From Dicyema japonicum (Eukaryota > Animalia > Dicyemida): DNA of 64,000 bases. The notes beneath the pieces are model-generated. The model saw nothing but the letters and a program-made list of their open reading frames with translations. It did no database searches and had not been told where the DNA came from. The DNA lies in contig RDEW01000014.1 in NCBI GenBank assembly GCA_011109175.1, positions 1,164,143 to 1,228,142 of the forward strand. Direction: 5' to 3'. The stretch's first letter is position 1; every line of letters begins with the position of its first letter. A program made the position numbers and the translations under genes. Shown here piece by piece: positions 1-64,000 of this stretch.

Positions 1-344
1 CACTAATACCTTTACAGTCCTTCAAATATTCTGATAATTTTATTTTTTTGTTGTTACAGTACCCCTGAATATTATATTAGATTAACCACACTATCGTTAA
101 TACTCGGCTGCATTCTAGTTCTTAATTTGTTAAGTAATCGTTCCACAAACTCATAAACAGTTACATAATGAATATCACTTATGTTAGTAGATATGTTGTA
201 AATGGGTAACTAAATTATTAATTAATATCATACATCGCCCACACGAATCATGATATTTTATATATTTTATTAAAAAATAAAGTTTATCTTTTCATTTTGG
301 AAATATTTAAAAGTAGATTTTATAATGATGATTTACACAAATGA

Positions 345-412
345 CACATTGCTACGAGTGCCGGGCAAAAGCCCTGATGGCCTCTAGTTTGAATCTCGCT
401 GATGTACATTTA
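345..412 (+). mobile_element. Degenerate tRNA-derived SINE head
   Basis: GTGCCGGGCAAAAGCC...AGTTTGAATCTCGCTGATGTACA matches the SINE head at 14600-14688 (GTGTCGGGCTAAAG...GGTTCGAATCTCGCTGCTGTTCA); B-box-like GTTTGAATCTC. Confidence 0.55.
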
Positions 413-423
413 GGAAAAAACTA

Positions 424-498
424 TAGCGTGCGTCATGTGGTTCGCCTTGTCTAGTGGCGTCAGATACAAGTCAAAATTGTATCCAAAAAGAACCATTT
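424..498 (+). ncRNA. Structured 5' leader RNA of Ingi/Vingi-like LINE, HDV-ribozyme-like topology (copy A)
   Basis: P2 GTGGTTC(437-443)/GAACCAT(490-496); P4 GATAC(463-467)/GTATC(479-483); C-AAAAA junction 484-489; covaries with copies at 35074, 38190, 40288 and 44482. Confidence 0.6.
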
Positions 499-2100
499 GT
501 CAACGATCATCCATAGGGGACGGCACTTCCTACACATTCGTGCACTTTTCCGGTGGAGACTCGTCATGTTAGGAGATGTTGAAATGAATCCGGGACCAAA
601 GTCTTTAAAGATACTTAGCCTGAACATTAACTGAGTCAAAACGCGGTCAAAACACGTCATTTTTTATGACTATGTTAATGCTTCCTGGACAGGATTCAGA
701 AGATACGTGGATTCGTCCCTATTGAATTTTCATCCGAATAATTTTAAGTCAATTGATATAACATCACTTTAATAAGGTTATTCTGGAAGGGAGAAAACTA
801 TTTGTCAGAAAAGGAATCTTAAAACTCACCAAAAAGAAATATGATAGCACAATCAAAATAATAAAAGAAAGGAATTGTCTTAAACATAAAATGGAGATCA
901 ACGAAAAGACAAAACTTCTCAAAAAAACAAAACTGGGCCGAATTTCTCGTGCTATAAAAAAATACTTACCAAGATGTGGAGGATGACGCGAAATGTCAAA
1001 AACACTGAAGACAAAACAATGGAGACCGTGAACAGGAGATGGATCCGAATAAATTTATCAAACATTGTGTGAGAATAAGCCACCATTCCAAAATATGGAT
1101 ATTCCTTTATACAAAAAACCGAAAAGGAAGCATCAAACAATGTATGTTCTACCAGGAGATGTCGCTTTGGAGATCTATCGAACAAAGAATACACATTCCT
1201 GTGGACCGGACGGGATCCCGGTTATTCTGTTAAAAAAGATGGGCACTATCACACCTAAATATATTAAAGGAGTTCATAACAGATGACTTTAACAATAGAC
1301 CAGGGAAGAAAAGACGATTGTATGCTCAATTGATAGACTCGAGGAAGATTATCAAGCACAAAATATATTCGTCGACATTGACGCAAACCTGAAATTATGG
1401 TTGGGAAATTTCTTGAGTGGTCGACGAGGACGAGTACACCATGGCAATCGATGTTCCGTATTGAGACTATTAGAAAATGGCGTTCCCTAGGACTACCCAT
1501 TATCTCCCCTATTATTTAACCTTATGACTGACTTGCCACTCCCTCAGGGAGACGATGACATATTATTAACGTATGCGGATGATATAGTCATTGCTTCGAG
1601 GGATGTGAGTATTATCGAAGCAACGAGAAAGTACAGGATAATCTGAATAAATTAAGTTTATGGCTTTGGGAAAATCAATTGACTGCTAGCTCGGAGAAGT
1701 CAGTGTTGACCCTATTCACGACAAACAGAAGACTAAGGAAAGTATCAATTGACGTCACACTGGATGGGAAAATTATCCCGCAAAACAAATACCAGAAAAT
1801 CCTGGGAGTTACCTTTGACACTTTCTTAACTTTTACAAAACATGTTGAAAATTTGTTATTGACTTGTACGAGGAAAATCAACTTTCTGAAGGCGTTCTTG
1901 GGAAACCTAAGAGACAAAAAAGATCTGAGTGGACTGGATGTCATATACAAACAGTCCATCGAGGCTACAATAAGATACGCATGTAATGTCTGGGGATCTA
2001 ACCTTGCTGCAACGAACTTGGAACAGATCTGCAACATTCAAGCGAAGGCAGCAAACCTACTAAGGAAATCTTCCTGTATGGAAATAGAAGACTGTTGAGG
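424..2100 (+). mobile_element. Ingi/Vingi-like non-LTR retrotransposon, decayed and internally deleted (2A-APE-RT)
   Basis: GDVEMNPGP at 572-598 followed by APE start KILSLNIN; RT pieces GPDGIP (~1210), NGVP*G..SPLLFNL and YADD (~1475-1580), KILGVTFDTFLTFTKHV (1679 ORF). Confidence 0.8.
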
Positions 2101-3129
2101 GAAGCCGGGATCATCTGAATTTTGTTTATTTCGGATATGAGGGTGGTTTTCTGGATAGTAATAAAGGGCAACCAGAAAATTGCAATTTTTAAAAATATAA
2201 ATTGCAAAAAAAATTATTTGTAAAAATTGTATTATGGAAAAATAAACGAAATAACTTATTGTAGTACAAAATTAAACATTCCTGAACATTTGAAGTTCGA
2301 TTTTAGTAAGAATTTTCGTCAAAAGAGATATCTCCCTTTTAACTGAGGCTGAGCTTCCGCGACAATTTTAAAAGTAAAGTAAATTTCTGGAGAAATATTT
2401 ATATTTGAGAAATCAAGAATACTTAGTATCCCAGATTTTTGAAGTTTTTTTGATATATAATTTTTTACATCACATCGATCCGATGAAAATTCTATGCTGT
2501 TCAGATCTGCATAAGATTTTTCAATTGAATAATCGAGTAGTTAGTTATTTGAATTCATTTCAATTAAAACAAAATAGTTGAACTGATTTCTGTTAAACTT
2601 GAAAACACGTGCGAATATTAACTGATTCTTTCGCATAAAATAATAAAAATCGAAACATTTTTGATTAAAACTCCATCTACTCCAAATTCAGACAATTTTA
2701 ATAATTCTCTGGAGGATTCTGGGAGTAATATTAGACTACTTTTAGCCAGCTTCTACATCTTGTGACAACAACTTAGGGTGGATTTCATATTTGTGAGAAC
2801 ATTTCACATCAGTGAAGTAGGATTTTATTCTTAGTGTAATAGATGTGAAACAAAAAGTGAAGTGGAAAAGATTTGGATATATAAATTTCATTGAGGTCAG
2901 AGCTAAAATTAGATTTATTTCTACCACTTTTCATATATGTGACGAATAAGACGAACTTTTCACTTTCAATTGAAAATTTTTGTTATCATTTCATCAACTT
3001 CAACACAAATTGCTGCAGTAGGCGGAGAATTTAAGTTGTTACACAATTTTTAACTTTTTATTCTTAATTCATTTTAAATTATTTTAATTATTTCTAAGTT
3101 ATTTAAAAAAAAATATTATTTTTTTGAAC

Positions 3130-3243
3130 CCAGGAAGAACACCGAGCAAGAATGAGATGGCTACCCGAGGCGACCGGAATCACCTGACGGCTATGTAGTT
3201 ATTTAATTTGTCAGTGATTTTTGGTTTTTAATAATAATAATGG
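3130..3243 (+). mobile_element. 3' end of I-group LINE with (TAA)n tail
   Basis: HRARMRWLPEATGIT* resembles HRRRMAQLIARTGIT* at 17550-17599; ends TAATAATAATAA. Confidence 0.5.
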
Positions 3244-3277
3244 TTGAAAAAAAAATATTATTTTTTTTAAACAAAAG

Positions 3278-6200
3278 TCAGTTGAGGAAGCCTGCTGCGT
3301 GGATTGCGAACAAGTTCCCTCGGAGTATGGCCATTCCAATCTTTTGTCTTAGCCATAACCCTTCTCGTTGATCCCTTTTCTTTCTGGCAAGCATTCCTCC
3401 GAGTTCTCGCAAGAACTCAGCCGTCATTGGACCAACGGCTCCCGATGATTCGGTCGCAACAGAAGTAAATCGGTAGCGATCCCCGAGGCAAGAATATTTC
3501 TTGATTTTTAGGTTTTTCGCGGTCGAAGCAGCTGCTCCAGGTGTCTGAACAGATTTAAAAATGTTCGTGCTTGAGAACTTGTCTATGCAAGTTGCGTCCC
3601 AGATCAAAGATCTTCCAGACGTGAAGGGGAAAAGGGTCATCCCGTCAGGTCTCTTCCCATCTCCTCGATCAAGACCCACTGGTTCAAGCTGTGCTGGGAA
3701 GCCTGAAGCCTTCAGAGCTCTGACGATCACATCATTCAGAGCGGCATGACGTGGTCCCCTTCCGGCGCTTCTTCTGCAGGACAGCGGGTGCAATCCTTTC
3801 GCATCGACTGTTTTCCCGCATCGGCATCGGTGCTCCTGGCAAACGTCTAGTCCCAGCCTTTGTCCGATTCCAATCCTCAAAGAATCGTCGTCCAAAAAGG
3901 TCCCGAGGTTTGGGCAAGGTATTGCACCAAGCCATGCTCCACTCCCTCGACTTGAAGCTGACACCAAACAAGCCAGACGATGTTGATTTGCTTCTTTCTT
4001 AAGGTCTTTCAAAATTTTGGAGCAGACAATGTCATCCCAATTTCTTTGCTTCGTTGTGTCTTCTGGGATTTTGAGTCCGGACCCGTTCCATTTCCGACAA
4101 GCTTCGTCAAATGACTCATTCCAGCAAAGTCCAATTGTGTTATGAAGGACTTGCCGTGTCAAATGGCTGCAGCTTGAGAGAGATGATAGGTATGCCGGGT
4201 ACGCAACCTCCAGCGCCGATCTCATTCCGACACCCCCAAATCCAGAGGGAAGCTTGCATTGTTTCCAACCAAGTTCGTCGAAGCGGACGTTAATTAGTGA
4301 CTCGACTGTTTGCTTGAGAGACTTGTCTATTGAAAGTAGAATGTCATATTGTTCGTAGCAGGGTGAACATCGGAGTAGATATAAAAGCTTGGGTAGTCCG
4401 ATGTTGTTTCTCATCAGGAAGAAAGATGTGTGAGAGTCGAGACATGACAATCTTTTCGCAAGGCGTGTTAATTCTTCATTTTTGGAAAGTAGATGGTTCT
4501 TGAGTTCTTCTTCGCTGAGTGGGCATCCGAGGAAATATAATTTATCAACTGGCACAGTCGGGATCCCAGGAAGCAGTTCGTCAAAAGACTCCTTGATAGA
4601 GAGGAAGTCGGTGTATGGATATGAGACATTTATTAGCTCTGATTTGTTAACATTGATGTCCAAGCCCAAATGTTTTAAAGCGGGTAACGCTTTACGTAAT
4701 TAATTGTATGTTTCTTTGAACGATCCTCCAATTGTGGCATCATCGAGGTACCAGAGATTTAGCTGAGCATCAATTGAGCTCACAACCTCATCAATGGTCA
4801 AGGCAAATAATAGAGGTCCGAGCGGATCTCCTTGTTGTACACCCGTTTTTGATTTAATAATTTCATTTTCAAAAACCAAAGACGTATCTTCCCCATAGGA
4901 TAGATTGACAAGAGGGAAAAGCTTTGGAGCCCTCTTCCAACACGTTTTCATAATTTCGTCTCTTCTGAGAGAATTAAAGGCATTCGTTATGTCCAACTTG
5001 ATTCCAATGCATTCATTTGAAATATTTTTCTGTGTGAAGAAACGCCTTGCTGCATGAACCGCAACCTCACATCCGTTCTGGATACTAACACCCATTTGTT
5101 TAGGAAAGAACTCCTCTCCGAGTTGTCTGCTCACCATGGTCGATGCTACTTTTGCTGCAAGTCTTCTAAAATAGTTCCCGACCGCAATGGGGCGTATTCC
5201 TCCGTTGGGTTTTTTGAAAGCAAGTAGCCTTGCAGAGAAGAGCAATTCTCTGGCATATTTTGGGATGTCGCCGTTAACCATCTTTCTGATTAGGTCCGTA
5301 ATTGATTTGACAAGACACCGTCTAGCTTCCGAGGTGTAAGTGGACGTAAGGTCCTTAATATGGCCAGGACGTAACCCTTCCAAGCCTCCACCGCTGCTAG
5401 CCGCGAAGGAAGTTATTCCGTGGCGCACTTCGGATTCAGTAATGATTATCTCTTGGGTTCCTTCAGGATTCAAAAACTTTTCATAGTCAGTCGGTGCATC
5501 TGGATGCTTTAGTATTAAGGTATTTAGGACCTCGGGGGTACAAGACTATACTGTGTCATCGGATGTGATAACTCGTAAAGCTGCCCGCACGTCGCCTTCC
5601 AGAAGTTTCCGGTTTACTCTCTCCTTTAGTTTGTTGGGGGCATCTTTGATGAATGCTCCTCTAGTTTCGACCTCATTGACATTAAGTGGATGTTCAAGTA
5701 TTGTGTGTATGTTATGACAGCTAAAATTCATTATGTTTCGTTTCAGTTTCCCGGATAAGTTGAGTCGAGAGTTTGTTTCTTTATTATTGTCATCAGATTC
5801 CTTTGTAGGTATTCCGAGTGCGACAGGTGCAAAGCATATAAGTTTTAGCCAGGATTCCCATCTGTCAGAGGATAGTACGTGATCAATGGCATCTGAAAGA
5901 CACGTTGCTGCGGCAATTCGTACTCCTTTAGGGATTTTTACTGGAATCTTCATGGCTTTCCTGAGGTTCGAAATCTTCAAGAGAGTATGGTCTGTATGTG
6001 GCTGTGTAAAGTTTGACTGAGTTATTTTTTCCCGCCTGGGGGCCTCCATTCCAATACAAAAGGGGCACAGCCAACTCGACAGCGTATCGGCGCAAGCTTT
6101 ACTCATTTTTATGCAGCCCAGATGGGCAAATGATTCACATTGTGTGCAGTTAATCCCATATTTCCAGATGTTCGATTGTCCACATAAAAAACATACCTGA

Positions 6201-6330
6201 TTTGTCCGTACTGGATTTGTTCCTCGTACTTTGTCTTCTTTTCGTTCTTTAATTTCCATGAGATTTTTGTTGATCACACCACACTACTTAATAAACGTGC
6301 GCAAACTTTTATTAAATTATATTTAAGAAA
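3278..6330 (-). mobile_element. CRE-clade non-LTR retrotransposon, near full length (PHD finger + RT + restriction-like endonuclease)
   Basis: ORFs 5546-6277, 4700-5473 and 3278-4669 share one frame, split only by TAG (5546-48) and TAA (4700-02). Motifs: PHD CxxC...CxxC...HxxC...WxCxxC; RT KPNGGIRPIAVG, QQGDPLGPLLF, WYLDD; CCHC CRCG..HPLSC..RH; RLE RPDG..WD.. Confidence 0.92.
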
Positions 6331-6359
6331 ATAATTATGAAAAGAAACAACCTTATGAG

Positions 6360-7015
6360 AATGACACATCGATCACGAGAGGTCATTAATCGAATCAAGG
6401 TACTAACATTCTGATCACAAAAAACACGAACAACATCCGAAGGAAAAAACTTATGCGAATCTTTGTTACCATGAATAATCAGACCTCAATTTCCAACATG
6501 TGGAAGATGCTGAGGCGTCTGAAGAACCCAGAATACGAAGATAACAAAGAACAATGCCAGCTCAATCTGAATAAATTTATGAAACATTGTATCCGAATCA
6601 GTCACATTCCTTATAAAAAAAATTAACACACAACCGAAAATAAAAAGAAAGTCATCCAAAATTGCCCCGCTGATTTATTTTCTTCCTAAAGATGTATCCA
6701 AATAAAATCAGAAAAAACAAACTAATGTGGCCCAGACGGAATTCCTCTTATTTTGCTTAAACACTTGGGCCTGGCATCAATAAATGCATTAACAATCATC
6801 TACAACACATCGCTGAACATAAATACCATACCGACTTTATGGAAACTATCAAAAATTCGACCAATATTGAAGCCGGGAAGACCGAAGAACGATCCCGGCT
6901 CTTACAGACCAGTTTCCCTTATATGTGTTTTGTCGAGAATCCTGGAGAAACTGGTCCTAAAACTTATTCGCTTCTCTCCCACAACCTACATTCCAACATG
7001 GCTTCAGATCATCTA
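6360..7015 (+). mobile_element. Ingi/Vingi-like RT fragment
   Basis: GPDGI..LLKHLG, WKLSKIRPILKPGRP..DPGSYRPVSL..LSRILEKLV. Confidence 0.75.
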
Positions 7016-7029
7016 AAGAACAATACTAT

Positions 7030-7405
7030 CCAGGGAGAGGAATTCAGAAAATACCTGGATGAGGGGTTGGAAGAAATATCAATAGATTTGGCACCGCTAA
7101 ACACCGATGTACTCAAACGGGTAGAGACTGACATTTCGCTAGATGGAAGAATCGTAAAACACAGATTGGCGTTCTTTGGGCATGTGTCCGCTCTGATTCA
7201 CTGGAAAGAACCATTATGCTGAGCAATATTACTGGAAAGAGAAGACCTGGCCGACCGAGGACTCGGTGGCTATCTACGGTGGAAGACGTCACGGGAATGC
7301 CTATATCAAGGCTACTCCAAATTGCAGCAGATCTGGGAGAGTGGAGGAAACTCGTTCATGAGATCTCCAAGGGTCGGACAGGACTTAATTGGACAACATA
7401 ACATA
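7030..7405 (+). mobile_element. RTE (BovB/RTE-1-like) 3' fragment
   Basis: LAFFGHV, GKRRPGRPRTRWL..V, EWRKLVHEISKGRT typical of the RTE C-terminus. Confidence 0.7.
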
Positions 7406-7419
7406 ATTTCGTGGACCTT

Positions 7420-10400
7420 GGTCAAACAGAAGATCACGATTGCTGCGGATATATACCTGAAAGAGGACTACGTAACTAATACACCACTGAAAAAGCAACC
7501 GCTTTGAAACTCCTTGCAAATCAACAATATATGGATACAATGTCTAAATACAGATGACAAAAATACGAAACAGCGGCTACAAAAGGAAAGAACAGTCATC
7601 AATAAGAAAAGCTGCACGTCGGATATTAAAGAACGAAACAATAACAAAAATAGAGAAAATCGAAGGCCTTAAAGACAATGCGAAGTTTTATGAAGCTGTC
7701 GGACAAATCAGAAAACTACCAAGGAAAACACTGATTTTACGAGATGAAGAAGGAAAACACATTGCTAACCAACAAGAAATTGCAGAACTTATAGCGGATT
7801 ATTTTGAAGCACAATTCGTATCAAAAAATAGCAAAAAACTCACCATTAACACGGATCAGGGAAAATTAGACAAAGAAATTACTTTGGAAGAAGTGATGAC
7901 AGCAAGTTACAAACTGAAGGACAATAAGAGTTTCGGCCCAGATGGCTTAAATGGTGAATTTTTCAAATATGGAACTCAAAAGCTATACATGATAATTGCC
8001 TGGATTCTAAACGAAACGTATAGTAAAGGAGCCACTTGGCCACTTGGGGAAGGACTATTGATACCAGTACAGAAGCCAAACAAAAAATCGGGGAAAGTTG
8101 AGAACCTAAGACCATTGGTATTAACCAACACATTACGGAAGATACTATATTACGCTTCAAAGAATGGGGGAAGCCTAGACTCGTACCTGTCGGCTTATCA
8201 AAGTGGCTTCCGCAAAGGGAGATTAACGTCAGATGTTACGTGGAGCCACAAATGGAGAAGTGGGACTGTTCAAAAATTTAAAATAACGACAACCATTATG
8301 GGGATTGATATGTCAAAGGCCTTTGATTCTGTCAACAGGAACAAGCTGCTGCAAATACTGGAGCACTTCTTGGAGGGCTCAACGATTAGGATGGTCAGGA
8401 CANAACGTCAGATGTTACGTGGAGCCACAAATGGAGAAGTGGGACTGTTCAAAAATTTAAAATAACGACAACCATTCTGGGGATTGATATGTCAAAGGCC
8501 TTTGATTCCGTCAACAGGAACAAGCTGCTGCAAATACTGGAGCACTTCTTGGAAGGCTTAACGATTAGGATGGTCAGGACACTCTTAGCTCTATTGCCTG
8601 ACCAAGTTGTCCTGTGTCTTGCTGAGTGCATAAAGGCCGTGTTACAAAGGAATAGATTATTTGCTTGACAAAATCTAGCTAACAAGGTTCGTGCAATGTT
8701 CCTTTTTCCCCTTCCATGTCTTCCAATGAATGCTTCTTCTATAGTGATTCGNTATTTATTTGGAGGCAGCTCTACGAGACTTGAAGCCTCATATCGGAAA
8801 AGGAACGAGAATAATAGCATATGCGGATGACGTGGACTTTATTTCGAATAACAAAGATTGCACTTTTGGAGAAAAATGCCTGATAAAATGGCTGAGTGGT
8901 CATTAAAAGTAAACACAAACAAAACCGAAATCACGGAGCTAAAAAGAAGTGAGGAAAGGACCGACGAGCACTGGCGTAGATCAAAAAAACTAGGATCCAT
9001 TCTCGGAGACACAGAAGATACAAACGAAGGAAGACACTAACTAATGTCGCTTTCAACAAAATGAAGAAGACCTGGCTTCTGCACAAAGGGCTTGACCCTA
9101 AAACTCGAATGAGAGTATACAATGCCCTAGTGAGGCCAATCCGATTATATAATGCCGGTACATGGGCATGTACAGGGCAGGAACTCGAAAAGTTGAATTC
9201 TTTTCACAGAAATCATCTCCGAGCACTCCTTTCTTCCCGAAGCTTTTTCAAAATGCCGTCCAAATCTTATACAAGAGAACAGGAACTAAGCCAATATCAT
9301 GTGATATTACTTATTCAAGATGGAGGCTGTTTGGACACATACTCCGCCACGATATGGGGACCCCTGCCAACACAGCAATGGAGGAGTATTTTGTCTTAGA
9401 AACTTCGCGTTTCCGCGGTCGGCCGAGGACAACACTGCCGGTAATCCTAGATGAAGATCTCAGGAGGATTGGAAAGTGCCTTAAAGATGGGGATGATGTA
9501 GATATGCTATGGAACGTGGCAACGGATCTAAAAAAATGGTGGACGTTAATTAGATTAACTTTTCGTGTTGCACATGTTTTGTCATGATCTTGGCATCGCG
9601 TATGTGCCTATAATAATTCTTAATGTTCCCAATAAGTTACTTTAATGTCTTAATTTTTTATATTTCTTAAAATAAGATATTATAGAATAAAACCACTCAT
9701 ATTGAGTGTATTACAATTTCTGAGTTTNTAAAAGTAAACACAAACAAAACCGAAATCACGGAGCTAAAAAGAAGTGAGGAAAGGACCGACGAGCACTGGC
9801 GTAGATCAAAAAAACTAGGATCCCTTCTCGGAGACACAGAAGATACAAACGAAGGAAGACAATAACTAATATCGCTTTCAACAAAATGAAGAAGACCCGG
9901 CTTCTGTACAAAGGGCTTGACCCTAAAACTCGAATGAGAGTATACAATGCCATAGTGAGGCCAATCCGATTATATAATGCCGGTACATGGGCATGTACAG
10001 GGCAGGAACTCGAAAAGTTGAATTCTTTTCACAGAAATCATATCCGAGCACTCCTTTCTTCCAGAAACTTTTTCAAAATGCCGTCCGAAATCTTATACAA
10101 GAGAACAGGAACTAAGCCAATATCATGTGATATTATTTATTCAAGATGGAGGCTGTTTGGACACATACTCCGACACGATATGGGGACCCCTGCCAACACA
10201 GCAATGGAGGAGTATTTTGTCTTAGAAACTTCGCGTTTCCGCGGCCGGCCGAGGACAACACTGCCGGTAATCCTAGATGAAGATCTCAGGAGGATTGGAA
10301 AGTGCCTTAAAGATGAGGACGATCTAGATATGTTGCGGAACATGGCAACGGATCGAAAAAGATGAGCGACGTTAATTAGATTAACTTTTCGTGTTGCACA

Positions 10401-10445
10401 TGCTTTGTCATGATCTTGACATAGCGTACGTGCCTATAATAATAA
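7420..10445 (+). mobile_element. RTE-type LINE, RT to 3' end, with internal duplications at contig joins
   Basis: ORF 7554-8465 (GPDG, LRPLVL, QSGFRKGR, IDMSKAFDSV); YADD ~8820; RWRLFGHILR, RGRPRTTLP; (TAA)n tails at ~9610 and ~10437. Confidence 0.88.
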
Positions 10446-10459
10446 TTTCTTCTCCAGAA

Positions 10460-10870
10460 GAATCGGTCGAGTTGAGATTATGTCCTGTCTATCTCACTAC
10501 CGATTCCTTCCAAATGGAGTTCCCCAAAGCTCCGTTTTGTCTCCTACCTTATTCAACTTGCACCTAATGATATTCGAACAAATTCCAAGAAACTACTCCT
10601 ATCATAGCGGATGACCTGATTATCGACTCAAAAGACAAAGACGTTAACGATGCAAAGAAGGTTGTTCAAAACCACTTGAACACTTTTGAAGATGGCTTGG
10701 TACAAATCACTTATCCCCCTCTCTATCGTAATCCACTGTCACTGTATTCACGTCCAACCACTAATTTTCAACCAATTTCAACAATTCATGGACAATCACT
10801 TTTAACAAGGCACATCACAAAGCAGTCATTTCTCGTTCAAATTAACAAGAAAATTTGAAATTTCAAAAAC
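10460..10870 (+). mobile_element. Ingi/Vingi-like RT fragment
   Basis: PNGVPQSSVLSPTLFNL..ADD. Confidence 0.7.
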
Positions 10871-11094
10871 ACATAAACGAGGATCTCAGTTGAATCATTA
10901 AACATAAATACTGACATTCAGAAAAGATTTATATCTCGAAATTACCTGAAAAGAGTTAAAGAAGAAAAGTACTGAAGAATATAAAGAAGAGTGAAAGAAC
11001 TACATTGTTTCGGAACTAGAAAAATTAGAACTAGAGAAATTAGATCAGGGCAATCAGAATTTTAAATAAATCAAGTATATCTATAAAAATTAAA

Positions 11095-11950
11095 GTAACT
11101 CCATACCTCTAATGATCCATGCGAAGAGGTTCTGATCAACAAACTTAAAAATGACACTAGCCCATGAATATATGGAATAAATGAACAACTCATTTAAATG
11201 CTTCCGAATTATTGACAAAAAAATTGTCACCATTTATAAAAAATGTTTGAAACGCTTATACCTTTACCATTGGGAGAAGGCCTCCTAGCCCCAATCCAAA
11301 ACTATTGAAATAATCAGCCCTGTCGAAAACCAAGGCCAATCATATTACTGAACTCAATAATAAAGATTTTCTCAAATGTTGTGGTTGAAGAAATAAGTCC
11401 GGTGGTGGAATAGTAATCCGTTAATCAAAGCGGATTCAGGAGCGTTCGATCCACTTCAGACATTGTATGGAGATATGACACAAAGATAAAAGAATGAAAT
11501 AAATATCCTCGGAATCGACTTCTCAAGAGAATTTGACACAGTAATACTCGAAACAATACTGGATGAGGATTCCCTAAGATGATGAGACTCCTCATGCCCA
11601 CGAGATAGACTATGTTTCCGAAAAGATAGGGATATAAAAATATTCTAAACTCTAAAACCATCGACTTATCTCGCTTGATGTGGTATGCCCATACGAATAT
11701 AGCGATTGTTATCCAAAAAGCTTAGNCGGAATCGACTTCTCAAGAGAATTTGACACAGTAATACTCGAAACAATACTGGATGAGGATTCCCTAAGATGAC
11801 GAGACTCCTCATCCCCACGAGATAGACTATGTTTCCGAAAAGATAGGGATATAAAAATATTCTAAACTCTGAAACCATCGACTTATCTCGCTTGATGTGG
11901 TATGCCCATACGAATATAGCGATTGTTATCCAAAAAGCTTAGAGATTTCA
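11095..11950 (+). mobile_element. Decayed RTE RT fragment
   Basis: LPLGEGLL.PIQ, RPIILLNS, QSGFR..RST, ILGIDFSR.FD. Confidence 0.65.
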
Positions 11951-12099
11951 GCTATAGACTACGTGACGACATTTCCTACGGAATCCAAAAGACTTGTAGT
12001 GAAGCGACCAAAGAAAGAATATCACTAAGTTCTAGAAATCGAATATGATTGGGTTTAGCTCAGAGAATATGTCCTATTCGTGTCAACTGTAGCTTAAAT

Positions 12100-13250
12100 T
12101 CTAATATAATAATAAGCCATTAATTTGAAACCCAAAATTCCCTATTTAATTAAAACCCAATGAGAGTTCCGAGTAGCAGAAGAACAGTTAGAAGATGACA
12201 TTTACCTAAATAAATGAAATGAAAATACCTGTTATACCATTCCTTTTCTTAAAGGCTATGGTTCTTAGATGTTTCGTCAAAAGATGTAAATATTCTACCT
12301 TTATAGTTAAAATATTATAAGACTGCAATTTCTACGTTATGTTCATCATTGTTTATTTTGTAATGTTTAGAGAGTTCGTTCTAAAATCAGTATAAGCCTA
12401 ACAAGGAAACTAAAAATGAGTTCATGATCTAAAATAGGTCAAAACGAGCAACCATCATTCTGTGAAATATACGTTCTAAGCTTTATGACGTAGAGTTTTA
12501 TATGTCTCTAAAATTGAGTTTCCTTCTTACAGAATATTCTGGGAGACTCGATTCACATTCTTCATCACTGAAGGCTATAGTAATAATAATTTGCTTACGA
12601 ATATTTCTAATCTTTTCCAAGAAATACTCGAATGCAAGAAGTGAATCGATCTATAGTCATTCAAATACTCACTGTCGCTTTTTTTAGATTACTACTGTCA
12701 ATTATTCTGTTTTGTTCTGTTATTTTGCCATCCTTTTTTAACACAGTCATTATATTTATCTAAACATGTACACTGAAAATACTCCAAAGGTTGATAATTC
12801 TGGCTGAAGCTTTATCTGAACTATTTTGTGTCAAATTGAAAATTACCGCATTTTTTATCAACGTCATGCCTGACAATTTCAACGTTAATCAATTCACTGT
12901 TCTTGGGATTATTACACACACTACAATGAGGCGCTGTGGTATCCTAGATGTGCTATACTGGATTAATAGCAAATATAATAACATTTTACTTTTTATCGCA
13001 GCAGACCTATATTAAATTAGATTATATGCATAATTCTTATAACGCTAAAAAATTACCAGTTTTATTATTTAAAAAATTATACTTAATTGGTGTTAAGGAA
13101 TTCACTGAGACTGAGCAAAATATTCAATCCAAGATCCATAAACCTCAAATCCACCAAATGAATCCTAATATACACATTACAATATTTAATATTCATGACC
13201 TCAAATTATTTTAAAAATGGTAGAAACTATTTGTGGATTTCTTAGGATTG
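12100..13250 (-). other. Possible uncharacterised host gene with tiny introns (second copy ~48800-49950, + strand)
   Basis: Several 23-26 nt GT..AG AT-rich segments (e.g. gtaagcaaattattattactatag, gtattttcatttcatttatttag) between exon-like stretches; no full reading frame resolved. Confidence 0.3.
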
Positions 13251-13659
13251 TTGGAAATAAACTCTACCAATCTTGGGTAGAGTTACAAGTACTCCAAGAT
13301 AAATCAAAAAGAGGGTTATAAATTAAATTTATTTCACACCATAAATGAACATGCTTTTATGTTGATAACCAATGTAATGATTCTCAACGAAGAAGAGTGT
13401 GCCATAAACTCCCTGTTACTCCCCATCTCCACATCAGATTCAGTCGAAATATTTCCGTTAGAGTCCAGTGGGCTGTGCTCACGGCATGTCAGTTCCACAA
13501 GTTAGAGGTAAAAGTACTTTCACAGAACCAAAGAGCGAATTAACTAAGGTCCCGTTTTTGCCACAAGTTTTAAAATCTGCTTCACTAGGTTTCTTAATCG
13601 CCCTCTGCTTTGTGTATCTGTCCTTAGATCTGTTAGGTTTTCTGCAGATTTAAGTTTTC

Positions 13660-14190
13660 TTCCAATTCCATTAAGATCCTGACTCTGGGTCTTCCTCTGA
13701 ACGATGATTTGTTCTAATTGTTAAAGTAATTGTCTATTATTATATTTGCAGGGGCGTTTATGTCTATTCTAAGCACGTGCCCAAACAGTCTCCACCTTGA
13801 TTCAATAATGATGCTTATTGGCCTCGATTGCGCCACAGAGTATAATTTCTTGTTTGAAATCTTTCTGGGCCAACCTAGACCCATTAAATTACGTAATTGT
13901 TTGCGATGAAATATATCCATTTTCTTGAGCTCTAGCTCTGTGACCCCCCAATTACCCGAGTTGTACATAAGCACCGGTTTTATATATGCGTTGTATAGTC
14001 TTATTCTTAGATTTATTTTAGTTTTCGTCGACTCCATATCTTCTGCATTTTCTTATTCATGGCAGTGGCTAGAACTCTTAATGCATCATGTCCTTAGTGT
14101 CACCAAGTAAGGATCCCAATTTATTTTTTTCCTCCAATTTTCATCAATATATTTTAATTCCCTTGTGATTCTTATGTGTTCAGTCTTTTC
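13660..14190 (-). mobile_element. RTE 3' fragment
   Basis: RIRLYNAYIKPVLMYNSG.WG, RWRLFGHVLR (ORF 13714-14037). Confidence 0.8.
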
Positions 14191-14554
14191 CTGATTCGAG
14201 TCTTATATTATTTATATTAAAACTATAACATTTATATTTCATTTTAAAATACTAGCGTCATTTCTGATACTTCGCGATGATTCTTGTTCAAAAAAAGTAA
14301 TATATAAAAATATATTTCTTTTGGATTCATTAAAAATATCAGGATTCTCATAATCCGCTTTGTTTGCAATGTGGTACAGTGTTTTCCAATGAGACAATGA
14401 AGCCATCCCGCTTAATCGAACATATAAAGCGTAAACATCCCAACTCAATTGGAAAAAAACAGAAATTTTTTTAATTAAAATAGAATTGTGAAAAATAAAA
14501 ACACTTTACTTCTCTTTTTAATAAAAGTATATTTCATAAAAACACTTTACTTCT

Positions 14555-14688
14555 CTGATGACGGCGTCACTCGTCAAACCATTTCTGCATCGTAGATGCG
14601 TGGAACCTTCCACCAGGTGAACAGCAGCGAGATTCGAACCCGTAGCCTAAGCCACTTTAGCCCGACACCTAACCACTAAGCCACCCGG
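14555..14688 (-). mobile_element. tRNA-derived SINE (head + conserved core)
   Basis: A-box TGGCTTAGTGG, B-box GGTTCGAATCT, core GACGAGTGACGCCGTCATCAG shared with 34861 and 60392. Confidence 0.75.
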
Positions 14689-15233
14689 TAAAATCTATAT
14701 AACGAAAATACCCAATTTATCATCACTCCATTGTTTGAAATGATTGATTTCTTTAGACGTAAAAACTTCTAAATTTTCTGATTCCGTTATTTCCAATAAA
14801 CATTTGCCGTCAGAATTAGTTTTCACACAACCATATGGAACTCCCACAAGGATTGGGTTTTCATTATTAACGAAAAATCTTTTATAATCCTTTAATAATT
14901 CCTAAATCTTTTGGAGTAATTTCCACCAATTGTTATCCAACCAATGGAAGTGTACAAATCAATGCATAATAATTCGCAAACATTCTCTTCTTGACAATCG
15001 CGTTTTAATACTCTTTTTGAGAAAATAGAGGTGCCAGTACCAGATATGGCTCCGGGACGCCATGGAATATCAATCGAATTATAACCAGGGATATTAATAA
15101 TTTCAGGTTTTTGCATCCATTTTAACAGCGCTGGTAAGGGCTACCAGCTCCGCAGCCAAAAAATTGAAATTTTCTTTATAATTTAAATTTCCCAATTTTT
15201 ATTAAAGAAAAGAGAGTAAAGGTTATATAGCGG

Positions 15234-15871
15234 NNNNNNNNNNNNNNNNNNNNNNNNNNNNNNNNNNNNNNNNNNNNNNNNNNNNNNNNNNNNNNNNNNN
15301 NNNNNNNNNNNNNNNNNNNNNNNNNNNNNNNNNNNNNNNNNNNNNNNNNNNNNNNNNNNNNNNNNNNNNNNNNNNNNNNNNNNNNNNNNNNNNNNNNNNN
15401 NNNNNNNNNNNNNNNNNNNNNNNNNNNNNNNNNNNNNNNNNNNNNNNNNNNNNNNNNNNNNNNNNNNNNNNNNNNNNNNNNNNNNNNNNNNNNNNNNNNN
15501 NNNNNNNNNNNNNNNNNNNNNNNNNNNNNNNNNNNNNNNNNNNNNNNNNNNNNNNNNNNNNNNNNNNNNNNNNNNNNNNNNNNNNNNNNNNNNNNNNNNN
15601 NNNNNNNNNNNNNNNNNNNNNNNNNNNNNNNNNNNNNNNNNNNNNNNNNNNNNNNNNNNNNNNNNNNNNNNNNNNNNNNNNNNNNNNNNNNNNNNNNNNN
15701 NNNNNNNNNNNNNNNNNNNNNNNNNNNNNNNNNNNNNNNNNNNNNNNNNNNNNNNNNNNNNNNNNNNNNNNNNNNNNNNNNNNNNNNNNNNNNNNNNNNN
15801 NNNNNNNNNNNNNNNNNNNNNNNNNNNNNNNNNNNNNNNNNNNNNNNNNNNNNNNNNNNNNNNNNNNNNNN
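15234..15871. other. Assembly gap (N run)
   Basis: Run of n. Confidence 1.
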
Positions 15872-17665
15872 CATAAAAGAACACAAGGACAAGAGATGGC
15901 AGCATCTAGTTAACCACCTCGACAGGAAAAGTACATCCCGACACTTCTGGAAAACTCTTAAACAAGTCAAGTCGGAGCTGGATGATGCAGACGGAACCGG
16001 AAAGTCTTCTCCTGAACACTTATGCCACCTACATCCTAACACCCTTATTACGCTGGAATTAGCTTCAAATCATTCTCGAAACACCTGGACATTAAGGTGC
16101 GTGCCCATAAACCGAAGAAGGAACCTTACCACGAACTATTCACAGATGACCAAGTCTTGGATGTGATCACCAGATCAAAGAGCTCACGGGCGTACGGGCC
16201 TGACAAAGTATCTTATATTCACCTAAAACACCTAAGCCACTACGCAATTGGCTACCTCACGCATATATACAATCTGTCCATTAACTATAATATTATTCCC
16301 AAGATTTGGAGAATTCTATCATAGACCGATATTGAAGGCTGGGAAACCAGAGACAGAACCTGCCTCCTACAGGCCTATTTCCGTTACCAGCACACTGTCA
16401 AAAATTATGGAGAAATTTGTATTATCAGTCATTATTTCGTATCTTCCACGTCCTATATTTCAACATGGTTTCCTCCGCGGTAGGTCCACCGCTACATATT
16501 TGGCAACCCTATCGCAGTTCATTGCCGACGGTTTTAACACCCATCTCCCGCCTCACAAACGCACAATCTTGGTTTCTATTGACATCAACAAAGCCTTTGA
16601 CACTGTTTCGAGGAAAATCCTGGTTGGAAAAATATTTTCTACTAATATTCGTCCGAATGTGAAATTATGGCTAGCCAACTTTTTGTCTGGAAGACGTAGA
16701 AGAGTAGTCAGTGGTGATCTCAGATCTAGATCACGATTACTACCGAACGGGGTACCCCAGGTGTCTCCACTTTCACCAATTCTATTCAACCTATTCCTAC
16801 ACGACCTACCTAATGATGGAGACTAAGATTCCCTGCTATTATCCTACACAAACGATGTAGTCATTGTAATACGGAACCGCTCGACGCAAGTCGCATCCCT
16901 TAAAACTCAGACAAATTGAACACTCTCCACGATTGGATTGTTGGCAATCAACCTACGATTTCTGCAACCAAGTCCATCTGTTCCACTTTCACTTCGGACC
17001 GTCGTTCCAAGGATGAACCGAGTATCTTTATTGGTCCCACTCGGATTCCAGTGACAAGGTCCCCCACTGTCCTTGGAGTCAAGTACGACAGTCTTCTCAA
17101 TTTCAACTCCCACGCAACAGAAATGATTACCAGGGGCCTCCAGAAAGTTAACGTTTTACGCGCCCTTGTCCGGAGGACCACGAGGAACATGGACTTTTCC
17201 GTTTCTACCCTCTACCAACAAACAATCGCGCCTGCCGTTGAGTATGCTTCCGTTGCATGGAGATTCACGCTATCGGGGTCTATGGTCCAAAGAATCAACT
17301 CGATACACCGGAAAACAATCAGTATGCTTTGCCCACGTAATGAATCAACAGTCGACCCAATACTCATAGCTAAGATCCGTAGTCGTGGCTCCGGATTTCT
17401 TCGCGTCTGTGAGGAAGATGGAAATCCGCTTCGCCTGATCCTTTCCATGGCAAGAGAAAACCGATTGGATAAGAAATTCCCCTCCCCGATCGGATTCCTC
17501 TGCAAGACCGAGAGAAGGCTCTTCCGGAAAGTAGTGGGGACGATGGAAGATCACAGACGTCGAATGGCACAATTGATTGCGAGGACTGGGATCACCTAAC
17601 TGTTTGACTCTTTTGTCTTTCTTTCTCGTTGTTCCCTGGGTTATTAAAATAAAAATAAAATAAAA
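15872..17665 (+). mobile_element. I-group (Ingi/Vingi-like) LINE, RT and 3' end
   Basis: GPD.VSYIHLKHL, SYRPIS, QHGF..GRST, IDINKAFD, NGVPQ.SPLSPILFN, VLGVKYDSLLNF; 3' end CCCTGGGTTATTAAAATAAAA. Confidence 0.88.
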
Positions 17666-17989
17666 AATTCTCCCGCTGATGGAGATGGGTTATCAATTGT
17701 CTTTTAAGGCATTTCTTTCGGGAAGATTCCAACCTCCTGAAGGAAGGCAACTGACTCCATTTCAGAATGTGGTAGTTCGTAGTCCTGTCCCCATGATGCG
17801 ATTTTAACCGCGATTTCACTTCCCGAAAACTAAAACCTATTTTAATTTCGATTATGAGAATATGGAATATGTCGTCTGACACCCATAATCTATTAATATT
17901 TAAATTATATAAAAAACTTAAATTTTAACCAGCAATTGAAAAAACGAATTAATTTTCGAATAAATTGTCATCTTAGCCATATTAAAAAC

Positions 17990-18545
17990 GAAAACACATT
18001 TTATTGACACATTTTGGTTCCAAGCAATTCCTTCTAGAGTTTCTCCCAGTTCTATTTCCCTCTGCTCGATCAACGCATATTTTGCACAGTCTAATTTGGC
18101 GTTCAATACTTTTTTTATTTTTTCGTTTTACTAAATCTTTATCTATTAAAGTGTTAGTCAGTATTTCCTCTTTTTGGAATAGCTCAATAACCTTCCAAAC
18201 TGATGGATGAAGATAACACCAATATTATTTAGCTTTTTATTCCACGATTCGCTGAAATTATTTGTTCTGGATTTATTCGTTACAGTTGCATCATGTACAT
18301 TCCACTTAGATGGTAGAAAAATAGGAGGAATGTGTAGAATTCTGACAATTAATGAATTGTCGTTTTCAGAAACAGTTCGATATGTACCAAGAACATAAGT
18401 ACGGTCAAATTAATCAAGAAGCAATCTTGCTTCTGGAAATGTATGTTGTACAATACAATAAAGAAAATTGATTCCATATTCTAAATCTTCAGCAAGCAAA
18501 AAAGCAAGCCCATCGATCATAGAGCAGAACAAACGAATTGAAAAA
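17990..18545 (-). mobile_element. MULE (Mutator-like) transposase C-terminal remnant
   Basis: Minus-strand translation LLD*FDRTYV...PPIFLPSKWNVHDAT..RTNNFSESWNKKL...HPSVWKVIE, characteristic of the MULE transposase C-terminus. Confidence 0.75.
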
Positions 18546-18614
18546 TTTGACTTTTTTCAAAAAATATAAACATGGCTTAAAAATTTTTGTTTTTTTTCTA
18601 TTTTTTGTAAAATT

Positions 18615-18809
18615 AGCAGTAGAAAATAGGAAAAACAGAAAAAAGTCAAATGCAAATTTTTCTTAAATTTTTTTGTAAACAAATAATGTCTTTAAAATCT
18701 TATTTTAATTGAAAATAACCAAGAAATAATGATTTGACTTTTTTCCATTTGACATTTTTTCCAAATTAAAATTTTACCTTTTTTCCGTTTGACTTTTTTT
18801 CCTACTGCT
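18615..18809. mobile_element. Possible MITE / MULE-like terminal inverted repeat
   Basis: AGCAGTAG...CTACTGCT inverted ends with internal inverted GAAAAAAGTCAAA / TTTGACTTTTTT motifs. Confidence 0.4.
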
Positions 18810-18889
18810 GAAGAAATATCTCTAGTTTTTGAGACACAACTTAAAAAGATATTTGATGTGGGCGATGATGTCATCGCGGAGAAGACTTG

Positions 18890-19830
18890 TTACGAACCCT
18901 AATCAGAGACATCTCAACTCCAAGTTATGCAAATCCAGAGAATCCAAATTTCTCCTGAATGTCATGTCTCGACATATCTAAAGCATCTGACAGTGTTAAC
19001 CACAGAGCTATAATCTATCAGTTATCTCGGACGGGGAGCCCGAAGGAATTAGTGATTTGGGTGAAAGTGTAGCTAGAAGGAAGAAAATCCTATGTTAGAT
19101 ACGGACGCTATTTTTATAATATGATATTATTGAAGAGAGGAGTCCCACAAGGATCAATTTTGAGCCCTCTATTTTTTAATGTTCTAAAGGCCGGTTTCCC
19201 GTCTCCGTCTACACCAAGTACGAGATCTCTGATATACGCAGACGACATGCTACTGTCTGATGTGTCGAGATCGAGCATGATCTCAGAGAGGAGACTCAAT
19301 GTGTACATGGAAGAGATAAAAGACTGGTGCGGTCTTTGTGGGTTAAACTGTCAGAAGAAAAATCTAGTGCAATGATGTTCTTCGGTCGGAATGGTAAAAG
19401 AAATCAGAAAAACTCCAAATGCGGAATCAACATTGTGAGCACCTGAAGTATCTCGGAACAGCTTTTGAGAAATCTCGGAGCACATTGTGGGATTTTAAAC
19501 TAAAAAGGAATAAAGCCCACCAAGCGATATTGTGTATGAGGAAATTGAGACTCGAAACGGATATGTTTTTATTTTTCACGTACGATCATTCCATCACTCC
19601 TTTATGGACTGGAAGGATGGTATTACACTGCATACAATGAGCGTTTTATCTTGCGTCTAGAAAAATAGAGGAGAGCAGCAAGATTGCCCTACACAAAAGG
19701 CTCGACGAGAAGCTAGATGAAAATTTGCTAGTAATGTCGATAAGAGATGCAGCAGAAAAAAGGATGGAAAACTACCTGAAAAGAGATGCCATCATTGACT
19801 CGTATGTTGCAGCACAGAATAAACGATAAG
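18890..19830 (+). mobile_element. Decayed LINE RT fragment (second copy 31515-32420)
   Basis: GVPQGSILSP..FNV, YADD; close sequence match to 31515-32420. Confidence 0.8.
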
Positions 19831-20104
19831 AGGGGTCTGAGAGCACAGAGAAGAATTCAAGCGTTTGCAGGACTTGCGGCAAATAACTCCCTCTTTAATT
19901 TTTCCTTGCTAATAAAGTTGTTATTTGTTTGTTAAAATCAATTAATTAACAAAACATGTTTGATTAACTGTTATATCAAAAAAGACTAAATCAATATATA
20001 ACAAATCGATGATGTATGCTCTGCAATTCAAAGACGAATTCGAAATTTAGAATGATCGACTGTTTTGTTCCCTATGCAATAAAATAGTCGATTCATTAAA
20101 GAAA

Positions 20105-21520
20105 TTTAGTTAGTTAAGTAACCCCAGCCTCACTAACTTGTAGAAGGCCAGCAGCTATGAAGTAGGACGCAGCAGATGTTGGTCGCTCCCATAGATCGTT
20201 TAGTCTTAGTCTGTAGAGGAACATTGTGCCAATTCATGACATTCAAATAGGTGATTTGTTGTCAACATGTGGAGGTTGCAAAAGAGACAAAGTATATCGT
20301 ATGTTGGTAGATATGAGTGGTGCCCACATCGTAGACGATCCAGGTTTACTCGGACGTCCCTTGAAAGAGAGGATTCTGATTGGTCTATTGGAGGAGGGGG
20401 TCGCTGTAATACTTTATTGTCTCCGAGTCTTCGGATGCTTCTCGTAGAAACAAAATCGTGTATCTGTTTCAGACGACTCCTGTCATTGGGGATGGAAGGA
20501 ATGGATGATAACATTGGAGACAGGTCACTGATTGTCATAATAATTCTCATTTTGTTTTGCGGCTTGCATAGGAAGTGGCAGGGGTGTTCTAGACTGTAGG
20601 CTTGGGAGAGGAACTGCAGGGCTCTCATTTCCAGATGGTTTCTAATTGGAAGGATCTTTGACTCCCAATGTAGATGATCGACAGGAGTTGATCTGAGACA
20701 TCCAGTAATTATTTTTTTTGTAGTTTGTCAATAGAAGTAAGAGAGGCAGAGGTTGACCAGCAAGGGCTTGCATAGTTAATAGTTGTTCGAATGAATTGTT
20801 TATGATGGTTAAGAGTTATTTGCTTTAGCCAAAGGAATGGCCTGACACAGCATTAAGTATGTTGATCTTGCGAGAAGCCTTTGTACATTGTTCCTCCACA
20901 CGTTTAGAGAAAGTTAGTAGTTAGTCATAAATAACTCCAAGTATTTTGAGATGTTTCGTAACGGTGAGTGGTTGTCCATGAACTGTTAAAATTGGTTGAA
21001 AAATTAGTTGGCGGCGATTGGACGTGAATACAGTGACGGTGGATTTCGATGGAGAGTGGGATAGGTGGTTTGCTCCAAGCCACACTTCAAGAGTGTTCAA
21101 GTAATTTTGAAAATCCTTCGTTGCATCGTTAACGTTTATGTCTTTAATCAGATTATTTGCATACAATAGAAGTGTCTTGGAATCGGTTGGAATATCGCTT
21201 AAGTGTAAGTTGAATAAGGTAGGTGACAAAACGGAGCTTTGGAAACTCCATTTGGAAGGAGTCTGTAATGAGATAGACATGACATAGTTTCAGCTCGATT
21301 AATTCTTCCAGAGAGAAAATTTGTAGCCAATTCTGAAGACGTGGAGGAATTCGAGATGCAAGAATTTTGTTACTTAGCACGCGCTTTGATGTTCGATCAA
21401 ACGCCTTGGTTAGGTCAATCGATGCAAGGATAGTCCGTTTGGGAGTATTATAACCGTTGAAACCAGAAATTTAGAAGATATCTTTTCAGAGTTATGTCCT
21501 CCAGATGTTGTTACCACCTG
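20105..21520 (-). mobile_element. Vingi-like LINE 3' half (RT + C-terminal zinc knuckle, no RNase H seen)
   Basis: QSSVLSPTLFNLHL, KILGVIYD; C-terminal NKVLQRPPPPI..ESSLSR..RVNL.RLRCGH..CLFC..TTNHLFEC; terminus GGCTGGGGTTAC. Confidence 0.75.
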
Positions 21521-21959
21521 GATAAATTTTAGATATTGTAATTGGCAGTTAAATAATATTTCAAAAATTACGACGCCGTATATATTTAGAGTGTTAATTC
21601 TACAATCGATTAGCAATACATCTACACTCATTAAGGACAATAGTTTTGAACTATACTGGATTAGATGATCAACTATTAGATATTGTAGTTGGCAGTTAAA
21701 TAATATTTCGAAAATTACAACGCCGTATATATTTAGAGTGTTAATTCTACAATCGATTAGCAATACATCTACACTCATTAAGGACAATAGTTTTGAACTA
21801 TACTGGATTAGATGATCAACTATTACCATTTGAACGGATACCCTGAGGGTTAAGAGGGCAACTAAAAGTTGTTTTAATGAGAAAAACAGATATTTCAAAG
21901 ACATTTTTGTGAAAATGAGAAAAGTCAATAAGAAAAAATAAAAGTAATAATTAATCAAC

Positions 21960-22460
21960 ACAGCAATCCATCCAATGTGGTCCCCGCCGACATTATCGAC
22001 GTTGCCTCTCACGATTGCGACAGAGATCAACTGAAAAAGCCACCGGGTCTCACGTGCGTCGTCGTGGCTTTTTAGTGTAGCTAAGCGTCAAAGTTTCTTT
22101 TGGAAGCGAAACGATTTCCCACATATCAGTTGTCTCGACCACAATCGGATTGAACTAATGTGAAAAACTATTTGATTATGAGTTATAACNTGAGAAAAGT
22201 CAATAAGAAAAAATAAAAGTAATAATTAATCAACACAGCAATCCATCCAATGTTGTCCTCGCCGACATTATCGACGTTGCCACTCACGATTGCGACAGAG
22301 ATCAACTGAAAAAGCCACCGGGGATCACGTGCGTCGTGGCTATTTAGTGTAGCTAGGCGTCAAAGTTTCTTTAGGAAGCGAAACGATTTCCCACATATCA
22401 GTTGTCTCGACCACAATCGGATTGAACTAATGTGAAAAACTATTTGATTATGAGTTATAA
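21960..22460 (-). mobile_element. CRE-clade 3' end (two tandem copies across a single-N join)
   Basis: RETRWLFQLISVAIVRGN matches the CRE C-terminal motif QKIGMAILRGN. Confidence 0.65.
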
Positions 22461-22479
22461 CAAATAGTTGACATTTTTA

Positions 22480-22620
22480 ATAATAGGAGAGAGGACGGAT
22501 GCATTTCTCACAAATATCGGACGAAGGCTTACTTTGAAGAGGACTGTGGTTGAGGCAGAGGCTCGAAATGGCGGTGATCAGTGGGAACGCCTTCGGAATA
22601 ACTAAAAATATTAACTTGTT
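22480..22620 (+). mobile_element. CRE-clade 3' end fragment
   Basis: FLTNIGRRL...LEMAVISGNA. Confidence 0.5.
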
Positions 22621-23149
22621 TTAATGTTTATTTTTCAAAAATTAAAAATTTTTAAGTGCTATATTTTTAAATTTAACTGTTATAAAAATTGGCCTACTGA
22701 TAACTTTCAACATTTCAATATGAGACTTGATTCCCCTTAAATAAGGTAGGATATCAAACTTTCAATATATTTCGCTTAATTTTCAATAATAATTGAGTGA
22801 ACTGAATTCTCTTATAACATATGAATTGTTCGTTGTGATTAGACGGTTGTTTTGTTGTGATTATTACCTACCTCAATTAGGAGTCGGTGTTGGCCTGAGA
22901 TGCGGTGATCAGTGGGAACGCCTTCGCAATAACTAAAAATCTTTACATGTTTTAATGTTTATTTTTCAAAAATTAAAAATTTTCAAGTGCTATATTTTTA
23001 AATTTAACTGTTATAAAAATTGGCCTACTGATAACTTTCAACATTTCAATATGAGACTTGATTCCCCTTAAATAAGGTAGAATATCAAACTTTCAATATA
23101 TTTCGCTTAATTTTCAATAATAATTGAGTGAACTGAATTCTCTTATAAC

Positions 23150-25930
23150 ATATGAATTGTTCGTTGTGATTAGACGGTTGTTTTGTTGTGATTATTACCT
23201 ACCTCAATTAGGAGTCGGTGTTGGCCTGAGATGCGAGACCGCTGTCCATTCAGTGAGGACATTCCTAAACCGCATTATTGAAGATTCCCAAGGGAATGTC
23301 ATAGTCAAACTGACATCAATAACGCCTTCAATAGTCTAAGAAGGGACAATATCCTGGAGGCATGTATTGAGAAATGCCTTAATATTTCGAATTTGTGAAT
23401 CATAGAGCCTACCTTCATCCTTACTTTTCGTGGACTACCTAATCCCTACGTGTTTCGGCGTAGGGAAATCCCCTTGGACCACTATTGTTTTGTCCTACAA
23501 TAGAGAAAATCACCAAACTTCCTGCTCGACCCTCAACCTATGGTATCTGGATGATGCGGTTCTCGTAGGACCCCAAGATACTATTTTCCGGAATTTGGAA
23601 GTGGACTGGAATTAAATTGTGGTAAATGCGAAATCTACAATTGTACCTTTTAGAAGATAAGTATTCAAAATCTGTGTCATCTTTTGCGAATTTACTACCT
23701 GGAAGTAATTTCACACCAGATGAAGACCTTATATTCCTCTGATCCCCAATCACCATAAAGGCAATGGGGAGAGCTATACATGAAAAACAACTGTTACTCG
23801 GAGAGACTCTGAACTACTTGCATCTACTTGACGTACATACGTCATTATTTTTCCTGAAAAATTGTCTCAACGTAAAGAGGCCTGCATATGTCCTGAGGAA
23901 TACTCCTTATTTCACCCAGTGTGACCAACTCGCACAGATTAAGGCAGAGCTTTTCAAAAAATAATTCTCGCGGCACACTAATCGTAAAAAAAATAATCCA
24001 CGGCACACATTAAAAAATAAAAAAATTATTTTTTTAAGATGTGTAAAACTAAGTACAAAAATTGGTAATTTAATTCCCAAATTTTTATTAATGAAAAAAT
24101 GAATTCTTAATTATTATTATTGTTTTTCCATATATCATCAATATCAGGTCGAATGGTTAACAAAGACACTCGCATTTCAGCACAAATCCGACGAGAAACA
24201 GTGTTATCTGACAAAGGTATCTTTATTATTTTTTGTTCATATTTATGACCAAACATAGTCCGAGCAATAATACGACAAGCAGGGATTATCAAGTTTTCGC
24301 CAATAGTGTGAGGTTTTAGTTGTTTTGCTATCACTTCTGAGATCAGGTATGAACATTTCAATGATTCCTTTGTGTTTAAAAAAGTTTCACTGAACATCAT
24401 TTGACTAGATCTACGATTCATAGTAAAAACCAAATAATACTTAAGTTGTTTTTTCAAATGGATAAAATAATCCACAGATTTTTCGGAATAGTCCGGATGC
24501 TTGGAAGTAAAATGTCTCTTTAGTTTGCTAGGAACCATAGCATCACTTGCCAAAAATCCATGCAAATTAGACATTGAGGTAGTTTATTTTTATCTTTGCA
24601 TATAAATCCAAATGACAAATAAGAATCTTTATAAGAACGACGAACTGATTTACCCATAAGCACGTTGATGCGCACGTTATTAAAAAATTAATAAATAATG
24701 GTTAACCAATGTAAATGTCATTTAATGTATAATAAAAAAATGATTATTTTAATTTTAGTAATTATTTTAATTCGTTTATCTTTTTAAATTAATTAGGTCA
24801 AAAATGTATATAAATTTATTCAAATTTGTATTTGGCAGGCGGCACACTAGAAATTGTCTTGCGGCACACTTAGTGTGCCGCGGCACACCGTTTGACAACC
24901 TCTGGATTAAGGGGATCTTCTGTTTCACAGCTGAGCGTATATTCAAAGTCCTGTTCGAGGATTTCTCATGGAAGCAAGCCGCAATGCCAGTGAGACTCGG
25001 AGGACTTGGAATTCGCAACCCTGTAAACGTTTCTCTATCTGCATATCTCTCCTAGCTAATGGCCTGAACATCCTTGTCAAAAGGATTCTACACTCCCTCC
25101 NTGGATTAAGGGGATCTTCTGTTTCACAGCTGAGCGTATATTCAAAGTCCTGTTCGAGGATTTCTCATGGAAGCAAGCCACAATGCCAGTGAGACTCGGA
25201 GGACTTGGAATTCGCAACTCTGTAAACGTTTCTCTATCTGCATATCTCTCCTAGCTAATGGCCTGAACATCCTTGTCAAAAGGATTCTACACTCCCTCCC
25301 TGAATTCTCTATTAACCAGGACGCTGGCCATGTTCGTGATAGCTGGAGCCATACTAATCAGCTTTCCCTGCTTTCCGCGTTCTCCCAACGGGGTCTGGAC
25401 AATGTCGGAATTCTTTTGAAGATTTTCTATTGTCATCTAGCCAATATCTCCGTGCCTGTTAGTTATTGGAAGCGTCTTCCGAGAGCGGTGCTTTACTAAC
25501 GTCATTCCCAATTTAGGATACCTTTCTGGATGATGAATGCGTCAATATTGGGATCTCATTACGACTGGGATTAAAAGTCTATGTTTTATACCCGTGCCGA
25601 TGAGGAGACCAGATCAACTCTTTTGGCCTACACTCTCTCTCCTGCAGGAAGAGTGCAGTTCCTCTGGAGCTTGTTCTGCCAGTGAGAGGGTCGAATGGCT
25701 GAAACGCGCAAAGTAAACGGTCCTACCCAATGATTTTTTGTTCGTTCCAATCGCCTTGGAGACGTCAGCTTTCCTTACGCTTGTGACGCTGAAATTCTTG
25801 AGTCATCAAGAAATCGTATTTCTACACTATCAGGAGATCCCCGTGAGCGCTGCTGGCTATTTGAGCGAATTTCGCTCACCATATTGAGAGGGAATAGCCA
25901 CGCACCCATTTGCTCACTTTTTTTCCTTAA
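23150..25930 (+). mobile_element. Decayed CRE-clade retrotransposon interrupted by hAT insertion
   Basis: QLGVGV..CETAVH, LWYLDD, WKQAAMPVRLGGLGIR, FGLHSLSC, ERISLTILRGN; homologous to the 3278-6330 protein but diverged. Confidence 0.82.
23945..24904 (-). mobile_element. Non-autonomous Buster/Charlie-type hAT transposon, 960 bp, both ends and TSD intact
   Basis: TIRs CAGAGCTTTTCAAA / TTTGACAACCTCTG; 8-bp TSD GATTAAGG at 23937-44 and 24905-12 (nnnTAnnn); subterminal GCGGCACAC repeats; transposase N-terminal piece PSKLKRH..KH...KPHTIGE.LI.P...PLSDNTVSRRI. Confidence 0.93.
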
Positions 25931-26339
25931 TAATTTTTTAGATATGAAGTAGAGAATCTCAATCATGAAACTGTTCTTTAATATTTGAATACTGCCAAAA
26001 CTGATAAATTGAGGCACACAAATATGTTTAATGCATTATCCTTTGATAACCAGCCAAAGTCAATTTAATCGTTAAACCTCACTATGAAATAATGTTTCAT
26101 CAACTCAAAACTTTTTAAATAATTGGTGATAAGGTCATCTTTATTTATAATCCGACAATATTTAAGGTTTCATCAAGCAGTGAATTATTTCAAGGCGCAA
26201 TTCTAAAATGCTGTAAAGCCTTTGATTTTTGGAAGCCTATTAAACTTTATTGATGAGGTACTTATAAAATAATTTAATCTTTGAACATGTGCAGCATATG
26301 GAATGACCACATGTTTGTTTGTGAAATATAAATAGGGTA

Positions 26340-27240
26340 ATCAGATTAGAGAGATAATGATCATTTTATTTGTAAAACTAAGTTTGTTATATATTTTATT
26401 ATAGTTACGAGTCTTACATACTACAATGGTGATATTGGGAAACAATATCTAACTACGATAGGATATTACAATTTTGAAGATTCGAGAATGCTATGTCACT
26501 CTTTTTACTTAAATTTGATTTACATTAGCATGTTGAGGGAGAACCAATATGTTCATAGTAATTATCTCATTAATGACTTTAGCCTTAGCCAATAATGAGG
26601 ATACCAATTATTGGATAGATATCAAATATGTGGAAACTAATAGAACATGGTTTAAATACTCTGGTGAGGATATGGTAATACTAACTTTATAAAATTACAG
26701 GTTTACGACAAATGGGAGTACACACAACCATATATTCACACTGACTGTAGAAATTGTGCCCAGTTAGATGAGTGTGGCACGTGGGACACGGTTTGCTGTG
26801 ATGAACACAGGAGTGCTCTTTGCACTGTTCCAAGTTCTTATCTCGTTCACAAATAGTGTCAAAAAATCGATGTTACAACAACTTGTGCTACTTTGAGTAC
26901 AATCAAAAAGTTCCCTGTAACAAAATGTCCGAGGTATGTAAGAAAATCAATGGAGTCCCTGTCATACCAACCGACAGTGTAGTCAACCAACAGCTAATCG
27001 GTGACTAAACTATCAGAACTTTAGAATGGTTCGGAAACACTGAGGGAAATTTGTTTTGGATCAACATGCCCCCAAAAAATCAGGTAAATAGAGATAATAT
27101 AGATTTAGGCTTACCAAAATTGGTCCAATGAGGATGAGGGGAGTCAGGGAACCTGTGCAGTTATAAACACGTGTGGAAAATGGACTTTTGTTAATCCTGG
27201 AGAAAGTCATAGAGTAATTTGCAAAGTGGAACAGAAATAA
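26340..27240 (+). CDS. Tandem C-type lectin-like domain protein (spliced; 5' end unresolved)
   Basis: Introns 26558-82, 26675-700, ~26833-55, 27001-24 and 27084-108 give ..FEDSRMLC..L..I..LRENQYV..YWI..CAQL..GTWD..C; then ..FWI..YQNW..GTCAVI..GKW..VICK, ending TAA 27238-40. Confidence 0.75.
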
Positions 27241-27320
27241 AATTAATAATTAACATTACTAATAAATCTAATATTAATTAAAAATATTATTTACCTTTCA
27301 AATTAATACATTGGTGGGCA

Positions 27321-28079
27321 ATGGTCGGTCCACATAAAAAGAGGCTATTTATTAAGCACGGAAGACCAATGAAAATGTTTCTCCCCCTCGACAAACCCTA
27401 TGAGGAGGCACGACTAATGATTCAAGTTTGATAATTTGGATAAATCATAGATTGGTGGAGGTCAGATTGTCTCCAAATGTACAAAGGATTCCATAAAGTT
27501 TCACTTTTGTATAACCCCCAGATTAGTGGATCCATCAATGGTTGAGACTATCCCCAATTCGGTTTCTCTCAATTTCATTAAGAAATGCTTTTGGAAGAAC
27601 AGAATTCTTGATACGAAAGAGTTTAAAAAGAAAAAACCAAGTCACTATACATTCAAACAAGACATGTGCATAATAAATTATGTCTACAACAATCGATTGA
27701 TTGGTCACGTGACTGGAATTGCTATTTGGAAGGCAATTGACGAACCTGATCTAAGTAATCATAGTCCACAGTCAATCAGAGACCGATTCCTGAAAAGAAT
27801 CCTTACTCATCTCTCTGAATATTCACTTCCAAACAATTATATCAACTACTTTTCCGGTGTTAACCACACCTCAGGTTCACATCCTTCTGAGATTCATTCG
27901 ATTGTTGGTGATGAAATCCTCTCAGCTATAGATATTATTGATGTAATATTGGAGTTATTCCATAGTCCTTGAGTTCTTCTATGCAAGTTCATGTCAGTGA
28001 GGTGTTCGAAACACTTTGTAAATTCTCTGGAGACTTTGGTAAAGTTTATGATTATCTGTCTTCAAAAATTAATTTTTAA
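27321..28079 (+). CDS. TERF2IP: Telomeric protein RAP1 (BRCT + Myb + partial RCT), ~236 aa, 3 exons
   Basis: Exons 27321-27425, 27451-27942, 27966-28079. BRCT LFIKHG.PM..IQIGGG.IV..SLNFIKKC..N; Myb YTFKQD..I..VTG..IWK..HSPQS.RDRFLK; RCT AIDII..L..VSEV..LCKFSGD...V..YL. Confidence 0.82.
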
Positions 28080-28119
28080 TTTTGTTAATATTTCTAAATT
28101 AAATTTTTGCTCTATTCAA

Positions 28120-28965
28120 GAGGGAACAGCTATCTGAAGATCTGTCACGTTACAAAATTGACATCTGATGCTTACAAGAGACAAAGAGTGCCCTCTTGCT
28201 CCCATTAGACAATTGTCATGACCCCGTAATAATTGTCGGAACAGCAGAAGGAAATACGTTCGAAACTGAAAAGTGCATTAAAGAGAAACCTTGAAATATT
28301 ACATTTTATAAGAAAACGATCGAATGACCTCTGGCACAAATATTTGGACGATGAGGATACTGAAATTGAAAACTGTCAGTATGGAAGACGAGTGTTGGCG
28401 AGGATGGCTGTAAAGCTCAAGTGAAACCCTTTTAGGGTTACGCGAAGGAGCTTTTAACTAACTTACATTCTCGTGGACTCTAGGATCTTCATTTTTAAGA
28501 TTCCCAACATAGTTTTCGTCTTCAACATCTACACATCTCTCAACCCTCACTAAGTATATCGCTGATGGGTTCAATAACTCCAGTCCTCCCCAGCATACTA
28601 TACTTCATCGATTGACCCAACCAAAGCATTCGAACGAACGCCAAAAAGGGTTCTTAGTAACAAAATTAATTCCTCCTCGACTTCATAATTGGGTAACAAA
28701 TTTCATCTTTGGAGACTTTCTCAGGTTGAAATTATTTATGGTTTATCCCATTTTCGATACCTTCCTAAGAGTCTCCCAAAGCTCCGTTTTGTCTCCTGCC
28801 TTATTCAAATTGCTTCTGAGTGATATTCCAACTAATTTTAAGCCACTTCTATCATATGCGGATGATCTGATTATCGACTTTAAAGACAGTGACGTCATCG
28901 AAGGATTTAATAACCACTTGAACTCTCTTGAAGAGTGGATCAAATCCAAACATTCTCTGTGAAAG
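28120..28965 (+). mobile_element. Mixed LINE remnants (RTE APE start; Ingi/Vingi-like RT)
   Basis: REQLSEDLSRYKIDI*CLQETK; SQSSVLSPALF..YADD. Confidence 0.65.
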
Positions 28966-29329
28966 ACTACTAGTCCAAAACCTGTGAAACCTAAAGACCA
29001 TATAAACGCCTACGTCCAATAATCCTTAAATATTATATTATCGATATATACAACAGGTAGATAAATATCTTCCCCCAAGGTGGATTTCATGATTGACGGT
29101 CCACTAAGACGCTGTTTAGGTACACAAATGGTATGTGGAACTCTGCCATACAAAACGCAAATATTATAGATCTTTAAGTCCTTTTAACGGAAACAAACGG
29201 GACCTTAGTTAATATAATGTTGTTTTATTATTATTTATTTAAGCACTTCACGAGAGCCATACTAATTATAGCCCCGCATGTGCAGCAAAAGAAACAAGGT
29301 TAGATGTCATCCTTTTCCATGCTCCCCTG

Positions 29330-29675
29330 TTCCTAGCCAAAAGCTCTTGATAGGTCAATTCCCAAAATATTGGTGGCGTTACGGTATCTTTGATATGTTG
29401 CACACCTCCATCTGTGACTCCATAACGCATCAGCTGTGGATCTCTCTTCTCGAAAACCACTTTGACTATCTGGTAGGTATTTATAAGCAGATCCTTTTAT
29501 TCGTTCAAGCACAATGTTTGCCAAGACTTTGCGTAATGAATTTAGTAGTATGATGGGTCGCAAATTTTCGATCGGTCCTCTGTTTTTGTTGGTTTTTTGT
29601 ATGGGGATTAGTAGTCCCGTACCCAGAGGTAGAGTTGAGTTAGTTGAAAACATTTCATTTAGTAGTGTAGCGATT
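29330..29675 (-). mobile_element. RTE RT fragment truncated by gap
   Basis: LPLGTGLLIPIQK..LRPIILLNSLRK..QSGFR..RST..GIDLSRAF. Confidence 0.8.
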
Positions 29676-30533
29676 NNNNNNNNNNNNNNNNNNNNNNNNN
29701 NNNNNNNNNNNNNNNNNNNNNNNNNNNNNNNNNNNNNNNNNNNNNNNNNNNNNNNNNNNNNNNNNNNNNNNNNNNNNNNNNNNNNNNNNNNNNNNNNNNN
29801 NNNNNNNNNNNNNNNNNNNNNNNNNNNNNNNNNNNNNNNNNNNNNNNNNNNNNNNNNNNNNNNNNNNNNNNNNNNNNNNNNNNNNNNNNNNNNNNNNNNN
29901 NNNNNNNNNNNNNNNNNNNNNNNNNNNNNNNNNNNNNNNNNNNNNNNNNNNNNNNNNNNNNNNNNNNNNNNNNNNNNNNNNNNNNNNNNNNNNNNNNNNN
30001 NNNNNNNNNNNNNNNNNNNNNNNNNNNNNNNNNNNNNNNNNNNNNNNNNNNNNNNNNNNNNNNNNNNNNNNNNNNNNNNNNNNNNNNNNNNNNNNNNNNN
30101 NNNNNNNNNNNNNNNNNNNNNNNNNNNNNNNNNNNNNNNNNNNNNNNNNNNNNNNNNNNNNNNNNNNNNNNNNNNNNNNNNNNNNNNNNNNNNNNNNNNN
30201 NNNNNNNNNNNNNNNNNNNNNNNNNNNNNNNNNNNNNNNNNNNNNNNNNNNNNNNNNNNNNNNNNNNNNNNNNNNNNNNNNNNNNNNNNNNNNNNNNNNN
30301 NNNNNNNNNNNNNNNNNNNNNNNNNNNNNNNNNNNNNNNNNNNNNNNNNNNNNNNNNNNNNNNNNNNNNNNNNNNNNNNNNNNNNNNNNNNNNNNNNNNN
30401 NNNNNNNNNNNNNNNNNNNNNNNNNNNNNNNNNNNNNNNNNNNNNNNNNNNNNNNNNNNNNNNNNNNNNNNNNNNNNNNNNNNNNNNNNNNNNNNNNNNN
30501 NNNNNNNNNNNNNNNNNNNNNNNNNNNNNNNNN
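29676..30533. other. Assembly gap (N run)
   Basis: Run of n. Confidence 1.
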
Positions 30534-30544
30534 GTTATCAATTA

Positions 30545-30890
30545 GTAATATCAAGGATTCAAAAGGATTTCTAATTCAAAAAAAGACATGGTTTTAGAAT
30601 GCATGAATTACAAGGGAAAATGATTACTGACAAACAACTTGATTTAGAAAGATTTGTAGATCATTTTGATGAAATTTCTAAACATTATAAAAAAGACGAA
30701 ATTTACAAAATGGACAAGACAGGGCTCTATTATAAACTGATTCCGTCCAAGAGCATATGCAACACGATTTGGTAGATATAAAAATTTCAAAGATCGGGTT
30801 TCAACTATGTTATGTACAAATATGACTGGAACCCATAAATTAAAGCCAGTTAAGATTTCAAAATCTTAAGTACCCAGATGTTTCAAAAAA
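30545..30890 (+). mobile_element. Tigger/pogo (CENP-B-like DDE_1) transposase remnant
   Basis: FKKRHG..LQG..EIYKMDKTGLYYKLIP..KDRVSTMLCTNMTG.HKLKP..PRCFK. Confidence 0.8.
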
Positions 30891-31067
30891 TATAATTATT
30901 AATGATCGATAAATTATTGTGACCGGTTTAATATGTGCCGTTAAAGGCGTTAAAGCCGTTAGAAATCAATATTTTTTTAATGAAAAATAAATAAATTAAT
31001 TAATTCCTATCTTTATAATGATTGGTAATTTTAATAATTTAAATTTCTTACAAATTTTCATTTTCTT

Positions 31068-31503
31068 AATGGCTGAATGTGAAACGTCTGATGACATAGG
31101 ATCTCAAGGTCGTGGGTTTAAATCCGAAAGACGGAGTTTTCAGCCAAGGTCAATTCTTTTCAAACAGATCCCACCCGTCCTTCTGGCACTTCTGGCACGA
31201 CACAGTTGTTAAAAGGAATCTTTCTCCCTGACCAAACCCTCTGATGAAGATTGCATTATGAAAACTATTCCGCTAAAGAATAAGTGATGTCCGCGACGGT
31301 AAAACGTGGGACAAAAATGAATGAACGCAAACCTACTTCTCCACCTCTCTTCGGAAGCGGAAGCCTGTAATTAAGTATTGGAAGATGGATTTGGTAGGCA
31401 CAAGCAGATGTTCTCCATTTGGTTCCTTCCTTTGATTAGTTAGTTATGATTGTTTGTGCTGGGCTTACAATGATAAGCCTGGGGTTAATAATAATAATAA
31501 TAA
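31068..31503 (+). mobile_element. tRNA-derived SINE with LINE-type 3' terminus
   Basis: A-box-like TGGCTGAATG, B-box-like GGGTTTAAATCC (31114-25), end CCTGGGGTTAATAATAATAATAA. Confidence 0.6.
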
Positions 31504-31514
31504 CGGCTTACATC

Positions 31515-32420
31515 AGATAGAATAGTAATAGAAAGTCAGAGAATTCAAATGTCTCCTGAATGTCATGTCTCGACATTTCTAAAGCATCTGACAGTATTAA
31601 CCTCAGAACCATAATCGATCAGTTATCTCGGACGGGGAGCCCAAAGGAAATAGTGATCTGGGTGAAAGTGTACATAGAAGGAAGAAAATCCCATGTTAGA
31701 TGCGGACGCTATTTTTATAATATGATATTATTGAAGAGAGGAGTCCCACAAGGATCAATTTTGAGCCCTCTATTGTTTAATGTTCTAATGGCCGGATTCC
31801 CGTCTCCGTCTACAACAAGTACGAGATCTCTGATATACACAGACGACGTGCTACTTTTTGATGTGTCGAGATCGAGCAAGATCTTCCAGAGGGAACTCAA
31901 TGTGTACATGGAAGAGATAAAAGACTGGTGCGGTTTTGTGGGTTGAAACTGTTAGAAGAAAAATCTAGTGCTATGATGTTCTTGGGTCGGAATGGTAAAG
32001 GAAATCACAAAGATTCCATATGCGGAATTGACATTGTGAGCTCCTGAAGTATCTCGGAACAGCTTTTGAGAAATCTGGGAGCACATTGTGCGATTTTAAA
32101 CTCAAAAGGAAGAAAGCCCACCAAGCGATATTGTGTATGAGGAAATTGAGACTCGAAACGGATATGTTTTTATTTATTTTTTCACGTACGATCATTCCAT
32201 CACTCCTTTATGGACAGGAAGGATGGTATTACACTGCATACAATGAGCGTTTTATCTTGCTTCTTGAAAAATAGAGGAGAGCAGCAAGATTGCCCTACAC
32301 AAAAGGTTCGACGAGAAGCTAGATGAAGATGAAAATTTGCTAGTATTGTCGATAAGAGATGCAGTAAAAAAAGGATGAAAAACTACCTGAAAGGAGATGC
32401 CATCATTGACTCGTATGTTG
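31515..32420 (+). mobile_element. Decayed LINE RT fragment (copy of 18890-19830)
   Basis: LDISKA.D, GVPQGSILSPLLFNV, YTDD. Confidence 0.8.
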
Positions 32421-33299
32421 TTAAAGTTATCTAAATATCTATCTATCCGAATTTGCTATAAAGTAACCTTATATCACGGTTCTTTTCCTTGGGGATTTAA
32501 CATCTCTACTTTACTCGGGATTTTACTTTTCTATTTCCCTTTGGGATTTAACTTTTCTATATTTTGTTTCTCTTGAAACAAAACTTAGTGGTTGTTAATG
32601 TTATCAAGTGATAAATTTGTCTTATCAACCCGGACAGTATCAACGGGTTTTTATGACATAATACAATAAATAACAATAAAAAACCTTTTGTAGACGGGTC
32701 TAGATTTTCTACAACTTCCAATTCTTCTATATTAAAACTTTCAAGATTATCGTGAACATGATTCCACGACAGTGTTGAATTGAGGAATACCACGATACTC
32801 TTTGGAATCGGTCAGAGACAACTCGCCTAGAAATAACGTAAAAATATTATTTTTCCACACTTCATATTAGGTATACGGGGAGTATGGAAGCAAATTCCGG
32901 AACGTGCGTACATACGACCCAATACCTGTTAAGTAGCGAATTCCGGAACATGCGAGCAGGCATATTCACCCAAAATGGAAAACCGCCAGAAGAACGGTGC
33001 TATCGAAAATGTGTTGGTTCCCGAGAACAACACCTTCCTTTTCAGTATTTCCAAGTACCTGAACAATGAGAATATTCCTTTCAGTACCTGGAAAAAATGA
33101 GAATATTGCTAAGAGCATTTTCCTTTTGTGTAAATGGGGTGATTTTTAGCTTAATAATAATAAGTGGAAATGGGGTAACCTTCCTTTTCAGTATTTCCTG
33201 AGGTTATATAAATAAAAACAATTAAGGGGAAAAAGTGGCCTCTTATTTGCTAAATCAAATCATGTGGACTCCAACTGTATAGGTAATCTGGCGGATTCC

Positions 33300-34680
33300 A
33301 ATGCACCAGTAATGAATTCATCTATGTCTTGAACTCCTTGCGCTTATAGGACTTGATGGCCTTTAACGTCGACAATCCTGCCGGATCTACACTTGTTGAC
33401 CGCACTAACGTCTAGACTATGTCGAACGCATACTCCTATTCTTATGGAATCATTGTCAGAGTCTCGAGGAAGGCACACGGAAGGGCTCACATCCAAGAAC
33501 CAATTTCACCTGCGGATGCTGAGTCAAGTAACGTTAGATAGGGCTGATCCATTTTCGGTTGTATTGTTTCGATAATAATGTGCATAGCTGTTCTCCCTTT
33601 GTTTCATAGTATGATTCGGGGATCCAAGATTGGATAGTCAAAGTTTTATTCAAACACTCTAACGATCCAGCAATAAGGTCCTTTATATGGTTAGGATGTG
33701 GGGCATAAAGTCCCTTATTCTGGTCAAAGAAAAAAGTATATAATTGGAATGGACACGTTAGGGCCGATGGGTGCTTTTCTATGGTCCGTTCAAGGGAATC
33801 TCTTGTTGGAGGAAGCACCTTGTTGATAAAAGTAATAATTCCCAATTTAATGACGGTGTAGTCAGTAAATGGTGATAGTAAAAGGCATTATTGTGTTTCT
33901 CAAAGAGATTTATGACCTATAAAGATTAAATTAGTGAAATTATTTTTTGAGAGTTTTCGAATTGAGACACCAAAATAGCAATGTCATAATTATATTATTC
34001 ATTTTTAACAAATATGCAATTCTCATGCACAGACCGTATCCTTCTAATAACTTCCACAGCCCAATCATCTAATTCCACATCCCCAGATATGCCTTTAAGT
34101 CCATCAACAATAGGAACTGCTGTAATCAAAGCACACAATTTGAGTCCTTTCTCGAATAGTAATACAAATTTGTCATGATAAGGTTTGCCAATCTCATCAA
34201 AACCACGTGACACCTTCATTATCAATTCAAGAAGAGTTGTAGTAAGTCTATCTAAACTTACCACAGGATTCTTATTGAGGTCCGCTATGATAGATCGAAC
34301 ATTATCTTCCAGAAAATCATCAAAATTCGAATCATCCTCCTTGACTAAGAATAATAAATCCATTTACCTATAAAATTTAGAAACCTATCCTCCAGCTTCT
34401 TTGAAATTGAAATTATATTTGATGACTGAGAATTCTTCCCCTTCACCTGCCTTTATTGCTTAGATTACCTTGCTTAAGAATGAATGTTCGTACTTTGAGC
34501 TGTTATGGGAGACTATAATATGCCAAAGCATCAATTTTCGGTATGAGTAGTCGTCCAGTTGCTTTAATTTGTTTGGAGTTCTGTTAAGTTTATTAATACT
34601 ACATTTTATGGAAGTTAGTAAGAGATCCTGATATATTATTGAGAGTCTGTATAAAGCTTTCAATTGTTAGACACAGATTG
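33300..34680 (-). pseudogene. Uncharacterised host gene exons or fragments
   Basis: Three consecutive same-strand ORFs (34460-34663, 33995-34363, 33534-33845) with protein-like composition and no TE motifs; splicing not resolved. Confidence 0.4.
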
Positions 34681-34854
34681 ACACACATAATTAGTTATTG
34701 GCACACAGCGAAGTTTAAATTTGAAATTTAAAAACAATTTGTAAATATAAATATAAAATAAACAATACAAATAAACTAATTTGTAATTATAGCTATTTCT
34801 AAATGTATCTTAGCTTTAATCTTTTAGAATTATTATTATTATTAGTTTAAATTT

Positions 34855-34995
34855 AGGCTCGACAAGTGACGCCGTCATCAGTGGACTCTCACTGCGGAAC
34901 TGGATTTTCTAGAAAGGACCCACACACAAGAAAAAGAAAAAAAAGAAGTGAAGATCATTCCTTGGTTATACGATTAGTTAAAATTAACTGTTATT
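34855..34995 (+). mobile_element. SINE core and tail fragment
   Basis: GACAAGTGACGCCGTCATCAG core at 34861-34881. Confidence 0.55.
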
Positions 34996-35073
34996 TACTT
35001 AAATAAAGTGTGTGTCCTGCCTATGCGGAGCTAATACCACGGCTCCGTGAAAAAGGCTGTTATTATTATTATT

Positions 35074-35158
35074 TAGCGTGGTGTTATGTGGTCTACCAAT
35101 TCAAAAGGTTTTGGAAACGCCCAGGGAGGTACCTAATGCCCACCGAAAAAGGACCGAT
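35074..35158 (+). ncRNA. HDV-like structured leader (copy B)
   Basis: P1 GGTGTT/AACGCC, P2 TGGTCT/GGACCG, P3 ACC/GGT, P4 GGG/CCC, C-GAAAAA. Confidence 0.6.
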
Positions 35159-35765
35159 AGACCCCATTCTCCTGGGGACATTCTCGTCCCCGGGCGATGC
35201 ATTTTACGGAGCATCGAACTTTCCTAGAGGAAATCCTCTGCCCATCGAAGAGAAAAGCACTTTACGACTCTCCAGCTAAACATAAATGGAATTAAAGGAA
35301 AAATCAGGAAACTCCGCTCACTCCTGGCTTGTCAAAAGATTAACGTTGCGATGATTCAAGAGACCAAACTCTCTTTTAATGACCCTACCCCTACATTCCC
35401 AGGATACAAAGCTATCAGGAAAGACTGTAAAGAAAAAAAAGGTGGAGGTCTGCTCACTCTATTCAAAAAAGAACTTGAAATGCAGAGACATCTCCTCGGA
35501 AATGAGGAAACTTGTTGGGGATGATGATGTAACAGAAATAATTGGAATCTCGCTCTGGACAACGGAAGGAAGACTATGCCTTGTGAATATCTACGTTCCA
35601 CCTTTTGGTTCCTGTCCGAAAATCTATGTTATGCCTAACCTATCAAGCCTGTCTTCCTTCGATGAAATCATCATCGGCGGGGATTTGAATGCGAAGCATC
35701 CATTATGGCTGTCAACTTAACTAGCTGACATGAGAGGGAAACTATTATCGCAAACGGACTCCCTA
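35074..35765 (+). mobile_element. 5' end of Ingi/Vingi-like LINE (leader + APE endonuclease)
   Basis: LQLNINGIKGK..IQETKL..PGY..RKD..GGGL..LVNIYVPP..GGDLNAKHPLW. Confidence 0.8.
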
Positions 35766-35777
35766 ACGATATCAGAA

Positions 35778-35965
35778 CATTATTATTATTATAAGTACTT
35801 ATCGCTTTGTCATAGGACTTGACAAAGCATGTGCAACACGAGTTAGCAAATCACCGGTTAGTTTCATCCACTTCTTCCTATTCAAAGCCGCAGAGCGCAA
35901 CCAGTCAAGATCCTCTCCACTTCCAAGATGCCGTCCCATTTCTTTGAGGTCTTCGTCCTTTTATA
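35778..35965 (-). mobile_element. RTE 3' end with (TAA)n tail
   Basis: LKEMGRHL..DLDWLR..A..RKKW..L; tail attattattatta on + strand. Confidence 0.6.
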
Positions 35966-36339
35966 AAGAAGATTAGATGACATCCTCGTATCACTTCTTT
36001 CGAACATCATATGCCGTAGTTGATATCTATGAAACGCATTAAGTCTCTATTATCATATTATTATCAGAACATTAAATAATGAAATAAAGGCAAAAGAGCT
36101 CAATGTCCAGAGGTTGAAATGGAATCGTGTGCTTACAACGATGAATAGAAATCGCACTACGGGAAAGGTGTGGAAAGCTACTCGAAATGTGGCAAAAGGC
36201 GATGAAGTTTCAACAGAGGAAGATTATGTTCAAAGTGATGTGAACAACTTAAGGAAATGCAATTGGATTTGTGAAGATCATCGACCCGGACCTACGCCTC
36301 TGGAGGCCCTTATGAGAATAGACTCCAGATCACAAGAAG

Positions 36340-37730
36340 GTGGCCCTAAAAATTCAGGCAGCCGTCCTGTACGTTCATGCGCGGGCACAAAGGAAAAACA
36401 CCAAGCAAAGATGAGGTCTCACCATTAAAGACTTCCGGAAGAGTTATTCTTGGACGACCTCTGAACTTCTCCCCTGACGTATCGAAGTATTCTTCCATGA
36501 CGACGTTTGCTGGCGTGTCTTGTTCCAATCTGAGAATATGGCCAAACAATCTCCAGCGAGCCTTCATGATCATGGTGCTCAGAGGTCCGGAACCAACTTC
36601 TCCCCTGACGTATCGAAGTATTCTTCCATGACGACGTTTGCTGGCGTGTCTTGTTCCAATCTGAGAATATGGCCAAACAATCTCCAGCGAGCCTTCATGA
36701 TCATGGTGCTCAGAGGTCCGGAACCGCATCTTCTATATAAATTTTCACTCCCTACATGCATTGGCCACTTTAGTCCCAAGAGAGACCGAAGTTGCCTTCT
36801 GTGAAAGGAGTCAAGGTTTTGTTCGTCCGTTTTCGAAATTCCCCACGTCCCAGAGTTGTATGTTAGTATGGGCCTCACGAACGCCTCATACAACCTGAGT
36901 CGGAGTGATGGCCCGACCGAGCATTTTCTTATCCAACATTTCATAAGTTTTTGCATAGTAACCGTAGATAACAATTTTCTTCTTGCAATGTCTTCGGAGT
37001 CTCCGAGAAGAGAGCCAAGCTTTACGGTCTTCCTCCAACATTCACTATTGCGTAGTTCCATCCGCTTAATTTCAACAATATCCGTTTTCTGAACATTCAG
37101 TGATAGACACCATTTGGCCAAACAGCCTGATGCAACCTCCAAGAGACGTAAGAGTGCTTCTTTGTCAGTCGAGATAAAGTCAACATCATCGGCATACACG
37201 ATCTCCATAATATAATTGTTGTAATACTTCCGGAGGTCTTGCAGAGCCGATTCAAGGTATATAGCAAACAATACTGGGGAAAGGGAATCTCCTTGGGGTG
37301 TGCCCACTGTTGAAATAATTTCCCGTGACAAACATTTTCCAATACGCACTCGTAACCTCGTGTTTGATAAGAATATCCGTATCAGAATAACCGAGTCCTT
37401 ATCCAGGAAACTTTCAAGCACTTCAATGAGTTTTCCCCGACGGACAGTGTCGAAAGCTCTGGTCAGATCAATTCCAAGGATAGTCTTTGAGCTCCGGAAT
37501 CTTTGTTGAATAGCACATTGCCATCTATGGCACCATACTACATCAGCCGTTGATCTCCCTGTCCTAAAACCACTCTGGCTCTGGGCCAAGTACCCGTCCA
37601 CCGGCTCTTGGATCCGATTAAGAGTAATTAGGGCAAGGATCTTCCTTAAGGTGTTTAGAAGTCCTTGATGTACCTCCACACATATCCTGTCATCAATTTT
37701 CCAATATCGATGTAATCTGGGGAGCAAATT
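36340..37730 (-). mobile_element. RTE-type LINE RT, long open frame, with 130-bp tandem duplication
   Basis: ORF 36579-37727: QSGFRTGRST, IDLTRAFD, GTPQGDSLSPVLF, YADD, RWRLFGHILR; 36467-36594 repeated at 36597-36724. Confidence 0.9.
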
Positions 37731-38024
37731 CTTGTGAACAGCGAAACCCTGTCCATAGTGTTTACAGTACGATGGAAGGAGGATTAGTCTGTAGTCTCCA
37801 AGGTTTTCATCGAGTCCTTTTCTGAGCTTCGTCTCTTGGAGACAGCAAACAGAGCATCCATATTTTGCAAGGTCCAGACATAGTTGGTGCCTCTTCGATC
37901 AATCATTAAGGCCCCTGGCATTGAAGGTAAGGGTAGAAAACCAGAAAGGATTATTCAAATACGTATTAGACATATGTGCAATAGAGGGACGTCACCACCT
38001 CAACCGTGGTCTTGGGTTAATAAA

Positions 38025-38340
38025 TAAAATTTTATTAACCTCGGATACACAGAGAAAGAAGTTAAAGTAAACAACTAATTAAGTGTATCCAGTTTCCACT
38101 TCTACAGAGTCCATCCGTAATCAACATAAAAGGTAAGACGTCCATTACATGCAGTTGTGGAAACCTCTCCAATTGGAATGGGGGAGAACAAATGATCCTT
38201 TTTCGTCCCGGCCTGGCACTGGGCGACACCTAGACAGGTGGATCACTTGACGCCACTCTATTAGGAAGAGAGAGGAAAAACAGACAAGCATGCAGAAAAA
38301 TTAAACCAATTAACCACGCAGCACCACATGGCGCACGCGG
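38025..38340 (-). mobile_element. ~320-bp short non-autonomous element (SINE/SIDE-like) containing HDV-like motif (copy C, 38190-38262)
   Basis: Inverted match to 40205-40525; P2 AAGTGATCC/GGATCATTT; terminus CCGAGGTTAATAAA. Confidence 0.7.
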
Positions 38341-40050
38341 CTATATATCACTTCACGACGTTGGAAAAGAGTCACAAACTCCCTATCCCGCGCGGATGGT
38401 GTCGAATCCTACTCCTTCCCTGTGGAGATGTCGAGGAAAATCCAGGACCAGATTTAGTCACATTACAAATTAACATCAATGCTATCCGAACAAAAATTGC
38501 CGAACTACAACTCTTTCTCATAAAACACTCAATGGATATAGCTCTTTCCCGAGATACCAAACTTAACCCACGGCGATCAACCCCCAACTTTAAGGGAAAC
38601 AACGTTTTCAGACGAGACAGAGGTCATGGATAGAAAGGAAATTTAATTACTTTAATCAGGAAGCATATAATGATTATAAATATCTCGGACGACATCCCGG
38701 ACCCCTCCCACCAAGACGACACACTGGTGCAACTAACTCAGAAAATTTGCCTACCCTCTTTCCGATTGACAGTTGTCAATATATAAGTACCTTCTCCACC
38801 GTCATGCCCAAAAGGCTACCGCCCTGAACTCAACGATTCACTCTGTTGGAACACACGCTAATTGGCGGTGACTTAAATGCGAAGAGTTTTCGATGGCATG
38901 CTGACCAACAACTGAATCAACGGGGGCCCCTATATTTGACAGTTTTGACGACTTGATCACTCTCAATAATCAAAGCAAACACACAAGGTCCCCTTCCCGT
39001 CAAGGCGACTCCCCTACTTTACCAGACATTTCTTTGCCGCCCCTTCTCTTGAGGCTGTCATTTTATGGGATTTTATATACGACTTACATACCTACCATAA
39101 CCCGATCTTCATGAGGATCTACAAAAACATAAGTTAATGAACACTCTGAGAACAAATGTGAACTTTTTAAAGACAATATGGCCCGCCTTCACATCTTTTA
39201 TCGAACTACACATACACCTTCCAGATAGAGAACTTCGGATCTATCGACGCTGCTGTCGAATACCTCAATGAGATTATACTCCGAGATCGCAAAAGATACA
39301 TTCCGATACTGAAAGGATATTAAAACTGAACAAAGAAATCACTCGGAACATCACGAAACACAGCAAAGAACGTTGGGAACCCTTGCTCAGATAAGTTACG
39401 AACAATACTTCCCTCACTGTATAATGTAAATCGATAAGGAGGCTTAAGAAGTGCTCTCCACATTTAATTGGACATCAAGAGCCATATCCCAATATTAGTC
39501 ATAAACCATATTCAAAAGACATGGATGTTCATTCTAGCAATGGTCGAAGGAATAATTTCCCAACATGACTTCTTCAACCCTTCAACAGTCCACTCAGTAA
39601 TCAGGAAAATGAATAACTTGTCGTCCCGCGGTTCAGATGACATCTTCATTCTCTAACTGAAACACCTGGGTCATTCCGTGACGGCCAAAATAACACAAAT
39701 TTTCAACCTCTCAATAAACGAGAACAAGATTCCGTCAATATGGAAGAAATCTCTGATACACCATATCCTGAGAAAACAACCATTATCTGCGCCATATCTT
39801 CTACCGACCGGTATCCATCATCTGCGCCATATCACGAGTGTTAGAAAAACTAGTCATTCTCAAGATCCGTCATTTCATAACTCTACCATCTTTTCTACAT
39901 GGATTCCGCGAAAGACACTCAACAACAACTTATCTAGAAAAGACTTTTGACTCAGTATCTCGGAAGATCCTTACAGCAAAAATTTTTACTACATCAATCC
40001 ACCCTAAATTAAAGTCATGGTTGGCTAACTTAATCAACCTTAGGCAAAAA
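38328..40050 (+). mobile_element. Ingi/Vingi-like LINE, 2A-APE-RT, decayed and 3' truncated
   Basis: LLLPCGDVEENPGP (GDVEENPGP 38424-50), LQININAIRTK, GGDLNAK, PDIS, HGFRERHST, KTFDSV. Confidence 0.85.
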
Positions 40051-40204
40051 TGACCCTTGAATTTCTGAAAACCAGCTACTATGGCCAACTTGCATTAAAA
40101 CCAAATTTTCGTTAATATTTATTTATTAATCGTTAATATTTAAATCAAATATATTCGACGTGACTTTCAAAATACCGTGCTACGCATTTATTAATTCAAA
40201 ATAC

Positions 40205-40525
40205 CAACGCGTGGCGCCATGTGGTGCTGCGTGGTTAATTGATTGAAGTTTTCTGCTTGCTCATCTATTCCTCCTCTCTCTTCCTATTAGAGTGGCGTCA
40301 TGTGATCCACCCGTCTAGGTGGCGCCCAGTGCAAGGCCGGCATGAAAAAATATCATTTGCTCTCCCCCACTCTACTGGAGGGGTTTCCACAACTGCATGT
40401 AATGGACGTCTTACCTTTTATGCTGATTCCGGATGGACTCTGTAGAAGTGGAAACTGGATAACTTAATTAGTTGTTTACTTTAACTTCTTTCTCGGTGTA
40501 TCCGGGGTTAATAAATAATAATAAT
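40205..40525 (+). mobile_element. ~320-bp short non-autonomous element containing HDV-like motif (copy D, 40288-40358)
   Basis: Starts GCGTGGCGCCATGTGG, ends CCGGGGTTAATAAATAATAATAA; inverted copy at 38025-38340. Confidence 0.7.
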
Positions 40526-40535
40526 AAATATATTA

Positions 40536-42200
40536 TCAAGAGGTGCATTTATTTGCACCACTGAGCTTAGTCGGGTCAAAAAACTGGAAAAACTTTGGAG
40601 TAAACTCTATTAGCCATCGAGGATCAATAGTGCTAGCTCCATGCATGTATTCTTTTGAAGTTAACATCAACTCATATACTACCCTTCTATATAAAACTAC
40701 TCTTCTCCCTAAAGAAGTAAAAATTCCCCCGTCGTTCAATGCGTTCAACGCGTGTTGCTGCTCAACCGCAGACACGAGGTATTGCACAGGGCAAGGGTTC
40801 ATAAAGTCGAAAGACATAAGGTCATTGATTCCCATGGCCTTTAGTTGGAGTGTTGTTGCCGCCAAGTTTATTGTCCTAATCTCGGGTACCTAATAATCAT
40901 AATCCACATTATTACTTGAGTCTTTAACATTTCTCGCTCAGTGTATAATCTGAAGCACTTACCTAGACCAGTTCTACCAGATCGCACCGCCCGTTGCTTC
41001 GCCAGTGCCGTACTATTAGAGTGATTTTCAGCTGGTCCATGCACGTTTTTTGAATTTTAAATCTACTGCTTTACAAAGCAGGGATCAAAGACGTAAAAAA
41101 TTCAGTCAATTGTCAGTGATGTCTCCCCGATGTTATTTGTCACCACAATCTGTAGGTTTCTATCAAAAAACTACCTGTCTAGATCCAGTGTGAGTAGTTT
41201 GAATATTCTGACTTGAATTTCCTGCAGAAAGAGCCCAATAGAATAATCATTTTCGGGATATTGGCACTCAAGAGTCCGCCTGCACAAAATCTCATATCCA
41301 GTATTAATTTTTTCATGCCCAGTTAAAAACAGCAAAATATCCCCTATAACAATAAAGTTTAAAAATACCACGTTTTTGCTTGAGGTGGATCTCTATAATG
41401 TGATTAAGACACCATCGAGGTAGTCGGGCTTCCGTGCTGAACATGACTTCCACTGGATCCTTCCAGGGATAATGAAAATTTGCTAATTAAGTCACAATTC
41501 TCACGATTGGTAGAAATACTTGGAAAATTTAACAGAATCTAACATCGAAGAGGTTACAATTAACTTCAGATCATTCCTTTTCAGCATAGCAACCTTCAGA
41601 AGTCCGAACAGGACCTCAGTGTTTACCGTTCACTCGTGAGTTTAGTCCACCATGATAAACAAATACAGCGCCAAATCAGGGTCAATCAATCACTTTCAGA
41701 ATCAGTCATGTACTTAATCTCGGTGTCCTTAGCAGTACAATCCTCAAATCGAATTGTATAACCAATCTGAATAGTTAATAACCAAAATATAACATCCTGA
41801 CCCAATCTACGGTTAAACTCTTCAGAAACTCGTTTGACACAGACATTGCTGCTACTCTACGAGGCTGAGTCCATCCAATCTTCCCATTAGCGGTATAACC
41901 GGCCTCGTGGCAGTGCTGTGTTATCTGAGTCGTCTTCCCTGAGCCCGTGTTCCAGATTACTATCAGAATCTGGTTGTCCTGGATCGCCTTGATCAGCTCG
42001 TATTTCAGATTCGTAATCGGAAAAGTGCTTATCTACTTAATTAGGAATCTTGGTCGATACTTTCCTCCAGTCTTGTGGGACGTTATTTGCATCTTCCATT
42101 CACTTTTGAAAAAGAACTACGCTGTTGTTTCTCTCAGACTCTCTCTGCGTATTTCAAATTGTCAACAAACTTGGAGTTTTAGTCCACGCATCATGTCTTA
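40536..42200 (-). pseudogene. DHX8: DEAH-box splicing helicase PRP22/DHX8 pseudogene, intron-containing and internally deleted
   Basis: [63 protein letters not shown]; several stops and frameshifts; 27-nt intron 41767-41793. Confidence 0.9.
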
Positions 42201-42399
42201 GCTATCTGACTAAGAAATATATGGTACTTCTGTGAAGACATCAGAGTAATCAATAATCCTTATTACATAAAAAGTATAATGTCGTTTATATAGGAACAAT
42301 ATGTCTGCTGCCTCGTACTGTGTTGTTTTTAAGGGTTTGAATAGTGAAGATGGGCATGGGTTGTTGTATTTTCAGTTATAGACGGTAGTAAAATAGGTA

Positions 42400-43450
42400 T
42401 ATCAATGCATTATTAGAGATACAAATAGACATTCTATTTACTAAGCGTTCTATTTATTGCCATCATAAATTACAAATCCGAATCATTAGATCATCGATTT
42501 TTTTGACATTTCTCAATTTTCTTTTCACACGAAGATTTAAGGAAATGTTGTAAGACCAAAAAATCACTAATAAATTAATACACCCATTAGTCTCTCTTAA
42601 TAATCTCCACTCTTAGCTCAGTGTTCTTTCCTAGATCCCACGGACTTTCTGAAATCTTGCTGTACATGCGTGGGATCAAACTGTGTGCCATTCAAAAAAA
42701 CCTAGAGATAGATATTTATGAGATCTCGAGATGCCTCATCAGAACACTCAACATGTCTAAGTATTCTTTTCTTGAGCTCATACTATCTCGTTAAGGACTG
42801 TAAACTGCCCTGTCCCGATATAGCAGACACCCTCCAGCCTTTAGACTTCCATTGTAGCAATCGTTTTTCTCCATGATCCACTGTTCTGTCTCTCTGTACC
42901 CTTTTTTATTATAGCTCAGATCTTTTCAGCATTTTTCCAGAAGTTGGTTGAGGTCAGCGAGGTTGCACAAGAAATGATCGATCAATGTATAACGCTTTTT
43001 GAAATAAGCAAAAATTTACATATTGAGAGGATATAATTTGAATTAATTGAAAAGTTGAAGACTCTCGTCAGAGATTTATTGTAGTCCTAAAATTTTTTGT
43101 GTATATCATATGAATCCTATCAGGCCTTTGAGATAAGTAGTCTATGTATGACTCAACACCTTACTCATGTCGTTTTCTGTAAAATTAATATATTCATTGT
43201 TGCTTATTTCTACAATAACTGATAATATGCACCTTACAGGTGTATCTTGAGGACATAGCATACCAAATACTAATGGTGGATATTGTCTTAGGAGACTGAC
43301 TAAATAAATATGCTTAATCAATTTCTACTCATCACATAAACACCCAATTGACATCAGAGTTATGCTTCGACCATACTTTAACAAATTCTTTAAAGTGATG
43401 TGTACCAAAGATTGGCAATCTTGTGTTAGATAATCAAAAATGTCAATTAT
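42400..43450 (-). other. Exon-like stretches of an unidentified host gene or pseudogene
   Basis: Minus-strand protein-like frame around 43200-43440 and a GT..AG segment; no recognisable motif. Confidence 0.25.
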
Positions 43451-43914
43451 GACTGCTGTAATAAATTAATTTCCCGAAATATGAAAGATAATGCCCATGA
43501 ATGATCAAAATAGAGATAAACAGATAAAGGAAGCATAGGCAAGAGGAACCACGCTATAAAATCTTGGGTCACATGCTATAAAATCTTGGGTCACATGCTG
43601 ATATTATGCTATCTGGATAACTTTGCTAGAAAAATATACTCAAGAAACAATATTGTTGTATTCCATGGCACGTCAAGAAGATTGTGTTGAAAAGAAATAA
43701 TCTAAAGACTAAACTGAGGTGATGCGTAGACTTACAGAACAGCTTTGCCTTGTTCACAAAATCGGCGAACTACAAAAGCAGTTGTCGGAACAATTCAAAA
43801 GTTGAAATGAGAATAAGTGGATCTCTCAACTACGGAATCTAAACAAACACAATCCCTTTTTCTAAAAGATATACCGAAGAGTAAAGAACCCAGAATCAAT
43901 CGCAAACAAGATTG

Positions 43915-44474
43915 TACTTAGCACGCGCTTTGATGTTCGACCGAACGCCTTGGTTAGGTCGATCGATTCAAAGATAGTCCGTTTGGGAGTATTATAATTG
44001 TTAAAACCAGAAATTTAAAAGATATCTTTTTAGAGTTATCGTATGTCCTCCAGATGTTGTTAGCACGTGGATAAATATTAGATATTGTAGTTGGCAGTTA
44101 AATAATATTTCGAAAATTACAACGCCGTATATATTTAGTTCTTTAGAATGTTAGGGAATTCTACAATCGATTAGCAATACATATAAACTGATTAAGGACA
44201 ATAGTTTTGAACAATACTGGATTATGCTCAATTATTACGATTTGAACGGATACCCTGAGGGTTAAGAGGGCAACTAAAAGTTGTTTTAATGAGAAAAACA
44301 AATATTTCAAAGACATTTTTGTGAAAATGAGAAAAGTCAATAAGAAACAATAAAAGTAATAATTAATCAACACAGCAATCCATCCAATGTTGTCCTCGCC
44401 GACATTATCGACGTTGCCACTCACGATTGCGACAGAGATCAACTGAAAAAGCCACCGGGGATCACGTGCGTCGT
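43915..44474. repeat. Dispersed direct copy of 21371-22060 (LINE RT piece + CRE 3' end)
   Basis: Shared TACTTAGCACGCGCTTTGATGTTCG ... GAGATCAACTGAAAAAGCCACCGGG. Confidence 0.85.
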
Positions 44475-44481
44475 NAGCTGT

Positions 44482-44547
44482 TGGCTCTTTTCGTTCCTTT
44501 TTGGAATGGGTGACACCATTTCTGGTGAGCCACATGACACCACGCTA
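44482..44547 (-). ncRNA. HDV-like structured leader (copy E)
   Basis: P1 GGTGTC/GTCACC, P2 TGGCTC/GAGCCA, P3 ACC/GGT, P4 TTCC/GGAA, C-GAAAA. Confidence 0.62.
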
Positions 44548-44839
44548 ACATGAAAATTTCGAGGAAAAAAAGGTTGAAAAACACTGCTTTAGAGTACACA
44601 ATAATTTAACTACAACACAAACAGAAAACTAATTATTTAAATAATAAAATTATAATTTTGTTTTTGAAATTCTATTTGATTGCACCCTTTCCTGTGAAGA
44701 TATCATTTTTATCGTTAGTATTTTTTGGTAAGAAAAGTGACCTAAAATTATGTAAATAATTAACTTGATTACTTATTCTATCTATTTCTTTTTTAATTGT
44801 TAATTTGTTAAATATTATTTTTTTTGAATCATCAATTTA

Positions 44840-46482
44840 AAATCTTAAATTAATAATAAAAATACCTGTTTTTTAAGTCATTAATCTCCATGATTACATC
44901 CCTGTGGCCTTTCTGATAATGTCTCATCACATCTTCAATGTCAAATGTGCTCAAGACATTACTGAAGTTTTTATTGGTTACGAGAAACTGTAGTCGAATG
45001 ATAAACATAACTGCTAATCTCTCCACATTGGTTATATTTGTAAATTCTAAATATATTAATATAATACCCTCAGATATTGTCGACTTGAGTGCATATCTGT
45101 TATATTTACTAAAAGTAACTTCTAAATTGTCTCGTGTTAGTTGTGTGGTCTTTGTCGTTAAATAAATATTTCAAGTTATCCCTATGCATTATTTTGTAAT
45201 AACTTTTAGGTTGTTCGCTAAAATGAATAAAATATATTTGATTTTTTAATATTTTTGATCTCTTTGAGTTTGTGCAATCTCCAAAAACTGAGAATATATT
45301 TAGCTGCCGCGTAGATACGTTTTTTGAAGTTCTTTGATCTCTCCAAATTCTGAACCTTGATAGTAAAACCAGACCCAAGTATCCCCTTAAATATAATTTA
45401 CTCAATAATAGGTTAAATAAGGGAAGTAATAATATTACGGCTGGTAAACCGAAAAATGAGATCCCAATGATCGATCAGATGGAGGCGATGATTCTCCCAG
45501 TTGTCGTTGAAGGGACACTGTCACCGTACCCAACCGTACACAAAGTTATCTTAAAAATTATAGTAAGTATTTAAAATTCAAATGGGGGACAGCACTTACA
45601 GGGTTCATTGTAAAAAAATTGATAAAGGATAGACAAGCAAACGCACCAACAAGCTTCCCACACCACGTGATGGGCACAATATCACCATAACTAACAGTTG
45701 TCAATGATATCTATAAAAATATAATTAATAGCAATAATTATAGACATACCACACTCCACCATAAATTATCAGCATAGTTTTTGAATTGTTGGTTGTTGTC
45801 CTTCTCTGCAATGTATATTCCATATGCCGCGATTATTAGAGACAAAAACCCAACGTAAATAGACGTTGAAAGTTCCTTCTTAAAACAAAAATTACTTTTC
45901 TGTGCTGGATGATCACTGAAGTTAATAATTCCATTGATCCAACTATTCTGTTCATGTGGAAAACACGGATAATCTGGAATAAACGTAATCCCTGAATAAC
46001 AGATGTCGCGTATAAGTCCTGGTTAGTGGCTAAACTGACCAACGAAAATCCAGAAATTATAATAATTAAATCTTTTTGTTAATCAAAATTAAACCAATTA
46101 CGCATTGGGGTTTCCTCGTGAATCTGAGTCGACCAATCAGTCCCCTGTACTTTCTCTTGTATCCACAAACTAAAAGACGGATGAAAAACTCAACTGTAAG
46201 CAAACAGAGTATTAAAAATTCCTTTAATTTATCTAAAAAACTACAATAAAAATCAATGGTTTTTTAAGGGTATCCTTAAACTTATCAACTGAGGCAACAA
46301 TACTAATGGAGATTGAACCCAAAATGATTATAAAACTGGAATATATAAAAAATATACATTAAAATTTGATATCCAATTGCAAAACTGGTATTTGGCTTTT
46401 CAAAAAAAAAGTAAAGCTTAGTTTTTATTCTGAAGATTTTTCTATTATATATTTTATTTTCGTGTAGTACGGTGGAACTCAT
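44840..46482 (-). CDS. KCNQ: KCNQ (Kv7) voltage-gated potassium channel with duplicated pore/S6 exon; functional status uncertain
   Basis: ATG 46482; exons 46245-46335 (91), 46095-46221 (127), 45896-46071 (176), 45750-45875 (126), 45600-45710 (111, A), 45439-45549 (111, B), then GILGSGF..AAKYILSFWR and helix B/C LQFLV..F..VL..FDIEDV..HY.KGH. Confidence 0.93.
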
Positions 46483-46879
46483 CCATTATTATGTACGTGA
46501 TGACCATTTTAATAACTATTGATCACTTAATTAACATTATTATAATTTATATTGACTATTCCTTGTAAATTAAACTTTTTGATAAATTTATCATTAATTT
46601 TCATTGTGCTGATAAAACTTCAGACGTAGAGTCCTCAAGGACAATCATTAATGTTCTACGGGCAAATCTATTTTCCTATAAAGCTAAAGACCAAAATCAG
46701 TGGACTACGCCGATATTGGATTTTGCACGACTTTTACATGTTCCTCGAGGAATATGGAAAATCATTATACAGCTTTCAAATTCGGAAATAAAATATTATG
46801 TCCGACTTTACCATCTAGAAATCTGCTCGGAAGGGATCCTCAAATTATCTCGCTCGCTATCCTGAGAGGAAATAGCCAC

Positions 46880-49800
46880 GCAGTCAGGCAACCGCTATAT
46901 AACCTTTACTCTCTTTTCTTTAATAAAAATTAAGAAATTTAAATTATAAAGAAAATTTCAATTTTTTGGCTGCGGAGCTGGTAGCCCTTACCAGCGCTGT
47001 TAAGATGGATGCAAAAACCTGAAATTATTAATATCCCCGGTTATAATTCGATTGATATTCCATGGCGTCCCGGAGCCATATCTGGTACTGGCACCTCTAT
47101 TTTCTCAAAAAGAGTATTAAAACGCGATTGTCAAGAAGAGAATGTTTGCGAATTATTATGCATTGACTTCCATTGGTTGGATAACAATTGGTGGAAATTA
47201 CTCCAAAAGATTTAGGAATTATTAAAGGATTATAAAAGATTTTTCGTTAATAATGAAAACCCAATCCTTGTGGGAGTTCCATATGGTTGTGTGAAAACTA
47301 ATTCTGACGGCAAATGTTTATTGGAAATAACGGAATCAGAAAATTTAGAAGTTTTTACGTCTAAAGAAATCAATCATTTCAAACAATGGAGTGATGATAG
47401 ATTGGGTATTTTCGTTATGAAAAAAACCTCTCTTTGTTGAGCGATAGCCCTATGTCGAAAATGATTTAGGGAGTGATCACTTACCTCAAACTTTAAAGCT
47501 GCGAACTGGAATCGTTTTTAAAGATGATATATTTCTTGGATAATATCAACAGAATTGATTGAGCTCTTATATTTCTATGAAGTTGGATAATATTCGAAAA
47601 TTGAAAATTTTAAATCATGTGGATATAGATAGTTTATCTAAATATATAGGTGTTAAAACATTAATGGTCATGTATAACAACATGCATCATGTGATGTGTG
47701 TTTCTCATCCTCTGCTTTTGTTGAAAGAGCTATTAAAATGCTAAAAAATGTTTTAAAAAAGGATAGGAATTTCTATCTAGACAATATCAAGCATTAACTT
47801 GGATACATGGAAGGTCACAGAGCTAGAGCTAAAGAAAATGGATATATTTCATTGCAAACAATTACCCAATTTAATGGGACTAGGTTGGCCCAGAAAGATT
47901 TCAAACAAGAAATTATACTCTGGCACAATCAAGTCTAATAAGCATCATTATTGAATCAAGGTTGAGACTGTTTGGGCACGTGATTAGAATAGACATAAAT
48001 GACCCTGCAAATATAATAATGAACAATTACTTTAACAATGAGACAAATCATCGTTCAGAGGAAGACCCAGATTCAGGATCTTAATGGAATTGGAAGAAAA
48101 CTAAAATCTGCCTAAGACCTAGAAGATCTAAGGACAGATACACAAAGCAGGGGCGATTGAGAAACCTAGTGAAGCAGATTTTAAAACTTGTGGCAAAAAC
48201 GGGATTTTAGCTAATTCACTCTTTGGTTCTGTGAAAGTGCTTTTACCTCTAACTTGTCGAACTGACATGCCGTGAGGACAGCCCACTGGACTCTAACGGA
48301 GATATTTCGACTGAATCTGATGTGGAGATGGGGAGTAACAGGGAGTTTATGGCACACTATTCTTCTAAGAGAAGAAGAGGGATTACCAATAATCTGGATC
48401 ATAATCCGGTTAATTACTTTATTTACTCTTTATAAACAAATATAAAATTTATCCGTCTTTAATTTTTCATATGACAATGAGCTCATCGAAGATCATCGCC
48501 CCTCGTTGAGAATCACTACATTGGTTATCAACATAAGAGCTTGTTCATTTATGGTGTGCAATAAATTTAGTTTTGGAAAACTCCTTTATTATTAATATTC
48601 TCAAATATGAAGATCATCGCCCCTCGTTGAGAATCACTACATTGGTTATCAACATAAGAGCTTGTTCATTTATGGTGTGCAATAAATTTAGTTTTGGAAA
48701 ACTCCTTTATTATTAATATTCTCAAATATGAAATTTATTACCCTCTTTTTGATTTATCTTTTAGTAGTTGTAACTCTATCCAAGATTGGTAGAGTTCATC
48801 TCCAACAATCCTAAGAAATCCACAAATAGTTTCTAGTATTTTAAAAATAATTTGAAATCATGAATATTAAATATTGTAATGTGTATATTAGGATTCATTT
48901 GGTGGATTTGAGGTTTATGGATCTTGGATTGAATATTTTGCTCAGTCTCAGTGAATTCCTTAACACCAATAAAGTATAATTTTTTAAATAATAAAACTGG
49001 TAATTTTTTAGCGTTATAAGAATTATGCATATAATTTAATTTAATATAGGTCTGCTGCGATAAAAAGTAAAATGTTATTATATTTGCTATTAATCCAGTA
49101 TAGCACATCTAGGATACCACAGCGCCTCATTGTAGTGTGTGTAATAATCCCAAGAACAGTGAATTGATTAACGTTGAAATTGTCAGGCATGACGTTGATA
49201 AAAAATGCGGTAATTTTCAATTTGACACAAAATAGTTCAGATAAAGCTTCAGCCAGAATTATCAACCTTTGGAGTATTTTCAGTGTACATGTTTAGATAA
49301 ATATAATGACTGTGTTAAAAAAGGATGGCAAAATAACAGAACAAAACAGAATAATTGACAGTAGTAATCTAAAAAAAGCGACAGTGAGTATTTGAATGAC
49401 TATAGATCGATTCACTTCTCGCATTTGAGTATTTCTTGGAAAGTATTAAAAATATTCGTAAGCAAATTATTATTACTAAAGCCTTCAATGATGAAGACTG
49501 TGAATCGAGTCTCCCAGAATATTCTGTAGGAAGGAAACTTAATTTTAGAGACATATAAAACACTACATCGCAAAGCTTAGAACGTATATTTCACATAATG
49601 ATGGTTACTCGTTTTGATCTATTTTAGATCATGAACTCATTTTTAGTTTCCTTGTTAGGCTTATACTGATTTTAGAACGAATTCTCTAAACATTACTAAA
49701 TAAACAATGATGAACATAACGTAGAAATTGCAGTCTTATAATATTTTGACTATAAAGGTAGAATATTTACATCTTTTGATAAGACATCTAAGAACCGTAG

Positions 49801-52800
49801 CCTTTAAGAAAAAAAATGGTATACAGGTATTTTTATTCAATTTATTTAGGTAAATGTCATCTTCTAACTGTTCTTCTGCTACTCGGAACTCTCATTGGGT
49901 TTTAATTAAATAGGGAATTTTGGGTTTCAAATTAATGGCTTATTATTATATTAAAATTTAAGCTACAGTTGACACGAATAGGACATATTCTCCTCTTCTT
50001 TGAGCTAAACCCAATCATATTCGATTTCTAGAACTGAGTGATATTCTTTCTTTGGTGGCTTCACTACAAGTCTTTTGGATTCCGTAGAAAATGTCGTCAC
50101 GTAGTCTATAGCTGAAATCTCTAAGCTTTTTGGATAACAATCGCTATATTCGTATGGGCATACCACATCAAGCGAGATAAGTCGATGGTTTCAGAGTTTA
50201 GAATATTTTTATATCCCCATCTTTTCGGAAACATAGTCTATCTCGTGGGCATGAGGAGTCTTATCATCTTAGGGAATCCTCATCCAGTATTGTTTCGAGT
50301 ATGCTTATTACTGTGTCAATTTCTCTTGAGAAGTCGATTTCGAGGATATTTATTTCATTCTTTTATCTTTGTGTCATATCTCCATACAATGTCTGAAGTG
50401 GATCGAACGCTCCTGAATCCGCTTTGATTAACGGATTACTATTCCACCACCGGACTTATTTCTTCAACCACAACATTTGAGAAAATCTTTATTATTGAGT
50501 TCAGTAATATGATTGGCCTTGTTTTTCGACAGGGCTGATTATTTCAATGGTTTTGGATTGGGGTTAGGATGCCTTCTCCCAATGGTAAAGGTATAATCGT
50601 TTCAAATATTTTTTTATAAATGGTGATAATTTTTGTGTCAATAATTCGGAAGCATTTTTATGAGTTGTTCATTTATTCCATATATTCATGGGGTAGTGTT
50701 ATTTTTTGGTTTGTTGATCAGAACCTCTTAGCATGGATCATTAGAGGTATGGAGTTGCAAGTAAATTGTTTAATTGTTGGTCCTCGTGTGGAATTAATTA
50801 TTGAAATGAACACTTTTAAATTTGTATGTTCCTATGAATCCTATGAATGCTGTCTTAAAAACCCAGCAAAGCAATGACTACTTTGGTTCGTTTAAGAAAA
50901 ACCAAGAACGGAATCTGACTAAAAAAATTAATCAAATTGACCATCTTGTATAGAAAACCAAAGATCTTAGCGAGGACTAAAGATTTATGTTCTTTTGGAG
51001 TGACAAGAAGTGGTTTACGAGCGAATAGAACATAATGCTGACACCCTTGGAGATCCTAATCCGAAAAAAATAACTGAGAGGCCTGATCCAGTGTGATTGA
51101 AAAAAATCAGACCCCAACGAGCTTGTGTTAGATCGAGGGAGGAGCATCGAGCCAAGTTGGGATCACTTAGTTTATTTTTTCTGTTTAACCGTGGTCTTGG
51201 AATAAAAATTTGATTTGAATACTGATTTTGGAACGTACAGTGACAAAATTGGTAATCATACGCTTATCTTTCAGAAAACTGTATAGTAGTTATTTCACAG
51301 GAAGGCAAATAAAGTATTATTATTTATAGGCACGTACGCGATGACAAGATCATGACAAAACCTGTGCAACACGAAAAATTACAATCTAATTAACGTCCCC
51401 CATCTTTTTCGATCCGTTGCCATGTTCCGCAGCATATCTAGATCGTCTTCATTTTTAAGGTTCTTTCCAATCCTCTTGAGATCTTCATCTAGAATATCCG
51501 GCAGTTTTGTTTTCGGCCGGCCGCGGAAACGCGAAGTTTCAAAGACAAAATACTCCTCCATTGCTATGTTGGCAGGGGTCCCCATATCGTGGCGAAGTAT
51601 GTGTCCAAACAGCCTACTTATTGAATAAGTAACATCAAATGATATTGGCTTAGTTTCTCTTCTCTTGTATAAGATTTCAGACGGTATTTTGAAAAAGCTT
51701 TGGGAAGAAAGGAAAGCTAGGAGATGATTTCTGTGAAAAGAATTCAACTTTTCGAGTTCCTTCCCTGTACATGCCCATTCAGCGGCATTATATAATCGGA
51801 TTGGCCTCACTAGGGCATTGTATACTCTCATTCGAGTTTTAGGGTCAAGCCCTTTGTACAGAAGCCGGGTCTTCTTCATTTTGTTGAAAGCGATATTAGT
51901 TATTGTCTTCCTTCGTTTGTATCTTCTGTGTCTCCGAGAAGGGATCCTAGTTTTTTTGATCTACGCCAGTGCTCGTCGGTCCTTTCCTCACTTCTTTTTA
52001 GCTCCGTGATTTCGGTTTTGTTTGTGTTTACTTTTATTGACCATTCAGCCATTTTATCAGGTATTTTCTCCAAAAGTGCAATTAACTCTTCTATGTTATT
52101 CGAACCTTAAAACCATGTTTAGAAATAAAAAAAATTAATAAAGTTTTTGATAATTAAAAATAACAAAAATCAAGAAACTACCGCTTTATTCATTTGAGTG
52201 TATTTTTGTTACTTTATGATTTTAAATTATCAACTTGTATCTCGTTGTCAACACAAGAACAAAATTTTTGCATCTCGAATTCCGCCACATCTTCAGAATT
52301 GGCTAAAAGATTTCTTCTCCAGGACTCTCTAGTGCATGGAAAAGAAAAGAATTTTGTGAAGACCTTTCAAAATACAAGATATCAGTCGGATGTCTCCAAG
52401 AGACGAAAATATCGAAGGAGTTTGAAGAACAACACGGAAAGTTTAAGTTAATTTTTCTCTCTGGGGGATAAAAACATTACGGACTCGGATTTGCTGTAAG
52501 AAAGGACCTACTCCGGCGCATATACCGTTATTGGACAATCAATGAAAGGATTGGGATTCTACAAATAACATTGGACGATTATAACTCTCCGAAGAGTTAT
52601 CTTACTATTATTAACGCATATGCTCCACACAGTGGATGTATCAATAAGAAACCCGAGGAAATTGACGACTTTTATGCGAATCTGTCTGATGTTTATTCCA
52701 ATTTTGCAAATTACACATTCATATTGATTGCCGGTGATCTTAATGCAAAAGTTGGAAATCGAATCACTATAGAAGAAGCATTCATTGGAAGACATGGAAG

Positions 52801-53010
52801 GGGAAAAAGGAACATTGCACGAACCTTGTTAGCTAGATTTTGTCAAGCAAATAATCTATTCCTTTGTAACATGGCCTTTATGCACTCAGCAAGACACAGG
52901 ACAACTTGGTCAGGCAATAGAGCTAAGAGTGTCCTGACCATCCTAATCGTTGAGCCCTCCAAGAAGTGCTTCAGTATTTGCAGCAGCTTGTTCCTGTTGA
53001 CGGAATCAAT
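46880..53010. repeat. Right arm of inverted segmental duplication (left arm ~8500-15233)
   Basis: Collinear reverse-complement matches, e.g. ORFs 12502+/49369-, 12791+/49041-, 12948+/48833-, 11666-/50185+, 9886+/51379-, 14892-/47009+. Confidence 0.88.
52330..52930 (+). mobile_element. RTE APE endonuclease fragment
   Basis: CEDLSKYKI.VGCLQETK, HYGLGFAV, IINAYAPHSG, IAGDLNAKVG, CNMAFMH. Confidence 0.8.
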
Positions 53011-53234
53011 TAACTTTTCTTTGTTAATCGAAATAAAGTCCACGTCATCTTTTCTGACAAATACTGTTCTCCCTTCCAGAAACACTTTATTAAATTGATG
53101 TTCTATCAATTGAGTTGAAATTATTCGAATGAAAATTCAATAAGGACGAATCCACGTATCTTCTGAATCCTGTCCAGGAAGCATTAACATAGTCATAGAA
53201 AATGACGTGTTTTAACCGCGTCATTTTTTAATTG

Positions 53235-53690
53235 ATCTAGATCAGAATGGGAGTATGGTCGCTTCGCAAGTCATAGTTTACCGACCAGCATATAACCGGA
53301 GCAAGCCGTGGTGAACATAACGTAATATCCGGCAATGTTTCCAAATTCTCGTTATTATATGGGGTTCGTGTATTCCTAATTGGGTCGTTCATAATGGACA
53401 GATTTTCTAATTGAGAAATAATATGAAATCCCTTTGTCAATTTAATTCCTCTCCAAAAATAAACTCAGTATATAATTCCGTGGTCGTCTGCCTAGAGTTG
53501 GAGACTAACCACCGACGTTACTTTTTGTCTGATCACGGAAATGTATTGAGTTTGATGAGGATAGATAACCGCTATTACCATCGATAGAGACGAAAGACAG
53601 CTTGTTGGGTCTGTTGGTTGATTCGTTATGTTATGGCGGTTCATGAGTTGTCGTCTACAGGCCTCTCTTAATGTAAAAACTGAGTACATA
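53235..53690 (-). mobile_element. Ingi/Vingi-like APE fragment
   Basis: NDP..TR....TLPDITL..W.V..DL.SDH.PILI. Confidence 0.65.
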
Positions 53691-54181
53691 GAGTCTTTAA
53701 GGTAGTGTTCGATAGTGACATAGTTTTATTGACCAATCTAAGATTATGGCCATTGGAATTGTTAAATTTGGTAAAAAGGTAGTTTTACTGACAAATTAGG
53801 TTATTATCCGTCTTCAAATTAACAACGTTGGTAAATCAATCAAAATTATTTCTTTTATCTCATTTGATGATTGTTTTAATGCAGCCACTGGTTTGGTTGT
53901 CGACTCTCATAAAATTACGTTTCATTTGTTTTTATAAATTATGTATCGTCCTCGAAAGGAATGAATTGGAAGTTTAGTGCTATTTGTGGTGGAGTATGGG
54001 ATAAGGATGGCTATAAAACAGTGTTCCTTATTTATCATATATCAGAATTGTGTGAACAAAATGTGGGAGTATTGTTGAGGTTGATTCCTCTACTTTGAAG
54101 GTCACTTCTTCGGTGAAACTTTTACCGCGTAGACAGAGTGGAACATTTCATATAAAAAAGTATATATTTTTTGTTGAACAG

Positions 54182-54793
54182 ATAATTCTAATTGGATCAC
54201 TTGTGTTGAGTATTTAGAGAATTATTTGGTCACAGCCTCCGGTGATTCTATCGTGAGAGTTTGGATCGATGATAAATGCATCATAGAAGCTGGTTAACAA
54301 TTTATGATTATTTTCAGAGATTGAAGGCATTTGTTCACTTCTCAGGTTCTCCACTGATGGGATTAGAGTTGTCGCGGGTTTTGATTCAGTAATTTGTTAA
54401 ATAATGTTCAGGGATCAATGGGAGTTCTGAACGTAGAGAAAAAGTGTTATTCCCCCATAATCAGTGGCCAAAATGGGAATATACTCTCAGCCGCAGTGCA
54501 TGCGGCCAATAAACTGTTAGTAACAGCAACTGAATTCTCCTTTAATGTTTGGGAGATTCGTGAGACCAATTATTATGACAAACCAGCATTTATAGTTGAC
54601 GTTGGGGGTAAAACCTCCTCACTTTTACTTTTCCACCCAAACGGGAGGATCATAACCTGTGGATTTACTAATGGTTCTGTCGATATTATTGACTGGCAGG
54701 AAGGGGATATCCGTAAAATAAAGTTTTTAAATGACTTATTGACAGCTTCCACAATTCTAAGATCATCGGTCTCCAGTTTATCATGGAAGGAAC
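54182..54793 (+). CDS. WDR90: WD40-repeat protein, WDR90/POC16-like (partial; cut by gap)
   Basis: Introns 54293-54317 and 54389-54411 give VTASGDSIVRVW..IIEA|EIEG..FSTDGIRV..|GSMGVLNV..Y..FHPNGR..CGFTNGSV, resembling the WDR90 repeat region as recalled; upstream exons unresolved. Confidence 0.6.
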
Positions 54794-55592
54794 NNNNNNN
54801 NNNNNNNNNNNNNNNNNNNNNNNNNNNNNNNNNNNNNNNNNNNNNNNNNNNNNNNNNNNNNNNNNNNNNNNNNNNNNNNNNNNNNNNNNNNNNNNNNNNN
54901 NNNNNNNNNNNNNNNNNNNNNNNNNNNNNNNNNNNNNNNNNNNNNNNNNNNNNNNNNNNNNNNNNNNNNNNNNNNNNNNNNNNNNNNNNNNNNNNNNNNN
55001 NNNNNNNNNNNNNNNNNNNNNNNNNNNNNNNNNNNNNNNNNNNNNNNNNNNNNNNNNNNNNNNNNNNNNNNNNNNNNNNNNNNNNNNNNNNNNNNNNNNN
55101 NNNNNNNNNNNNNNNNNNNNNNNNNNNNNNNNNNNNNNNNNNNNNNNNNNNNNNNNNNNNNNNNNNNNNNNNNNNNNNNNNNNNNNNNNNNNNNNNNNNN
55201 NNNNNNNNNNNNNNNNNNNNNNNNNNNNNNNNNNNNNNNNNNNNNNNNNNNNNNNNNNNNNNNNNNNNNNNNNNNNNNNNNNNNNNNNNNNNNNNNNNNN
55301 NNNNNNNNNNNNNNNNNNNNNNNNNNNNNNNNNNNNNNNNNNNNNNNNNNNNNNNNNNNNNNNNNNNNNNNNNNNNNNNNNNNNNNNNNNNNNNNNNNNN
55401 NNNNNNNNNNNNNNNNNNNNNNNNNNNNNNNNNNNNNNNNNNNNNNNNNNNNNNNNNNNNNNNNNNNNNNNNNNNNNNNNNNNNNNNNNNNNNNNNNNNN
55501 NNNNNNNNNNNNNNNNNNNNNNNNNNNNNNNNNNNNNNNNNNNNNNNNNNNNNNNNNNNNNNNNNNNNNNNNNNNNNNNNNNNNNNNNNNNN
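54794..55592. other. Assembly gap (N run)
   Basis: Run of n. Confidence 1.
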
Positions 55593-55770
55593 ACGTCTGG
55601 AAGATCTTTGGTCTGGGACGCAACTTGCATAGACACGTTCTCAAGCACGAACATTTTTAAACCTGGAGCAGCTGCTTCGACTGCGGAAAACCTAAAAATC
55701 AAGAAATATTCTTGCCTCGGGGATCGCTACCGATTTACAATCCACTCAGGAGGCTTCCTCAACTGACATT
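55593..55770 (+). mobile_element. CRE 3' fragment, same family as 3278-6330, with internal deletions
   Basis: SGRSLVWDATCIDTFSSTNIFK..GAAASTA.NLKIKKYSCLGDRYRFT..GFLN nearly identical to the 3278 ORF C-terminus. Confidence 0.88.
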
Positions 55771-56199
55771 TTTTTAATTGTTAAAAAAATCCACAGACGT
55801 TGAATGACGTCAGTGTGAAGAGATCATTAGTCATGTATGAAATAGACATAATTAATCAGAACCACGTCACCGGTTCAATCAAACCGACACTTAAATGGAC
55901 ATGTAATCAAAATATATAACCAAACTGACTACATTCTTTGTCGACTATCACTGAGAGCTCTACTCTCAGATGCCCGAACATATGGAGGAACGCTAACATC
56001 GAGTGACCATAAACTATTGGTAATTAAACCTCTCCTAAAGAGAAGATTTTGGATTAACAGAGCCAAAACCAGACAGAGAAGTTAGATACGTAGTCGAACT
56101 TTAAGAAACAATCCTGTCCACAGAAATAACTATTCAGCTAAAATATCACAAACCATAGAACCGATCAATCTACCTGGTGGAAGTTTATGGAATAAACTC

Positions 56200-57470
56200 G
56201 TAAACAAAATAAAATCAGTGGCTAATCACACGATTGGGACATTTCCCAAAACCTTCAAAGGAATACCCACATATAGATCACCTCTCCCATTTACAAAAGG
56301 ATCTACGTATCAAATGCATGAACTCCCACAACCAAGCGAAAGAGTTCAAAATCCAAAGAAACAAAATTATGCGAGAAATCAAGAAAAAATGTCAGATAAA
56401 CGACGAAACAGAACTACAAAACCTTGCAAATGTAGTAGGAAAGTACAAACACAGAGCGCAAATGTATACATCTGTAAAGATGCTAGCGCGAAAGAAGAAA
56501 TCTGAAAATCTAACAGTTCATGATGAACTAGGAAAAACCATTTACAACAAACACCAAAGCTGATCACTTTGAAAAATATTTCAATTTTGAAATAAAATAC
56601 GCTCTTGAAGAGTTCCAAATACTCATTACTCACATTTTGAACAAAACTTTTGAGGAACACTCTGATTTAACATCGGAATCGGAAGATTAATCCCTTTACA
56701 TAAAACGGTGAAGGAAAAAAACTAAACAGACCAATCATACTACTCAACTCACTGCGCAAAATTCTATCGCTAATTGCTCTGGACAGAATAAAAGCCTTAC
56801 TACGTGGATTTATCGGAGCTAGCCAAAATGGGTTTGTCTCTGGAAGATCAACTTCCGATACCGTTTGGAGCCACAAATGTATATGTGCTTAAAAGACTAA
56901 ACAACGTATGGTAACGAGGTAAACAAATTTCTGCCTGTTTAAAATTAAAATCATACAATATGTTCGTAAAATTGGTTTTACTGTACAACTCTTCTACCTG
57001 GGCACTCACAATATCTGAAATGGAAAGTCTGAACTTTTTTCATAGATTGCAGCTCAAATACATTCTAAGTATTTTCTGGCTAAAGCACATCTCAAACAAA
57101 CACCTCTATTCCCATTACAATATCCACCCATTGGACGGAGAAATAAGGAGTAACAGATGGGGTTTATTTGGTCACATCTTAAGAATTGACAGGAATACTC
57201 CTGCTAATCTCGCGATGGAACACCACTATGCTCCTCATCCGGGATCGACTTTTCGGGGATGACCACGAATTACTCTACCAATCCTTCTACATCAAGACCT
57301 AACTTCAATTGGGAAAGGGTCGACGTCGGCAGATGATCTTGAGCACCTGAGGGACCTATCGAGTAACAGAGGGGACTGGAAGCGATTAACAAAACGCATC
57401 CAGGATAGGGTGGCACAAGCGATATTACTTTACTAACGTTTTTTTGCGGTGTGCTTAATAATAATAATAA
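56200..57470 (+). mobile_element. Decayed RTE LINE, internally deleted, with (TAA)n tail
   Basis: SQNGFVSGRSTSD, LLYNSSTW, RWGLFGHILR, tail TAATAATAATAA ~57457. Confidence 0.8.
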
Positions 57471-57799
57471 CCAAATTTGCCAATTTATTTACTTTAATTT
57501 TGATCAAACATTAATTACTCCCAATTGTAGATGGAACAGGCTCTTTGCAAGAACCCCCCAATGCAGAGAGCCTGGAAGTGGATCAAGAACATCAAAAGCT
57601 TATTCCCAGAGAAAAAAGTCGAAGTCTATATAAAACCAGACACTCTGATAAAATATTATACGTATATCTCCTACAAGGAGTTTTTTAAAAGAACACCAAG
57701 TATTCCTGAAAAAGATTGGACCGAAAGCTCCGATGACTGGATTCTCTTTACTAGCCAGAATGTCGCATGGTCATATCCAAGGTCAGAGGCCAGAGGATT

Positions 57800-58860
57800 A
57801 TACAACACAACCACATGAGAGCTGAAGCACCTAGGCCTATATTTTCAACCTATCCATCAACACGAATACAATCCCTGAAATATGTAAGAAGTCTCTAATC
57901 AAACCTATTTCAAAACCTGACCAATAAATGAACCATTTTCCTATCGCCCAATATCTATTCTGAGTCCGGTCTCAAGGATCCTTGAAAGGCTTATTTTGGA
58001 AAAAGTACAAGACTCAATCTCAATACCTTCGACCCAGCACGGATTCCGGGGTAACCATTCGACCACAACACACCTCACAACCCTTACACAATTCATTGCG
58101 GAGGATTTAACTCCCCCAAACCCCATCAGAGAACAGTAATTATATCGTGGACATCACAAAAGCGTTCGACTCAGTCCCTAAAAAACTACTTACAAAGAAA
58201 ATATTTGAAACCAACATCCATCCAAACTTGAAGCTTTGGCGTGGAAACTTCTTAAATGGAAGACGAGCACAAGTACTCTGCAACAACATCAAATCAAGAT
58301 CTTGCTACTTTCCAAATAAAGTCCCTTAAGGCTCCCCACTATCACCCTGACTCTTCAATCTCTACATAAACGTCATTCCACAAACCTTTAATGAAAACTT
58401 CCTAATCATCTCCTATGCCAACGATATCATTCGTTCCTCCAAAGACAGAAGCATTCAATCAGCGACTCAGTCCGCTAAACAAATGCTTGAGAAACTGGAA
58501 CTATGGCTCTCGAAGCGGAGACTTGACGCATCACAACAGAGTCTTCTGTCATGCAGTTTACCACTTACAAAAGGCAGCTCTGTGTCGAACCAAAAATCTT
58601 TATGAAAAACAACTATTACTATTAACAAAACACCTAAGATTCTGGGAGTCACCTTTGATCAAGGACTCTCCTTTATTTGACATGTTGAAAACAAAGTAAC
58701 TTCTGCTCTGAGTGCTTTCAAAAACACTTAGGGACCAAACTGGTGTCTTTCTTTGATCAAGGACTCTCCTTTATTTGACATGTTGAAAACAAAGTAACTT
58801 CTGCTCTGAGTGCTTTCAAAAACACTTAGGGACCAAACTGGTGTCTTTGTCACGATTTAT
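57800..58860 (+). mobile_element. Ingi/Vingi-like RT fragment with 98-bp tandem duplication
   Basis: QHGFR..HSTTT, DITKAFDSV, KILGVTFDQ; 58653-58750 repeated at 58751-58848. Confidence 0.78.
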
Positions 58861-59419
58861 GAACAATTTATCCTAGCAAGTCCTTCATAAGCAATGCAGA
58901 TCTCACGATCTTTCTCACTGAAACAATCCGCATTCGAGGAGATGGTTAATTAGACCAGAATACAAAATCCTCTCCATTGAAAATCTCTTAATCGAATTAC
59001 AACGGGAACTCTTAAAGGAAACCAATTTACCGAGCTGCCTTCTATTCCATACACTATCGAAATATCTACAATCATACAGAAATTTTGAGCCGATGTCATG
59101 TCCAATAAGAAAAGCTGTTCAGGATTCTCGACTCTGCCGGACTTGTCTTCTCTTTATCGATCTAGTATCACTTAGTTAGATGAGAACTTTTATTTCTTTC
59201 TTTTTGACCCAGTGATCATAGGGGTAATATAATCTCCTATGTCACAAAGAAAGACAAAGGATGATCTCGTTTACCGCAATTACTAAGGATATCTTGAGTC
59301 TCCGTTGTACCCATTGCTACCCTTCCATGTGAATCGAATTTATTCTTTATCAACAAAAGTAAAGAAATCTAGTTGCCCATCTAGGCTGCACTAAAAGAGT
59401 TCAGAGCCTTGGTTGGAAA

Positions 59420-60115
59420 CAACCATGACGAGATAATTTATGCAGACGATCTGGATTTTGTTTATGAGGATACTCAAACATTTCAGCAAATGCTCAGCGT
59501 ACTCCCACACATATTTTAGAAATAGTTCTTATCCGTAAATTCCGACAAAACGGAGATACAACGGATACAAGTAATAATCGGAGATCGGACGAGTCATGGA
59601 GATGGTAGAAGAACGTGGGCTCTGTTCTAGGAGACTCTGAAGATGTTACTCGTAGGAAGATCTTTCTAAGAGTGCACTGAAATAACTACAACTCTGGGAA
59701 TCCCTAAACGGGAAGTGGACCGTCTTGACTCTTTCCACAGTGCTCAGCTCAAATCGGTAATCAAGATCAACTGGCCTATGAAGATCTCTAATGCAAACCT
59801 TTTAAATGCAAATCCGTCGTGCTGTCAGATGATATTTTCAAATGAAGATGGAGCCTCTTTGGCCACGTGTTACATATAAATTAACAGGTCACCGCAAATG
59901 TCGCAATGGGCAATACTTCATATATCAGCCGGATCCTTTGGAAGGCCAAGAACGACACTTCTAACTATCTTGAACGAATATATGTCGGCGGTTGGTATGA
60001 GAATAACTAAGCGGACGGCCTGGACTACCTATGAGAACTAGCGCAACAGAAAAATATGGTCGAGGCTGACGATGAGGATGATTCTGAATATGGCACAACG
60101 GAAACTTAATTAATT
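59420..60115 (+). mobile_element. RTE 3' fragment
   Basis: IIYADDLDF, LDSFH..QL, RWSLFGHVL, GRPRTTL. Confidence 0.75.
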
Positions 60116-60304
60116 TTAAGTATTCTCGTGAGTGCTTTTAATAATAAGTAGAGATTGTCTCAATTAATTCGTCTTCTCTTAGAGGACACCAAATCATTGA
60201 TACTATTTCTAGTTTGGGAAAAAATCTAACCTTCCGAAAGACCTCCATGGATTATATAGTACCATCCAGTCTTGAATTTCGTTTACAAACACTACATTAA
60301 TCAG

Positions 60305-60500
60305 ATGGCTCAGCGTAATTAGTTCCCTGGTTCGAAGCTAACTGCTTTCCATTCGGTTATAGGTTCTACAAATTAACGATGCTTTGGGGTTGACGAGTGA
60401 CGCCGTCATCAGTGTCTCATCACTGCATAGCTGTATTATCTTCTAAGACTAAACATAAACAAAAAGAACGACAAGTCAAGATACTTTCAAATTCCTTGAA
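60305..60500 (+). mobile_element. tRNA-derived SINE
   Basis: A-box-like TGGCTCAGCG, B-box-like GGTTCGAAGC, core GACGAGTGACGCCGTCATCAG at 60392-60412. Confidence 0.65.
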
Positions 60501-61462
60501 TTAACATTTCTGTTCTTACTTCTGATACGTGCTTGTGTAGACTTTTTGGAAACAAATCGGTTAGGTCTCTCTTAAAGCATGCTGATCATGTGAGTAGTTG
60601 GTTTGTTTTACTGTGGTTTTTAGGATTTTTCATTTCTTTTTCTTTGAACTCTCAAAGAGGGATGGACAATGCTAAAATCATTTGAAGATTTGCTGGTGTA
60701 GTCTAACAAACTCGGCCCTGCTTGTTTATTATCGTGGGAGTCTTCCGAGAGTGATGCCTGGTTTAACCCATATTTATGTTAGTCTTTCTGATCACAATAG
60801 TCTGAGTATGTTAATAGAACTTGTTCACAATGTAACGTCAGTAGTAATTTTACTATGTTTACCTATGAATTGTGAATTAGTTAGCAAGCATATCTCATCC
60901 ATGTAGTTTCTCTACTTCCACCTGTCTTAATGGCTGTTGAGAGGTTATTCCTACATAAATAAAGGTTATTTCATTATCACAAACTATTGTGCATCTTTAC
61001 AACATATCCACATTGGATTGTATTTTTTATTCTTTTACTCTTTTTGATTCCTAATTGACGACAAATTTGTACATCTCACAACTTCATTGCCGCATAATGG
61101 CACTGTCGGGGATAATATCCAATTTACCACAATGACTGCAATTTGATTTTATCGCAAAGAAAATATTCAGATCTTGGACCATTAACTCATTGCTTGGGCT
61201 TCCACTGGTTAACCATTCAGTAATCAATATCGAAAAACATGTTGCGAAATCACGATTGTGATCTGTGTGTTTTATCTGCTTTCAAAATTCCTGCTTTTCT
61301 GAAACACATGCTGTGGAAGAGAATGGGTGATCTTTGGATATTAAGTTCGGACAAGATGTTACTGAATGAAGGAGGATCTCGTCGGGTTTTTTGGACTCTG
61401 TAAAATTTGTCAACTGAGATTTCGAATATTTAAAAAATTAATACAAAAATTTTATTAAAATG

Positions 61463-61940
61463 TTAATTTACAAAAATTAAAAGTAATGATTTCAAGGATT
61501 CTTCAATAGCTTGGGACATTTGAGAGCAAGATAATTCTGATCTCCTTAATGTGGTTATCGTGAACATAATGTGATCGTCCTGCAGATTGTGTGAAATAGA
61601 ATATCCATCACCTATAGGACTTGAAAAACACATTCCATCAGCAGGAAGAGGTAACTAGCAATCACCTATAAATATACAGAATATGACATTATGCCAATCT
61701 TGTGTAACTCTTTGTAAGCCTCTTGAATAAATGTATCCAATGTTACCCAATAAAGAGCACTTAAATGCCCATAATATCCTGATCCAACAGCAGACTAGTG
61801 ATTATTATAATACAAACTCCCAAGTAATTTTTCTTAAAGGAATAATAAACATTTGGTATTGGAAGTTTTAATTGACTTTTTATTGCAGAATTCCTATCAA
61901 AATTAAATCACACAAAATACATTTTCCATTAATTCTACTA
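61463..61940 (-). CDS. Choline/carnitine O-acyltransferase family, 3' exons only
   Basis: SAVGSGYYGHLSAL..FI.EAY..MSYS|LP..GMCFSSPIGDGYSI..NL.DDHI.FTI..S..AIEESL; 23-nt intron 61655-61677; stop 61463-65. Confidence 0.65.
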
Positions 61941-61989
61941 TTTAAATTTTTAAATTATATTTTTAATTATCGAATAAACATGCATTTTG

Positions 61990-63890
61990 TTATATATCTG
62001 GAGACAGCAGTACGAGACCTTCGGAAGTTTTATAATGGCAACATTGTCGAACGCTAAAGAAACATCCGCCTGAGAATTGAAAATTGCTCTGAACACCAAA
62101 AGAGAACTAAGGAATTAACGAAACAGCATCCTTCATGAAATAAGAGTCCGGGCACGTCTTTTATGGACGAAATACTTAGACGAGAAGGTTACCGAAATTG
62201 AAAAGCTCTCTCCTAAAAGTCAAATGTTCATGGCTGTGCGGTTGCTTAATTGGGGTTCTTGAAATTCCAAAATATAGATATGGGATTAATCGGAACACCT
62301 ATTAGATGATGGGTACAATGGCTCACGAATTACTGACCACTTTCAGAAACAATTCCAAACAGATGATACCTATGCACCCACATTTATTGGGCATCCGCGG
62401 AGCTTGTCAAATTAAATAACACATTCGGAGGTCCTAGATGAATTTCACCATTTGAACAACAACAGGGCTTCGGGATGTGATGGAGTTCCAGGGAAATTTC
62501 TCAAATACGCACCCGATAGTCTGGCGAGCTTCTTCGCACAAATACTGAACAAGGCTTTTGCATTACACTGCCCGCTTCCAATCAAGACCGGAATATTAAT
62601 ACCCCTTCATAAACCGGGCAAAAGACGGGGACCCTTCGTAAATTAAGACTTATTGTGCTAGTCACCACTCTAATGAAAACTTTATCGACTATTGTTCGAG
62701 GCCGTATATCAATGTAGGTCGATCGATGTCTCTCTTGTGGTTAAAGTGGTTTCAGTCCTGGAAGATCCACGACTGATGTTGTCTGGAGTTATCGCTGGAT
62801 CAATGCAGTATGTGCCAAGTACAAACGATCTATTCATATCCTGAGAATCGACATGAGCAAGGCTTTTGACAGCATCAACAGGAATAAACTATCTACCATG
62901 TTGAAAGACGTTGTCGATGAATACAGTCTGCGTATACATATTCTATTATCTGAAACTGAACTACTCGTCAGAGTTGGATCTAAGGAGTCTAGACCTTTTT
63001 CTTCCAATGTTAGTACCCCACAAGGGGACACTCTATCTCCTGTATTATTTATCATCTACTTGGAGGCAGCTTTGAAAGATCCAAGAGTACAAATTGGATG
63101 TTCGGACAACCACTTTATGGAAATCATTAACGCGGATAATTTTGAATTTATTGGAGAAAGCGAAACAATTTTGAGTAAATGGTCTCCCAAAGTCAATAAA
63201 GACAAAACTGAAATAACCACTATTGAAAGAACGTCAACCAACGTTGAGAAGTGGAGGAACACCCGAAAACTCGGATCATTATTTGGAGATATCACGCGAC
63301 GAAAGATATAGGCCACAATAGCCTTAAAAAAATTACAATCAATTTTGATGAGAAAGAATCAAATTCCTACTAAGATGCGATTACGCTTATATAATGGATT
63401 TGTCCGACCATCCTCATGTACAACGCAGGTACTTGGGGAACATCAAAGAAGGATATGGAACAACTCTACTCATTTCACAGAGGCTAAGAAAACTCCTTGG
63501 ATACTCTTAGTCAAAGGAAATCTCAAACAATAAATTATACTGACTGATTGTGGACCAATAAGTCTGAACATACTTAAAGTCCGCTGGCACCTTTTTGGTC
63601 ATATTCTACGAATGAGTGAACAAACACCATGCAATGCCGCTATGAAATAATTTTTCGGCCATACTGAATCTTCTGCATTCTGAGGACGTCCAAGAAGTCG
63701 TCTTCCAAGGACACTTTTGGAAAATTATGCAATGATCGGGGGCCCACCGATGGATGCAGACGGTCTGGACGAAATCAGGAAGCGAGCACGACAACGAGAA
63801 GGTTAACTGAAGGATTGTTGAAAAACATGGAACAGGCGAAATCATAAACAGTGTTTACTGGTAACGCGGATGTGCTTAAATTAACCAACA
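61990..63890 (+). mobile_element. Decayed RTE LINE (RT to 3' end)
   Basis: ASGCDGVPG, IDMSKAFD, TPQGDTLSPVLF, RLRLYNGFVRP, RWHLFGHILR. Confidence 0.85.
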
Positions 63891-64000
63891 TTTCTTAAGC
63901 GGACGACCTCGACTTTATGTCAGAAAACAAATTGGCCCTATTTCGACTCCTCGTGTTGGCACCTGCTGGGCTGACGAGATGGTTTTCAGAATGAACACAG

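Follow-up and report, generated by a model that had tools for sequence, protein, structure and literature searches.

A decaying KCNQ copy in the Dicyema japonicum assembly and the tandem, probably mutually exclusive pore/S6 exons of its intact counterpart

Exons 8 and 8a of CACNA1C, which encode IS6, are an example of mutually exclusive exons. Substitutions between tandem duplicated exons are rare events of ancient origin, and voltage-gated ion channels are strongly enriched for them, with exons 5a/5b of SCN genes and Drosophila slowpoke among the examples (PMC9741552; PMC12772994). The two pore exons of a Dicyema japonicum K+ channel gene that are described here, A and B, are like such channel exon pairs in being adjacent, homologous, equal in length and in phase, in encoding a transmembrane/pore segment, in their ancient origin, in the purifying selection on both and in the one candidate conserved intronic element nearby. 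They are unlike them in that the exchange would involve the selectivity filter together with the whole of S6, and in their host, whose introns measure 20-23 nt and in which neither neurons nor muscle are recognisable. Among animals, introns this short are known only from myxozoans and D. japonicum (PMC13644364), and dicyemids are reported to keep many tetrameric channels though they are without neurons and muscle (PMC6543705). Text searches of the literature returned no report of a KCNQ pore exon substitution or of a dicyemid KCNQ.

With human KCNQ1-5 and invertebrate KCNQs the gene shares segments S1-S6, a GYG pore, a PAG gate in S6 with GILGSGF behind it, a helix A that contains IPAAA (in the contig haplotype introduced below), helices B and C (PF03520) and a heptad tail. 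What sets it apart from these channels is its very small length (about 440 aa) and strong divergence, with Gln in place of the first S4 arginine. It lies in a 64-kb window, by which the whole analysed stretch of DNA is meant and to which all positions refer, and was modelled by three-frame reading with exact placement of introns on the minus strand. Judged from its sequence, the locus is a compact KCNQ gene of about 11-12 exons at 44650-46482 (−), with introns of 20-53 nt; the form present in the window is a decayed haplotype, H1. The model aligns along its length, helices A and B/C included, with four outgroup KCNQs, which are relatives found by phmmer with exon 5.

According to this alignment, exons 1-5 (46482-46358, 46335-46245, 46221-46095, 46071-45896 and 45875-45750, (−)) encode the N-terminus and S1-S5; in the window copy introns 1-4 measure 22, 23, 23 and 20 nt, with GT-AG borders in all four, and the joined exons run from the ATG at 46482 over 645 nt, that is 215 codons, in frame and without a stop. 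Intron 5 (45711-45749 (−), 39 nt, GTATGT...TATAG) lies upstream of exon A, and downstream of the exon pair follows exon 7 (45204-45385 (−)), with the post-S6 motif GILGSGF and helix A. Joined to exon 7, exon B gives the expected pore and S6 gate of a six-TM channel, a TxGYG filter and FFxLPA/GILGSGF (the slash marking the junction), and exon A gives a variant gate, MNP/G instead of PAG. Exons 8 and 9 are each preceded by a 22-nt intron in the window gene model, the second of which is intron 8 (45097-45118 (−)). Exon 9 (44866-45096 (−)) encodes the KCNQ C-terminal helices B and C, by alignment and by its match to Pfam KCNQ_channel PF03520 (27.8 bits, cutoff 25); exons A and B both score above the cutoff for Pfam Ion_trans_2. 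Exon 10 (44843-44765 (−)) begins a heptad-repeat tail, the rest of which would be encoded, beyond a putative 23-nt intron (44764-44742 (−)), by an inferred exon 11 (44741 to about 44650 (−)). Helix D is a probable assignment for this part, seen only as a clean 3-4 hydrophobic repeat.

A phmmer search with exon 5 against 1.84 billion protein representatives gave best matches of only 57-60% identity, from other animals; a word-index protein search with exon 9 gave no match, so that no product of the gene, annotated or derived from transcripts, was found there, and local tblastn detected neither a third copy of the pore exon nor a second KCNQ gene in the 64-kb window. Among the KCNQ relatives, P0001 (GCA_905368565.1, L003:3001-10078) is a 1303-aa prediction from a different eukaryote genome that fuses three tandem KCNQ-like units, the middle one of which is without the GYG filter segment (…LWWSITIPGKFVAS…), as a result of faulty gene modelling or because it is a paralogue that has no pore. 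P0056 derives from a transcript contig and P0007 lies on a 1.1-kb metagenome contig.

The preliminary description had placed a pore/S6 exon with an SYG filter at 45600-45710 (exon A, (−)) and a second one, interrupted by TGA, at 45439-45549 (exon B, (−)), each of 37 codons, in phase 0-0, with GT/AG borders and a 50-nt intron between them; translation of the minus strand and the sequence itself bear all of this out. The exons are thus adjacent, 111 nt each, with splice sites of their own. In the window, exon A encodes a 37-aa peptide with the filter TTVSYGD and a C-terminal FFTMNP, bordered by ...tatag upstream and gtaagt downstream, and among PDB entries it matches the KCNQ5 pore best (E=3.5e-5). 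Exon B, a canonical invertebrate-KCNQ pore, likewise reads as 37 codons; it has CTVGYGD and SFFGLPA, is interrupted by an in-frame TGA (T=45477, G=45476, A=45475) and is bordered by ...ttaag and gtaata. The two are homologous (tblastn of exon A against 45549-45445, E=1.5e-4). Exon A also holds the palindrome CACGTG at 45664-45669 (−).

The window copy was compared with DNA contigs of the same organism from four public runs (X1-X4) of one sample; these contigs read straight through introns and are therefore DNA and not RNA. The runs belong to a set from 2019 with Nextera libraries in it, in agreement with the genome paper (PMC6736024). The contig haplotype was reconstructed by means of tabulated differences between contigs and window and not of the raw reads themselves, and contigs drop minor variants, which makes allele frequencies uncertain. 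Over 1.9 kb, 39 single-base differences and two to three single-base indels separate the window from the contigs (about 2%), and wherever a run has coverage of a differing site, the non-window letter is the sole or main path there. Window-type contigs are seen only at 45050, 45692, 45766/7 and 46302. In the contigs of the four runs, the intact gene, with GYG in both exons, thus forms the main haplotype or the only one.

At the filter of exon A (45692), the window has AGT (Ser) and the contigs of all four runs have GGT (Gly), both alleles being present in X1; at 45611, FFTMNP of the window is FFAMNP in the contig haplotype, and in both forms the gate motif is altered relative to the canonical FFALPA of B, as had been described. 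In exon B, X2, X3 and X4 contigs have GGA (Gly) for the TGA at 45477, which agrees with the earlier suspicion that it was an allele or an error, and FFGLPA (45449) is the canonical FFALPA. Exon 7 of the window carries TAG at 45220-45218 (contig haplotype AAG), TAA at 45208-45206 (CAA) and, at 45310, Ala where KCNQs have Pro (CCG in the contig haplotype). The donor of intron 8 at 45118 is TT in the window; because the contigs have GT, the odd donor is a plain lesion, which calls for care when unusual micro-intron ends are read from the reference by itself. In exon 10, TAA at 44839-44837 is GGA in the X2 contig, and near 44723 the window is one nucleotide short, a frameshift, where the X2 contig has the base. 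Beyond the TGA of exon B, the window copy thus has three more premature stops, a lost donor and a frameshift. With the base near 44723 restored, as in X2, the tail is open; in the window it is closed. X2 is the only contig haplotype open across the entire tail, from start to stop, with a frame of about 440 codons whether exon A or exon B is used; the window copy has no such intact frame.

At the 3′ end of the gene (window 44717-44839 (−)), at least three haplotypes occur in the one sample. The X3 contig has the window's TAA (44839-37), is without the 44723 base and shows a 1-nt loss of its own in the A-run at 44818. Variants that disable the KCNQ tail seem common in the sample, and since X3 shares the 3′ TAA and the missing base, the tail, or even the gene as a whole, may be under relaxed constraint in this population.

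The reading that we consider probable is that the window holds a decaying KCNQ copy of which SYG and TGA are private lesions, and that the intact gene possesses an old, selected exon pair, most likely a mutually exclusive one. Its second part is carried by the comparison of A with B, for which the contig-haplotype forms of both exons were used. They agree in 16 of 37 residues and 55 of 111 bases, and the identities at codon positions 1, 2 and 3 are 21, 24 and 10 of 37 (57-65% vs 27%; chi-square, p=0.003). When sequences were brought to the same divergence by neutral simulation (n=20,000), TVGYGD was kept in none and 12% were free of stops. Third positions at chance level, with first and second positions held, argue for protein-level selection that long kept both A and B. 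The anatomy of the mutually exclusive type and the age of the duplication, both proposed in the preliminary description, find support in the equal length, the shared phase and these saturated third positions.

It could be argued that the intact gene uses one pore exon only, the other being a silent relic of the duplication, and this is the alternative that survives best, although we regard it as unlikely. Exon A is the more derived, with 17-20 of 37 residues identical to outgroup KCNQ pores as against 21-26 for exon B (26/37 to three of them); no product of the gene is found among the protein-library matches, double inclusion of A and B would escape nonsense-mediated decay, and a mechanism of exclusion was not detected. 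However, third positions are saturated, yet first and second positions, length, phase, splice sites and TVGYGD are kept in both exons, and not one of the neutral runs retained the filter. Moreover, ancestral residues that are gone from one exon persist in its partner: the Trp and Lys of TW.GK in exon A, and ten residues lost in A in exon B. The gate proline, in turn, is shifted by one place in A (AMNP/G vs ALPA/G in B). Since two filter-S6 units in one subunit are topologically senseless, A and B are best read as alternatives, and a mutually exclusive pore/S6 exon pair in the intact gene is the likeliest interpretation of the sequence. Either A or B would be spliced in, and the two resulting isoforms would differ in the outer pore and the S6 gate, the B isoform with the canonical ...FFALPA/G and the A isoform with ...FFAMNP/G.

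The introns around the pair, intron 5 (39 nt), the A-B intron (45550-45599 (−), 50 nt) and the intron after exon B (45386-45438 (−), 53 nt), have about twice the length of the gene's other introns, and the splice sites of the pair are all U2-type. A C-rich 10-mer, TCCCCCATTT, is common to the introns after A and after B, at 45580-45589 and 45415-45424, 11 and 15 nt past the donors. Its exact sequence occurs once in the 64-kb window; the second site reads TCCCTTATTT in the window copy and is intact only in the contig haplotype. A shared word of this length has p=0.011 under shuffling, and the two introns otherwise align at chance level. The 10-mer is at most a candidate regulatory element. Duplex and fold z-scores for competing RNA structures of the docking/selector kind were not significant, and because inclusion of A and B together stays in frame, nonsense-mediated decay could not police exclusivity. 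We suggest, as a tentative proposal held well below the confidence given to the probable reading above, that the intact gene yields two isoforms from an ancient, exclusive filter-plus-S6 pair, one with the canonical PAG gate and one with an NPG gate, the choice being policed by TCCCCCATTT after each exon. If true, this would be the first described KCNQ pore-exon switch and a test case for exclusion in a spliceosome tuned to introns of 20-23 nt.

As to the window copy, the side on which the changes lie can be read from conserved KCNQ positions. In comparison with the four outgroups, a deviant residue stands on the window copy at about ten of them, including Gly in the filter, Asp in the HMDR that follows S4, Ala in FFAL of exons A and B alike, Pro in IPAAA of helix A and Tyr in PYD; the contig haplotype deviates at two, both in exon 7. 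The coding differences, over 1419 bases, amount to 22.5 non-synonymous and 10.5 synonymous ones, and the resulting pN/pS of 0.58 is as expected when one lineage is neutral and the other constrained. A bias from GC to AT marks the 33 coding substitutions, and a strong transition bias is present among the 39 differences; random placement of the same substitutions predicts 2.15 stops, against four seen (p=0.17). Multiple lesions, near-neutral substitutions and an intact counterpart in the sample are what a decaying copy should display, so the earlier suggestion of a decaying locus is true of the window copy, whose lesions are private to it relative to the contig haplotype. SYG and TGA, as two lesions among many in a decaying block, are then damage and not evolved features. 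Kept introns, scattered stops, loss of a splice site, a frameshift and the near-neutral pattern, as well as the intact counterpart in the same sample and the decay of the adjoining gene, liken the copy to unprocessed pseudogenes or degenerate haplotypes; unlike a typical unprocessed pseudogene, it differs by only about 2% from the intact version and has low depth in a paired-end library.

This adjoining gene, at 40540-42035 (−), is a DHX8/PRP22-like DEAH helicase gene with tiny introns (PDB 6hys DHX8, E=5.8e-23). Its Walker A motif reads WNTGSGKT in place of GETGSGKT, its DEAH box D*THE*T (41656-41627) with stops inside (asterisks) and its motif VI QRAVRSGR (40996-40967), and at least four further stops fall at conserved positions, among them in 41407-41384 and 41119-41048. 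By these changes it is identified as a pseudogene in the window. DHX8/PRP22 is an essential splicing factor, and an intact copy must therefore exist elsewhere. About 120 nt downstream of the KCNQ stop a repeated element begins (44161-44535 (−)), and a close copy of its long ORF (…VDNVGEDNIGWIAVLINYYFY…) lies at 21410-22030 (−); a single N stands at about 44475. The window consists largely of LINE/RT ORFs and N gaps (about 15200-15900, 29500-30500 and 54790-55600).

Errors of the reference assembly or its consensus, with SYG, TGA and the other lesions present in no real molecule, would be another source of the differences, and the assembly was indeed merged from Illumina and PacBio assemblies and haplotype-merged (PMC6736024), while 35 of the 39 sites, 45477 included, are without a window-type contig in X1-X4. 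Such an origin is nevertheless very unlikely. Long-read error would look different, since nearly all of the differences are substitutions, strongly biased to transitions and from GC to AT, and indels are almost absent; the window alleles are present in contigs at the four places named above, and the neighbouring gene has decayed likewise.

According to the genome paper, the sample was pooled from a single octopus, heterozygosity was 1.24% and haplotypes were merged (PMC6736024), so that a minor haplotype may have entered the reference. A haplotype with a dead DHX8 could hardly be a simple allele that turns homozygous, and the window block is possibly a polymorphic duplicate or otherwise low-copy DNA. 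A fixed paralogue at equal depth was considered as well and judged unlikely: contig depth in X4 is 697, no more than the sum of the two contig sub-haplotypes at the bubble at 45050 (339+377), which leaves little room for the window haplotype if these values are mean word depths.

Very unlikely, too, is the switch that the preliminary description had proposed, in which the choice of exon decides whether the subunit is a canonical GYG one (B) or an SYG one that does not conduct or is modulatory (A), the TGA being an error or a rare allele. Gly-to-Ser mutations of the filter are dominant-negative in human KCNQs (KCNQ4 G285S, KCNQ1 G314S), and the Ser of exon A in the window lies at the same filter residue. 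The exon anatomy suits alternative use, the TGA is not fixed, and the Ser allele is real in the sample, as the window-type contigs at 45692 in X1 demonstrate. However, GGT (Gly) is the main or only path at this site in four of four runs, and Ser sits on the lesion-laden window copy, with its four stops, dead donor and frameshift, to which it is joined through the window sequence and not through a spanning read. The other difference in exon A, T for the conserved A of FFAL, is likewise a degenerate state of the window copy. Unlike KCNQ4 G285S and KCNQ1 G314S, the Ser belongs to a dead copy with many degenerate changes and not to a functional isoform, the main haplotype having Gly. Exon B as a regulated poison exon, its stop triggering transcript decay, has next to no probability: a conserved stop is the defining feature of such exons, and although the window shows an in-frame TGA in a cassette-like exon, the X2, X3 and X4 contigs of the main haplotype read GGA, and B is the best-conserved, canonical pore sequence. 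Recoding of the TGA by selenocysteine, a variant code or editing was dropped as well, since the other haplotype simply has GGA.

For the biology of Dicyema this means, first, that a 'dominant-negative' SYG exon with a stop-interrupted partner is damage of the reference copy and should not be carried forward as biology, the reference sequence of the KCNQ gene misrepresenting the common haplotype. A decayed KCNQ beside a decayed essential helicase, at low read depth, adds to the hints of many unprocessed dead copies in the assembly. Second, there remains a modest but real result, an old and selectively kept duplication of a filter/S6 exon in the KCNQ of an animal with no recognisable neurons or muscle. 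With introns of 39, 50 and 53 nt among those of 20-23 nt, and one shared 10-mer, the gene offers a compact system for the study of exon exclusion; and if both exons are used, KCNQ would join those channel families in which exon substitution makes the pore more diverse.
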